A stretch of DNA of 62,494 nt, counting the filler, from Globobulimina sp. (lineage: Eukaryota), in the NCBI GenBank assembly GCA_003354225.1. It is 21 parts of 21 records of this genome, joined end to end, with 100 filler letters (N's around TTAATTAATTAA, not from the genome) between each part and the next. Parts side by side here need not be neighbours in the genome. Positions count along the whole stretch, not along the records: positions 44,724 to 47,603 come from PIVH01004517.1; 20 more parts are not named here. The stretch is one strand, 5' to 3'. Position 1 is the first letter of the stretch. Every line of letters starts with the position of its first letter. The notes beneath the pieces are model-generated. The model was not told the DNA's origin. It searched no databases and saw only the letters and a list, made by a program, of their open reading frames with translations. The position numbers and the translations under genes are program-made. Of this stretch, positions 1-62,494 are shown in pieces.

Positions 1-157
1 CATAAATTCTATCTACATCTCCAAAAACATAAACACCCTTATCAAAATCAAACATTCTTAATTTACCTTTGTAATTTTCTTTACAAAGAGTTTTTATTTT
101 TTTTACTTTAATATAATTTTTATTAGGTAGCATTAAAAATGTATCACCCGAAACACA
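1..157 (-). mobile_element. Intein N-terminal splicing region inserted in DnaE (truncated)
   Basis: After LEGTQRT, where DnaE normally continues xGxHA(A/G)G, the frame reads CVSGDTFLMLPNKNYIKVKKIKTL, matching intein block A (Cys1 = residue 494). Confidence 0.8.
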
Positions 158-1636
158 AGTTCTTTGGGTCCCTTCAAGTTTTAACATTATTTCAGTTTCT
201 TCAGGGTATTTTTCTTGGAAAGAATTATCTTTTTCTAATGCTTCAGCAATATCACTATCTATAATTTCGCAAAAATCATTAACATCTTTTAAAGGAATCT
301 CAAAAACTCTTGAAACATCACGCACGCAATATTTAGCTTTCATTTTTATAAATGTCGAAACACTTGAAACATTATCTATTCCATATTTATCAATTAAATG
401 TAATCTTATTTCTTCACGCCTTACATCCTCGAAATCTAAATCAATATCCGGGTAATCATTTCTTTCCTCTGCAATAAATCTTTCAAAAATAAGATTGTGT
501 TTTATTGGGTCAACAGTTGTAATACCCATAAGATAGGCTATTAATGAACCTCCAACACTCCCTCTTCCACCAATTAATATATCATTTTCACGGCACCATT
601 GAACAAGTTCATATACCATTGTAAAATATGGGATAAATTTTTTCTTTTTAAGCATTTCAAATTCACGTTCAAAACGATCAAAATACTCGTTGGGAACTTT
701 TGTATGGAAAATATCTAAAAATCTATCCATACAAATTTCTTTTAAATATTCTTCATCACTTAATTCTCTTTTAACAATAGGTAATGTTATTTCCCTTTTC
801 TTAATTTCAAAATTACATTTTTCAGCAACTTCCATTGTATTATGTATTGCTGAAACATATTCAGATTTTTTAATATATTTTAATTTTTCAAAACTTATCA
901 ACATTTCATTTGCTGATTTTAAATATAATTCATCAAACCCTTCATCAAATTTAAAACGTTTTGGGTCATTCCATTTAGCTCTTGAATTTACAGCAAGTAA
1001 AACTTCTTGAGCTTTTATATCTGATTTATTAATACAATGAACGTCTTGAGTAGCAACGAGTTTTATATCTGGATATTCTCGGTGAATATCAAGACAAATA
1101 TTATTTACCTTTTCTTGTAATGGGTGATTGTGAGGCATAATTTCCAAATATAAATCTTCACCAATTCTAACATCCAAATCCCAAAATAAATCCATTCCAT
1201 AATCAGTATTAAGAAAACCACCAACGCAAGCAGTCATCACAATAAGACCTTCACAGTGATTAAGTATATCATTATACCCAATACGTGGGCGTCTGTAAAA
1301 ACCGTCTATATTCGCCTTATTTAGAAGTGTACAGAGGTTTTTGAAACCAATTTCATTTTTAACCAATGCAATTATATGTGCTCTTTTTTCTTTTTTAGGT
1401 TTTTCAAGATTATTTTCAACAATGTATAATTCAGAACCTAATATTGGTTTTATACCTTCGTTTTTACAAGCTTTTTGAAATTGGATTAAACCATCTATAT
1501 TTCCATGATCAGTAATAGCTAATGATTCAAACCCAAGTTCCTTACATCTTTTAGCATAATTTTTACAAGAACCCATCCCGTCGAGAAGGCTAAATTCTGT
1601 GTGAACGTGTAGGTGACTAAAATATTTATTTAACAT
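1..1636 (-). CDS. dnaE: DNA polymerase III alpha subunit (DnaE), phage/bacterial type, 3'-truncated, intein-containing
   Basis: Not in the ORF track because no stop is reached. ATG at 1636 follows AAGGA and reads MLNKYFSHLHVHTEFSLLDG (PHP domain) ... AITDHG ... GRGSVGGSLIAYLMGITTVDP ... FERF ... DYPDIDLDF ... LEGTQRT, open to the contig edge. Confidence 0.95.
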   Translation of the reverse strand, partial: MLNKYFSHLHVHTEFSLLDGMGSCKNYAKRCKELGFESLAITDHGNIDGLIQFQKACKNEGIKPILGSELYIVENNLEKPKKEKRAHIIALVKNEIGFKNLCTLLNKANIDGFYRRPRIGYNDILNHCEGLIVMTACVGGFLNTDYGMDLFWDLDVRIGEDLYLEIMPHNHPLQEKVNNICLDIHREYPDIKLVATQDVHCINKSDIKAQEVLLAVNSRAKWNDPKRFKFDEGFDELYLKSANEMLISFEKLKYIKKSEYVSAIHNTMEVAEKCNFEIKKREITLPIVKRELSDEEYLKEICMDRFLDIFHTKVPNEYFDRFEREFEMLKKKKFIPYFTMVYELVQWCRENDILIGGRGSVGGSLIAYLMGITTVDPIKHNLIFERFIAEERNDYPDIDLDFEDVRREEIRLHLIDKYGIDNVSSVSTFIKMKAKYCVRDVSRVFEIPLKDVNDFCEIIDSDIAEALEKDNSFQEKYPEETEIMLKLEGTQRTCVSGDTFLMLPNKNYIKVKKIKTLCKENYKGKLRMFDFDKGVYVFGDVDRIY

Positions 1637-2172
1637 AAATTCCTTTCTTTTAAATATAAATAAGCTGGTGAAGTTGTATTACTGTTTGGAAAATCATATT
1701 TTACTTCTGCATTCCATCTTGCTAATACTGCATTATCTTTGTTTTTAAATCTTCCAAGAAAAAATAATTTACCATTAATTCTTATGTTTGATAACCATTT
1801 ATTTCTATAACTTTCCCATATAATACCAGTAACTCCTGATTTATTTCTTTTAGAAATTTTTCTATTTCTGGTATTAATTTTTTGAGTAGTATGTCTTAAA
1901 TTATCCCATTTATTATTCCATTGGACCCCATCTTTATGATCAATAATATATTTAGGCCAACACCCTTCCATATATAGCCAAGCAAGACGATGAGCAAGAT
2001 ATAATTTATTATTTATATGTATATGAATATACCCGTCTTTTCTTTTATAACCAGCAATTTTATTTTTAACTTTATTTGCAAATTTATTAATTTTCCATTT
2101 AAATATACCTGTATTGGGGTTATAATTTAAATTTCTTTTTAATTCTATTTGTGTTATTTCTTTATTTTCCAT
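1630..2172 (-). CDS. HNH homing endonuclease with C-terminal AP2-like DNA-binding domain
   Basis: YLAHRLAWLYM..IDHKDG..NNKWDNLR (HNH) then NKSGVTGI.W..KW...I..NGK.FFLGRF....A..AR (AP2); its stop overlaps the dnaE start. Confidence 0.9.
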   Translation of the reverse strand: MENKEITQIELKRNLNYNPNTGIFKWKINKFANKVKNKIAGYKRKDGYIHIHINNKLYLAHRLAWLYMEGCWPKYIIDHKDGVQWNNKWDNLRHTTQKINTRNRKISKRNKSGVTGIIWESYRNKWLSNIRINGKLFFLGRFKNKDNAVLARWNAEVKYDFPNSNTTSPAYLYLKERNLC

Positions 2173-2179
2173 GAAGACC

Positions 2180-2883
2180 TTACTTTTTCATATCTAATCT
2201 CCATTTATAAATTTGTTCTGAAGAAGTAAAACGTAATTGAACATCTGTGTTTTTTTCAAAATGTTTTCTATTTTTAATTCTAAAAAGATTTGGATATTTA
2301 TTCATTAATTTTTTAACATCACTAATTCTATATTTTAATCTATCTTTATAAGGTCCAAGACCACCCTCTTGATAATGTTTTTTTAAAGGGAATAAATAAT
2401 TATTAATAACAACACTACCAAATCTTAAAAGGTGTTCGGCTGTATTTCTAAAATCTTCCATTGTAATACCTGTATCATAAGTTAAATTTTGATTTTTCAT
2501 TAATAACATGCTCCCTATACAAAAACCAACAGGTCTAAATTTTTTAGCTCTAAAAAAATAATTATCAGTCAATGAAAATGCGCACATTTTAGCCCCTATA
2601 TCTTCAGCATATTTAATGGTATCATCAAATATATATTCTAAATAATTAAGGTTGCAAATTTCATTAAATATTTTTATCCAAAATTTTCTATTATTAAAAT
2701 GTTTAATTGGCATTTCATATATATTATAATATTCTTTATTTACACCTTTTAACTTTAATATATTACAATCAGCAAAAACAAACCATTCATCTTGTTTTAT
2801 AAATTTATTAACACCCCATTCCATTTGTCTTATTTTACCACCACCATCATTATAATTGGTATTACTAACATAAATATTTTTTT
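2180..2883 (-). CDS. Putative TET/JBP-associated-type (TAGT/GREB1-like) glycosyltransferase, 5'-truncated
   Basis: Motifs FVFADCNI, DNYFF, MEDF..T..HL..FGSV, HYQEGGLG and LMNKYPNLF resemble phage DNA-base glycosyltransferases; frame is open to the contig edge. Confidence 0.65.
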
Positions 2884-2983
2884 NNNNNNNNNNNNNNNNN
2901 NNNNNNNNNNNNNNNNNNNNNNNNNNNTTAATTAATTAANNNNNNNNNNNNNNNNNNNNNNNNNNNNNNNNNNNNNNNNNNNN
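2884..2983. other. Artificial contig spacer, first of 20 (others start at 5867, 8850, 11833, 14816, 17799, 20781, 23763, 26744, 29724, 32704, 35684, 38664, 41644, 44624, 47604, 50583, 53562, 56540, 59518)
   Basis: 44 N + TTAATTAATTAA (stops in all six frames) + 44 N; flanking contigs decrease from 2883 to 2877 nt. Confidence 0.99.
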
Positions 2984-3305
2984 GAAATGTTACGTCTATG
3001 AGCTCACGTTGATACTACTTTTCTCTATGGCTATACACAATCTTCAATGTACATGTACATCTAACATCAACATTATTACTTTCATCCGACGATTGGTTGA
3101 TGATAAAGGTATTATTACCTCCCATAAAAACTACATCAGTATGGAAATAGTTGCCTTTACCGACATAAGCATAAAAGTTTTGTTGGGCCATGATGGTTCT
3201 GGTGGTATTATTATATTATATGGTTTTGGTTGGTGTGGTTGGATGGTGTTTTATAGGGTTGTTTAAGTGTTGTTGCTTATCGAAAATCGTAGACTGTATT
3301 TTTAT

Positions 3306-4265
3306 TTAGTGAGAGTCATCTGATCTGTTCTTAAAACCGCAAATCAAAGCACTTGCACTAAGCAAAGTAATAACACTACCAAAAGATGTTAAAATCGGAT
3401 CAATATCTACTGAATGACACGAATAATCATCTGAGTCAATACATTGCCCACATTCATTTGGATTATATTTTGTTTCATCTTCATCTTGAATATACATTCC
3501 ATCTTTTGGACAACGCAATGTTCCCCAAAACAACATAATAAGTCCACCCACAAACGCAAATATCAACAATAAAACAATAAACAATTTGGAACACTTAAAA
3601 TTAGTACATTTTAGTTCTTTGTTCATTTCTACAATGCTCGAACAATGGAATAATAAAATACTAACATATATTACAAATATGGTCAAAAATATATATCCAA
3701 CCATTAAATACATTGTGTTGTGAGCATAGTCCACACATTCAAATGTCACATTATCTATACATTGATTAAAACAATTATTTGGATTATCATTTGTTTTCTG
3801 TTTTGAATCACCTTCATCTGAACCTGTCGGACAGTCCATGTAACCCAAAAAAAGAAACGTTACAAATAACGATATTAACAATCCATTTAAAATAACAATA
3901 CAAACACATGAACCAATCAATGTTGTAAAAATACAACTGTTTCTATATGACACTGTTTCTGACACTTTGACTTCTTCATATGATGGCAAATGATCCTCAG
4001 TATTTATTACAATCGGTTCCATGAGTTCCATCTCAGTCTCTTCATCATTGACCGGTTGATTTGTATCATCATTTTGTTGAGGTGTTTTATGCGATGTTTC
4101 TGATGTTTTGATAGGTGTTCTTGTTTGGAAAAATTTAACAATTCGATCTACCATATCCTTTTTTGTTCCGTATGTGGATAACTGGTTTGCTTTGCATTTT
4201 TTTACTATTTGCAACTTGGTCAACCGCAACAATTCTTTGCGTGTTGTTGGAGTTAATGATGACAT
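3306..4265 (-). CDS. SAP-like domain, four-TM membrane protein with two Cys-rich loops
   Basis: N-terminal LLRLTKLQIVKKCKANQLSTYGTKKDMVDRI (SAP-like), four hydrophobic segments, duplicated CP..NPNxC.QCID..C loop. Confidence 0.7.
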   Translation of the reverse strand: MSSLTPTTRKELLRLTKLQIVKKCKANQLSTYGTKKDMVDRIVKFFQTRTPIKTSETSHKTPQQNDDTNQPVNDEETEMELMEPIVINTEDHLPSYEEVKVSETVSYRNSCIFTTLIGSCVCIVILNGLLISLFVTFLFLGYMDCPTGSDEGDSKQKTNDNPNNCFNQCIDNVTFECVDYAHNTMYLMVGYIFLTIFVIYVSILLFHCSSIVEMNKELKCTNFKCSKLFIVLLLIFAFVGGLIMLFWGTLRCPKDGMYIQDEDETKYNPNECGQCIDSDDYSCHSVDIDPILTSFGSVITLLSASALICGFKNRSDDSH

Positions 4266-4357
4266 GCTTTTCTTAAAAACTCAAAGTGTTTCGCATTTAC
4301 AACCCAACCCATCAACTCTTCTTCGATCATATTTTTCCGTAACACCGAACCCAATAA

Positions 4358-5860
<1,503 letters not shown>

Positions 5861-6093
5861 TTTTTTNNNNNNNNNNNNNNNNNNNNNNNNNNNNNNNNNN
5901 NNNNNNNNNNTTAATTAATTAANNNNNNNNNNNNNNNNNNNNNNNNNNNNNNNNNNNNNNNNNNNNAATTGGGTCAATATATTTAGAATTTAGATAACGA
6001 AATTAATAGAAAGAAGAGTGAAATTAAACACAAATTAAATTATTACTAATTAGCAAACAATCTGTCTAATGCAAGTGAATAATGAATCAAATG

Positions 6094-8849
6094 TCAAACA
6101 GAGACAATACGGGTTATATCTGGTTGCAGTCTATTTCCATTGCCATGAACGCCATCATCATGTTCATCATTCGAATTCGAATTCGAGTCAATGTTTATTT
6201 TTTCTATATCTGCAGTTGTTTTTGTTTTTGCAATTGTATTAATATCGAATTGATGCAACGGGAATTGTTGGATTAACATGTTTTTAATGGTAGAAGCAAA
6301 TAATTTACTTATAAGTTGCCGAACTTCTCTGTTGTCGATGGCTATGCATAGAATTAAATAATCATACAAATTCAACACAAATTGTTGCTGTTCTTTTTTA
6401 TTTCTCCACAAATCGTCATTTAAAATGCTATCCAATAACATCACAATCACACCAGTCTTCCATCGCAATCCTTTATCAATATTATGACTCGCTGATTTTA
6501 TCACTTTTTGTCGCGGCGATGTATATATTCTTGCACTGCTCTGACTGCCACGATTATTATTATTATTATTATTATTTTCCTTGTTTTTGTTCTTGCTACT
6601 TTTCGCCTGCTTATTTTTTCTATTTTTTTTATTAAAAAATCTAGCTTTTAACTCAATTTTCGCCTTCTGCGGGGTCGGTATTTTCGGAATCGACGGTGCG
6701 GGCAAAGTGGGCACACCGTGGTATGGCGGCGTTGGTGACGGCGACGGCGACCTTTGACTTTGGTTGATATTCAACGACGGCGAGGTGGACATTTTAAATG
6801 GTTGAATCCTGGCATCATTGCAATAAGATTCCACTAATTGGTTGCAAAAAGCATACAGTTTATCCATACACGCGGCTTTATGCAGTTTGTGTGTTTCTCG
6901 TTTCATCTTTGCTTGCGAGGCAATATAATTTGAACATAATGTCAGCAATGTCTCCAAAATAATGGACGCGGAGCGCGATTCTTGAAAATATAAATCCGGC
7001 ACATCGCTGGGTTTGGGCGGCTGCAAAGTGGCCGAATGCGAGGCATTGAATAAGAAATGGCGGAAATTTAGATTTTGATTAAACTCTCTAGAAAATTTAT
7101 ACGATTTTTGAAAGCCATTTAGTAACACATTCATTTGCTGGATATGCAATTTATTATAATGATTGATGCTGATATTAAATAACTGATCCAATACAATCAA
7201 ATGCACCATGCACTGCACACTCGTTACGGATTTATTGTACCTCGGCATTGGATATCTATGTCCGGACGGATGCGACTTTTGATACGATTGATATTCCACA
7301 CATTTGCTGTCAAATTGCGCGGAAAAGGCAAACGGCAACGAATTGTTCAACGACTTGCACAATGAATCTATAACAACACTCCATTCATTCACGCTCAATT
7401 TGTCAAAGGTGCCGTCAATTAATATCTTCCAACACTTGACCGAGATCTTGGCAGTCTTTTCATTTAATTGATTGATGCCGGACTGCAATAACAAGGAGAT
7501 CTTATCCAGCATAAAGCGCGTATTTGCAAAAAAAAGCGTAAACAACGCAATCAGCTGCGCCAATGCATTGATCCCGGTCGTTTCCAACCAATTCGTGTCC
7601 ATCCCATGGTGCATAATCTGCTGATTAGATGGCGTCATGATACTCGATCGCATTTGGATTTGGTTATGATAAATATCGTCAAATATCGGCAGCAACACGC
7701 CCCGAAATATCAACTCCCACATCGCCGAACTAAAACCCTCGCCGTGCTGCTGTAAGATCTGAAACATGGCTTCCAAGGACTTCCCGCGAACTTCGATGCG
7801 TTCGTCGAATATCAAGCGGCTCAGCCCAGTCAAGCACAAAAACCAGGCCTTGATCATCGGCGACTCCTTTTGTGGATGGAATATATAATTCTGATGCTCA
7901 GTGCTCTCATTAGTACTGATGCAACGGTCCAAATCGTACAAATGCTGCGCACACAGCACCAAATTGTTGATGGCTTTCAAGGAGATGTCCGTCCATATAT
8001 TGCCACTGAACGACACCAAACAATTTACGCATTCGTCCAAGGTCTCTGCGGCCAAAATCTGCGGCGTATTCTGGTCAGTCTGCCCCGTGATCTTCAACAA
8101 TGGGAAGTAATCGCACAAGATCTGCTGCGTGATCTTGAAAGTCGCAGAGGACAACGCTTCGTGCGGGTCCTTGGCAGCAATGCCCAAGACACTGAACACG
8201 GTCTTCCAGCCAGATTTGACGTTATTAAATCGGGCCTTGACGACGCGAAATATGCACTCCACGATCAACAGGCGGATCTCCTGCGATTTGCTGCGTTCCA
8301 TTATGTGCTGGAACGGGATTAAAAACTTATTCTGGAACTGGAAATTGGTCAATTCCTCCTTTTCAAAGAATAATAACGCCAATTGCCGCAATGAGTTAAT
8401 AGCGTACGCGCCGATATTTGTGTTGTAGTGACAGCCGGCTTTGACAAAGTGCGGCGACAACACGTTCCAAATCCGCTGCCACACCAACGGTATACGCAGG
8501 TTTATATTATCATGCGCCACCTCTACGATTTTGCGCAGTGAGAAGACGCGCGGATTCAGCAAATTGTCCAATTCCATGGCGGAGACGCACGATAAGCCCA
8601 CACTGAAATGGACGATGCCTTCGCTGTCCAATCGTACGCTGTCTTGGTAGATTTTGTCAATCATAGACTGCGATATTTGCTGCGTGACCATGTATACATT
8701 TTGCTGCGATATTTCGTCGCCTCCGGCCCCATAACGAATGATGCCATCACTGCTCATTTTCGCCGTTTTACGCGCCAATTTTAACTGGTATTTGTTGCCG
8801 TTTTTGGTCTTATTACGGTCGTTATCATCGACACTGACATCGCCGTCGT
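6094..8849 (-). CDS. BIG/Sec7-family ARF guanine nucleotide exchange factor, C-terminal HDS domains (5'-truncated)
   Basis: PRVFSLRKIVEVAHDN, AINSLRQLA..F.EKEELTNFQFQNKFL.PF, NVKSGWKTVF, W.LIFRGVLLPIFD. Confidence 0.9.
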
Positions 8850-8949
8850 NNNNNNNNNNNNNNNNNNNNNNNNNNNNNNNNNNNNNNNNNNNNTTAATTA
8901 ATTAANNNNNNNNNNNNNNNNNNNNNNNNNNNNNNNNNNNNNNNNNNNN

Positions 8950-9109
8950 TGTCTTAGAATCAAATAATATGAAACAGCTACGTACTGCCGAAACCGAAAA
9001 GTACGCACATGTAACATTCTTTTTTAACGGTGGTGTAGAAAAACCTTTTGTAGGAGAAGAGCGCGATATGATAGCATCTCCTAAGGTTGCAACTTATGAT
9101 TTACAACCA
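8950..9109 (+). CDS. gpmI: Fragment of bacterial-type cofactor-independent phosphoglycerate mutase (iPGM), probably chimeric
   Basis: [42 protein letters not shown]; similarity ends where EMS would normally follow. Confidence 0.85.
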
Positions 9110-10890
9110 TTGAGTATTTCATCTGGCTCTGAAAGACATTACCATTTGGTGCATGATGCCGATCCATTACGAAATTATTCATATTATTTCAACTTTTGCC
9201 AACCAGTGCATCACATGCCTCTTGACATTTGCACAAATTCATCAAAAAGACCTGAATTCGCACAGGGTTTTTGTAAACCATTTTCGTTTTCAACCCAATC
9301 AAATTCGTGTCCGATACAGAATATTATTCAAATCGATAATAACGGTATGCTTTAATTGTCTTTTTTAATTATTCGGAAAACAAAATAAAAAAATAATGCA
9401 TTAATCGTTTATTTAATTAGCATTTGCGTATCAAGTTAACAATGTACATGACGAATGTTACCGATTAAGCAACGAGAATGGTGGTCCAATGGAATGGCAT
9501 TTATATGATGTAAATGATCCATCCGCTGGCATCATAATTAAATTAACAAATGGCGACTATTCAACGTTTTGTAAAGATGCATCGAAAAATAGGGAAATAG
9601 ATTTAATCCTTCGTTGCGACCCAGAAACTGTAGGGACAGAGTTGTCTGCGGCTGCTATAATTATTGAAGATGATGATAAAGCAGCTTGTCATTACCGGAT
9701 GGAATTAAACTCAGTGTGGGGCTGTCCAACAAATTGTGCTATTGTAAACAATGCATTATGTAATAACAAAGGAATTTGCTCTTATGATTTCTCAAACAAT
9801 GTACCAAAATGTTTTTGTTATTCTACTTTTGAAGGCGATGGTTGCCAAAAAGTTAATGTTCAAACTCCGATTTTTTTATATGTAATTTGTGTGCATACAA
9901 AACAAAAACACATCATAATTATAATAGGAAAAACATGGCAAATCTGAAACTTCAGAAGTTGCGGTATTAATCATTTCTAAATTAACCCCATTGTTTACTA
10001 TCAATGCAACCGATATCCAGTATGACTTAACAAATATTAATCAACTTAATGAAGTGATTGATGATTTTGAAAGCAATAACAATGTAGATTATCGATATTA
10101 TTTCCAATTTGAATCAGTTGTGGACGAACGTGAACTACCATTATCGTGTAAAACTGCGTTATTATCATGCGATTTTGCTACAGATCCAGAATGTAAAAAT
10201 GTACAAAGTAATAATAACTCGATTGGTGTAGCTTATCGCGTAGATAATAATGATAAATCATGTGTTGTGTTGGCTGAAATTGGTAATTTTAAGACCGTAT
10301 TATTCGATAATAAATTGCCAGCAAAAGGTGTTCGAATAATATATGAAGGCGGATATGATCCAGACTTGAATGTAAATTTTAAATTTAATATTGATTTAGA
10401 ATGTAGTAGAAATAATAAAAAAAGAAATAACACAATATTTGAAGTTACAAAATATGACGATAGTTCATATTCTGTTCATTTTGTGACTCCGCTAGCATGT
10501 CCGATCCAGTGTACACATGATAGTTATAATGAATTAACGCCATTAACTGTATGCAATGAGAGGGGATTATGTGTCATGGATCCGTATGACAAGAAAACAA
10601 GATGCATTTGTGATGACGGATGGCATGGTGAATTATGTATGGACGAAATAGAAGTACCAAAGAAACATAATGATACTGTTTATGTTGTCATTGTCGCATT
10701 GTTAGTAACTGTGATTGGGTTTGTGTCAATGGTTGGTATTATGTTATATCTTAAATGGAAACAAAGAGCAAATATAGCCTATGCTGATTTAGCACTTAGA
10801 CATGGTGATTTAGCTAGTGGTTTAATGACAATCGCACCACTTAATACTAACGACGATTCCGATGATGATGATGGTTTTACATGTAATTGA
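9095..10890 (+). CDS. Type I membrane protein with MRH(M6P-receptor)-like and EGF-like domains (MRH-EGF-MRH-EGF-TM), 5'-incomplete; introns 9345-9420 and 9852-9927
   Basis: [37 protein letters not shown] motifs CNNKGIC..CFC..FEGDGC and [21 protein letters not shown] near the C-terminus; both GT-AG introns restore frame. Confidence 0.75.
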
Positions 10891-11097
10891 TATGATCATC
10901 ACCATACAGATGTTACTGTAAACAAAACATTGCAAAATTAAATGATTTTCGTTGAAATGTTTTTCAAACTAGTTTCTACTCCAAGTTGAAAGCCATACGT
11001 TTGACGCTTTATACCCATTTTCTGACTGGGTGTTTTGTTTAAGACTGTCGTATGCAAAAACATACGATACACATAAGTATATATAAGTTTTTTTGCA

Positions 11098-11832
11098 TCA
11101 TCTGACCAAACGATACGAAGTTACAATCAATTTATCAGAAGGTACGTTATGACCAAACAACGAGGATAATGACTTATTACTTCCTGGGAAATACATAACT
11201 CTCCACCTTTTCCCTTGCCGCAAATCAATCCATTCAAATCCGTTTGATTTTGCAGATATCGATGCAATACATAGCAATTGATCTTGTCTCCATAATAATG
11301 GAAAGTTCTCATGCTGCATTCGTGTCGGTTGTATCATATAACACTTATTTTTATGCAAATCCAAATATTCAACATCATGCAAGGCACCAATCTTACTGTC
11401 GCCTCCTGCGATGTATATGACATCATTTTTGAATGTGTCATAATAAATCCCTGATTCACATCGGCCAATGTTCAAATCACTTAATTTATTCCATTTATTT
11501 TCATACAAATCATACGACTGTATTTCACCAACAAATTTTCCTCCATGATACCCACCACAAACCACAGCCATTTCTTTATCGATATCACTGATTAAACACG
11601 CTGACGGATGCGTTCTTTGTCCAATGTCGTAGGGACTGCCCAGAGTTTCCCATTTCCATTGTTTCAGATCCATATTTGCATTGAAATCAAATGATAATCG
11701 GTAACAATGAGCGAAGTCAGGGGAAAGAGAAGAATCTCCGGCAATTGATAATAGCCCAAATTTTGAGGAATATAATACATAATTTCCGTACAATTGATAG
11801 GATAAATTGGGTAAACTGTAAATGTGGCAAAC
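11098..11832 (-). CDS. Kelch-repeat beta-propeller protein (5'-truncated)
   Basis: VVCGGY..YDLYENKWNKLSDLNIGR and IYIAGG..VEYLDLHKNK repeats. Confidence 0.8.
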   Translation of the reverse strand, partial: VCHIYSLPNLSYQLYGNYVLYSSKFGLLSIAGDSSLSPDFAHCYRLSFDFNANMDLKQWKWETLGSPYDIGQRTHPSACLISDIDKEMAVVCGGYHGGKFVGEIQSYDLYENKWNKLSDLNIGRCESGIYYDTFKNDVIYIAGGDSKIGALHDVEYLDLHKNKCYMIQPTRMQHENFPLLWRQDQLLCIASISAKSNGFEWIDLRQGKRWRVMYFPGSNKSLSSLFGHNVPSDKLIVTSYRLVR

Positions 11833-11948
11833 NNNNNNNNNNNNNNNNNNNNNNNNNNNNNNNNNNNNNNNNNNNNTTAATTAATTAANNNNNNNNNNNN
11901 NNNNNNNNNNNNNNNNNNNNNNNNNNNNNNNNTAACTTTGAACTCGTC

Positions 11949-12845
11949 ATGATGGCAGAGTTTGAGTTTACTATTGATGACATAGAAAATTATCGGGTTG
12001 TTATTGTAGCATGTTCAATATTCCTGATGTGGCTATTGAATTTATTTTTAATTAAAATATGTGGAATGCGGCAAGATATTTATACAAGAACAACAATCGA
12101 CAAAATGGATAAAATATTACTCAATAAATACAAATATTCAATTCCATTGCATCGGATGATGACTCGAGCTATTGATAAAGATGGCAAATATCGGAGAAAA
12201 TCAATGACAAATTGTGTAATTATTTATGGCACTACGAATTTAATAATGTTTTGTATTTTAATTTATATCATTCTAACAAACAGAGCATGGATTTATAATC
12301 ATTTCATAAAAAATACATCAGTCTCAGTCATGTATAAACCATATCAATTATTCACATGCATTGGTTTTAGTTATTTTATATTTGAATTAATATACAATCA
12401 CCAATATGAGTATCACAAATGGGATAAAACTACGTCTTCCCATCATTGGGTTGCTTTGTTTACATCGCTATTTGCTATGAATGGCATTTGTTTGCCATTT
12501 TGCACTTTTTATGGTATAAATGCTACAATTATGTCATTCCCAACGTGTTATTTTATAGCGTGGACATTCAGTAAATATTCACCTAAATATGCACAGCAAA
12601 CAAGATCTGTTTCAAGATATATCTATTTCTATCATTTAATAATATCATTATTCAATGTGACAGGCACAGTCTATATCTGTGTAAATGGAATGAAAAACGA
12701 CACCATTCCCGCAACCCACGTCATATTGTTTTTATGTGTTGCAGTTGTTTGGATTTATGACGATATAAACACAATGCAATGGCTAGACATGCTATCTATC
12801 CATAAATACGAAGGCATTCAGTTTTATAAAAAGCATAAAAAATAA
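11949..12845 (+). CDS. Multi-pass membrane protein, TLC (TRAM/LAG1/CLN8)-like
   Basis: Several TM segments and the pattern GFSYFIFEL...HHW. Confidence 0.55.
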   Translation: MMAEFEFTIDDIENYRVVIVACSIFLMWLLNLFLIKICGMRQDIYTRTTIDKMDKILLNKYKYSIPLHRMMTRAIDKDGKYRRKSMTNCVIIYGTTNLIMFCILIYIILTNRAWIYNHFIKNTSVSVMYKPYQLFTCIGFSYFIFELIYNHQYEYHKWDKTTSSHHWVALFTSLFAMNGICLPFCTFYGINATIMSFPTCYFIAWTFSKYSPKYAQQTRSVSRYIYFYHLIISLFNVTGTVYICVNGMKNDTIPATHVILFLCVAVVWIYDDINTMQWLDMLSIHKYEGIQFYKKHKK

Positions 12846-13159
12846 CGTGCCGCTACAAAAACTTACTTGCAACGACTGACACTTTTTGTACATGTTGGGA
12901 TTATCAAAAACGAGGCTGTTGAAACATTTCAATAAACGTTACTGTAAAAAGAACATATCATGCATGAGAAAGACATTTTTTTTTGCCAAAAATAAAAGAA
13001 TATGGCAAAAAAAAAATAAACAATAAAAAAAAGAACCAATCATTAAAGCAAAAAAAATAATAGAAAAAACAAACAAAAAACAGAAAAAAGAAAAAAAAAA
13101 GAAGAAATAAAAATAAATGTATAATAAAAAAGAAGGCTAAAGACATCTATCTATATAGC

Positions 13160-14815
13160 TTAATCCTCATCGGTTAGCAATTTAATATCATCCGAACTCA
13201 CCGGAACTAATTTCTCATGATCGCCATACCGAACATTGACCACTTCATAAGTCGGTACAACGTCAATCACCACGCCAGCAATCCACGTTTGTTTACTATT
13301 GGACCACACTTTGACTTTAGTCCCTTTTTTATACTTTGCCAATTTTGGAGATAACTGCTGTACCTCTCTCAAATCAGGAGACCATCGATCCACATATTTG
13401 CTAAAATCTTTATCATCATTGTTGGTATAAAAAACGCGAAAAATATCAACCGGTTGGTTCTCTTTGGCGGATAATACCTCTTCGATCCTCCCCTGACACC
13501 AAATGTGCTGTCCATGCGAGTACACTTCGATTTCGTTATCCTTCTTCCATTCACGTCGATTCTCAATAAATTGTTGCGTTGATTTTACTAAATCGTCTTG
13601 GTAGCGATCTAATGTCTTTCTCATTTGTTGTGTGGGCGGTCCATACGTGATGGTTAACGTATCATTGTTTACCTCGACTACGGTTCCTGTACCGTCAAAA
13701 AGTATACACACGCCATCATTTTAAGTAAAGTCAAGTAAAAAAACTTTTTTTTTGAAAAATACCTTGCTGCCATCCTCCCAATGTCGCACTATAAATTTCC
13801 ACTTTAGTTCCACGAGTCCACGCTCTCCGGTCAGGTTGGTCATCTTTGATAAATTCCCGATGCTTTTCATTCTCAAACTGATATAAATACTTCTCACTAT
13901 CACTGAACACTGCATCGCCGGCCTTGTTACTGCCGTTGTCATTATTCACCGACGCAATGAGTCGAATATATTGATACTTTACTAAGTCATTACAACGTAC
14001 ATTAATATCCTTGTCATTCATTTGCGCGACGTGTTGCTTCAGATGTTTCTTGACGTGGCGCATCAACTCCTTCCCACTAAAACCGCGAATCGGTTCATTA
14101 TTCGCATCGGCGATGGTTTTGACATCGATTTTATGCAAAGTCTTCCATAAATCGCGTGCAAATTCGTGTATTTGCTTCTCTTCCACGCTCATTATCGGTG
14201 GATGATCGCCAGAGGGACTGACATGCGGTAATCCCACTGCTTCATTCTCTTTTTTGCTATGATTATTTGGCGGCGATAACTGTCGAATGTCACGCAATGA
14301 TACAAAGATACGCGAATGTGGCGGCTGTAAGAATTTGACGTACACATTCTGCTGAACACTGTCTACTTTCTCCACCTCTGCCTCCACCCATTTATTGCTC
14401 GTACGGTCAAATACTTTGACACATGATCCAATGGCGATTTTTGGCCCTCTCTGTATACATAATAACATATACAGTGCGAGGATAATATCATAGATTACAT
14501 ACATGCGAGTCAGCATTGCTTGGCACGTTGCTCGGTACCGAAGACACATTATCGTCGTGATCACCAAAATCAATCTCCTGATAGCCAGTCATAGCGCCAT
14601 TCACATCATTCGGCGCATTGTGCATATCATTGGGCGACGGGCCGGGTATATTATGTATAAATTCCAACGGCAATTCATCGTAATTGCTACCGGTCTGGGT
14701 ATGGTTGTGTATGCTGGACGGCACACCATTGGTTGTTACGGTATGTGCGCTCACTGCGTTGTCCATATTCATCTGGTTCATGTTATGCATACTGCCCGTC
14801 CCGCCATAGGGCACT
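13160..14815 (-). CDS. Multi Tudor/Agenet-like plus DEP-like domain protein (5'-truncated); introns 14451-14502 and 13687-13762
   Basis: Repeated G.KV.V.S....W..G.V units and GFSGKELM..CNDLVKYQYI (DEP-like); GT-AG introns join three track ORFs in frame. Confidence 0.65.
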
Positions 14816-14915
14816 NNNNNNNNNNNNNNNNNNNNNNNNNNNNNNNNNNNNNNNNNNNNTTAATTAATTAANNNNNNNNNNNNNNNNNNNNNNNNNNNNN
14901 NNNNNNNNNNNNNNN

Positions 14916-15049
14916 TCAAAATAGACGCTATGTGTTATCTTTTCCAATTCGGGATCATTTTTACCTGCTGAACTACCTAAATTATTGAACCAATAATACA
15001 TTCCGATAACCACCAAAATCACTACGATTACATAAATATATTGCTCCAT
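14916..15049 (-). CDS. N-terminus of a signal-anchored protein (truncated)
   Basis: MEQYIYVIVVILVVIGMYYW, divergent from the PH gene. Confidence 0.45.
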
Positions 15050-15107
15050 TTTGTTTTGTAGCCAGTATTAAAATACAAAAAACCACTCAAAAAACATCAA
15101 GAAACCA

Positions 15108-15885
15108 ATGGGGCTTTCAAGCAGCAACTTTAATTTTATAGATGTAAATGCAGCAACTATCAAAGAGGGATATTTGATGAAGCAATCAAAACATTGTAAG
15201 CAATATAGAAAACGTTGGATGTCTTTAAAAGAAACACTAATATTCATATCGCGCAAAAAGCCATTTGACAAACAATCAACCGAAGAATTTGATTTATTGA
15301 AATATTATGAAATCCGATCGAGAAATTTCATCCACAAAATTTCAAATAATATCAGCTAAATTAAATAGTGAACGGACATTCAAAGCAGAAACAAATTCAG
15401 AAATGTTAGAATGGATTAAAACACTTAAAAAAATTATTGCTGACTCTCGAGATGCTGCAGAAGCGTACGAAGAGGCTCGCATTGCAAAACAAAAAAAGAG
15501 AGTGAGAGCACGGCGTACATCAAAGAAGACGAAGCGTCGTAAATCGCGGAGTGATGATTATCACAGCAATGTGTTAAGAGATGATTATTGCAGCAGTAGC
15601 AATGAGCATCATTCTGGCGATGCACATAACGGTCATGACAGCAAACATGATGTTGCAGATAAGGATGTTGGTGAGGTTCGTAGTGGTGGTACAACAACAA
15701 CAACCACAACAACCGCAACCGCAACAACTACAGATACACATTTTGGTGGTTATAGCAGTTATCGGGGAAGTAATTATGGTGCCAGTAATTATAGCAGTTA
15801 TGGAGGTGGTTATAGTAGTTATGGAGGCGGTGGATGTGATTATGGAGGAGGTGGCAGTTGTGGTGGTGGTGGTGACTGTGATTGA
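15108..15885 (+). CDS. N-myristoylation-motif PH-domain protein with Gly/Tyr/Ser-rich tail; frameshift at ~15315-15322
   Basis: MGLSSS; IKEGYLMKQS..YRKRW in frame 1 continues as KFQII..RTFKAET.SEMLEWI in frame 2. Confidence 0.7.
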
Positions 15886-16077
15886 TAAATAATTAATTGT
15901 CACTGACATGTAATTTTAAATAATATAATAAATATCCGGTGTAAACTAATGTAGTTTGTCGTCGTTGGACTAGCCAACAAACCACATTTCATTTACGATC
16001 GACTGTGAATTTTATAGTAAGTTTTTGAATTACTACAAATAAAACATTTCGTATTTTCGTAACAATATGTTGCGGCA

Positions 16078-17049
16078 CTACCGATAAAACATTAATGTTA
16101 TATTTGATAAATCATTGACAGGCATTGTATTTTGCCATTTATACTTTTTCTGTATAGCGCGTACATATCCATTTACAAGGCAATGTTTTTGATTTTTATT
16201 TAATTGAATAAACTCAATCAATGCCTCTTTTAACTCGTTAAATTTTTCTTCAATTTTATGGTTTAAATCAAATACTTTGGCCACAACAATTTTGAATATT
16301 TTCTTCACATTAATACCTTTCGAACAACTGCAATATATCAATGGACACCGCATTTTTAACGCAAATTTGCGGGCTTGTTTGGAAATATTCATTTTGATGT
16401 TTTTATCCATTTCTTGGTATAAATCATATTTATTACCGACCAAAATGGGCATAAATACTTTATTTTCTTTCCTTGCTTCTTTGTACCATTTCTTTACTGA
16501 AAATAGAGTCGTTTTTTGAGTTAAATCAAATAAAAATATGATACATTTTGCATCTGAACAAACTAACGGCAGCATAGATTTATATGTGCATCCACCTCTG
16601 ATCCAAATCGATATGATAACATTTACATTTTTCAAATGGATTGTTTTTTCCATGAAATTAACACCTAACGTTTCTACATAATCCTCATCGAATTTGTTTT
16701 CAACATATTTAATCATCAAAGATTTAGAACCAACTTGGGAATCTCCTAAAAACCCTATTTTCAAAACTATCTTTTCTTTTCTTTTCTCATTAGGGAATAT
16801 GTTGTTGATTTGCTTTGCAATTGATTTTGCAGATAAAATGTTGTTTATTATATCCACTTTGTTCATATTGTGACAATATGCAATGTTTTTATACTTGCAA
16901 ATTTTTTGAATGTCATTGTTTGAAAGTATTAATAGTAGTTTACGTAATGAACGATGATCAAGTGACCAATCAACATGATCAAGTGACATGATGAGCAAGT
17001 GATATTTAATAAATGTTTTTCTACAGAAACGGTCTAAATATCTCGACAA
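16078..17049 (-). CDS. Spg1/Tem1-like small GTPase with degenerate G1/G3 motifs
   Basis: YVETLGVNFMEKTI, MLPLVCSDA..I.F.FDLT, WYKEARKENK..PILVGNKYD; start codon uncertain. Confidence 0.85.
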   Translation of the reverse strand: MSRYLDRFCRKTFIKYHLLIMSLDHVDWSLDHRSLRKLLLILSNNDIQKICKYKNIAYCHNMNKVDIINNILSAKSIAKQINNIFPNEKRKEKIVLKIGFLGDSQVGSKSLMIKYVENKFDEDYVETLGVNFMEKTIHLKNVNVIISIWIRGGCTYKSMLPLVCSDAKCIIFLFDLTQKTTLFSVKKWYKEARKENKVFMPILVGNKYDLYQEMDKNIKMNISKQARKFALKMRCPLIYCSCSKGINVKKIFKIVVAKVFDLNHKIEEKFNELKEALIEFIQLNKNQKHCLVNGYVRAIQKKYKWQNTMPVNDLSNITLMFYR

Positions 17050-17103
17050 TTACATTGTAATCAATAAAGACATACTAAACACTCAACAAATTACAGTATT
17101 AAT

Positions 17104-17798
17104 TTATTGTGTAGACAGTTGAACTGTTTCTTCTTCATTTTGTAATATCGCATTAATTTGCTCTTGTTTCTTGATAATTTTCTTTTTTGTAATAGCCACA
17201 AAACAGTTATAACAGCACAAATGACATTTATTACAACACAAATGATATAAATCCAAATTAAAATTAAAATTTAAGTACAATGTAACTGCGACAACAGCTC
17301 CATAAATGGCTTTAATCATATTTGCATATGCTAGAAAATACAAATCAGCTTCACTCAAAAGCTCAATATTGCTGCCATAAATTATTGAAATGTAAAAAAT
17401 AACATCAAATAACAAAGCAATGCTCGATAATATTGTATGTCGAGTAATTACTGTAATTATTTTTATTTGTTGCTCATTTAAGTTATCCTCTTTGTAATAA
17501 TCCATCGCATAATCAACAGTGCAATCTAACATAGTTTCTTGTAATTTGTATACAAATAAGGATAATAAAGCAGTATTTAACAAAAAATCATTCACTAAAA
17601 TCAAAATAAATGAAACATTCAAATATTCATAAAAATCCGCAATTGTTATAAAGTCATGAATCATTCCAATTGTTACTGTATAAAATACCAAACTCAATGC
17701 TTGCAAAACCATCAAAGTGCACACAAAAAATACTGTAACGCGACTTATTGGCATTGAGGTTAAAGTTATTTCAAATGCGTTAACAAAAAAGTAAAAAT
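17104..17798 (-). CDS. Multi-pass (7TM-like) membrane protein, C-terminal part
   Basis: Four hydrophobic helices and a Cys-rich tail (Y..CC..CH.CC). Confidence 0.5.
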
Positions 17799-18813
17799 NN
17801 NNNNNNNNNNNNNNNNNNNNNNNNNNNNNNNNNNNNNNNNNNTTAATTAATTAANNNNNNNNNNNNNNNNNNNNNNNNNNNNNNNNNNNNNNNNNNNNCC
17901 ATTGCTCTCCTAAATCATTATAACGTTTATCAAACATAAACCAATCAAATTCTTTTCGCTTTGTAACCCAGGATAACTTTTTCATTTTTAATACAAGTTT
18001 CAATTTTTATGTCTGGTTTTTTGTTTTGTTGTACTCAGTTAAATTGTTGTACGTTGAATTATTTATCATCATACACTTAATTTAACCAATTTATTGGTTT
18101 CTTATTATTCATTTTTTCTTTTATGCAATTTATTAATTTTTATTGATTGTTTGTCAATTTCTTTTTTACTCAAAGTTTTTATTTGCTTTTGTTTTGTTTT
18201 TTATTCGCACAAAGCTTTGTTATTTAATCCTTTTAACCAACACCTGACACTTTTATGTCGTGGTTCTATGTTGGATCCGTTTAATTAAACTTATGGAGTT
18301 ATAATACTCCCTTCTTGGCAAATACTGAATACATTTACATCTTTAGTAAGAATGCCATTAATACATGGAGTGATGGAGATCTTCTTTTGAAAACATACAT
18401 GAACAAATATGTTTTATTTTATTTTCTAGAGAGTTTTATTTTCCATCTGAGCATGGATCGAGAAAAAAAATTGGTATAAAGACCTGAAAAATATAACATA
18501 TTTTAATTTTTAATCAAAAACAAAAGCAACAAAATTATTAAACAACAAAAATGATATAAATTTAGTGCCATAAAAAAGGCTCTTAAAAAAAAAAGTGACA
18601 TTTGTTTTTTTTGCCTTACTAAAGGCTCTTAAAAAAAAAGTGACAAATAAAAACAAAATGTGCGCTTTTAAGATCGACACCAAACTGAAATGAAAACATG
18701 AACCAAACAAATTAGAAAATAATAATATTTAAATGATATTATATAATCACTAGAATTACTCACTGTTATACACTAACACAATATAAAAATTGAAGCATAA
18801 TCAACATGTCCAT

Positions 18814-20780
18814 TTATTCTAAATCATGTTGTTTCCTTTCAATCTGTATAAACTGAGCCAATTTCCCCACAACCTGCGCCGCTTTGGGTCTTTCCTCCAC
18901 ATTTTTGTGCCAACACAACTTCATTAAATTCTGGATCTTTTCCGGTATAAAGGCGTAAGACTGCGGCCTCCTCTCCTTCACCAACACATGAATGGCAGTA
19001 TCGACTGGGTCCACATCGGGATACGGCTCCTGCCCCGTTATGATTTCCCACATCGTGATGCCAAACGCATAGATATCCGATGCACAGCTCATCGCATTGC
19101 TGTCCTCAATCAGTTCCGGCGACATCCACTTCAACGGCCCCAACGAAGACCGATAAGTCTCCAACTCGTCGCCAGTCAAAATCTGCTGAATGGCATAATC
19201 TGTGATCACCACACGTATATCCGAGATATTATAATGACTGCCCCGCACCCTATTGCTCAGAGTCTCCATCAACAAGTTCTGACACGTAATCTCCGCGTGA
19301 ATGATGCCCAATTTATGCAAATGTTGCAGGCCTTTGGCGGCTTGCAACGTAATCTCGATGCGGTCCAATATCGATATGGAAGTACTGCCGGGTCGACTGC
19401 GCCGCACATAGTTCTTCACCGAGCCGCGGTTCATGTACTCCGTCAACAATGTAAAGGGTTTATTGGCGATGGCCAAGGTTCGAATTACGTTCATATGTGG
19501 TTCTTTTTTGAGCAATAATAAGTATTTGGATATGTATTCTTTGGATTTCTTACTGTCGATGTTCAACACTGTGAACCTTTTAGCGGCCACTTCCTTGTCT
19601 TGCCAGCGTGCTTTGAATACTTTGCTCGAACTGCCTTTCCCGATTTCGGTGTCGTACTGGATCTCATGATGACCGATGATGCGAATCTGGCTGTCGTCAT
19701 AATGGTCGCCGTTTGGATTGGCAAAGTCTGGATATTCTGCAGCGTCGTAATAATTGATATACATTTGTTGTGGGTGTGGCTGCATTTGCAATGGTGGCTG
19801 GCTGTTGATACCGTAATATTGATTCCAATAATTGGTGTAATCGGTGTTCAATTTCTGGTCATTCACATCGAAATTCATCAATGTGTGTTGTAGCTCGTCT
19901 GTGCCGGTGGCGGTATGTGGTTGAAAGGGATAGATCACATCGCTTTGATTTAACGGCATGCCATAGTCGTACATGGTAGTAATGGGTGTAAGATGTGCGT
20001 TTGCCGCATGCGACGACGTAGTCATATATCCATTGCGTAATGCAGCCCTATGCTGAGGTGCTGGCACAGCACTAAACGAACTAAATGGTGTATTCCTGGT
20101 TTGTGTCAGCATTGGATCTACAATTACTGATGAATTACGTGCACGATCTTTAATATCATAGTATTTGTAGACAGTGCAAGGATAAAAAAGAAGAAAGGTG
20201 CAAGGATGTAGTACCTGTAGTTGTTATATGCGGCGGACCATAATGTCCATTGTGATGGTTATAGGATACTGATTGTGTCTGTGGTGTATGCGAGACATTA
20301 TTATTATTATTGTCGTTGTGCAGTGCACCTTGAAACGCGACAATCATAGCATCGGGCTGAGCGCCTCTGTTTTCTGCACCATTGCCGGCCATAGGTTGGT
20401 TGAATTGGGTTGGTTTATTGCTACGACTGTAGGCTAAAACTGGTAATGGTCGATGTTTCATATTCTGATATTGATTATTTGCAGTTATATATCCTCGTTT
20501 GTTGTGTGTGACACGTTGCTGTTGTTGCTGTTGCTGATGTTGCTGTTGTTGTACATGCGGCTGTGGATAAGGTATATGGTGATGCGTGGCCATGGCAGTG
20601 CTTCCATCAGTTGTATTATTATTATCTCTCTCGATGGTATCAGATTGCGCTCTCACTGTTCGTGCCTTTTTATTGTTGCTTTTGTTGGCGAGGCGCGGTG
20701 AATCTGATGCAGGATGTTTGTATTTATTACCTTTGCATTGGCATATTATAATTACTACGCAAATTACAACACATGTGGCT
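18814..20780 (-). CDS. Receptor-like TKL-family pseudokinase (5'-truncated); intron 20148-20214
   Basis: TM remnant ATCVVICVVIIICQCK at the contig edge, Q/N-rich linker, kinase domain GKGSSSKV, VAAK, GPLKWMSPE, SDIYAFGITMWE. Confidence 0.8.
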
Positions 20781-20886
20781 NNNNNNNNNNNNNNNNNNNN
20801 NNNNNNNNNNNNNNNNNNNNNNNNTTAATTAATTAANNNNNNNNNNNNNNNNNNNNNNNNNNNNNNNNNNNNNNNNNNNNTGACAC

Positions 20887-21009
20887 CAGGACTTTTGCAA
20901 AATGCCAAGGTTTCGGTTCGCGGTAGCGAGTATACAGTAGAGACGACGCGTTTTTCTGAAAACTGAACACTCAAAACTGCACACCACAGGGCTTTTTGCA
21001 AAAGTCCTG
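20887..21009. mobile_element. 123-bp bacterial MITE-like element
   Basis: 20-bp terminal inverted repeats CAGGACTTTTGCAAAA(T/A)GCC at 20887-20906 and 20990-21009 with one mismatch; no ORF inside. Confidence 0.6.
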
Positions 21010-21273
21010 TTAACACCATACAAAGCCTCCAGAAATGGCTTGACGTTGTTCAGTTGAGACTTAATGTGGTCCGAGCACGTTAAACTTCGATATCATCGGA
21101 TTTCCCTGGATATCGATCAATATTGCGCTTATTGTCAGTTTCAATAAATTGGACAGCGCGGACATCTTGCTGTATGAGTCTGTCAAGGGGCGTGCAAAGG
21201 GAGAATGGCATAGATGACCGGAAGTTACACTTTCGGCGAAAGGGTGTGGACAACCCAAGAAAGGAGTCACCCC

Positions 21274-21387
21274 ATGGGCGACAAGAAGGGCAAGAAGGAT
21301 AAGGCTAAAGAGCAGAGACAGCAGGCTTCCAAACAGGCAAAAGCCTCAAAACAGAAGCAGGACAAACAGAAACCCCGGACCCCTTAA
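21274..21387 (+). CDS. 37-aa Lys/Gln-rich bacterial microprotein (integron cassette ORF)
   Basis: AAGGAG upstream of ATG; MGDKKGKKDKAKEQRQQASKQAKASKQKQDKQKPRTP*. Confidence 0.7.
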   Translation: MGDKKGKKDKAKEQRQQASKQAKASKQKQDKQKPRTP

Positions 21388-21393
21388 ACATAG

Positions 21394-21473
21394 GGCCAAC
21401 AAGCCGAGTCCACCGTACCACTGAAGCCGCGCCGATCGCGTCTTCCAGTGTTAGGTGACTCGCAACGTTGACA
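21394..21473 (+). other. Integron attC recombination site (80 bp)
   Basis: R'' GGCCAAC ... R' GTTGACA. Arms pair CAAC/GTTG, CGAGTC(C)ACC/GGTGACTCG with one extrahelical base, CACTG/CAGTG and CGCG/CGCG. Starts 6 nt after the stop; next ATG at 21484. Confidence 0.75.
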
Positions 21474-21650
21474 GGGAATCACAATGCAATCACAGAACAC
21501 AGACAAAAAGAATATCCACTTGCCACTGGCGTTTTCATTCAACCTGTTTTCCATCAATGAAGTGTATCGTAACCTCTTGATATTTCAACGTCTTAATGGT
21601 ATGGTACAATTACAATTCAGAGGAGCTTTATTTTTTTTGTACCGGACGCA

Positions 21651-22358
21651 ATGGACAATCCGTTGCCCGATGAAGTAAATAGTCCTGAGGCAGGATTTAA
21701 ATCGGCTTTTAATGATATAAAATATGATGAAGATATGGGCACTGTGGCGGCCATCATTGCTGCCAATGATAATTTAATTAATAGTATGGATATGAGTGCC
21801 TATGGCAATAATAAAGAGAAGAATGTTGGTGGTAAAAATATTGATAATAAGAGAGTGAGTTTGCAGGAAGCCGCAGCACCAAAGAATCAATATGGCAAAC
21901 GAGGAAATGCAGTGGTATTGGATGAGAATGTAGAAGCGCACGATTCTGACGATTCCGATGGTTTTGCCGCAAATTTCAATAATATTGTAATACCGGATAG
22001 TCATAAGAATGAAACAACAAATACAGAGTCGCAATTGTATGGATTTATGGCATCACCGAAATTAAAAGCAGCAGCAAAGCATAATAAAAATGAAGAATTG
22101 GATAACATTCATGATAATGTGAAGCAATTAACAATGTTTGGCTTCACTACAGAACAAGTGGAGGATGCATGGCATTTAATGAAACAAACTAAGGAACACA
22201 AGCATATTGTACCCGATCATGGACCGTTATTTGTTGAAACTATGTTGGATTATTTAAATAAAGTACAAAAAAGAAGGAGTAAATCAAAAATAATGAGTGC
22301 ATATAACAATAATAATTCATTTGACAATATAAATAATGATTTTAATTTCCAATTTTGA
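21651..22358 (+). CDS. Eukaryotic hypothetical protein C-terminus with UBA-like motif
   Basis: VKQLTMFGFTTEQVEDAW; the 5' end is joined to bacterial sequence. Confidence 0.5.
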   Translation: MDNPLPDEVNSPEAGFKSAFNDIKYDEDMGTVAAIIAANDNLINSMDMSAYGNNKEKNVGGKNIDNKRVSLQEAAAPKNQYGKRGNAVVLDENVEAHDSDDSDGFAANFNNIVIPDSHKNETTNTESQLYGFMASPKLKAAAKHNKNEELDNIHDNVKQLTMFGFTTEQVEDAWHLMKQTKEHKHIVPDHGPLFVETMLDYLNKVQKRRSKSKIMSAYNNNNSFDNINNDFNFQF

Positions 22359-22596
22359 ATTTGTACAGTGTTTAATATGTATCATATCTCACTGTTCTGT
22401 TACTTATGTATCCGCCATTTAAGTATTAATCCATTGATTGTTCTTTGTTTTTTTTTTAACTTTTTTTTTTGTGTGTGTTTTTTTTTATTTTTATTGTTTT
22501 TAGGTCGAATGGGTGCAGATAATTTTCCTCATTAAAAGGAAACATAGAGAAAGGTAAACAACCGGCTCGTTTTAAATAAAGTTTAAATATATACAA

Positions 22597-23762
22597 TCAT
22601 TCTGCATATTTGTGATACAAATGACTGAATAAAGTCTGATTTTCCTTGTCAATTATTTGCACTTTAAACATGTTTCTGTATATAGTTATTTTCCCAAAAC
22701 TCTGTTCTTCTCCACCAGCAATCTTATGCAAAGGTAAATCTTTATTAAAATAGTGATTATGTCTGCCAGTGCTTCCAGTCACTATGCTCAATAACTTGAT
22801 TTTGCCGTTTTTATCCATAATATTACAAACCCTCCAAATATGATAATGTGATGACCAGAAATATACATCATCACATTATCATATTTTAGCAATAACCTCA
22901 GCATTTTTTCCATTTTATGGTTCCAAGCTCTCTCTCGTTGCAGCTCCTCAAATGTATACATATTTGGACTATTTCTTTTGTTTTGCTGATTAGAGTCATT
23001 AGACCTTTTCTGCTTTGTTTGATCAGGAACCTGTTCGAATGGATGATGTCCAAACACAATGATCCAATCATCATTTTTATTAGTTTCCAACACATGCTCC
23101 AACCATTTGTACTGTTCACGTAAATATTCAAAGTGATGATATTGCTTTAAGTAAGAAGTTGTATCCAATGCAATGAATCTAATATTAAATGAAAGCGTAT
23201 CTGTCACGTTATTGTTAAATACAAATCTCACCGTATAATACAATTTCGGTAAACACCAATTGTGACTCCAATAAGTACGGTCAATTTGCGCATTTATATT
23301 TTGTATATCGACAACATTTGACGTGTTTGTCCAATCTTTATTGCCAGCAACAGATAGAAATATTTTATCTTTTGTAAAATGAGAAAACATCGCTTTCCAA
23401 CGATAATGGAATGCATAATTTACATTGTTATCATAAAAATGATCACCTGCTGAGATAATAAAATGCGTGTTCCCCAAATGGGAATTCATGACATTTATTA
23501 ATTGTAATAAAGATTGAACATTTTCATTTTGTACATTTCTGTCCTTAATAATTCCGTAATCACTGAATGTAAGGAATTGTAAAAATGGTACGTGGTCAGA
23601 TATCATCAGATCGATATCACCAATGTTTGATAGTGAATGTGAATAAGCTTCGCGACATTGTATATTTAGTCTTTGGCTGAATAAGTTAAAATTTGATGAC
23701 GATATAGAAGAATATTGATACGGATAAAATGCGTTGGTATTCAATTTGTTTCTATTTGATGC
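22597..23762 (-). CDS. Purple acid phosphatase/TRAP-like metallophosphoesterase; frameshift at ~22849
   Basis: FSDYG, AGDHFY, VAGNKD, FIALDT, VFGHHP and YISGH motifs; the C-terminus (SIVTGSTG) is in a second frame. Confidence 0.75.
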
Positions 23763-23862
23763 NNNNNNNNNNNNNNNNNNNNNNNNNNNNNNNNNNNNNN
23801 NNNNNNTTAATTAATTAANNNNNNNNNNNNNNNNNNNNNNNNNNNNNNNNNNNNNNNNNNNN

Positions 23863-24304
23863 TCACATATTGATAGGCAATGGATTTCTTCCTTGCGTAC
23901 CATGGATTCTCTGCGTCTTCCTTGGCAAATACGGACATGCCTTGTACATGTTCTGATGTTTCTGGCGCGCAGAATTTGTTATAGATTTTGACTGCTACGT
24001 TGTGGCGAGCTGACGGGTCGTTTAATAGCTTAAATGTTTCTACATCGTTTACAAATATGGCTTTATCTACACTGTGTTCGGTGACTAAGTATGTTTGGAT
24101 TAAATATGTACCGACGGGCTCGTGAAAGATTGCGGAAAAAGTCAATAAATCATTCTCTTTTAAATTGCCTTCTAATTCTCCCAATTCTGAATATTTGGGT
24201 AATTTTTTTAATAGTTCTAAATTCCCACCAGCTTGCTTTCCATTTGTGATACGTTCTAAAAATTGTTGATTATGGGCCAATTGCAATATATCATCCACCA
24301 TCAT
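23863..24304 (-). CDS. RGS-homology domain protein N-terminus, GRK-like (3'-truncated)
   Basis: LP.YSEL..L, TFSAIFHEPVGTYL, F..DVE.FK..D...R..VA.KIYNKF. Confidence 0.6.
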
Positions 24305-24427
24305 ATTGACCCGATATTAGTTTGTTTTTCTGATAAAAAAAACAAACGAAAGGAGCAATGCCTTCAAGCAAGCAAGTTTTTCGCTAAATCTTTCCTTTTA
24401 ATATCAATTATCAAGCACTAACCCATC

Positions 24428-26743
24428 ATGCCCAAACGAAGAAAGGCAACACCACGTCAAGTTGCATTAAGTTATGTTTGTATTGTCGTCACATTACAAA
24501 TGAATAAAAACACGCTCTTAAAATTGTTATAGAGAAACGGCAACGTGGATTAAAAAAGAGACAACAACATTTGAATCCATTCAACAGAATAACAACGAAA
24601 AATTTACATAATTCGGTCTTAGGACAAAGAGTGAAAGGAAATGTCAAATATCCGACCCATTCAATATCGCGTTCAATTGAAAAACGAAAAGAAACATTAT
24701 TGGCAGAATACACTGCCATTGAAACAAACCAACGCAATACATTTATTGACCGACGATATGAAAAAACGTTGGAAAATAAATTATCCAAACTAAGAAACAA
24801 AAAAATGCATAGAGATAAAAAAAAAATTGAACAAATAATGAGAAAATTAACCTCTCAGAGATTGAAATCAAATAAGAAAGTATCATTTAATTTGGATGAC
24901 ACCGACACCAATACAAGGAATGATATGCAATTAACCCATTTAGGAACTCCTATCAATGAGTATAAAATTATGGATAATTATGAATATGATGATGATGACG
25001 ATGACAATAAATATTTATACAAAGGATTTAATAAGAAAAACATTTATAACATGATCAAACACAAACAAATGACATTTGAACAGATAGCAGATGCCGCCGG
25101 AATCTCCCTTAACAAACATGCCAATACCACCAAACCACAAATTATCAAACAAACCATACTACGCAGTCGATTTAAAAAATGTAAGCAACAGATTGCAAAG
25201 GAAGGACTGATGGATGAAACAGATATTGTCGATGATAAATTTAAACATAGCAAAGAGTGGTTATTTGCTAATCGATCAAATAAAAATAACAAAAATAATA
25301 TCAATAACGAGAATAATAACAATAGAAACATAAAACGTGAAATAAAACAGAAAAAAGCAGACCTTGAATATCAACAAAAATTGATTGAGTTTGAAACTGA
25401 TCAAAGGTCCGGAGTTACCGACAAAATGGTGACCGACGCACAAAAAGCACAAAGGAACTATGAATTGTTAACTATTTTGGAACAAAAAAGGCAAAGGAAA
25501 ATGTTGGCTGACTCATCAGATTCAGATATGTCACACTCTGACAATAAGAATGACAATGATAATGAGAATGGAAACGATAACCATAATGATAACGAGGAGC
25601 TCAGTGATGATGATGATGGTAATGACACAAATTGGACAAAGATATTGGACGAAATTGCTGCACAGGAAGAGGATGAGGAAAGTGATGATGATATGTCTAT
25701 AAACAATGATAATGATAATGATGGAGTTGATGATGATGAGCATGGATATTATGCAGATATTGACACACGATTTTTAGCAAAGAATAAGGATGTTGGCTTT
25801 GATCACTTTGAGGAGGATGCAATAATTGGTGGAGAGCCAGCGGGCGAGGGAGAAGATAATATATTTGATATTGTGAGAGAGAAAGAGATCGCGAGGGAGG
25901 ATAAAGAGAGAAAAGACAAATTGAATAAGAAGTTATCGATAACCAAAGATTTCGATTGGAATGTATTGGAGTTAAATAAATTGGAAAATAATTTAATTGG
26001 AAAAAAATTGGAAAATATATCATTTACCTTGGATATACCCGCAAATATTGAGGAATTTGAAGAGTTGATGTCAAATAAGACAGCATCGCAACAAATTACA
26101 TTATTGAAACGTATGCGGTCTACAAATCATGTCAAATTACATCAAGATAATATATTTAAAATACAAAGATTATATGATATGTTGTTAGATTATTTTCGAC
26201 AAAAATGTATAAATTATACACCATCAAAAACGGAGGTATTAAGCAACGACATTGCGTTTTATAAACATATTGATGTTATTACCCGTGCATTGTTTGCATT
26301 GTCACACGACGTCCCGGAGTATGCGTATTGTACTCATGTCAAAAAATTAGAAACAATATCCACACATATTCACAATAATTATAATTTGAAACACAATAAA
26401 CAATATATTATGGATGAGGATGAGAAAGAGAATGATGACGATGTGTCATATATGCCCAGTGGCTATGCATTATTTTATTTAAAATTAGTTTCAAATATAT
26501 TCCCCAAAGGAAACAAATCAAATCCTTTAATATCCTCATTATTATTAATTTTGTGCAAATGTATCACAAACATTCGCATAAATGGAGCCAGAGATATTTT
26601 ATGTTATTTATTTTGTATAACATTAATTTTAGAGACAATCAAAAAAGAAATGCGTTATGTTCCAGAAGTTATCCATTCATTACACAATTTATTAACAGCG
26701 GGCTTTTTATCAAATAACAATTTCAAACTCAAACAAAATTCAT
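24428..26743 (+). CDS. NOP14: Nucleolar protein Nop14 (3'-truncated); intron 24471-24532
   Basis: NPF, SRSIEKRKETLL.EY, N.FIDRR, FNLDD, LTHLG and RYVPEVI; exon 1 MPKRRKATPRQVAL splices in frame. Confidence 0.8.
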
Positions 26744-27038
26744 NNNNNNNNNNNNNNNNNNNNNNNNNNNNNNNNNNNNNNNNNNNNTTAATTAATTAAN
26801 NNNNNNNNNNNNNNNNNNNNNNNNNNNNNNNNNNNNNNNNNNNCCCCTCCCGCCGAGCCGGAGGACCCACCATATATGTACAGTATGTACATACATACAT
26901 ATACATATGATATGTATGTACTGTACAGTATGTCAGCAAGTTGATTTAAAATGGATCATTTTATAATTAGCGAAATATCGTACGCGGGTGCATTTTTTGC
27001 ATATTTAAAGAATTTATTGTATTGTGTACTGTATGTGG

Positions 27039-29620
27039 TCATGTGAAAAAAAGCAAAATCATTTTGCTGCTAGTGCTAATTGTCCAGTACATAATACAAA
27101 AAATACTAATCTGCGCGACATGCACTCTCGTGACCCGTGCAAATTTCAAAAATGTAAAAATACTTTCTAAAACAGAATAACAATTAACAATAACATCACT
27201 ATCACTTACTCTTTTAACGTGGAATTCATCAGTGTAAAGTATAACACCAGGTGGAAGTTTAGGCTCTCCGTTCTGATCATAGCCAATATCATCCATATCT
27301 TCCTCTATAATCTCGACCTCTTTTTCTTCGCTTTCACTGTCATCCCCCTCACTGTTCTCACTCTGTGCTAATTTGTTTACTCCCTCTGGAAACACTACAT
27401 AATTCTGCATAATATCCCGCCATTTGGCATCATTTGCTTTCAGTGTTTCCAACGCCAATCTCGTACAGTATCTACATTGGAATTTTTCAGAACCGGTCAA
27501 TAATTCTGCGTCGGTGAAGGCTGCCAAACAATCCAATAAATTCACCTCTCCCTTCAGCCGATCCATGCCACGCACACTGGGCAATACAGGCGGGACATAC
27601 TTCTCTTTCTTCTCCTCCTTTGCCTCACTAGTGTTCACTGCTGATTTTGTGGCTGGATCACTGGGAGTATCACTCACAGTTTTTGCTGGCGAGGACGTCG
27701 TAGATGCAGTGGCAGTCACTGTCACTGTTACTGTCGAGGCAGTACTTGAGGTTTTTTGCGGTGTTTGTTTGTCTGTGTTCTGATCATTGTCATTAGAATC
27801 AGTGCCTTTGTTTGCATCCGCTAACTCAATGCTTTCCTCACTCTCTCCCTTATTAACATTTTTATTTCCTTTTTTTTTATTTTTTTTCTGGTTTTGCTTG
27901 TTTTTCTTAGGCTGCGCAGCTCTTTTCTGTTGTCTTTTTTTTTTCTTTCGTTTTTTGGATTTCTTCCCCGCAGTATGCCACACATTGCCTGTGTTATAGC
28001 TGTACCTTCCGTATGTACTCACTTTAGGGCTGGAAATCGGCAGTGATAAATCAAAAAATTCCTCAGTGGTTCTCGAGACATTACCGCAGCCATAACAGGT
28101 CACACAACTTTGTATATCGCCACCAAACACATCATCTATGATCGTATTCATTTTATTTATTGGTTTGTTTTCGATGTCATGCACTTTACTATCTGTATCC
28201 GGTCTTTTTGTGTCGTCGCAATGTTTCTTGATCGGATATCCATGTTTCGTACAATAAATGTCACACTCTTCGTGTTGTAAGAATATCCGCCCTCTTTTAA
28301 ACTTATTAATCACCAAACAATCTGCGTCGTTTTTATCATTTAAACCGATTTTCTTCCAAAACTGTGAATCTTTCCCAGGGTTTTTAATAAATTCTATCCA
28401 ATCTTCAGCGTCGATATCTAACTCAGTGTCAATACCATAGCATTTACACCAAGTTACAACATCGCATTTTTCCCATAATGATAGGTTTCGGCCCATTCTA
28501 TGTCTTCGGTCTTTTTTCAACATTTTTTCATTTTGATCCCGCATTCCCTCCACCAACACCCGCATTAATTCGTGACTATCCTGCTGCCGACGACCAGCAA
28601 ATCTGCGGTTTCTGTGTCAAAAAAAATGCGTTTCTGATAAAAAAAAAGTGTTTTTGTGAGGACCATACCTTGCAATGACAGCATTTAATAAACCAGAGGG
28701 TGTGACTGACCCTTTCTGTTTACCCACAGTGGAATATACACTGTTGATGACATGATGGAATTCGGTCAATAAGCGGCCTCTTAACTTCTTATCCATAGCC
28801 GCCTGTTGTTGTTGTTTTTTGCTATAATTATTCCTTCGCGCACGGGCATTATTTTTATGTTTGCCATGTGGCGATTTATCCAGTTGTCTTTGTGCATCTT
28901 TCTTGTCTTTGGCCACAATCCTCTCCGCGTGGTGTGAAATGAGTGCTGATGTATTGGTATCGGTTAACGCGCGAATAAGTGGTCGCGTTTCTGCTAAATT
29001 TTGCAGGATTGAATTAAAAAAACATGTATTTCCGAGATTGCATAATCCAAAAATTCCGATATATCCATTATCTCTGTCATTGGGCATTTTTGTGGTGAAG
29101 TCCGTGTCCAATTTGTCCCATTCTTCCATACTTTTGGCATTGGCATTGTTCCTCTGTTGTACGTGTGGTTGCTGATTATATTGATTTTTATACTGCGAAT
29201 ATCGATCTTTTTTTCTCTTTTTAGTTTTATTCACATTTGGTGACATTATCATCGCTGAATTGTTGTTATGATTGTATGCATCATCCTGTTTCTTATAATT
29301 TTGCTTTCTTTTCTGTGTCTATGTAGTTATTAATGTCATTACATCCTTGCACAGAAACAGAATGTGTCAATGTGCACATACCAATCTCTTATATCCTCGG
29401 GTCAAACACCCATAGATTTCATATTTTATTTTTTTTATTTTTGGTGAGTTGTGCTGATTCGTTTCATGTAAGAAAACATCGCATTTATAGCACCAAATCT
29501 GTAGCATTTCTAAAACTGTTTCTTTTTTGTTATTGGAGAAGTCTTCGAATGTTGGTATCATCATACAAACGTTGTGTTTGTTGTTTTGTAGCCAATGGTT
29601 CATTGCATGCGCATGCGTAG
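27039..29620 (-). CDS. Ubiquitin-specific protease, USP16/45-like, multi-exon; both ends uncertain
   Basis: IWCYKCD (ZnF-UBP), GLCNLGNTCFFNS, QQDSHEL after splicing, FGG.IQS.VTC..C..VS.T.E.F.DLSLPI. Confidence 0.85.
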
Positions 29621-30075
29621 AGGTTCGCGAACAGTTTAATTTATTACAAGTTAAACAAAAAACTAATCGATCATCGGGCTCCGAGTCATGACATTTATTG
29701 CAATTTACAGTTTTAAAATGTTTNNNNNNNNNNNNNNNNNNNNNNNNNNNNNNNNNNNNNNNNNNNNTTAATTAATTAANNNNNNNNNNNNNNNNNNNNN
29801 NNNNNNNNNNNNNNNNNNNNNNNCAGTTTTTTACAGATTATTCAAAATAAAAACATTGAAAGTCAAAATTGAATTCTTAAAGGTTGTGTTTCATCGGGAA
29901 CCATTAACATTTTATTATTAACCTATTTTCCTTCCCATTTTTTCTAGCGTTTTTTTCATTCATTTAAATTTCATTTTTTTTGGTCAATGTGCAGCTGTCA
30001 CACATTAAATTATTTTACAATGCAAATTCGCACTATCATTCACCGCATTTTATTTACCCACAATCAGTCAATTCA

Positions 30076-31059
30076 ATGTTAACCAAATGTATTATTATTA
30101 TGATTTTGAACATTCTATCAATGAATTCCTGCAGTAACAAGAGCCGAGTAATTGGTTCAAATGATGTATTAAGTCACATCTATCAATGGCTAACATCCGA
30201 TGAATTAGTAGACAAATATTTAAATCCTGAAAACATTCGTTTTATGAAAGTGGCAGAGTCTGAACTGAAACAAAGATATTTAGGAACTGCAAATAATACA
30301 ATACACTCAGACGATTATGGAAGATTAATAAATGCATTTATGAGCCAAGAAAAACAAAATGAAACAATTGCACGCACCGCAAAAAGATTAAGTTTTGATC
30401 ACAATTTCAAACAAAAAATCAAAACAAAATATTCAAACATGATCAGTTCAATGATTAAGAGAGAAATAATAGAAACTGACTGGGGCTCTAAGTATTTAAT
30501 ATTAAACAATAAAACGTATTTAAATCAAGAGGTGTTGCAATATTTGGAAATTGCTGACAATGCATTTGAAATCCCAGCATTTTTTTGGGTTGATTTAGAA
30601 GATAATAATTTAGATTCATTACAAAAGTTTTTATTTGATGATGGTATTGAAGATTTATCCATTGCTAATAATAAGTTTACACGTTTAGATCAGGAAACAT
30701 TTGGTCTGCCATTCGCTTTGAAGAATGTTGTTATTTCTAACAATCCAATCCAAGGAGTTATTGATTTCAAGGCATGCAATGCTACTCTTACAATGACAGA
30801 GGCCTTTTATATGAAAGGATGTAAATATGTAACAAGACTGGTAAACATACCCAAAACATTACAAAATCTCATCATTTTCAATTCAGGGATTACATCGCCA
30901 AATCAATTAGAATTTGAGAATGGAATGGGATTAAAATGTGTTACAATGAATCGTAACCAATCAAAACTGTGGGAAACGTTTTTCCGTGAAAATGGCAGAG
31001 AAGTACGTGTTACACAATGTGTCGGAATATTAACGTGTTACACAATGACTGTTGTTTAA
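30076..31059 (+). CDS. Putative secreted protein with leucine-rich repeats
   Basis: Hydrophobic N-terminus; LRR-like units VDLEDNNL, LSIANNKF, VVISNNPI. Confidence 0.55.
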   Translation: MLTKCIIIMILNILSMNSCSNKSRVIGSNDVLSHIYQWLTSDELVDKYLNPENIRFMKVAESELKQRYLGTANNTIHSDDYGRLINAFMSQEKQNETIARTAKRLSFDHNFKQKIKTKYSNMISSMIKREIIETDWGSKYLILNNKTYLNQEVLQYLEIADNAFEIPAFFWVDLEDNNLDSLQKFLFDDGIEDLSIANNKFTRLDQETFGLPFALKNVVISNNPIQGVIDFKACNATLTMTEAFYMKGCKYVTRLVNIPKTLQNLIIFNSGITSPNQLEFENGMGLKCVTMNRNQSKLWETFFRENGREVRVTQCVGILTCYTMTVV

Positions 31060-31301
31060 ACTTTAAATTGATAACTAATTGTTGCAATTGCTCCAAATAT
31101 CGACCATAATACTATATGATTAAAGTGAGGAGCTAAAATGAAATGCAAAAAATCAAATAACAAACAATATGATACAAATATATAATGATAATTGATAATT
31201 TTGCTAGTGATAAAAATAAAAAACATTGCAGCTTACACAGGAAAAGAAATACTGTATCACACATTACGAGTTGCTTAGCAGTAATACTGTATCACACATT
31301 G

Positions 31302-32703
31302 TTAGAGCTCACTGTGACCATCACTTTTAATTCTTTTTGGCCATTCATATTTTGCAATCCATTGACCTTCTGACTCACTGTAACCATCATACAATACATA
31401 CACTCTATGTTCTTCCACAGTTTCTATTGTGGCATTACACCATTTATATACGTTATATCTTGTATCGATACATTTTATTTTCTGACCACTTTCAAATTGA
31501 TGAGATCGGAATTGGTTTTGATTACCATACAACTTCTTCAATGCATTCTCAATTATATTCATTCGAACATGAAGCAATGCCGCATATATTTTCTTTGCTG
31601 ATATTTCTTTAATTTCAAATGAATCAATAACGTCCGACATATCATCCATTGAATTAAAATCCTGGCCAGTTATCTCCTGCTCCGATATGGCTTTAACCAC
31701 TTTTCTTTCAATCGATTTACTTAAATTTAAACTGCAAATCCATTCTTGCAATTCTTTACAGCTCCATTTATTTATACGTTTACTTTGCCACACAAACACA
31801 ATTTTAGTTTGTTTTGATTTGGCCACAGTCGACGATGGTGGAACTGGTGATACATCATTGTCATTATCATTATAATTTACCTGTTTTTGTTTAACTTTTT
31901 TGAATTCTCGAAACACTCTGCTTGCTAACATTGGTTGTTTTATATTTAATGCTTTTCCAAACTCTTTAAAATTTTTAACAACAAACCAATCCGTTCCAGT
32001 ACACCCTGTCGAGCTGATAATTTCTGTCATTATGTCTTGCCATTTCACCTCCAAACCAATGGTTTCTATCCAATCTAATAAATCTTTATTTGTCCAATGT
32101 TTTATATTTTTGTTTCCTTTCACAGCTTTATGTTGAGAGGGTGCGTTTGCTGCTTGTTTTGCAATGGATGGTCGATTCTGACATTTTTCACTGTCTGCAA
32201 CACATTGAGCAGTTTGTGATTTCTGTCGATTCAATAATACGGTTAATTCTTCCCACATTTTTTTACAAAATAATTCACTAACTCCACTACAAAATGAGCT
32301 ATAAAGAGGACCATCATTTTGTTTTGAAAGCAATAATGTTCCATTGATTTGGTTTGCAACAACTGTGTTTTTCATTGCTTTTTTGTCTCTCTGTATACTC
32401 CCTTGGCGCTGTGGGTTATTGCTTATGATCAGAGTATCAATCCAATCTCCAACATCGTCAATACTCCAATCAGCAATGATTTTGTTCACAAACGGTGGTA
32501 TATAGTCATCATTGGATTGTGGTACGATTGGATTTGCACCATACGGTTGTTTAGTGTCTGGATCTCGAATTCTTTTCTCAATCTGATGACTATGAAACCA
32601 TTTATCAAAAGACTCACGGGCCCATTTCTCATTTAACCAGCCAATTTTGACCATTTTGTTCCTTTTATTAACGTCTTTAATGATTGCGGCATACCAATCC
32701 AAT
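31302..32703 (-). CDS. Protein with three SAM-like domains flanked by Tudor/MBT-like domains (5'-truncated)
   Basis: WSIDDVGDWI, WTNKDLLDWI, WSCKELQEWI..ITGQDF; KWCNATIE..VYVLYDGYSE...WI. Confidence 0.7.
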
Positions 32704-32803
32704 NNNNNNNNNNNNNNNNNNNNNNNNNNNNNNNNNNNNNNNNNNNNTTAATTAATTAANNNNNNNNNNNNNNNNNNNNNNNNNNNNNNNNNNNNNNNNN
32801 NNN

Positions 32804-34120
32804 ATCAAACCTTTCAATCTTGTCAATCTTTTTATGATCTTATCAAACATGTAAAATTCAGATCGTCTCAAACTTTTTCCATTGTAATATTGTGTGTTTG
32901 AGTTTGTGTTTGAGTTTTTTTCAAAGTGACAGGATTAAATCATGCCAAAGTCAAAGGCAAAGCGAAAGAAGATAGCAACTTACATTGTTATCCACAGATT
33001 ATGGTGCAAAGGCGATGATGATGGGACATTGATGAATTTAAAAAAAGCATGCAAGGAATTAAATAATGGAGAAGTACCCGATAACATGATAACAACTAAA
33101 GGATGGTTAAAGGGTTATATCTATGGACACGAAGCCAACATTCCGGGCAACAAAACAGGATTATCTATCATTGATATTATTGATTCAGTGGCGAGAAATT
33201 CTGTGTCGACTCATCCTACGATCCCTCCGCCAGTAATACCTCCAGCAGCTGTTATAAATGATATTGGTGATGCAGCAAAAGCAAAAGTGAATGGAGCAAA
33301 GGAAAATGTTATTGGTTGGAGCAGTATAAATGTTGATTGTGGTTTCGAATTAATAAAACCATGTAATTTTGCAGCAATTGAAGAGGAGGAATATGATTTG
33401 GAATCAGTGCGTAAAATGATAAAAAATATAAAAATGCATGAAATATTAAAATCCGCGCCATTCTCTATGAAAGGAGGTGCGTTGATGAGGGCATGCTTGA
33501 AAATGGATATTGTTGAGGAGAAAGCGGTGGAGATAGTGGTTTATAAACAACAGTGGACAGACGATTCAGTCAAATCATATTTAGTATTTTGCACAATTTC
33601 TCTCCTTTTCATTTGTACCGTATGGCAGCATTGCGCAACAAGGAAGAGTTGGATTATTAACATGGATTATTAATTTATTACGTTCAGTGCATGGACAATT
33701 AATATTTGTTACTGGTGGTGAAGAAAAAAGAGGCAATCTATTAAGTTATGTCGAAAATATTAAAGTTATTAAGAGATCGCAGTTTTCGGTGTATGTCGGA
33801 AGCAAAACGGATTTAAAGATATTATTCGGTGTTCAAACGGACACAGAATATAAAAAGAATAAAGTCGAGATGATGACGTTAAAGGAAGCAAGTGGACAAA
33901 TGGATCAATTGGAAAGATGTATTTTATGTATGATAGATTTAGGCGTAAATTAAAGTTGTAAATTAATAAAAACTTTCTTTAGTTTTAGTTTTAGTCATTG
34001 AAAAGTCATTGAAAAGTTTGAAAGGATCTGAGTTTGATTGGTTTGAAAGGATCTATGTAAAGATTGAAAAGATTGAAAGGTTTGATAACCAGATCTTTTC
34101 AAACCTGCAGAACCATCCCT
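32804..34120. mobile_element. Putative inverted-repeat-bounded DNA element carrying an unknown gene
   Basis: 32804-32831 is the reverse complement of 34059-34086 (27/28 match); clustered (G)TTTGAAAGGAT repeats and a hairpin at 34040-34105. Confidence 0.55.
32942..33953 (+). CDS. Hypothetical protein inside the element; +1 frameshift at TTTT 33587-33590
   Basis: Removing one T gives SYLVFAQFLSFSFVPYGSIAQQGRVGLLTW..., in frame with ORF 33687-33953. Confidence 0.5.
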
Positions 34121-35324
34121 TTTTTGTCTCTTCTTTTTCCTCCTTTTTTATTTTGTTATTATTATTTGATAAAATTAATTTTGTATTTTCAAATCCTAAA
34201 TGAATTGAAACTATTTGTTCCTTAAACTTGTTTTTGATGAAATTATTAATCGATATCGGCACATCTCTACTTCCAACGTATGACGATATTATACATCGGT
34301 TACAATAATTATACCCAAACATAAAAATAATTTTATTTGTAGTAATCACTGCGGAATGCTTCGAACCACACATTATTGTTTGAATATTATTATTTGCAAA
34401 TGATTTTATTTGTGTTGGTGCTAAACAATTGTTTGTAAATGCAATTCCTTGGCCACATTCACCTTCTTCGTTAGCACCAAATGCAAATACTTTGCCACAT
34501 TTTAATAATACCAATGAATGACGAGAACCACAACAAACATCAACAGCAATAATATGTCTTTGTTGAAAGAATGGAATTTGTGTTGGCTTAATGTGTTCAT
34601 TCTCATCTTGTTTATTTAAACCTAATTGGCCCTTAGAATTACCACCAAATGAATAAACATTGCCATTCATATCGCAACATAATGTATGACATTTTCCAGT
34701 TGCAATCCGTGAAATATTTTTGAAGGTTTTAATATGTGTCCATGTTTTTGATCCATTTCTATTAAATGTTTCTTGTGCATTTCCACCATTCCAACTATAA
34801 TCTGTGGAATAAACACTTCCATTTCCTGATAAAATGACGGAATAAAAACCAGCACATTGTATTTGTTTAATGTCCCCACCTTTCCATTGACTTTGACATA
34901 TTTTATATTGATTTTCATCACTGCCATGTTTGCCAATTCCAAGTTGGAATTCCTCATTTCGTCCAAATGCATAAATATTATTATCATTTGTCACTATGAA
35001 GGCATGCCATGAATTATCAACAGGATTAGAGAATATTTTCGATATGTTCAACTGATTCAATCCATTCATAATTGATAATCTCTCCATTTTATCTCCTTTA
35101 CTTTTCTCCTGTAAACAACTGCCATATTTGTTATGTCCAGCGGCATAAAACCTATCTTTATCATCTCTGTAAAGTGTAAATTCATAACCATTGTATATTT
35201 GAGTTACATTAATCTGAGTACTCCATTTTAATGGAGTCAATTCTTTTAATTTGTATGAATTACCCACACCGAATTCACCAAAGCCATTACCACCAACAGC
35301 ATATACCACATTAGCTTTGGTCAT
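34053..35324 (-). CDS. RCC1/BLIP-II repeat protein
   Basis: Repeats FGRNEEFQLG, IATGKCHT..VYSFGGNSKGQLG, CCGSRHS..FGANEEGECG. Confidence 0.9.
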   Translation of the reverse strand: MTKANVVYAVGGNGFGEFGVGNSYKLKELTPLKWSTQINVTQIYNGYEFTLYRDDKDRFYAAGHNKYGSCLQEKSKGDKMERLSIMNGLNQLNISKIFSNPVDNSWHAFIVTNDNNIYAFGRNEEFQLGIGKHGSDENQYKICQSQWKGGDIKQIQCAGFYSVILSGNGSVYSTDYSWNGGNAQETFNRNGSKTWTHIKTFKNISRIATGKCHTLCCDMNGNVYSFGGNSKGQLGLNKQDENEHIKPTQIPFFQQRHIIAVDVCCGSRHSLVLLKCGKVFAFGANEEGECGQGIAFTNNCLAPTQIKSFANNNIQTIMCGSKHSAVITTNKIIFMFGYNYCNRCIISSYVGSRDVPISINNFIKNKFKEQIVSIHLGFENTKLILSNNNNKIKKEEKEETKKGWFCRFEKIWLSNLSIFSIFT

Positions 35325-36004
35325 CGGGCTTGATGTCAGATTGTGAGAGACTGCTGCGAGAGAGACGACGATGGTATGCTACGAAAAGAAGCTTTTGAGT
35401 GAGTAAAGTGAACAACATTTATATTTATATACTAGTATTTAGATCTTGTTAATATTTTCATGTCTTAAATGTTTGCAGCGCTATCTCTTGGATTTTAGTC
35501 TCAATTTCTGTTTGAATTTGTTTATTTAATAAATTCCATTCTGGCACAATATCGCTCTTAATATAGAACCAAACTACAGACCCTTTAATATCCACAAAAT
35601 CATCTTTTATGGCATCTTCATCTTCAAATTGTTGGACAGTCAGCTTATATTCAAATAATTTTGCAATTTTATTACCAATATTANNNNNNNNNNNNNNNNN
35701 NNNNNNNNNNNNNNNNNNNNNNNNNNNTTAATTAATTAANNNNNNNNNNNNNNNNNNNNNNNNNNNNNNNNNNNNNNNNNNNNCATTTTATGTTGTTTTG
35801 TGTTTACTTTTTTTTTGTTTGTTCTTACATATATATTGCACTCACGTTGCGTTGTACGTATTTGTTAGTACTGCGTTTTTTTAATGACGTTGGTGTGTTC
35901 TTGTACACGAATACAAAGTTTTTCTTAATCTGAATTATTTCTTAGTATTTTGAAGACGATTGCCCTATTCACTTTATTCAGATAGATAACCATAACCCCA
36001 ATGC

Positions 36005-36154
36005 CTTTTTAGGTTCACACTTCTTTTGTGATTGACTAAGTTTTTTAAAGCTTTTTGCGGCTACATTTAGGGGCAGCCCGATCGTGCCCCTACAAAAACT
36101 TTAAAAAACTTAGTCAATCACAAAAGAAGTGTTTTGAAGTGTGAACCTAAAAAG
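36005..36154. repeat. 150-bp near-perfect palindrome (MITE-like or hairpin-forming)
   Basis: 33-bp perfect arms at 36018-36050/36099-36131, 19-bp arms at 36005-36023/36136-36154, core TAGGGGCA-9nt-TGCCCCTA. Confidence 0.9.
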
Positions 36155-36318
36155 TCAACTGTATACCGAATATTTCTCTTACGTTTATGGTATACAAACC
36201 ATAAGCTTTGTTTTTAACGTATGTTTGAAAAATATTGGATTAAGAAGAGTCAGATCGAGGTTGCAACGTTGAATAATCTCAAAAATGCTTTAGGAAGCAT
36301 ACACTATGACGAACAACA

Positions 36319-37122
36319 TTAATTAAAACACATATTTGTATTAACAAGGCACCAGCATATTGTATCACCATGTTTTAACCGATATTTTGTACACAATTTA
36401 CATTTATCATTCAATCGCTGACCATTCCACATGAAACAACATTGTGTGTATGTCCTTGTGTCATAACAATATTGTGTTATAAAGGTGTTTACAGCTTTAC
36501 GTAGCTGTTTGGTTTTAGTTGAACGGCCTATAGTTACCGTGAAATACCTGTTGGGTGTATTCATATCTTTTAATACAATTTGTTTCAATTGTTTAGCAGT
36601 CCACCACCATATCAATGTATCACCTGAACACATTCCATGGCGAACCAAGCTCTCTTTGCAAGTCATCTTTGATAACAGTTTGTCTTTGTACATGAGCTTG
36701 ATAGCCTTGATACCGGTGCAACTGAGTACAAATTGATTCTCTTTAATTATGCTTTTGATGTCTTTAATAGTTGTGTCCCTATGGCAGTATACAGAGAATG
36801 ATGCTGTTGAGTTTAACATCTGTATTCTAATTACTATCGCATCTGGAGATTGGAGATCAGGGCAATTTGCACAGATTATTTCCATTTTTTTATACATTGA
36901 GTTGTCATTTTGATGATACATCGTGCAGTTGCTTGGGAAATATTGTTTTTTTGATGTGTTGCATTTTGCTTTGATTTGTTGTGTGATGTGATGTGGTTTG
37001 GAATCACGGAGCTCACTAATTCTCATCACTTGTTTTGGAATAACTTCATCGAGTACACTTGAGATTAATTGATCCATTTCTGAGTCTGTCATTGTCAATG
37101 ATAGTGCATCAGCCATGGCCAA
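36319..37122 (-). CDS. Protein with two ubiquitin-like domains
   Basis: TTIKDIKSII..KLMYKDKLL..L..HGMCSGDTL and FMWNGQRLND..YRLKHGDTI. Confidence 0.65.
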   Translation of the reverse strand: MAMADALSLTMTDSEMDQLISSVLDEVIPKQVMRISELRDSKPHHITQQIKAKCNTSKKQYFPSNCTMYHQNDNSMYKKMEIICANCPDLQSPDAIVIRIQMLNSTASFSVYCHRDTTIKDIKSIIKENQFVLSCTGIKAIKLMYKDKLLSKMTCKESLVRHGMCSGDTLIWWWTAKQLKQIVLKDMNTPNRYFTVTIGRSTKTKQLRKAVNTFITQYCYDTRTYTQCCFMWNGQRLNDKCKLCTKYRLKHGDTICWCLVNTNMCFN

Positions 37123-37454
37123 GTTAACAAGAGTTCTTTAATAAATTACTGTTGTACTTCTATTTAAAGACTCATAATTGTATATTTATATACTTTCATA
37201 ATTGGTGTCAGGCGTTAAGAACTTTTAAAACTATCATTCTTTCATTACAGTTATGTTTGTTTTCTCGTTTCAACTGTTTTTGTGATATTATTACAAATTT
37301 GCTGTACTTTGCTCATTGTATCTTGGATTTGTTTCAATTTCATATTTTTTTAATCCATTCTCCATTTTATTTAATGTTAATATATTGCTTTTTAATTCAT
37401 TCATTACACAGTCTTCTTCTTCAGCAATTACAATATAACCACCTTTTCTGTGTG

Positions 37455-37748
37455 TTATGTGATGTATACTTTACAAGTCATCGGCGACACAACATACGCT
37501 TTGGTTGGATCTGGTAATTTTTGTATAGCTATCATTATCAAAGGGATTTTAGCAGGATATTTTGTAAATAATTGTGGAGCACTCATTACTTTTTGCAATG
37601 CAGGAGATAATAATGTCAAAGATGACAAATCTGTTGCATTGTGTTTGGTAAATAAATGTTTGATCTCTGATAAATTATTTTCTTCGATCCATGCATCGAA
37701 ATTGAAATCTTCGCCTTCATTTTGTGTCATAGAGAATTGTTCATTCAC
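37455..37748 (-). CDS. Small SAM-like domain ORF (possibly a first exon)
   Basis: FNFDAWIEENNLSEIKHLFTKH. Confidence 0.4.
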   Translation of the reverse strand: MNEQFSMTQNEGEDFNFDAWIEENNLSEIKHLFTKHNATDLSSLTLLSPALQKVMSAPQLFTKYPAKIPLIMIAIQKLPDPTKAYVVSPMTCKVYIT

Positions 37749-37883
37749 ATTTGTGTCATACGAACAAAAGTTGTTTTTAAGGTTTATTTAAGTTGACACC
37801 TACAGTAAGCAGAAACGTTTAAGCGGAAGATATAATATCATGAAAAATGGAAAATGGAAAATGTAAAATGAAAATTAAAGTCA

Positions 37884-38480
37884 TTACTCAAATTGTGGTG
37901 GTGCCGATGGTTGTACCACAAACGTATCAGCAACATTCATTTGATTTGTATCGAAATTCCAATTCGGTGGTGGTTCACATAGATCTTGTTTTTGCGAGGC
38001 AGGATACACAGTCAATGGCATTGATATGTCAACATTGCTCGCACCTTTCATGATCAATTTAACTTTCAACCTATAATTCGAATGTATCAATGTACTGTTT
38101 GTGGTCGGTGTGATATCCATTGGTATCTGGATACTGAATTCCTTTGTATCTTTATATCCCGATGGTAATCCAGCATGCTTTCTGCATACAACTTGCGAGC
38201 TATATTGCTCTTTATATCCAGATGCATAAACCATAAAATCCTTTTTAATCGATAACTGAACATTTTTTATTTCGCATTCACTGTTATTTTCCACATCACA
38301 TATCGTATTTTGTGTATCTCCTGGAAACACCGCATTTTTCTCCGCAACTGCACTTATTGAACATGTTCCTTTATTGAAAAACCAACAAAATTTAATATTT
38401 GCTACGTTTGTCACCATTTGTTCTGTTATCATATGTTTTAATTTCTCCTCAACATAGAACTGTTGCGAATTTGTTAATGT
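37884..38480 (-). CDS. Alpha-arrestin-like protein, C-terminal domain (5'-incomplete)
   Basis: FPGDT....CDVENNS, IQIP.DITPT....LIHSNYRLKV, and a PSAPP tail. Confidence 0.7.
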   Translation of the reverse strand, partial: TLTNSQQFYVEEKLKHMITEQMVTNVANIKFCWFFNKGTCSISAVAEKNAVFPGDTQNTICDVENNSECEIKNVQLSIKKDFMVYASGYKEQYSSQVVCRKHAGLPSGYKDTKEFSIQIPMDITPTTNSTLIHSNYRLKVKLIMKGASNVDISMPLTVYPASQKQDLCEPPPNWNFDTNQMNVADTFVVQPSAPPQFE

Positions 38481-38763
38481 ACTATTTATTCTTCCAAATT
38501 TCCTGCAATTGGTCCAAGGTCTTGGCAACCTGTTCCTTCGCTTCTATCCCGGAATTTTCCAATGTCACCTGGAGAACAGTGACCTTTTCTGCCATGGTGG
38601 CTAGCATTGAATCCTTTTCTTCGAGGTTAGATGCTAATTCTTCACTTTTAAAATTGTTTTCTTNNNNNNNNNNNNNNNNNNNNNNNNNNNNNNNNNNNNN
38701 NNNNNNNTTAATTAATTAANNNNNNNNNNNNNNNNNNNNNNNNNNNNNNNNNNNNNNNNNNNN

Positions 38764-39032
38764 GTGATTTTAAACGATTTGGAGGGAAAGGTGGTAAAAA
38801 ATATACAATATTATTGGTGCACATTGTTGATGATGAAAACAATGAATTATGTGATCATATATGGCTAAATGTAGGCAAACAAGTGAAAAGTTTGGGTCAT
38901 TTGAATATTGGCGACAAAATAAAATTCAATGCAAGGGTTAAAAAATATAGAAAAGGCTCAATTAAACGAGGAATCCCTGTTCGATATGACTACAAATTCA
39001 ATTATCCGTCGAAAGTCCATCTGCTGGAATAA
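38764..39032 (+). CDS. Small OB-fold-like protein resembling phage/bacterial hypotheticals (5'-truncated)
   Basis: FKRFG.K..TILL..DHIW..GDKIKFNARVKKYRKG..DYKFNYPSKV. Confidence 0.5.
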
Positions 39033-39220
39033 TTTCTGCAAAACAAAAGAAATCCAATCGTGTCATTTTGGTGACACAATCATAGTTTTAGTCAACAATT
39101 TATTTTCTATTTTTATTTAAAAATATTCGGAAAACACAAAAGTCAGTTTGTTATGATTGATTTGTAGAGGGGAAGTTCAAACAACCACTAACAATACGAC
39201 ACAAACTCCGAAATTACATA

Positions 39221-41262
39221 TCACACAACATTCAATTTATCCGATATAAACTGAACAAAATCAGATAAATGACCAGATATTTTATTAAAATCTCCTGCAA
39301 ATAAATCGGAAAAAAACTCTTTAATGTTACTAAACAAAGACATATTCATAATATCTCCATTCCATAAATTAGCACAAAAATCCTTGATATTGTTAATAAA
39401 CGGCACATCCAATAAACTCAATAAATCTTCAAATACTTTCTCCAAACCTCCATTCCATAAATTCATACAGAAATCTTTGATGGTGCTAAAAAATTGTACA
39501 TCCAATACAGAATCAACAAACTCCAATAAATCTTTAAATATTTTCTCAAAATCGCCATTCCATAAATTCTGGACGAAATTAGATATTTTGCCCAATATAT
39601 TTCCAAATCCATAGATCTTTTTAAATTGTTTAAGTATATTAGAAAATGATAAATCGGAAAATAAGTCTTTAAACCAATCGAATAGACCAAGTTTCGTTGC
39701 TCCCCATTTTAAAAATTGACCGAATTCCGTTCCTCCAATCTTTCCCATAAATGAACCAAAAGCAGTCGGACCAATTAATTTTGCGAACACAATGATTGCA
39801 GCAAATATGACAGCTGTCAACACCGCAGCAATTAATATTTTATCCCAAGGCATTGAGCATAATAAATCCCAAAACATGGATACCAAACAACTTAATAATG
39901 ACCACAATCGCTCACAAAGATTACTTATTACATTTCGTAAAGTTGCAACAAAATTAAATGCAGATAATACAAAATTAAATGATTTCCATAACACAGACAA
40001 TACACTCGACCATAAAGTGGAAATAATCATACTTAATCCATTAAATATAAATTCAAATACACTCAAAATTTGTGAAATGATAGGAATTTTATGAAGAAGC
40101 CATAATATGCCAGATAGAATATTATTGAATGTCCAACATAGCACAGAACTGATATTTTTAAACAACGACCATAAACCAGAGGCAATGGTACTTAACGCCC
40201 ACCATAACCCAGAAACGATATTTTTAAACAACGACCATAATCCTTTCAGCATACCCCATATAAATCCAGCTGGATACCAAAAGAATATATTTCCAAAGCC
40301 GAATATAAATCCGGCTAAAAATGCCGCAATGCCTCCGCAAATACCACCGGCCCAACGAGCACCATCGTTGTTAAAACAGCCATCCGCCTCTGAATAATAG
40401 TCATCATACCAATGACGCTGTCTATCTTTATTTCTACAGCTGTCTCTATCCCAAACTCTATCTCTATTCGAGTCTCTATCCGAATGTCGATCTCTACCCC
40501 AATTGAGGTTATTATTTTCCTCTTCACGTTGCTTTGTAATCGTTCTGAAAATATTTTTATATTTAATGCAAGGATAAAAACAAAAAATAATAACAAATAC
40601 CGTTGAGGATTCATATATTGATCTTTATCATTATCATTATAATTTATATGATCTCGTTCTTTTTCTTTGGATTTGGATTCCGTCTTATCATGAATTTCAG
40701 GATCAGCATCAATACATCCTTCATACAGTGCTACTGCAATGTTTATTGATTTGCAACCAAATAATGATGAAGTTGTGACTTTAGTATGATTATGATATAA
40801 ATACCATTCGTTACATGCAAAATTAAATTCTAATGCGTATATGTCACAGGAATTAAAATCTAAAGTCGATTCATATTTACTCCCAGCACAATATTTGTTA
40901 TCCGCATCATAGTAAAAAGATTTATTATTTGACCAATATTTATCTAGACCTTTAAACCAAAATCGAGAATAATTCTCATTAATTTCAATCCCAACAGAAT
41001 CATCTCTTCTAAATCCATCTCCTGGAATAGCTGGTTTGTCGGACCAATAAGCCAATGAAGGGTCGCGTGTATAAAATCCAATATAGCCAGAAGGTGAATA
41101 TATTTTGAAGTTGATCTTGAAACGTTGAACCATATCATTGGTGATTGGATGTGATACATGCATATGATGGCTACCACCCACGGTTGTATGGACTTTAGTA
41201 TCAGAACCCACTAGTAATCCACCTCCTTCTTTTCCTCTTTTCCATTTAAATGTAGCCGTCAT
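39221..41262 (-). CDS. SPRY-like domain, RD-rich linker and membrane/amphipathic repeat protein; intron 40545-40600
   Basis: A 56-nt GT-AG intron joins ORF 40315-41262 in frame to 39221-40252 via DRDSNRDR..AGGICGGIAAFLAGF; repeats LWSLFKNI and NLWNGDFEKIFKDL. Confidence 0.65.
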
Positions 41263-42241
41263 TCAACCCTCAGTAAGTAAGTTAGTCATGACTGAGGAAG
41301 GTATCATATATTTATATTAAGGTGATCTATATGTACTGAGAGATAGCAAGTAACCAAACAAAAAAAAGAAACAATTATACTAATTGTCAAAATCATTGTC
41401 GCTCAGTTTCTTTTCATAATCATTGTCGTTTTTTAGGAATTCCAGGACTTTTAGAACTATCCGTCTGTACAGAAATGAATTTCTGGGTGACAAAAACGTT
41501 ATAAGGTAACAAATGCGTTGCTGTTTGACAGAAAAACCTGCTCAAAACCTTGAGAAACGTTTCTATCTGCAGCGGGACAGAAGAATCGCAAAGTTCCAAA
41601 ATCCCAAAAGTCTATGGATCCTAAAACATGAACGACAATGATTNNNNNNNNNNNNNNNNNNNNNNNNNNNNNNNNNNNNNNNNNNNNTTAATTAATTAAN
41701 NNNNNNNNNNNNNNNNNNNNNNNNNNNNNNNNNNNNNNNNNNNACCAGCCATTGGGATAAGAAACGAATTTAGAAAATTATATCAAACACATTTTCCTCA
41801 CATAGAATGATAACACTTAGACATAAAACATTGTACATTACTGTCTTTATAACTAATGTCCCAAAATATTTCATTAATTTTATCTCATTTCTCATATGTT
41901 GAAAAAAGGTCAATTTTTTGAACCAATTTTGAAAAAAGCCCGAACAAGTTCATTCTGGAATGATTCAAGGTTTCAATGTTTGTAGGTCCGACAAAATCCG
42001 ATTATGTTTCTTTCATTACTGCTAATCTGCTGTGAAATATTGGTCAAACCTACAAACCTATTTCGTGACTGATATTGGTCTGGTGGTTGAATTAGAATCT
42101 GTTGCAATGAATGAACTCGGCGTACCTTCGACTTGTAATAATCACTCCACAGTGTAAGGCAATATGATATGTATAATGGATAGAAAATGCAAACTCAGCA
42201 AAAAAAAAATAAAAATAACAATTTATTCCATTCAACCATCA

Positions 42242-44118
42242 TCACGTTGTATTATATCCTAAATTACGTTTTAGAGCTAAGGGCGTATAATCATACTCTT
42301 TATTGATTCGACAACAAAATCTCAGACAACATCCATATTTAAAATACAACAATACCCAAATACATAAAGCAACAAATACACAAAATCCAATCAAGACAAT
42401 CCAATCATGGCTTATTAATATTTCATCATTTATTGTCGTTCTTAACTCTCTACAAACTTCACTGTGGCAGTTCAAATGAGTATCAATCAAACCTTTAAAA
42501 TAAGCAATCTCTCCATCAGTTAATCCAAAATATCCATTATGTAGTTGCCATGGATCAGTATCCAAGTTATAATATTCTCCATTTGCTTCAACCGATCCTT
42601 GTTCGCATTCAACTTCTTCATATTTATGATCATAACACGTATATTCACACAATATCTCACCAATATTATCATTATCAATCGAAGCAATCAATTTTGACCC
42701 GTCAATAATGCGAATACATTTAAATGTATTATTCCATAAATCACACTCTATTTTATCAATTTCATCCGTATGGGCTGGACAATGTATTATTCGCTTATTT
42801 AATGGTTCTAATGTCTGGTGATTGTAATCCGTTGCTCCGTGATATTCCACTAAAAATTCTTGCTTTGCATTAAATATTTCGAGTTCCTCCTTTTCATTCA
42901 AATTAAAATAAGTCAGCAATGATTCTCCATCCATTGAATCTGGCACTGAGCCAATGGCTAAATCAACGATGGTTGGCGCAATATCAATGGTTAACGCAGT
43001 CTTCGAGGTTTGCTTATTTTGCTCACCAACGCCAGGACCATGGATATAAAATGGTATTCTTAGCGTAGTAACAATGTGACAATGACATTGAGTCAAGGTG
43101 CCATGATGCAGATAGTAGCATACCTTAAATCAGTTTCGTATAATAATTTTTTGCCAAACCACATGCCGTATTGACCGATATGGAATCCATGATCAGAGGC
43201 ATAGATAAAATAAGTATTTTCAATCTGTCCCATTGCTTTAATTTGTTGGTATAAATCATAAATTATATCATCCACCGCCATAAAAGTGCCATGTCTCCCT
43301 CGATACACTTTGTCCGCCATTAAAATCTGTGCCTCACTCATTTTCTTTTGCATCCTCAAAACTGGTCCTTTATCATTATTACTTTCATCCTCGTTGAAAT
43401 AATTGAAATTCTTCAATTTCGGCGTTGTCAAGCTTTCATCCTCCAAAATATGCAGCAAATCATCAGGCGGCGTCCATGGCGAATGTCCAGAGGGAAAACA
43501 CAATGATATTAAAAAGGGAGTATTTTGTTGTACACTTTGCAGAAACATTTTAGCTTTGTTTGCCATTACAAACGGTAAGTAATCCACATCCCCATTAAAT
43601 CCGTGGTATTCAGTCTGTCTTCCTTTTATCGACAAACTATAATCATAATATACTGCATCACCAATCAATGCATACCAATCCGTCCAACCTTTAGGAATAT
43701 GAGTAAATGGCATTTCATCTGTCAATCCGTACAAATTTAGATATTTCCCACTGAAAAATGTGCGATAATCTGCTTGTTGCAAATAGGCTGCATAGGAATA
43801 CGGTTCCTGTTCTTTTATGAATTTCAGAGAGCCACAGCCACCGTAGATGCTGTTGTTATATATTTGTGAGTTATGGACGTATCTGCCCGTTAATATGGAG
43901 CCTCTGCTTACACAGCAAACTGGTGTCGATGCGAAGGCATTGGTGAACTCGAGGGTATTGCTGGAAAATAGTTGCATTGTTTTGGGGAATGCTGTCATTC
44001 CATTAATCAGCACATCTTGGTCATCCAATAGAAATAATACAATATTGGGTGCTTGTTGCGCTTGATACAAGTTAACGAGTGTAAGGAAACCAAATAGCGA
44101 GAGCCAAGACGACAGCAT
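42242..44118 (-). CDS. GNS-like sulfatase with signal peptide and C-terminal TM; intron 43059-43123
   Basis: PNIVLFLLDDQD, PVCCVSRGSILTG, GKYLN, SDHGFHIGQ, YETDLR|IPFYIHGPG. Confidence 0.9.
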
Positions 44119-44395
44119 GCTTAATTATTTTTATATTAAAGAGAAAAACTTTAATAAGCACTGCCAGTGACGGCAATATTAATCAGCGTTAGAATATTTC
44201 GTACTTTAGAATAGGGTATGTTTGAAACACTTTTCTTTTGAAATTGTATACATTATCCTTGCACTGCATGAAAATCTCTGTAAAGGTAGAAAATGAGTTG
44301 AAGATGATGTACGGCAACTTTTATTATAGTACATAATGGATGAATATAAAGGATTGATATTATTTTTTTTGCATGAGTTTGTATTTCAAATTGTT

Positions 44396-44623
44396 TCATA
44401 TATCATTGATTTCTGTGTTGCTGCTACTTAGACTGCCAACAGCGCTCAATTCAATCGCCATTTTGCTATTGTGTACTCCGACAATTTGCGAGCAGCATCT
44501 TTGACAGATAGCGTCCATTTTATTGCACAATTTCTTGTAATAATTGTCAAAGTATCGGAAAGTCAACACAACGCATAGAAAATTTGTAAATACATCTGTA
44601 TTCATTAAAATTGCGCAGATAAA
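44396..44623 (-). CDS. 3' end of a membrane protein (7TM-like tail)
   Basis: DVFTNFLCVVLTF.YFD.YYKKLC. Confidence 0.45.
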   Translation of the reverse strand, partial: FICAILMNTDVFTNFLCVVLTFRYFDNYYKKLCNKMDAICQRCCSQIVGVHNSKMAIELSAVGSLSSSNTEINDI

Positions 44624-44723
44624 NNNNNNNNNNNNNNNNNNNNNNNNNNNNNNNNNNNNNNNNNNNNTTAATTAATTAANNNNNNNNNNNNNNNNNNNNN
44701 NNNNNNNNNNNNNNNNNNNNNNN

Positions 44724-46712
44724 GATATAGTGTTAAAAATCTTTATTTATTTTTAGCTGCGCAATGTATGGAGTTAATAAATATGAAGGAAATTAATGTA
44801 CAATATTTATCCAATGATTCACAAGTATTTACTATTCGCGCCAAAATCAAAATACATTTTGATTCAATATTCCATAAAAATGCGATTACTCCGATTGATA
44901 GTTAAGTACACATAACTGTTTTAAGTACATATAATATTCTAATATTTTATTTGTATAGTAAGCGTGTATGTTGATGGTGATTCTGTGATAATACAGAATA
45001 GACGAGTTGCACCGCAACCAATTGTTCTGTATGCTGGTAATGATAATGAAATATTAGAAAATTTAGAGGATATATTTATAAATTTATTAAGGGCAATTCG
45101 TACATCACAATCACAACCCATTCATTACAAAAGAAAAATAGTTTTTCAGTTAGGCGACAAAACCATCACATGTGACGGTGCACCACGAAATAAGATCTCA
45201 TGTATTAAAGGTGGAGGTCATGTTAAACGTTTTGGATATGGGTTAGAAACAGCAGAATATACTCACATAATTGCTTGTCATAATCCAAAATTTATGATTA
45301 CATTAAACGATTATTATGAAGCATATGATGAAGAACAGAAAAAATATAAAGATGCAGAGGAAAAAGATATTAAAAGTATGTTTTTTACTTTTTGCATGTT
45401 TACAGAAATAACGTCGTCCTTTTCAAATGACAGAAAATGATCAGTATTTTGGAAGAGAACTATTTTTGAAGAAATATCAACATATTTTACCCGAAATTGG
45501 TTCTACAAGGATTGGCATTGCATCGTTTCATGCTTGCGCGCAAATAACGGAAACTTCAAGTCTTATTGCATGTAAAATAATTGATGAAAAAAACCCAATG
45601 TATGCTAAAATAGCAAACTCTTTAACTGAATGGGATAAAAGAACAAACAGAGGTGAAGGCAGTTATGGTGCACAGGAAGGCATGAAAGTATTATATGAGT
45701 ATGTAGATATATCTGCTATATGAAAAAACTCTACAATAAATTATAAAGGGTTGCCAACAATTTGCCAAATTATATAAAATGTGAATATCAAAATTATGCG
45801 CATTATCTACGAATAATTACGACTGTAGTGGCATATTTATTAACTCGTAAATCAGTAACAAAAGAATTATTAGCTTTAATGCAATTGTATGGATTTTCTG
45901 GATATATGTTAACAGGTAAACTATCTACCTTAACTGGTGGAAAAGATAAAGATCATATATCATATCTTAGTGGTGAAGGCTCCCCGAAATTATTGAATTT
46001 TTTTATTCATTCACATATATATTCAAACTATACTAAAGAGCCACAAGGGTTAGTCAGTGAAAGAGAAAATGAGTTTGCAATGCGATCTTATCCGCAATGG
46101 GTATCTGATGCACATAAAAAACAACCTTTAGGCAATATTTCTGAGGAAGTATCAGGTATTGAAACACTTAAAAAACCGTACAAACAAAAAACACGTCGCC
46201 GACTATTCCATAATATCGTAGTACCTTTGCCAACTAATTTAAAAATTCATAATTGTTTTTTAAAAGAATTATTCACAACCCGCTGCATATTGCAATATTT
46301 TTATTTTCTTCAAAAATCATTAATAAATGATATTAAAAGTATTGACAAATTATTTATATTTCAAAAAAATGGCACAATGTCAACCAAGACAACATTTATT
46401 GATACAAATTGGGATTCGAAAGAATGTATTGTTTGTTTTTGTGAAGGGAAAAGAGAAAGAGATATTTCAAAAAAGATTGATTTTGCTACTTACAGAGAAA
46501 TATTGTGGAGAAAATGTAATGATTTATCCAATCAATGTGATAAAAAAATGAATAAAATATGGCCTGGTTTAGATAAAACAAACACAATGAATGAATTAAT
46601 GGGAACTTTGGGGGAAGAAAAAGAAAATCATAATTCTCCACCAGGAAAAAAATCAAAATTAAATGATTCCACAATAAAAAAAAAAAAGTATTTAAAAAAA
46701 AGAAAAAGATAA
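44724..46712 (+). CDS. RAG1/Transib-like DDE transposase, 5'-truncated; introns 44901-44958, 45376-45433, 45699-45748
   Basis: All three GT-AG introns restore one frame. Motifs in order: KIKIHFD, QPIVLYAGND, TITCDGA, GIASFHA, PKLLNFFIHS, PQGLVSERENE; basic NLS-like C-terminus. Confidence 0.65.
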
Positions 46713-46727
46713 CATCTTTTTTTTTGC

Positions 46728-47462
46728 ATAAATATAATAAAATCATGAATATTTTAAGGCTAGGTTTTTTTGCATGATATGAGTAACATTCGTCAGTTTT
46801 CAGTTTAGTTTTTATGTGGTTGTAATATTAATATATGTAAATGTAACATGTAACAATATAAAAAAAATCACAGCGGTGCATCTTTTTTAAAACTGCGTTC
46901 TTTCTCATTAATTTTGCAAAAACTGTCCACTCTTTTCGGCAGAGTGGACAGATTTTGCAAAATCAGCGCCAATATGTGAATGGTTTTGCCAACAAAATAA
47001 AATGATATATTTGTCAGATTTCAAATTAATTTTTATGTAATAATAATCTTAATATATGTACATGTAACATATAACAATATAAAAAAAATCACAGCGGTGC
47101 ATCTTTTTTAAAACTTTATTTTTCCGCATGACTTGCGAAAAATATTCGTCATATTTTACGTCTCGCTACGTAGTCGCGTGGAATCTATTTACGTCTCTTT
47201 TTTGCCAAGAAACTAAGCTACAATAAATATAATAAAATCATGAACTTAAAACAAAAAATGTATTTCCAAATATTCTATCAAAATACTTAAATCATGTACA
47301 GAGTTTGAAACTCTATCAAAATACTCAAAGAGTTTTGAAACTCTGTGGATCCAGATTCCAAACTCTGTTCACCAGATTTCAAAACTCTGTAGCAAAAAAT
47401 GAACAGAGTTTTGAAACTCTGTTCCAAATTTGATAGAGTTTCAATCTAGGTACAGAGTTTCA
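46728..47462. repeat. Subterminal-type repeat array downstream of the transposase
   Basis: 67-bp direct repeat (46828-46894, 47049-47115), 22-bp direct repeat (46728-46749, 47223-47244), 23-bp-arm hairpin (46911-46963), about ten AGAGTTT/AAACTCT half-sites (47300-47462). Confidence 0.85.
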
Positions 47463-47703
47463 ACATTAACTTGAAAGTGCTTTGATCCGTCGGCAGAATG
47501 TATACTGGATTTATTAAACGAAGCATTGAGGAAAGGGGTGGTAGTTTGGAATAAGACACATTTTATTAAACGCCGAGGATGCGGAATGGGCAGAAGTTGG
47601 GCGNNNNNNNNNNNNNNNNNNNNNNNNNNNNNNNNNNNNNNNNNNNNTTAATTAATTAANNNNNNNNNNNNNNNNNNNNNNNNNNNNNNNNNNNNNNNNN
47701 NNN

Positions 47704-48207
47704 CAATATTACTTTTATCACAATGACCATCTCGGGACTCCGCAGAAGATCACGGCAGTCAATGGGGCAGTTGTATGGAGCGCCAAATACTCATCATTTG
47801 GGAAAGCAACTGTTGAAATAGAGACGGTTGAGAATAACCTCAGGTTCCCGGGCCAGTACTGGGATGAAGAGACCGGGCTGCATTATAACTGGTACAGATA
47901 TTTTGATCCTGAAGTTGGTAGATATCTTAGAGAAGATCCAATCGGTATTGAGGGCGGCTTAAACTATTATCGTTATGTCCTTAATAACCCAATTAATTCC
48001 TTTGATAGTAATGGACTTGTTTGTCAAACTCTATACTCTTTTACAACACCTGGAGGAATGAGCAAAGAAAGTTTATTGAAAGAAACGGGAGATTTTGAAA
48101 ATCACACAAACATTGCCTATGATAACATTGATATAGATAACGCCTATCGATGCGCAATAGCTCTGCATACATCCATTGACGATGAAATCGCGTTGCTTTT
48201 ACACTGA
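47704..48207 (+). CDS. Bacterial Rhs-associated core fragment plus start of a C-terminal tip, probably chimeric
   Basis: YHNDHLGTPQ..NLRFPGQYWDEETGLHYNWYRYFDPEVGRYLREDPIGIEGGLN..NPINSFDSNGL; not in the ORF track. Confidence 0.9.
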   Translation, partial: QYYFYHNDHLGTPQKITAVNGAVVWSAKYSSFGKATVEIETVENNLRFPGQYWDEETGLHYNWYRYFDPEVGRYLREDPIGIEGGLNYYRYVLNNPINSFDSNGLVCQTLYSFTTPGGMSKESLLKETGDFENHTNIAYDNIDIDNAYRCAIALHTSIDDEIALLLH

Positions 48208-48297
48208 AAACCTTGCAAGTAACTTAGACTTTTGTCTTCAAAAAAAACTTTAAAATTCATTGAACAAAACTCACAATTAAAATTCTCACATTCTCCA

Positions 48298-48861
48298 TTA
48301 TTTTTTCCTTTGCGACATCATTAAAATCTGCACCACTCTCACAAAAATATTGATAGCATCCAAATACAATCCCATTTGTTCGCTAACCGGATCAAAGCGT
48401 GCCGCCACCTGAGCGTCGTGCAACACCCTCTGTGCGTCGTGCGCTGTCATCAAACCAAATAACCCAAGTCCTCCATACAAGGACACATTCATCAATAAGG
48501 TGCTGCCGGGAAAGAACATACCACCCAAACTCGCGGCAATCACAATGCCTAATCCGACCCCTAAGTATGGCCCCATTCGCAAGAAAGTATCGTTGGGCGA
48601 CACCATGGCCGCAGTGCTCATACCGCCTACAATGCAGCCCGTGATTAGCGCGGCCTGCTGCACAATGGCACCGCCTGCAATGCCACATAAAGTCACCAAG
48701 GAGAGGCCCACCAAACCATTGGTGGCGGCCCAAGCTAAATGTTTGGCCATTGGCGAGGTGTGATAGTCAATGCGCATCGTCATGTGTATGGCGCCGAAGG
48801 TCAACAACATGGTTCCAATACCAAATACCATTGGATTCATTGCCATGACGCGGCCCAACAT
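48298..48861 (-). CDS. GHITM: GHITM/Bax inhibitor-1 family protein, last exon
   Basis: AKHLAW, A..TG.IVGGMS..A..SP...FL.MG, LYGGL.LF, LYLDAINIFVR. Confidence 0.85.
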   Translation of the reverse strand: MLGRVMAMNPMVFGIGTMLLTFGAIHMTMRIDYHTSPMAKHLAWAATNGLVGLSLVTLCGIAGGAIVQQAALITGCIVGGMSTAAMVSPNDTFLRMGPYLGVGLGIVIAASLGGMFFPGSTLLMNVSLYGGLGLFGLMTAHDAQRVLHDAQVAARFDPVSEQMGLYLDAINIFVRVVQILMMSQRKK

Positions 48862-49170
48862 ACCTATGTAATGTGTGTGTTGTATGCGTCATTTCTGCAG
48901 TTTTTTGAGGGTGGCAATTTCACGAAATTTCGCACGGAGTTTCGGTGAATTATGAATGTAATGTTTGTCACATACCGCGGGATAAAAATAAAAAGGTGGT
49001 GGCTCCGGTTAATACAACAGAGCCGGCGAGATATCCGTACGTTTTTGCAATTCGTCGCCACGTAAAAACGATATATACATAAAATACGTAGATCAAAAGC
49101 AAAACACCAATCCCACACAAAACAGAATAAGAAGAAAAAAGCCCAACACGCAGCATCAGCGCCACTTACT

Positions 49171-50424
49171 GTGGTACCCAAATCCCCGCCACCCAAAGTA
49201 CCCAGAACTCGTTGCCTCCAAACTGAACAAAATAACATCCCCAAAGCCAGAGAGATAACACACTCACAAAGTGTACCCGAAGAAAGCAAAGAAAACAAAG
49301 AAGGCGCAAACAACACTACCAATACAGCGCCAAAACCGCTGCCATTGTCGCTAGCCCAATATATTAACGAATCATACGCATCGACCCCAATCCATTTAGG
49401 CAGCCTTCAAAACTTAGAATGGAAGCCATTGTACAGTGACGATTTCTGGTCGAAGCCGGCTTTACTTTTCCATGAAGCGTTCAGCGATGCCTTTGTAAAA
49501 AAAATGCACGCTACGCGCAAGTCGACCGGCTTGAAAATAGGGGAATGGAACATTGACGATGACGAAAAGTGCACTGATAACCAACCTATAACTTATGTGC
49601 GAAAATCAGAATACATCTCGAAAATCAAGGATCCGCCACCTTTTATGCCAGCAAAAACGGAGGTTTATGAGACGCAGAGATTCAGATTTTATGGGCGCGA
49701 TCGCGTAGTGGTTGACGCCGCAATCTCTACTCCAAATATTAAATACGGCGACTATTTCATCATTAGTCAACGATACGTGTTTACTGTGAATGAGCGCGAC
49801 GAGAATAAGACACATATGGACTGCTCGCTGGCCATCAAATGGGTAAAAAAAACCTGGTTTGAGAAGATCATTACATCCAAAGCCACGTCGGAGGCCGAAC
49901 AAGGAGTGGCGATGTGGTGCAGTAAGTTGCACGAGATATTCCTGCCGAAAATATCCAAGCAAGAGATGTTAATTAAACAGATATCAAAGAAAGACTTATT
50001 GCCTTCGCCCAGACGGCGCGTGATCGATAAGAAGGTCATCGATTATTTTCATGCGCCAATGATACAAAGGAGTCGGCGCGATGTCATCGTGGATGATTGG
50101 CTCAGACCGTGTGGTGAGTTGTTGGTGGATGTTTTGAAGGTGGTTTGTAGGAAATCTTCGTGGACCAATTTGTATAACGTTTTTTTGCAGATTAATGATG
50201 TAGAACAAGATGACAATTTGATTACGGTTAAACATGGAGTAATGGCGATTGTGTTGGTTGTGTTGCTGTTTGTTGTGTGTAATATGGGTTGGATGCTTAT
50301 GTGGTACTGGTATTCATCGTCGTTGAGTGCTGTTATTCGGCAACAAAATGAAATATTACAAGAACAATCTCAAGTGTTTGAACAGTTGTTGTTGTTTTTG
50401 AAGCAGGATAAATGTGTAAAATGA
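49171..50424 (+). CDS. VASt (StART-like sterol transfer) domain protein with C-terminal TM; 5' end uncertain
   Basis: TPNIKYGDYF.I.QRY, IKWVKKTWFEKII, then TM and coiled coil. Confidence 0.75.
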   Translation: MVPKSPPPKVPRTRCLQTEQNNIPKAREITHSQSVPEESKENKEGANNTTNTAPKPLPLSLAQYINESYASTPIHLGSLQNLEWKPLYSDDFWSKPALLFHEAFSDAFVKKMHATRKSTGLKIGEWNIDDDEKCTDNQPITYVRKSEYISKIKDPPPFMPAKTEVYETQRFRFYGRDRVVVDAAISTPNIKYGDYFIISQRYVFTVNERDENKTHMDCSLAIKWVKKTWFEKIITSKATSEAEQGVAMWCSKLHEIFLPKISKQEMLIKQISKKDLLPSPRRRVIDKKVIDYFHAPMIQRSRRDVIVDDWLRPCGELLVDVLKVVCRKSSWTNLYNVFLQINDVEQDDNLITVKHGVMAIVLVVLLFVVCNMGWMLMWYWYSSSLSAVIRQQNEILQEQSQVFEQLLLFLKQDKCVK

Positions 50425-51178
50425 TCGAGTGTTGGTAGTCAATGATGGTTTTGTAAGATTATTGTGTGATTGTAAGTGTATAAATATTGTTTTCTGTTTA
50501 TTTTTTTGTACTAGATTGTATCCTTAATTTATTATCCATTTACATGTTAGAAATGCAACTGTTGTCACCGTCTTCAGCACTGNNNNNNNNNNNNNNNNNN
50601 NNNNNNNNNNNNNNNNNNNNNNNNNNTTAATTAATTAANNNNNNNNNNNNNNNNNNNNNNNNNNNNNNNNNNNNNNNNNNNNCTGAGACACCCATTAATT
50701 CCATGCGTCGTTTTAACTCATCAATGTCAGTTGGGATTGACATGATGTTTGCTTATTTAGTTTGTGTGTTAGATGGAGTGACTTCGTTGTAAAAAGATGC
50801 TGTTTGTAAAAAGTGACTTTCATAAAATAAGCAATGAGCGAGATGCTGTTTGTATGGTTTCAAACTCAAAAAATATGTGCGATAAGGCGCAACACCATCG
50901 CGTTCATTATTTATTTTATAAATGTTCTTTGTTTGTTGAAATACATCAATATTAACTGTGTGTTGTCGTGGTGTGAAGTATTCTGATCGATATTAAATAA
51001 TTTGACTGTGTTGGAATTTGATTGTTTTTGTGTCGGAAAATTGTAAATAAAATGGTTACGCCGCTCCAGTTGATGTTTCTATGAATTATTGGATAGACGT
51101 CAACAAATGATGCGCACCTATTAGATGACACAGTTTTAATTGTGCAATTTGTGCTCAGTTACTTCAGTCTTAATTTAG

Positions 51179-52872
51179 ATGTCAACTATCCACACAGAAG
51201 CGAGCCTGGCCGCAAGCGAACTGGAGCCATCAGCCAGTGGTGTTTACGATTATAGCGAGTCGATCAATGACCACGACGAGAAATTAGACGAAGGCCTCCG
51301 TGCACCAATACCAATCCATGACGATGCCTATGACTTCGACACCTCCTTATTATCCGACAACGAGTTAGAAGCATTTGTGAAGACCAAACATTACGGTGGC
51401 AAATCCTCGTCCATCCCGCATAATTTACAGACTATATTCCAGCGCTGCACTGGTTATAACAAATGGACCTCTTCCATTTATAAACAGACCCAAACCAAAA
51501 GCGAGGAAACTCTGAAACACAAATCACAAACTCCACACTCACATTATTACAACAGCAATTTTAAAACCTCTGCCTTTTCGACATTGCCTCAAATACAGTC
51601 CTCAGACACAACAATATTACAACAGGAAGAGTCGTACGTCGATGATCAGTCTGTGTTACAGTCGCAAAACTCGCTGAATCATCCACATCCAATCTTGAAT
51701 CAACCCGAACAGTCACCATTTGCCATGGTATATCTTCTAAATACGACGTACGAATATTCGCATATTAAATACACAGATAACACCGGATCTGGATGAAAGT
51801 TTTAAATCTCGTAAAGCAACGTTGCCCTTTCCAGTGTCGCCCAGTACCACCAAAGAAAAGGAAAAAAAAGAAAAAGAAACTGAGAGCGCAGCAGATGCGC
51901 AGGAATGCACCGTCAAGGAATTGATGCAAATGGTGGGCAATTTAACGAGCGAAGTGATCAATTTGCAGCAAAATATATATATCAAAGACATAATGATTAA
52001 AAATATGTATTTACGGTCCAAGGAATTTAACCATATCTCGTTCCCACATTTGGTGATTGAGCGCATTCATATTGTCGCCAATTATAATAATAAGCATAAA
52101 TATTCGCATAAATACCGTTTCAGGTAAAGTCCGCGGAACGTTTTCGCAAAAATATAAATACGAAAAAATCCGATACATTTTTGGTGTATGTTTTTGCGAA
52201 AATATATCCGAGAAAATCCGAAAACTTTTTTATAACTTTTATAGTAATAAATATGGCCCGGATCGGAAGCGTATGACACTGAGCGAAGAGGATTCGGTAT
52301 CGCACGGAGGTGGAAATACGATGAAAGTAAGCAATAATTCGTACACATTATCGATCAAACATCATAGTACGGTCACATTGGAAGTGATTACGCGTTGGTT
52401 GCCGAGGTATAGTTTAACATCGGCGGTGAAAAAGGGATTATTGTTTATTACATCGGATGACATCTCTGACATCGATGATTATTTAATTCATCAAATGTAT
52501 AATGATTGGAATGATAAATTAAAAAATAAAACTATCAATGGATTGGATAAAATGAAAAAAGATGATGTGCATAAACAATTAGTTAATTATATGCAACATG
52601 AACGTGTTGGATTGATTCGGATTGAGATTTTGCGCGGAAAGAAATATAAAAAATATAAACGGATTGAAAAGAAATTCGAGTCTTTGATTATTCCCATTGC
52701 TGATATTCCAAAGGGAGATACTTATCATATTTTAATTAAAGTACATAATCCATCTGCGAGTATATGGGGGCCGTTATCGAATATGGTGTCGATTAAAGTG
52801 CCACTTAAGTTTATCGATGATGATGATACGGATAATGAAACTACAAAAAAAACTTATAAAACGAAAAGATAA
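51179..52872 (+). CDS. Multi-exon hypothetical protein with FN3-like C-terminal strands
   Basis: Three same-strand ORFs separated by GT-AG intron-like gaps; YHILIKVHN...WGPLSN. Confidence 0.45.
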
Positions 52873-52954
52873 TTGTTTAAAATTTTAGCTCTGGTTTTTT
52901 ACTAATTTCTGATAAAGTTTTTCTGGTGGTTTTTTTCAAAAAATAAAGTTTAAA

Positions 52955-53473
52955 ATGTGTAAGGATTGTTGTGTTGAGGCTTATGTGGATCGTGGAGAGA
53001 CTGTGCATGAATCAGGTGCCTATTTGGTGAATTTTAAAAAATGTGGGAAGTGTGGGGTTAGAACAATGATGAAGGTAAAAAATAAGAATGTGAATGGTGA
53101 TGAATACAAAGATGATGAGGTTGAGATAACATTTGATCATCATTGTTCAAAATGTGATCATAAAATTTGTGCCCATTTTTATTCGTATGAATTGGATCAA
53201 GATGATAATTATCATAAATATTTGATGGAATGTATGTTATGTGGGAGAGGAGCGCATGAACAGTTTGCTGGGATCAAAGAAATGTATCCCGCAGATGTGC
53301 TAGCAAAGAATAAAAATGATAATGAAGTAAAAAATGATGAGGACAAAAATGATACAAATGAAGAGAGCAAAACAATTGTGTTAGATTTATCGGGAATGGA
53401 GCAGTTAAATTCAAAAATTACAAATGGGGATAAACCAACGGATAATGTTAATGATGATGAATGGGATGATTGA
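52955..53473 (+). CDS. CHURC1: Churchill zinc-binding protein homologue
   Basis: MC.DC....DRG....E.G.YL.NF..C..C, ITFDH.C..C.H....H.Y, Y.MECMLCGRG. Confidence 0.85.
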   Translation: MCKDCCVEAYVDRGETVHESGAYLVNFKKCGKCGVRTMMKVKNKNVNGDEYKDDEVEITFDHHCSKCDHKICAHFYSYELDQDDNYHKYLMECMLCGRGAHEQFAGIKEMYPADVLAKNKNDNEVKNDEDKNDTNEESKTIVLDLSGMEQLNSKITNGDKPTDNVNDDEWDD

Positions 53474-53823
53474 TATACTGCGTTGATCATCATTCCACTG
53501 ACCGCTATGCGCGCCAAAAAGAGTGTTTTTGTATTGCAAATCATCTCCACTAACAAATTTANNNNNNNNNNNNNNNNNNNNNNNNNNNNNNNNNNNNNNN
53601 NNNNNTTAATTAATTAANNNNNNNNNNNNNNNNNNNNNNNNNNNNNNNNNNNNNNNNNNNNTCCCCATATTTAACGAAGTCATTCCCCCCACTCCACCCA
53701 TCATAGGCATACCCATGCCACTGCTCTGAGAGTTAAACCTCGACTCTGGCTGTATACAAATTTGTGTTTTTATATCGTTTATATTTTATCCTCGCACATA
53801 TACAGTATCCTCGCACAAAAACA

Positions 53824-55722
53824 CTAAACTGGCACAACCGTATTAATGTCAATACTATACGCCGCATCTGGTGCATTTGGATCATAATCACAAATCTCAT
53901 GAAACTTGTCCATATTCACTTGACTCGCGGGGAAAATCACTCTCTGTCCATTCTTCAACCTACACCGTCTCATCTTGACTCTCCACGGCGAGTGCAACGG
54001 TCCCTTCTCGCCGCCACTATACAATCCGCCATGATACCCACCACTATTCCCCTTAGCATCCGTCCCCAACATATTCTCGATCGCCTCATGCGCCATACTG
54101 TGCCCTTTCCCTTTCACCTTCGCCAAGGGCTTATTCTCAAACTGCGTACCATGATATATAGGCATCCCATGTCCAAATAAATTGGGAGTATATCCCATCG
54201 ACGCATAGGGCAAAGCCGCCCGCAGATACGGCGACCGCATCATATTCAAATAGCCCATCATTTGTGGGTTAACCCCCATCATTTGCGAATATCTGCTCAG
54301 CATATTATGCAGTCCCATACCTTTGCCCCCATTCATCATCATCGGCATTAGTCCTCGCAACGAGGGATTTAGCATCAACATGTTCATCATCATGGGATTG
54401 CTCAATCCCTGCATCGGATGCTTGGTGTCGTGTATATTGTGTTCTTTATACGTTTTCTTCTTCAAAGCATCCGCATCCAACTTGCCATCTGCATCGATAT
54501 CATCGTTCATATTGGTCATACCTGGACGTAGATACACATTGCCTTTGGCGTCAGTTTGATGTGGCACGTTGCCGGTAATTTTATCCTTGTCCTTCTCACT
54601 GGGCGGCGCCACTACATTTGGCGCAGACTCAGCCTCATTAAACTCAGATTTTACGCGTGCAGGGTGGTAGCGGAAATCCTGTACACCTTTCATGCGGTGA
54701 GAGAGCATGGTATTGGACTGTTGTGGGTATACAGTGCCATAATCGAGGTAGTCCGCCTCCGGCGTACGGCCCCACAGTTTATTCCAATTACCAGGCAAGT
54801 CTTTGATACGTGGCGCTCCACGCGGCCGTTTATTGGGTATGTATAAGCTTAAGGCATGGTGCGGGTCGCTGGGCCACGCCGCATTTTGTGTGCCCGGCGG
54901 GATGACTAATTTGGGGCCTTTATAGCGTACGCGTCCATAGCTCAAATCCTTGACATGGTGGTTGTAATGATCTAACTCGTTCCACATATCGTCCAATCGA
55001 TCTTGGATTTGCGGCGCGGGGTCGCTGTTTTGCACGATTTTGGGCCGGATATGATGGTTATCCATGTATCGAGGCTCGTGATGGGCATTGATCTTCTTCC
55101 AATCTTTGTCTTTGGTGAAGTCAAAGACCATGCCATGGTACGCCACACTGAATGTGTTGCCAAAGGTGTTCATTTTGCCTGTTTTCATGGCAGATTCTAA
55201 CTCTTCGCGAGTTAATATATGCGGATGCGGTTTGTTGTAGAATAAGTGTTGCATTTCTTCAGTATTTATGTGTTTCATGTTAAAGGATTCCTTGTTGTGT
55301 TTTTTTTTGAAATTGATGACAAATCCACCGTTTTTATCATCGACAGGGGAGCCTTTCACTTCGTGTGTCGGGTCTTTGATGTCTGTGTTGGCCTCGGCTT
55401 TGGTTTTGCCAATGACGCATAGTTTGTGGTCTAAGATGGAGAGACTGTGAGTGCAGGCATGGGGCAATTTAGCTGCGGTATAATCTGCATCTGCAAACCA
55501 GTCCGCTGCATCGTCCCAATTGAATTCATACTCATCGTAGTATAAGGTGTAATCAGTTAAGTCATCTTCTTGTTCGTTTTCAAAATCATCTGTATTGTAT
55601 GCATTGGTGTCATAATATGTATAGTCTATGTTTTTATAATTTCGTATTAGCTTAGATTGGGTTGCAATTGATCTTGCGATTGAGAAATAAAATATGAATA
55701 TCGATATATAGTATATATTCAT
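53824..55722 (-). CDS. Putative secreted protein with Asp/Tyr-rich and Met/Gly-rich regions
   Basis: 632-aa ORF, hydrophobic N-terminus, DDLTDYTLYYDEYEF, PMMMNMLM; 3' end may be spliced. Confidence 0.6.
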   Translation of the reverse strand: MNIYYISIFIFYFSIARSIATQSKLIRNYKNIDYTYYDTNAYNTDDFENEQEDDLTDYTLYYDEYEFNWDDAADWFADADYTAAKLPHACTHSLSILDHKLCVIGKTKAEANTDIKDPTHEVKGSPVDDKNGGFVINFKKKHNKESFNMKHINTEEMQHLFYNKPHPHILTREELESAMKTGKMNTFGNTFSVAYHGMVFDFTKDKDWKKINAHHEPRYMDNHHIRPKIVQNSDPAPQIQDRLDDMWNELDHYNHHVKDLSYGRVRYKGPKLVIPPGTQNAAWPSDPHHALSLYIPNKRPRGAPRIKDLPGNWNKLWGRTPEADYLDYGTVYPQQSNTMLSHRMKGVQDFRYHPARVKSEFNEAESAPNVVAPPSEKDKDKITGNVPHQTDAKGNVYLRPGMTNMNDDIDADGKLDADALKKKTYKEHNIHDTKHPMQGLSNPMMMNMLMLNPSLRGLMPMMMNGGKGMGLHNMLSRYSQMMGVNPQMMGYLNMMRSPYLRAALPYASMGYTPNLFGHGMPIYHGTQFENKPLAKVKGKGHSMAHEAIENMLGTDAKGNSGGYHGGLYSGGEKGPLHSPWRVKMRRCRLKNGQRVIFPASQVNMDKFHEICDYDPNAPDAAYSIDINTVVPV

Positions 55723-56123
55723 TGCTATTGCAGTTAGATTTTATATTTTATATTTTCAAGGTTATTAACACATATTGTCGGTGCTAAAAAACCAAAATAT
55801 ATCCCTTTGTAGTCTTGAGACCCTCTTTTCCTGGTTCTTTGGGTTCAAGCTACGAAGCAATGATAGAAAAAAAGATATTTTGGCAGGAAAAACTTTACTC
55901 AAAACTTTAACATCCAATACTCATTTTTACAATGACACAACCTTTAGTATATGTATCATCACCAAATGTATCAAGTCGACAAAGCAAAACAACAAATAAG
56001 CCGCGTAGAAGAAGAAGACCAAATAAAAATAAAGGTATAAACAACTGTACAAACAAACCAACACAAACCAAACTTGCTTAAAATACAAATTTAGGGAACA
56101 AATCAATTCATTCTGATATTGCA

Positions 56124-56539
56124 ATGGATAATAATGATAGCAATGTGCATTCCACACAAACAACTCGAACAAGGAGAAAACCTAAACAACGTATGAGTAT
56201 ACAATCAAATTCAATTCAAACTTATAACAAACTGTTTTTAGCGACAAAATGTAAACTACGTGTACAAAAATCAAAGGAAATGGAAATGAGTGGTGAAGAA
56301 AATGAATTAAATAATAATGGCAACCATGATGATAATGACATGCCAATGGCGGATTTACAATATAATGATTCAGAAACACAATCGGAAGATGACAATAAAG
56401 AAATTGGTTTAAATCCAATTAAAATTGTATCCAAATTAAGGAAAGTTCATTCACAAGCATGTGACGAGGAGAATGCAAATAGAAATCTTGGTTTTCACAT
56501 AAATGCGATTCCACCAAAAATTAGAAAGAAATCAGCAAA
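56124..56539 (+). CDS. Hypothetical protein N-terminus (truncated)
   Basis: Open frame to the contig edge, low complexity. Confidence 0.4.
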
Positions 56540-56639
56540 NNNNNNNNNNNNNNNNNNNNNNNNNNNNNNNNNNNNNNNNNNNNTTAATTAATTAANNNNN
56601 NNNNNNNNNNNNNNNNNNNNNNNNNNNNNNNNNNNNNNN

Positions 56640-58274
56640 ATTCATAATCAATATAATCAATTAACCCAACAAAATGACTGTTATATTGACGCAATAAAAG
56701 CAAAACACAGATTCAAATCAAATTTATCCTCCATAAAATATGATGCATTATCAACAAAATATAAATTCGTATCCTCGCAAAATATTAAATTGCTAAAACA
56801 ATCGAACTTATCTAAATCCCAAATATTATTAATGTCAAAAGACACAGATATTGCATCACAGTACGAATCCATAATAATCTCATTATTAAAATATAATAAT
56901 AATTTCTCTAAAAATTGTAAGAACGAATTAAACAAAAAACAGGAGATATTATGTAAATTAATCGCAGATAATAATAAAATACGATCAATGTATCAAAAGG
57001 TAAAGAAAATAGTCACTGATTTGGATGATAAAATTATTCAATTAACCCTGAAAAATAACAAATTAAATACAATCATTGAACAAAATGACATCGCCACAAG
57101 CAAAATGCAACAACATTTTCAAAAAGACATTGCAAGCAAAGCACGCGTGATTGAAAAACTTGAAATGCAAATTGAACAAATCATAAATAATAACAATAGC
57201 AATGAAAATGCAAATGATTTATTAAAAGACCAAAATGAAATATTTCAGACCCAAACCAAGGTGCTAAAAAACGAGAAAGTGACCTTACAAACGGAGATAA
57301 AACATTTAAGTGATAAATTGTTGAATAAAAATGATTATATCAGCGCCTTAAAAAAACAAATTGAAGATAATAACAAAAATATCAATAAATTAAATCGAGA
57401 GAATGCAAACATGCAATCACGTAATAAAAACGGAGAGAAAATGTTGGATGCAAATAATGATAATTTCAAGAAATTGAGTGAGAAATATAGCATATTACAA
57501 GGCAAAACGCAGAAATTAGCCACTAAATTAAAACAAACCTATTCCGATAAGAAACAATTAAAAAAAGACTGCAATGGAATAAGAAAAGAAATGCAAAAAT
57601 TAAGAGAAGAGAATGTACGGATTGATGCAGAGACTGATAAACGGAGCGATTCCTTACAAGTCGCAATTGATAAATACAAAGAAAAAATATTAAAAAGAAA
57701 CCAACAAATGAATGAATTGCAAAATACGGTAAATATGCGAGAGGATGATATTAATTCCTATCAGCAGCAAATTGCTTTATTGCAGAAAGAAAACGAACAA
57801 CAAAAGTTTTTAATTGAACATTTAGAAATTGATAACAATGAACATGACAAAGTTGAAACGAAACGAAGAGAGATTCGTCAAAAAAAGAGGAATGAGTATG
57901 ACCAATATATCAATGACAATGTCTCTGATAAGCGTCAATGTGAACAAGTTTTGCAGGAAATTGAAGATGACGACGAGTATGATGATGATGATGAGGATGA
58001 AGATGATGACTTGAATGTACATAATGGGCATACTGTGAATCGATTGAGTGGGAGCAAAAGAAGACGGAGTGTTGATATTAATGAGATGGATGAGACTGAA
58101 GATATGGAATATGAACCACCAAAAAAGAAAGCCAGAACACGTGCAAATAAAAAAGATAATAGAAAAGATAGAGACATTAGCAACACACCGTTTAAAGCAA
58201 GTAAATCCATATTTAAATCAAGGAAACAAAGAAATAAAACGAATATTAATTTACCCAAACCACGATTAGTATGA
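56640..58274 (+). CDS. Long coiled-coil protein with acidic patch and NLS-like tail (5'-truncated)
   Basis: Heptad-rich K/E/Q/N sequence; EPPKKKAR. Confidence 0.65.
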   Translation: MHNQYNQLTQQNDCYIDAIKAKHRFKSNLSSIKYDALSTKYKFVSSQNIKLLKQSNLSKSQILLMSKDTDIASQYESIIISLLKYNNNFSKNCKNELNKKQEILCKLIADNNKIRSMYQKVKKIVTDLDDKIIQLTLKNNKLNTIIEQNDIATSKMQQHFQKDIASKARVIEKLEMQIEQIINNNNSNENANDLLKDQNEIFQTQTKVLKNEKVTLQTEIKHLSDKLLNKNDYISALKKQIEDNNKNINKLNRENANMQSRNKNGEKMLDANNDNFKKLSEKYSILQGKTQKLATKLKQTYSDKKQLKKDCNGIRKEMQKLREENVRIDAETDKRSDSLQVAIDKYKEKILKRNQQMNELQNTVNMREDDINSYQQQIALLQKENEQQKFLIEHLEIDNNEHDKVETKRREIRQKKRNEYDQYINDNVSDKRQCEQVLQEIEDDDEYDDDDEDEDDDLNVHNGHTVNRLSGSKRRRSVDINEMDETEDMEYEPPKKKARTRANKKDNRKDRDISNTPFKASKSIFKSRKQRNKTNINLPKPRLV

Positions 58275-58584
58275 TGACAACTTTTTTTTTCCCTTTTTCT
58301 TTTTCTTTTTTGTTTAAATAACATGTTTAACCCGGAGATTGTGTATAATATTTATTTGCTTTTTTTAATACTGTTCCAAACGCTATTGTGTCACGGTAAA
58401 ATTGGTGGGAGTGTTTATTTTATTTAACTTTTAACCTTGTGCTGTATATATAAATCTGCCTTTTGATACATTAAAAAAAAAAAAAAGTGTGGTGCATTAA
58501 ACACAAAAGTCAAGGTCAAAATGATGAAAAATGGAGTTTTATTTTACTTGTCTTTCTGATTTGTGTAAGTTAGTAGGAGTAAAC

Positions 58585-59517
58585 ATGGCTTATTCTCAAC
58601 AACAACAACAACAGTATCACCATACGCAATATGATACAGAAAATAATTACAAAACCCCGCCCCCAATGCGCTCTGTTCAGCGAAAGAAAGATTCAATACC
58701 AACAGCAGTAAACAATATTGTATTAAAACAGCAACAACCAAAGTATACATCACATAACAATCAAAATAATCAAACTAATCAAAACAAGCAAAACAATCCT
58801 AATATTAATGGTTATTATCAGTCGCAACCATTTCAACCTCCAATCAGTCGACGCCAATACCATAGTACGGGGCCAGTGCCACCGCCAATAACATCATCCC
58901 ATAAACAACATATTAAGCAAAACAAACGGCCACCAAACAATAAATCCGCTCCCAAACCATACAACTCTTCTTCGTCAGAGGATGGCGTGGAAGAAGAATT
59001 CGACCAACATGGACAAGTTGTAATTAATGTATCTTATTTAAACTATTCAAATAACACACAATATCAATCCAACCCACCTCCTCACACTGTTAAGTATCGC
59101 TGTATGCGAAATTGCGATATGTGATAAGTTATAAATGTTTTTACGCGAAATCGCATATAATTATATAGTACAATGACCACAATAATAACTACAACAACGG
59201 CTATCAAAATGGATATAATAACGAGCCTCACCCGAACCAGAACCCTCAACGTGGCTATGTGCCACCATACGCCTCCTATAACAATAACAACCATAACCAA
59301 CACAGCTCACATAATTCATACAATAATTATAATCCGCCACCACGCCGCATTCATACTCACAAACCGCCACCACCACCGCTACCAAAACATAAAATGCAAA
59401 ATTACGGCGCTAAAGCAAGCCCCAATAATGGCTATCCCATTAACCCCAATCATCACAACCTATATAATAAACCACCTCCAAATCACAAATCACCTCCAAA
59501 TCACATGCAACAACAAC
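58585..59517 (+). CDS. Pro/Gln/Asn/His-rich low-complexity protein, spliced and truncated
   Basis: MAYSQQQQQQ; intron-like GTTAAG..ATATAG at ~59089-59168. Confidence 0.45.
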
Positions 59518-59617
59518 NNNNNNNNNNNNNNNNNNNNNNNNNNNNNNNNNNNNNNNNNNNNTTAATTAATTAANNNNNNNNNNNNNNNNNNNNNNNNNNN
59601 NNNNNNNNNNNNNNNNN

Positions 59618-60943
59618 GGCGGTGATCTGATGCAAATAGAGGGTTTGCGGGAAGAAACACAACGCACTGTAGACCTTGCCAAGAAGATCGAAGCGGCTCC
59701 TGACTTTGCATCAAAGCAAGCCGTTATTCAAAAGGAAGCTTCCACGGCTATTACCAACGGTGCGGACCCTCAACAGTTTATTGATTTAAAGAACAAATCT
59801 AAAGACGAGCTAGACGCGGCTGTCTTGAAGGCACAGACAACGAGTACTGAAGTCTTAAAGGCATTGCCTAAACCTCCAGCTTTTTTAGCCACACCGGAGC
59901 AACGGGCGGCGTTTGGACGTTTGGCGGTTAGTAATCCAAAGGCTGCAAATGCTTTGTTATCGGCGGAGAAGCTGAAAGCTGAACAAGCACAAGCGCAAGA
60001 AACGTTTGAGCCTGTTTTAAATGAAGCGGGGGATATTGTAGGCCAAAGGTCCACAACCACAGGCCGTGTTGTCTCAGACCCTCGCACAACAGCCAGAGCA
60101 GCCCCTACAACACCATTAGGCAGGGCTCGGCAAGACCTAGACGCCGGGTTTATTACACAGCAAGAATTTAACGCCATGAAGAAGGCCCCTACTAAATTCA
60201 AATCTACCGTTGGAAACCTTATAGGCGATAAAAAATTAGCTGTTGAAACCTTTGGGCCAGATAGTGATGAAGTTAAGGTTATTGACACGGCTATCAAGGC
60301 AGCAACGCGGGGCAAAACAGTACCCCCTAAGTTTGAAACCTTTGTTGGCACTGATGGCGTACCATTTGACATTGATATAGCTTCGCCAGAGGGTGCGGCG
60401 TTGGCAAAGAAAACAATTGCAGAAGGCGGCAGAAAAGGCCAAGCGGAAGACAAAAAGATAACTGCTGATCAAAGAAAAGCGGCGTCTTTTGCTGTTCGCA
60501 CCGACGAAGCATCTAAAACAATTAACTCATTAGGTACGCAATTTACAGAGTTTGGTTCTGGTGTTGGCGGGTTATTGCCCAATATCTTTAAAAGTTCTGA
60601 CAGACAAAGATTTGAACAAGCGGAACGAAACTTTATTAACGCTATTCTACGTAGGGAATCAGGCGCGGCTATTGCTGAATCAGAATTTGATAACGCGCGT
60701 GTTCAATACATCCCACAGCCAGGAGATACAGAGGAAAATTTAGCTCAAAAAGCTAGAAACCGTCTTGCAGTATCAACGGCGCTTAATGTGGAAGCAGGAC
60801 GGGCTGCAAGTCAATTGCGAGAGGCTTTACCTCAAACGATACTTATTCAAGGCGTAGAAAGAAATGTCGGAGACACAATAACAAATAGTGCTGGTCAACG
60901 TGGCAGATTAGAAGCAGATGGTACAATAACGGTTCTTCCGTAA
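59618..60943 (+). CDS. Phage internal virion/DNA-ejection-like protein (5'-truncated)
   Basis: Ala-rich helical sequence, motif NAILRRESGAAI..SEF..A..QY.PQPGD, no introns, higher GC than the eukaryotic contigs. Confidence 0.55.
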   Translation, partial: GGDLMQIEGLREETQRTVDLAKKIEAAPDFASKQAVIQKEASTAITNGADPQQFIDLKNKSKDELDAAVLKAQTTSTEVLKALPKPPAFLATPEQRAAFGRLAVSNPKAANALLSAEKLKAEQAQAQETFEPVLNEAGDIVGQRSTTTGRVVSDPRTTARAAPTTPLGRARQDLDAGFITQQEFNAMKKAPTKFKSTVGNLIGDKKLAVETFGPDSDEVKVIDTAIKAATRGKTVPPKFETFVGTDGVPFDIDIASPEGAALAKKTIAEGGRKGQAEDKKITADQRKAASFAVRTDEASKTINSLGTQFTEFGSGVGGLLPNIFKSSDRQRFEQAERNFINAILRRESGAAIAESEFDNARVQYIPQPGDTEENLAQKARNRLAVSTALNVEAGRAASQLREALPQTILIQGVERNVGDTITNSAGQRGRLEADGTITVLP

Positions 60944-60952
60944 AGGTTTGGT

Positions 60953-62494
60953 ATGGTTAATCTAACTCAAGAGCAATTTTTTGGTGGCGTAACACCAGAA
61001 GTCACACCTCAAGTAACGCCAGAGGTTTCTATAAGTGTGACCGATGCGCAGCCAGCCCAAACAACAGTTACACAAGAACAGTTTTTTGATCAACCGGCTG
61101 CAGTTGAAGAACAGGGATTTCTAGAACGTGCCGGGGGAGATTTAGAAACTAGACTGGAAGAGGCGGCACAAATTAACCAGCGTGTCGCAACAGGTGAAAT
61201 ATCGTTGCTGGAAGGTGTAGCTTCAGTGTTTGCACGTCCTCTTATCGGAGGTGTTGTAGATGTTGCAGGAGAGGCCCTCAGAAGCGCTGGAGAAACTATT
61301 AGCGACATTACCCCGGAAGCTGTAGCGGAGCCTGTGAGCGATGCTTTTACAAGCGTTATGGGTACTCTTTCTAAGAGTCTGAACGAAATAGCAGCGACAG
61401 ACGAAGGAAAACTAGGATTAGAAGCTATAAAGGCGGGTGGAGAGGTCTATCAATCGTTTAAAAAGTTTGCACCCCGAACAGCCGAACAATTAGAGAATAT
61501 AGGTATTACCACATTAGCCTTAGCGCCAACACCGATTAAAGGAGCAAGAGCAGCGCCAACACCGGGCGTTGTTGGACGTGCTGGCGAAGCAGTCGGGGCA
61601 AGAGGTGTTGCTCAAGAAGCGGCAAAGCGCACGGAGTTTGTAAATGATTTAATCCGGCCCAAACAAACCGCAGCGGTTAGAGCGGAGCAGGTAGGGCGAA
61701 CGACGGAACAAGGCTTGTTAAGACAAAAGGTTGTTGCTCCTAGTGCTCAAGAGGCACAAATAGCGGCTGAAGTCTCTCTGATACCGGGTGTGGCACCTTC
61801 TAAAACACTCGTAGGTAATTTTGGAGAAATTAATAAAGAAGTAGTTACAGAGGCTAAAAGTCTTAAAACACTTTTAGATAAAAACCCTGTTGCTATTCCT
61901 AAAAAAGAATTCAAATCAGAACTCGATAAAATTGGCGCTCGTCTTATTGAGGAAGACCCTACGATTGTAGGAGACGCGGCTAAATCCGCACAAAGAGTTA
62001 TTAGCAAGATGAAAAGCATTGTTGATAGCAATCCCGGCACGGCGGCGGGTCTTTTAAAGTCTCGTAAAGAAATAGACGCTTGGGTGCGTCAGAGAAGCAG
62101 CAAGCTATTAGACCCAACAACGGGAACGGCAATGTCTACGGCTGTCGCGGCTGTCCGTAGAACGACGAATGATTTTATAGATTCAAAGGTTCCTAATGTG
62201 GATGTTAAAGACTCTCTTAGGAAACAGTCTAAACTCTTCGATGCTATGGATAACATTAAATTAAAAGCAGCCGATGAAGGCGCTACTGTTATTGAAAGAG
62301 CATGGCAGAACGTCCAGAACGTCGTTACCAATAAGTCACAAATATCACAAGCATTAGCAACAGCGGTTGGTATTGGTGGTTTAGGAGCAGCAGCAGCTTT
62401 TGCACCGGTTCTTAGAGATGCAATAATCGTTGGTGGTTTAACGTTTGGTGCGCGTAAGGCTCTCCTCTCTCCTAAGCTAAAAAAAGGAGTTTCA
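60953..62494 (+). CDS. Second phage virion/ejection-like protein (3'-truncated)
   Basis: ATG 9 nt after the previous stop; MVNLTQEQFF.., GFLERAG; Ala/Gly-rich and open to the window end; not in the ORF track. Confidence 0.55.
   Translation, partial: MVNLTQEQFFGGVTPEVTPQVTPEVSISVTDAQPAQTTVTQEQFFDQPAAVEEQGFLERAGGDLETRLEEAAQINQRVATGEISLLEGVASVFARPLIGGVVDVAGEALRSAGETISDITPEAVAEPVSDAFTSVMGTLSKSLNEIAATDEGKLGLEAIKAGGEVYQSFKKFAPRTAEQLENIGITTLALAPTPIKGARAAPTPGVVGRAGEAVGARGVAQEAAKRTEFVNDLIRPKQTAAVRAEQVGRTTEQGLLRQKVVAPSAQEAQIAAEVSLIPGVAPSKTLVGNFGEINKEVVTEAKSLKTLLDKNPVAIPKKEFKSELDKIGARLIEEDPTIVGDAAKSAQRVISKMKSIVDSNPGTAAGLLKSRKEIDAWVRQRSSKLLDPTTGTAMSTAVAAVRRTTNDFIDSKVPNVDVKDSLRKQSKLFDAMDNIKLKAADEGATVIERAWQNVQNVVTNKSQISQALATAVGIGGLGAAAAFAPVLRDAIIVGGLTFGARKALLSPKLKKGVS

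Follow-up and report, generated by a model that had tools for sequence, protein, structure and literature searches.

Does an intron-bearing gene on one short contig of the Globobulimina sp. genome encode a transposase of the RAG1/Transib type, as a first-pass annotation of the sequence had proposed? The window analyzed here (62,494 nucleotides in all) is composed of 21 unrelated contig segments, each of ~2.88 to 2.98 kb, which the table of N runs places between 20 linkers of the form N44-TTAATTAATTAA-N44. The gene lies on the 2,880-bp contig at positions 44724 to 47603 (to which no strand is assigned), with such linkers to unrelated contigs on both sides. Because the window consists of joined contigs, genes in adjoining segments are not physically linked to this gene, and neighboring genes were ruled out as context. 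The protein belongs to a family of probably nuclear proteins, possibly derived from a cut-and-paste transposase.

The contig carries a real fragment of a spliced gene. Four exons on the forward strand (44726 to 44900, 44959 to 45375, 45434 to 45698, and 45749 to 46712) join into 1,821 nt, i.e., 606 codons plus TAA, in one stop-free frame, and the three introns between them (58, 58, and 50 nt) all begin with GT and end with AG. Intron 1 (44901 to 44958, forward strand) runs from GTTAAGT to TATAG, intron 2 (45376 to 45433, forward strand) from GTATGT to GACAG, and intron 3 (45699 to 45748, forward strand) from GTATGT to TAAAG. The splice model is supported by relatives that are collinear over all three junctions: the spliced protein aligns with the relatives P0002 (32% over 542 aa; E value of 8e-76) and P0006 (27% over 567 aa; E value of 3e-63) without a break at any splice junction, including that between DIKK and NDQY at intron 2, and tblastn of both relatives onto the window returned consecutive pieces in three different frames, which correspond to exons 2, 3, and 4. 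Exon 2 encodes the QPIVLYAGND, TCDGAPRNK, and KGGGH motifs, and exon 3 encodes the IASFHA and GAQ motifs. Exon 4, the last exon (320 codons plus TAA at 46710 to 46712), encodes a helical region, the IHSH and SERENE motifs, a C-terminal HxC...CxC domain, and a Lys/Arg-rich tail. Given the composition of the contig (29.5% GC; 0.087 stops per codon), an open frame of 321 codons has a probability of ~2e-13, and the longest frame in 500 shuffles averaged 80.5 codons and reached at most 143, compared to the 321 observed. One sequencing run, its type unrecorded, contained 69% of the words sampled.

The first-pass annotation was therefore right about the three GT-AG introns joining four exons, which the sequence and the collinear relatives both bear out, but its description of the gene as intact is unproven, as the 5′ third lies off the contig. 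A stretch of ~370 residues at the N termini of the full-length relatives has no counterpart on the contig for this reason, and the contig holds the 3′ two-thirds of the gene. Exon 1, the first on the contig, is cut at its 5′ side by the contig start, and the alignment to P0002 and P0006 begins at ...MELINMKEIN... within it, with relatives aligning from ~44757. The ~10 codons before this point (44726 to 44756) probably belong to the end of a fourth intron, with a T-rich tract and an AG at 44755 to 44756 as its putative acceptor.

When all 1.84 billion representative proteins were scanned by HMMER with exon 4 as the query, 17 proteins were returned at an E value of ≤0.001; 16 of these were also recovered with the spliced protein and are confirmed members of the family, while the 17th is marginal. 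Three members are named, all from the foraminiferan Bolivina argentea, of which two are full length (P0002 and P0006; 985 and 1,018 aa), and, as these three are the only named relatives, the earlier suggestion of a probable rhizarian host is upheld. Paralogues are many, lie on short contigs, and share 24 to 57% identity with the window copy; clusters at 90% identity contain one member each, save two with four and two members. Word-seeded homologue searches (with the whole of P0002, with residues 330 to 720 of P0002 against shorter proteins, and with the family profile) returned P0002 itself or nothing, and scans for encoding loci yielded no relative among 382 pattern matches in metagenome contigs, 38 in viral contigs, and 57 in prokaryotic genome contigs. 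As judged from these sequences, the family is small, previously undescribed, and so far found only in foraminifera and on short contigs. In several of the family alignments exon 1, or exons 1 and 2, were left out, as MAFFT misplaced these short exons.

Some relatives carry a C-terminal PHD finger, and two of these also contain a ubiquitin hydrolase (UCH) domain. PHD fingers are Cys4-His-Cys3 modules; that of P0001 scored 37.2 bits against a Pfam cutoff of 24, and those of P0002, P0004, P0007, and P0008 are supported by the alignment and by matches of the family profile to PHD fingers in the PDB (DIDO1, PHF13, BPTF, and TAF3, with E values down to 1.3e-08). Neither a PHD finger nor a ubiquitin hydrolase domain was detected in the window copy, which ends in the Lys/Arg-rich tail.

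We propose, tentatively and at somewhat short of an even chance, that the family descends from a cut-and-paste transposase of the DDE (RNase-H-like) type, without assignment to a superfamily, and is restricted to foraminifera. In such an enzyme, D46, D131, and a Glu (E390/E394) of the E-R-x-N-E motif would coordinate the metal ions needed to cleave and transfer DNA strands, and a predicted insertion of ~260 residues, largely helical, would separate the second Asp from the Glu. The C-terminal His/Cys3 domain and the Lys/Arg tail could mediate contacts with DNA or proteins and entry into the nucleus, and the PHD finger of some relatives might tether the enzyme to histone tails. The fold, the three-residue catalysis, the binding of zinc, the nuclear localization, and the status of these genes as mobile or host adopted are all features that we infer.

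The candidate first catalytic Asp is Asp46 of HFD (44861 to 44863, forward strand) and the second is Asp131 of CDG (45174 to 45176, forward strand); each is Asp in all three sequences covering the site. The candidate catalytic Glu lies in E390-R-E-N-E394 (46059 to 46073, forward strand), the motif with the highest conservation in the family, in which both Glu residues are present in 11 of 11 sequences and the Arg and the Asn are each present in 10 of 11. The positions given earlier for the HFD Asp (44861), the CDG Asp (45174), and the last Glu of SERENE (46071) are correct, and the first Glu of that motif begins at 46059. Invariant His residues are found ~15 aa after the second Asp, ~100 aa after it (in FHA), and 17 aa before E390, positions that approximate those of the zinc ligands and an active-site His in RAG1; in IHSH, the second His is conserved in 6 of 16 aligned sequences. 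Cys is invariant only at positions 455, 515, and 517 and nowhere in the core of the three full-core sequences. In the three sequences covering these sites, the two Asp residues are 85 to 95 aa apart, and the second Asp and the Glu are 259 to 261 aa apart. The latter distance falls within the range of DDE enzymes with a long insertion and so fits the DDE reading (RAG1, 253 aa; Transib, 206 to 214 aa; hAT, 325 aa [PMC1131882, in excerpt]).

Other features point the same way: the PHD and nuclear modules fit a DNA enzyme, and the divergent paralogues on short contigs, with repeats 3′ of the open reading frame, fit a transposon-derived family. The 3′ flank of the window copy (46713 to 47603; 891 bp; no strand assigned) carries repeats: a 134-nt stretch occurs twice in direct orientation (46788 to 46921 and 47009 to 47142; 83%), a 22-mer recurs without mismatch (46728 and 47223), and palindromic units resembling ACAGAGTTTTGAAACTCTGT cluster at 47282 to 47467. 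No link to any transposase was found by sequence or structure search in Pfam, NCBIfam, the PDB, the ESM Atlas, or with Foldseek. Pfam returned 0 families at an E value of ≤10 for all four exons and the three relatives scanned (P0002, P0006, and P0015), and NCBIfam likewise matched 0 families; PDB sequence searches (exon 2, exon 4, P0002, P0006, and profiles) found nothing except PHD fingers, the ESM Atlas gave no usable match to the whole of P0002 or to its residues 340 to 905, and Rfam gave 0 matches on the window.

The AlphaFold2 model of P0002, built from a 14-row alignment, had a mean pLDDT of 51.7, and a Foldseek search with this low-confidence model gave no match in the PDB at an E value of ≤0.001; because the pLDDT was <50 over residues 315 to 513, the catalytic part, this test of the RNase-H fold is void rather than negative. 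In the same model, a strand at residues 364 to 369 ends just ahead of D373 and is followed by two strands, a long helix (414 to 436), and a hydrophobic stretch ending in D468, an order that, if the model is correct, would be the β1-β2-β3-α1-β4 of the RNase-H fold. In DDE transposases generally, the three acidic residues lie on β1, after β4, and on a later helix. The model of window exon 4 (20 rows) had a mean pLDDT of 69.6, with values mostly >90 over residues ~160 to 285, and its best Foldseek E values were 3.1 in the PDB and 0.34 in BFVD. No transposase was among the matches listed for either model, the confidently modeled C-terminal domain included.

These results also admit a reading that we consider unlikely: the protein is not a transposase but belongs to a lineage-specific foraminiferan nuclear or chromatin family of unknown fold, and the “DDE” residues are three of many conserved acidic residues. 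Nine columns (46, 87, 131, 237, 248, 390, 394, 504, and 522) are acidic in all three full-core sequences, and with so many invariant positions a D..D..E set can always be chosen, so that the triad is not unique. No nuclease or transposase family was matched in any library, the C-terminal domain had no structural neighbor, and the family has few copies per cluster, deeply diverged paralogues, and introns in the gene; chromatin regulators typically show such PHD and UCH fusions, and B. argentea, for which the only published resource found consists of transcriptomes, has full-length forms. What argues for a transposase origin instead is the placement of the invariant residues, which is RNase-H-like with respect to the predicted strands and helix (in a low-confidence model), and the strength of conservation of E-R-x-N-E, the highest in the family, as would befit an active site. 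A patchy distribution over numerous short contigs and the flanking repeats similarly fit mobile DNA.

The original proposal places the family within the superfamily itself, as a very divergent Transib/RAG1 member that would cut by nicking and hairpin formation at heptamer-like ends and would carry a PHD finger in cis in some relatives. We now regard this as decidedly doubtful; membership was not borne out, as no significant similarity of the ~600-aa core to RAG1 or Transib was found in Pfam, the PDB, or the 1.84 billion representatives. The RAG1 zinc module consists of a CxxC soon after the second Asp and two His residues ahead of the Glu; the CxxC had been noted as seemingly absent from this gene, and it is indeed missing after the second Asp in all three sequences, none of which shares an invariant core Cys, although the conserved His residues that flank the insertion, including those taken above to correspond to zinc ligands and active-site His, are a point of likeness. 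Pfam has a RAG1 model, and the PDB has RAG1, RAGL, and Transib chains, but in searches run without a positive control the four exons and three relatives gave 0 Pfam families at an E value of ≤10, and neither phmmer nor a three-deep core profile recovered a RAG1, RAGL, or Transib chain at an E value of ≤10. Similarly, the 17 proteins found with exon 4, the counterpart of the region in which RAG1 and Transib are most strongly conserved, included no RAG1 or Transib as far as could be told, although RAG1 and Transib detect each other by PSI-BLAST (PMC1131882, in excerpt).

The resemblance to the Transib/RAG1 core (RAG1-like/ProtoRAG), in which the second Asp and the Glu of the triad on the RNase-H fold are 206 to 254 aa apart, lies in layout: the candidate D, D, and E occur in the same order, the Glu is preceded by a long insertion, and the spacing is similar (85 to 95 aa between the Asp residues compared to 108 aa in RAG1 [PMC1131882, in excerpt], and 259 to 261 aa compared to 253 aa from the second Asp to the Glu). 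These landmarks and distances fit a RAG1-like arrangement but are not specific to RAG1. Further likenesses are the nuclear features and, in relatives, the PHD finger, which is the module that RAG2 contributes in trans (PMC4411706, in excerpt), and Transib and RAG-like elements are known from protists, fungi, plants, and bacteria (PMC9435367). Unlike anything in that core, the His/Cys3 C-terminal domain is peculiar to the family, and this well-modeled part had no match in RAG1, RAGL, or Transib structures. The nonamer-binding domain of RAG1 and of both Transib subgroups has a conserved GRP motif (PMC9435367), which was found in the N termini of 0 of 2 full-length relatives, a region that the window copy does not include. 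Finally, no CAYWGTG heptamer occurs in the 891-bp 3′ flank (46713 to 47603), and CACAATG sites are found only inside exon 4. Elements of this superfamily have terminal inverted repeats that begin with a CAC heptamer, create 5-bp target duplications, and, in the RAG-like subset, lie next to a RAG2-like Kelch-PHD gene; here the gene and the 891 bp of repeats beyond it take up the 2.88-kb contig.

It is very unlikely that the family belongs to another known DDE superfamily that Pfam and the PDB cover poorly, such as Rehavkus/MULE-like, Kolobok, P, or hAT elements. The Pfam library includes MULE, hAT, and P-element models, none of which matched, as no Pfam family was found at an E value of ≤10, and the distance between the second Asp and the Glu in MULEs is far shorter than the 259 to 261 aa of this family. 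Several Repbase superfamilies have no solved structure, however, and the negative searches do not bear on these. Rehavkus transposases combine a PHD finger with a minisatellite that precedes the 3′ inverted repeat (PMC6446971, in excerpt), which recalls the C-terminal PHD finger of some relatives and the clustered repeats of the 3′ flank, but the window copy has no PHD finger, its repeats cluster weakly (2.4 copies of 22 bp in the best tandem array), and the available part of the same source reports Rehavkus from arthropods and annelids only. In hAT (325 aa), P, and Kolobok elements, a long insertion likewise separates the second Asp from the Glu, and an insertion between β5 and α4 is described for Hermes, RAG1, and the P element (PMC8230255, in excerpt). 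The C/DxxH signature between the second Asp and the Glu, which marks the hAT/P/MuDR/Kolobok/Dada group (PMC9587614), is lacking in the family: 0 of 4 invariant His residues have Cys or Asp at position −3, and 0 of 3 sequences have an aligned [CD]xxH in that interval.

Highly improbable, in our estimate, is the further reading of the genes as a deep-branching Transib/RAG1-like lineage, with core and H3K4me3-type PHD finger in one polypeptide (by analogy, a cis version of the division of labor between RAG1 and RAG2), which would have become expressed, intron-bearing foraminiferan host genes in a second, independent taming for programmed DNA cutting. Foraminiferan nuclear cycles include large-scale genome processing. 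The ciliate Tpb2, a host-adopted piggyBac transposase, offers a parallel by analogy only, as a transposase-like protein joined to a module that reads chromatin, in a protist whose nuclear biology is unusual (PMC3861120, in excerpt), but it belongs to another superfamily (piggyBac), and no host adoption or role in genome rearrangement was seen for the foraminiferan family.

In the portions of the literature that a search made available, no foraminiferan transposase of this kind was described. If the preferred reading, derivation from a DDE transposase, is right, the family represents an unrecognized transposase lineage in Foraminifera, and the PHD and ubiquitin hydrolase fusions and the full-length forms in Bolivina suggest host adoption. 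If a link to Transib/RAG1 were confirmed, the superfamily, which has already been followed back to protists and bacteria (PMC9435367), would gain a rhizarian branch, and the genes would provide a natural fusion of core and PHD finger to compare with RAG1/RAG2. At present, they constitute a well-supported orphan gene family and a target for structure prediction from better alignments, not yet evidence on RAG evolution.

In the C-terminal part of the protein, a candidate zinc site, His453/Cys455...Cys515/Cys517 (46248 to 46442, forward strand), lies in the domain modeled at a pLDDT of >90, and its putative ligands are well conserved (His453 in 11 of 12 sequences, Cys455 in 13 of 13, and Cys515 and Cys517 each in 11 of 11). 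Beyond it, the protein ends in the Lys/Arg-rich tail KKKKYLKKRKR (46677 to 46709, forward strand), which resembles the tails of P0003, P0004, and P0006 and is likely a nuclear localization signal.

The gene at 44724-47603, a 2,880-bp contig of 29.5% GC, had been read in the first-pass annotation as an intact, spliced transposase gene. Four exons on the plus strand (44726-44900, 44959-45375, 45434-45698, and 45749-46712), separated by GT-AG introns of 58, 58, and 50 nt, join into a single 606-codon frame closed by a TAA stop; the stop-free frame therefore stands, and the residue positions singled out with it (D at 44861, D at 45174, and E at 46071) are correct. An open frame of 321 codons has a probability of about 2e-13 at the base composition of the contig, and the longest frame in 500 shuffles of the contig was ≤143 codons. 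The product is collinear, and unbroken at every junction, with two relatives from the foraminiferan Bolivina argentea, P0002 (32% identity over 542 aa; E = 8e-76) and P0006 (27% over 567 aa; E = 3e-63). In addition, tblastn matches of the family to the window are confined to 44724-47603 and fall in three frames corresponding to exons 2, 3, and 4. Because the relatives align across the junctions and the tblastn frames agree with the exons, the spliced gene model is confirmed at the level of sequence comparison. Intactness is unproven, as the contig start truncates the gene, which lacks some 370 N-terminal residues present in the full-length forms. The proposed first exon aligns with the relatives, but its start (44726-44756) is probably the 3′ end of a fourth intron, given a T-rich tract and an AG at 44755-44756, immediately after which the relatives begin to align.

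The last exon, which encodes 320 of the 606 residues, was run through HMMER against the full set of 1.84 billion representative proteins and returned 17 matches at E ≤ 0.001, with nine at ≤1e-10 and three at ≤1e-30, and 16 of these 17 proteins were recovered again with the whole spliced protein. The other, P0017, is a marginal member that the spliced-protein search did not recover and that lies on a contig of >800 kb. Identity of members to the window copy is 24 to 57%. Two relatives are full length (P0002, 985 aa; P0006, 1,018 aa), and these and P0005 are labeled B. argentea in EukProt, which supports the earlier guess of a rhizarian host; the remaining members, P0017 excepted, sit on short contigs (0.9 to 11.6 kb). 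No relatives were found in metagenome, viral, or prokaryotic genome contigs, and word-seeded homologue searches found no further ones. The EukProt B. argentea set is presumably derived from transcriptome data, in which case the full-length members are expressed. Polyadenylated and total-RNA transcriptomes of B. argentea are the only published resource found for this species (PMC8153729).

Core columns were judged from three core-covering sequences. Invariant ones include F-D, with the candidate first catalytic Asp (D46), a P...A..D.E-like block, x-D-x-x-P..K, with the candidate second Asp (D131), K-x-G-x-H (H146), I-x-K-N-x-Q, F-H-A (H230), G-A-Q, and L/I-H (H373). In E-R-x-N-E, which holds the candidate Glu (E390/E394), both Glu residues are present in 11 of 11 sequences and the Arg and Asn in 10 of 11 each. 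The C-terminal domain (residues ∼160 to 285 of exon 4), mostly modeled by AlphaFold2 at pLDDT >90, contains a putative zinc site of His453 (11 of 12 sequences), Cys455 (13 of 13), Cys515, and Cys517 (both 11 of 11), and a Lys/Arg-rich tail terminates the window protein and its relatives P0003, P0004, and P0006. Some relatives carry a PHD finger (P0001, 37.2 bits against a Pfam cutoff of 24), and a family profile matches the PHD fingers of DIDO1, PHF13, BPTF, and TAF3 (E down to 1.3e-08). In P0007 and P0008 the PHD finger is followed by a ubiquitin carboxyl-terminal hydrolase domain (Pfam UCH, 1.4e-07 and 1.7e-07; 31.8 and 31.6 bits; cutoff, 23.9). As these two proteins align throughout, the fusion is probably real rather than a gene-calling accident. 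The window copy has neither domain.

We tentatively favor a family of nuclear proteins derived from a DDE transposase, with no assigned superfamily and so far restricted to foraminifera. The deep divergence, the introns, the fused domains, and the occurrence of full-length proteins in Bolivina lead us to lean toward old, possibly host-adopted copies over a recently active transposon. That the family is not a transposase at all is unlikely, although it would suit the nine acidic columns that are equally invariant in the core-covering sequences.

Membership of Transib/RAG1, as a true but divergent branch, was the original proposal and is now an improbable one. The family has invariant His residues 15 and 99 positions after the second Asp (D2) and another 17 positions ahead of the Glu, roughly the places of the RAG1 zinc ligands and active-site His, and its D1-D2 and D2-E spacings are 85 to 95 and 259 to 261 aa. 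Corresponding values in a published comparison are 108 and 253 for RAG1, with D2-E of 206 to 214 for Transib (PMC1131882). This D/D/E and His layout is suggestive of RAG1, albeit among those other equally invariant acidic columns. Pfam and PDB should both contain RAG1 and Transib entries. No Pfam family matched the four exons, P0002, P0006, or P0015 at E ≤ 10, while other genes of the window did match Pfam families, and NCBIfam likewise had no match. Queries of PDB sequences with exons 2 and 4, P0002, and P0006 yielded no matches beyond PHD-type or chance ones, nor did a second profile of the family (1,000 positions; core three sequences deep), and RAG1, RAG-like, or Transib chains were absent at E ≤ 10. 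The last exon is the counterpart of the RAG1 part best conserved with Transib (PMC1131882), yet its HMMER scan yielded just 16 confirmed members and the marginal 17th. The AlphaFold model of P0002, from a shallow alignment, has a mean pLDDT of 51.7 (<50 over 315 to 513), and its Foldseek list is noise; the exon 4 model (mean, 69.6) found no Foldseek neighbor (best E, 3.1 in PDB and 0.34 in BFVD). Neither model weighs for or against the RAG1 fold, except that the C-terminal domain is unlike anything in solved RAG1 or Transib structures. The CxxC motif is indeed absent after the second Asp, as first suspected, and the core has no invariant Cys. The GRP motif, a conserved feature of RAG1 and of the two Transib subgroups (PMC9435367), occurs in neither full-length N terminus, and heptamer-like CAYWGTG is absent from the 891-bp 3′ flank.

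Transib and RAG-like elements are known from a pelagophyte, fungi, plants, ctenophores, and bacteria (PMC9435367), and a Transib from a protist would thus add nothing new in kind. The novelty is the family itself, which has neither names nor a Pfam model. Titles and abstract openings in the literature disclosed no foraminiferal transposase of this kind, although the supplementary tables of PMC9435367 may list rhizarian hits.

The 3′ flank contains a 134-nt direct repeat (46788-46921 and 47009-47142; 83%) with CACAGCGGTG within each copy, an exact 22-mer at 46728 and 47223, and clustered palindromic ACAGAGTTTTGAAACTCTGT-like units (4 matches at ≤3 mismatches versus 0.02 expected). Such repeats could be subterminal sites for transposase binding, or else a small repeat element of unrelated origin. 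Membership of another known transposase superfamily is very unlikely: Rehavkus, which combines a PHD finger and a MULE-like transposase with a minisatellite ahead of the 3′ end (PMC6446971), is weakly paralleled by the PHD-bearing relatives and the repeats downstream of the window copy (46728-47467), but MULE similarity is absent, the hosts differ, and the best tandem array in the flank is just 2.4 copies of 22 bp.

Twenty linkers (N44-TTAATTAATTAA-N44) split the window into 21 near-equal segments of about 2.88 to 2.98 kb, with sizes falling slowly from 2,883 to ∼2,877 bp. As these are unrelated contigs joined end to end, synteny across linkers is spurious and the neighbors of 44724-47603 are of no use as context. 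The source assembly seems to be a eukaryote mixed with its microbes. Eukaryote-type genes on other segments encode beta-tubulin, a sulfatase, Bax inhibitor-1, and a VASt-domain protein; bacterial- or phage-type genes include an RHS core and a DNA polymerase III alpha PHP/NTPase fragment (5-1678, minus strand, in segment 1-2883). Segments 1-2883 and 59618-62494 both look bacterial or phage-derived; the latter (46% GC) has two long ORFs of phage-structural-like composition and no Pfam match. Contig 47704-50582, whose GC content of ∼44% exceeds that of its neighboring contigs, carries a bacterial-type RHS core end (47704-48204, plus strand; Pfam RHS, 4.6e-16) with the genes for Bax inhibitor-1 (48301-48888, minus strand) and the VASt-domain protein (49066-50421, plus strand). 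Possible explanations are a protist gene of YD/RHS type that was transferred or is teneurin-like, or a chimeric contig. The beta-tubulin gene (4358-5860; ORFs 4358-5029 and 5291-5860) is conventional, and its single intron of roughly 260 nt is far longer than the 50- to 58-nt introns of the studied gene.
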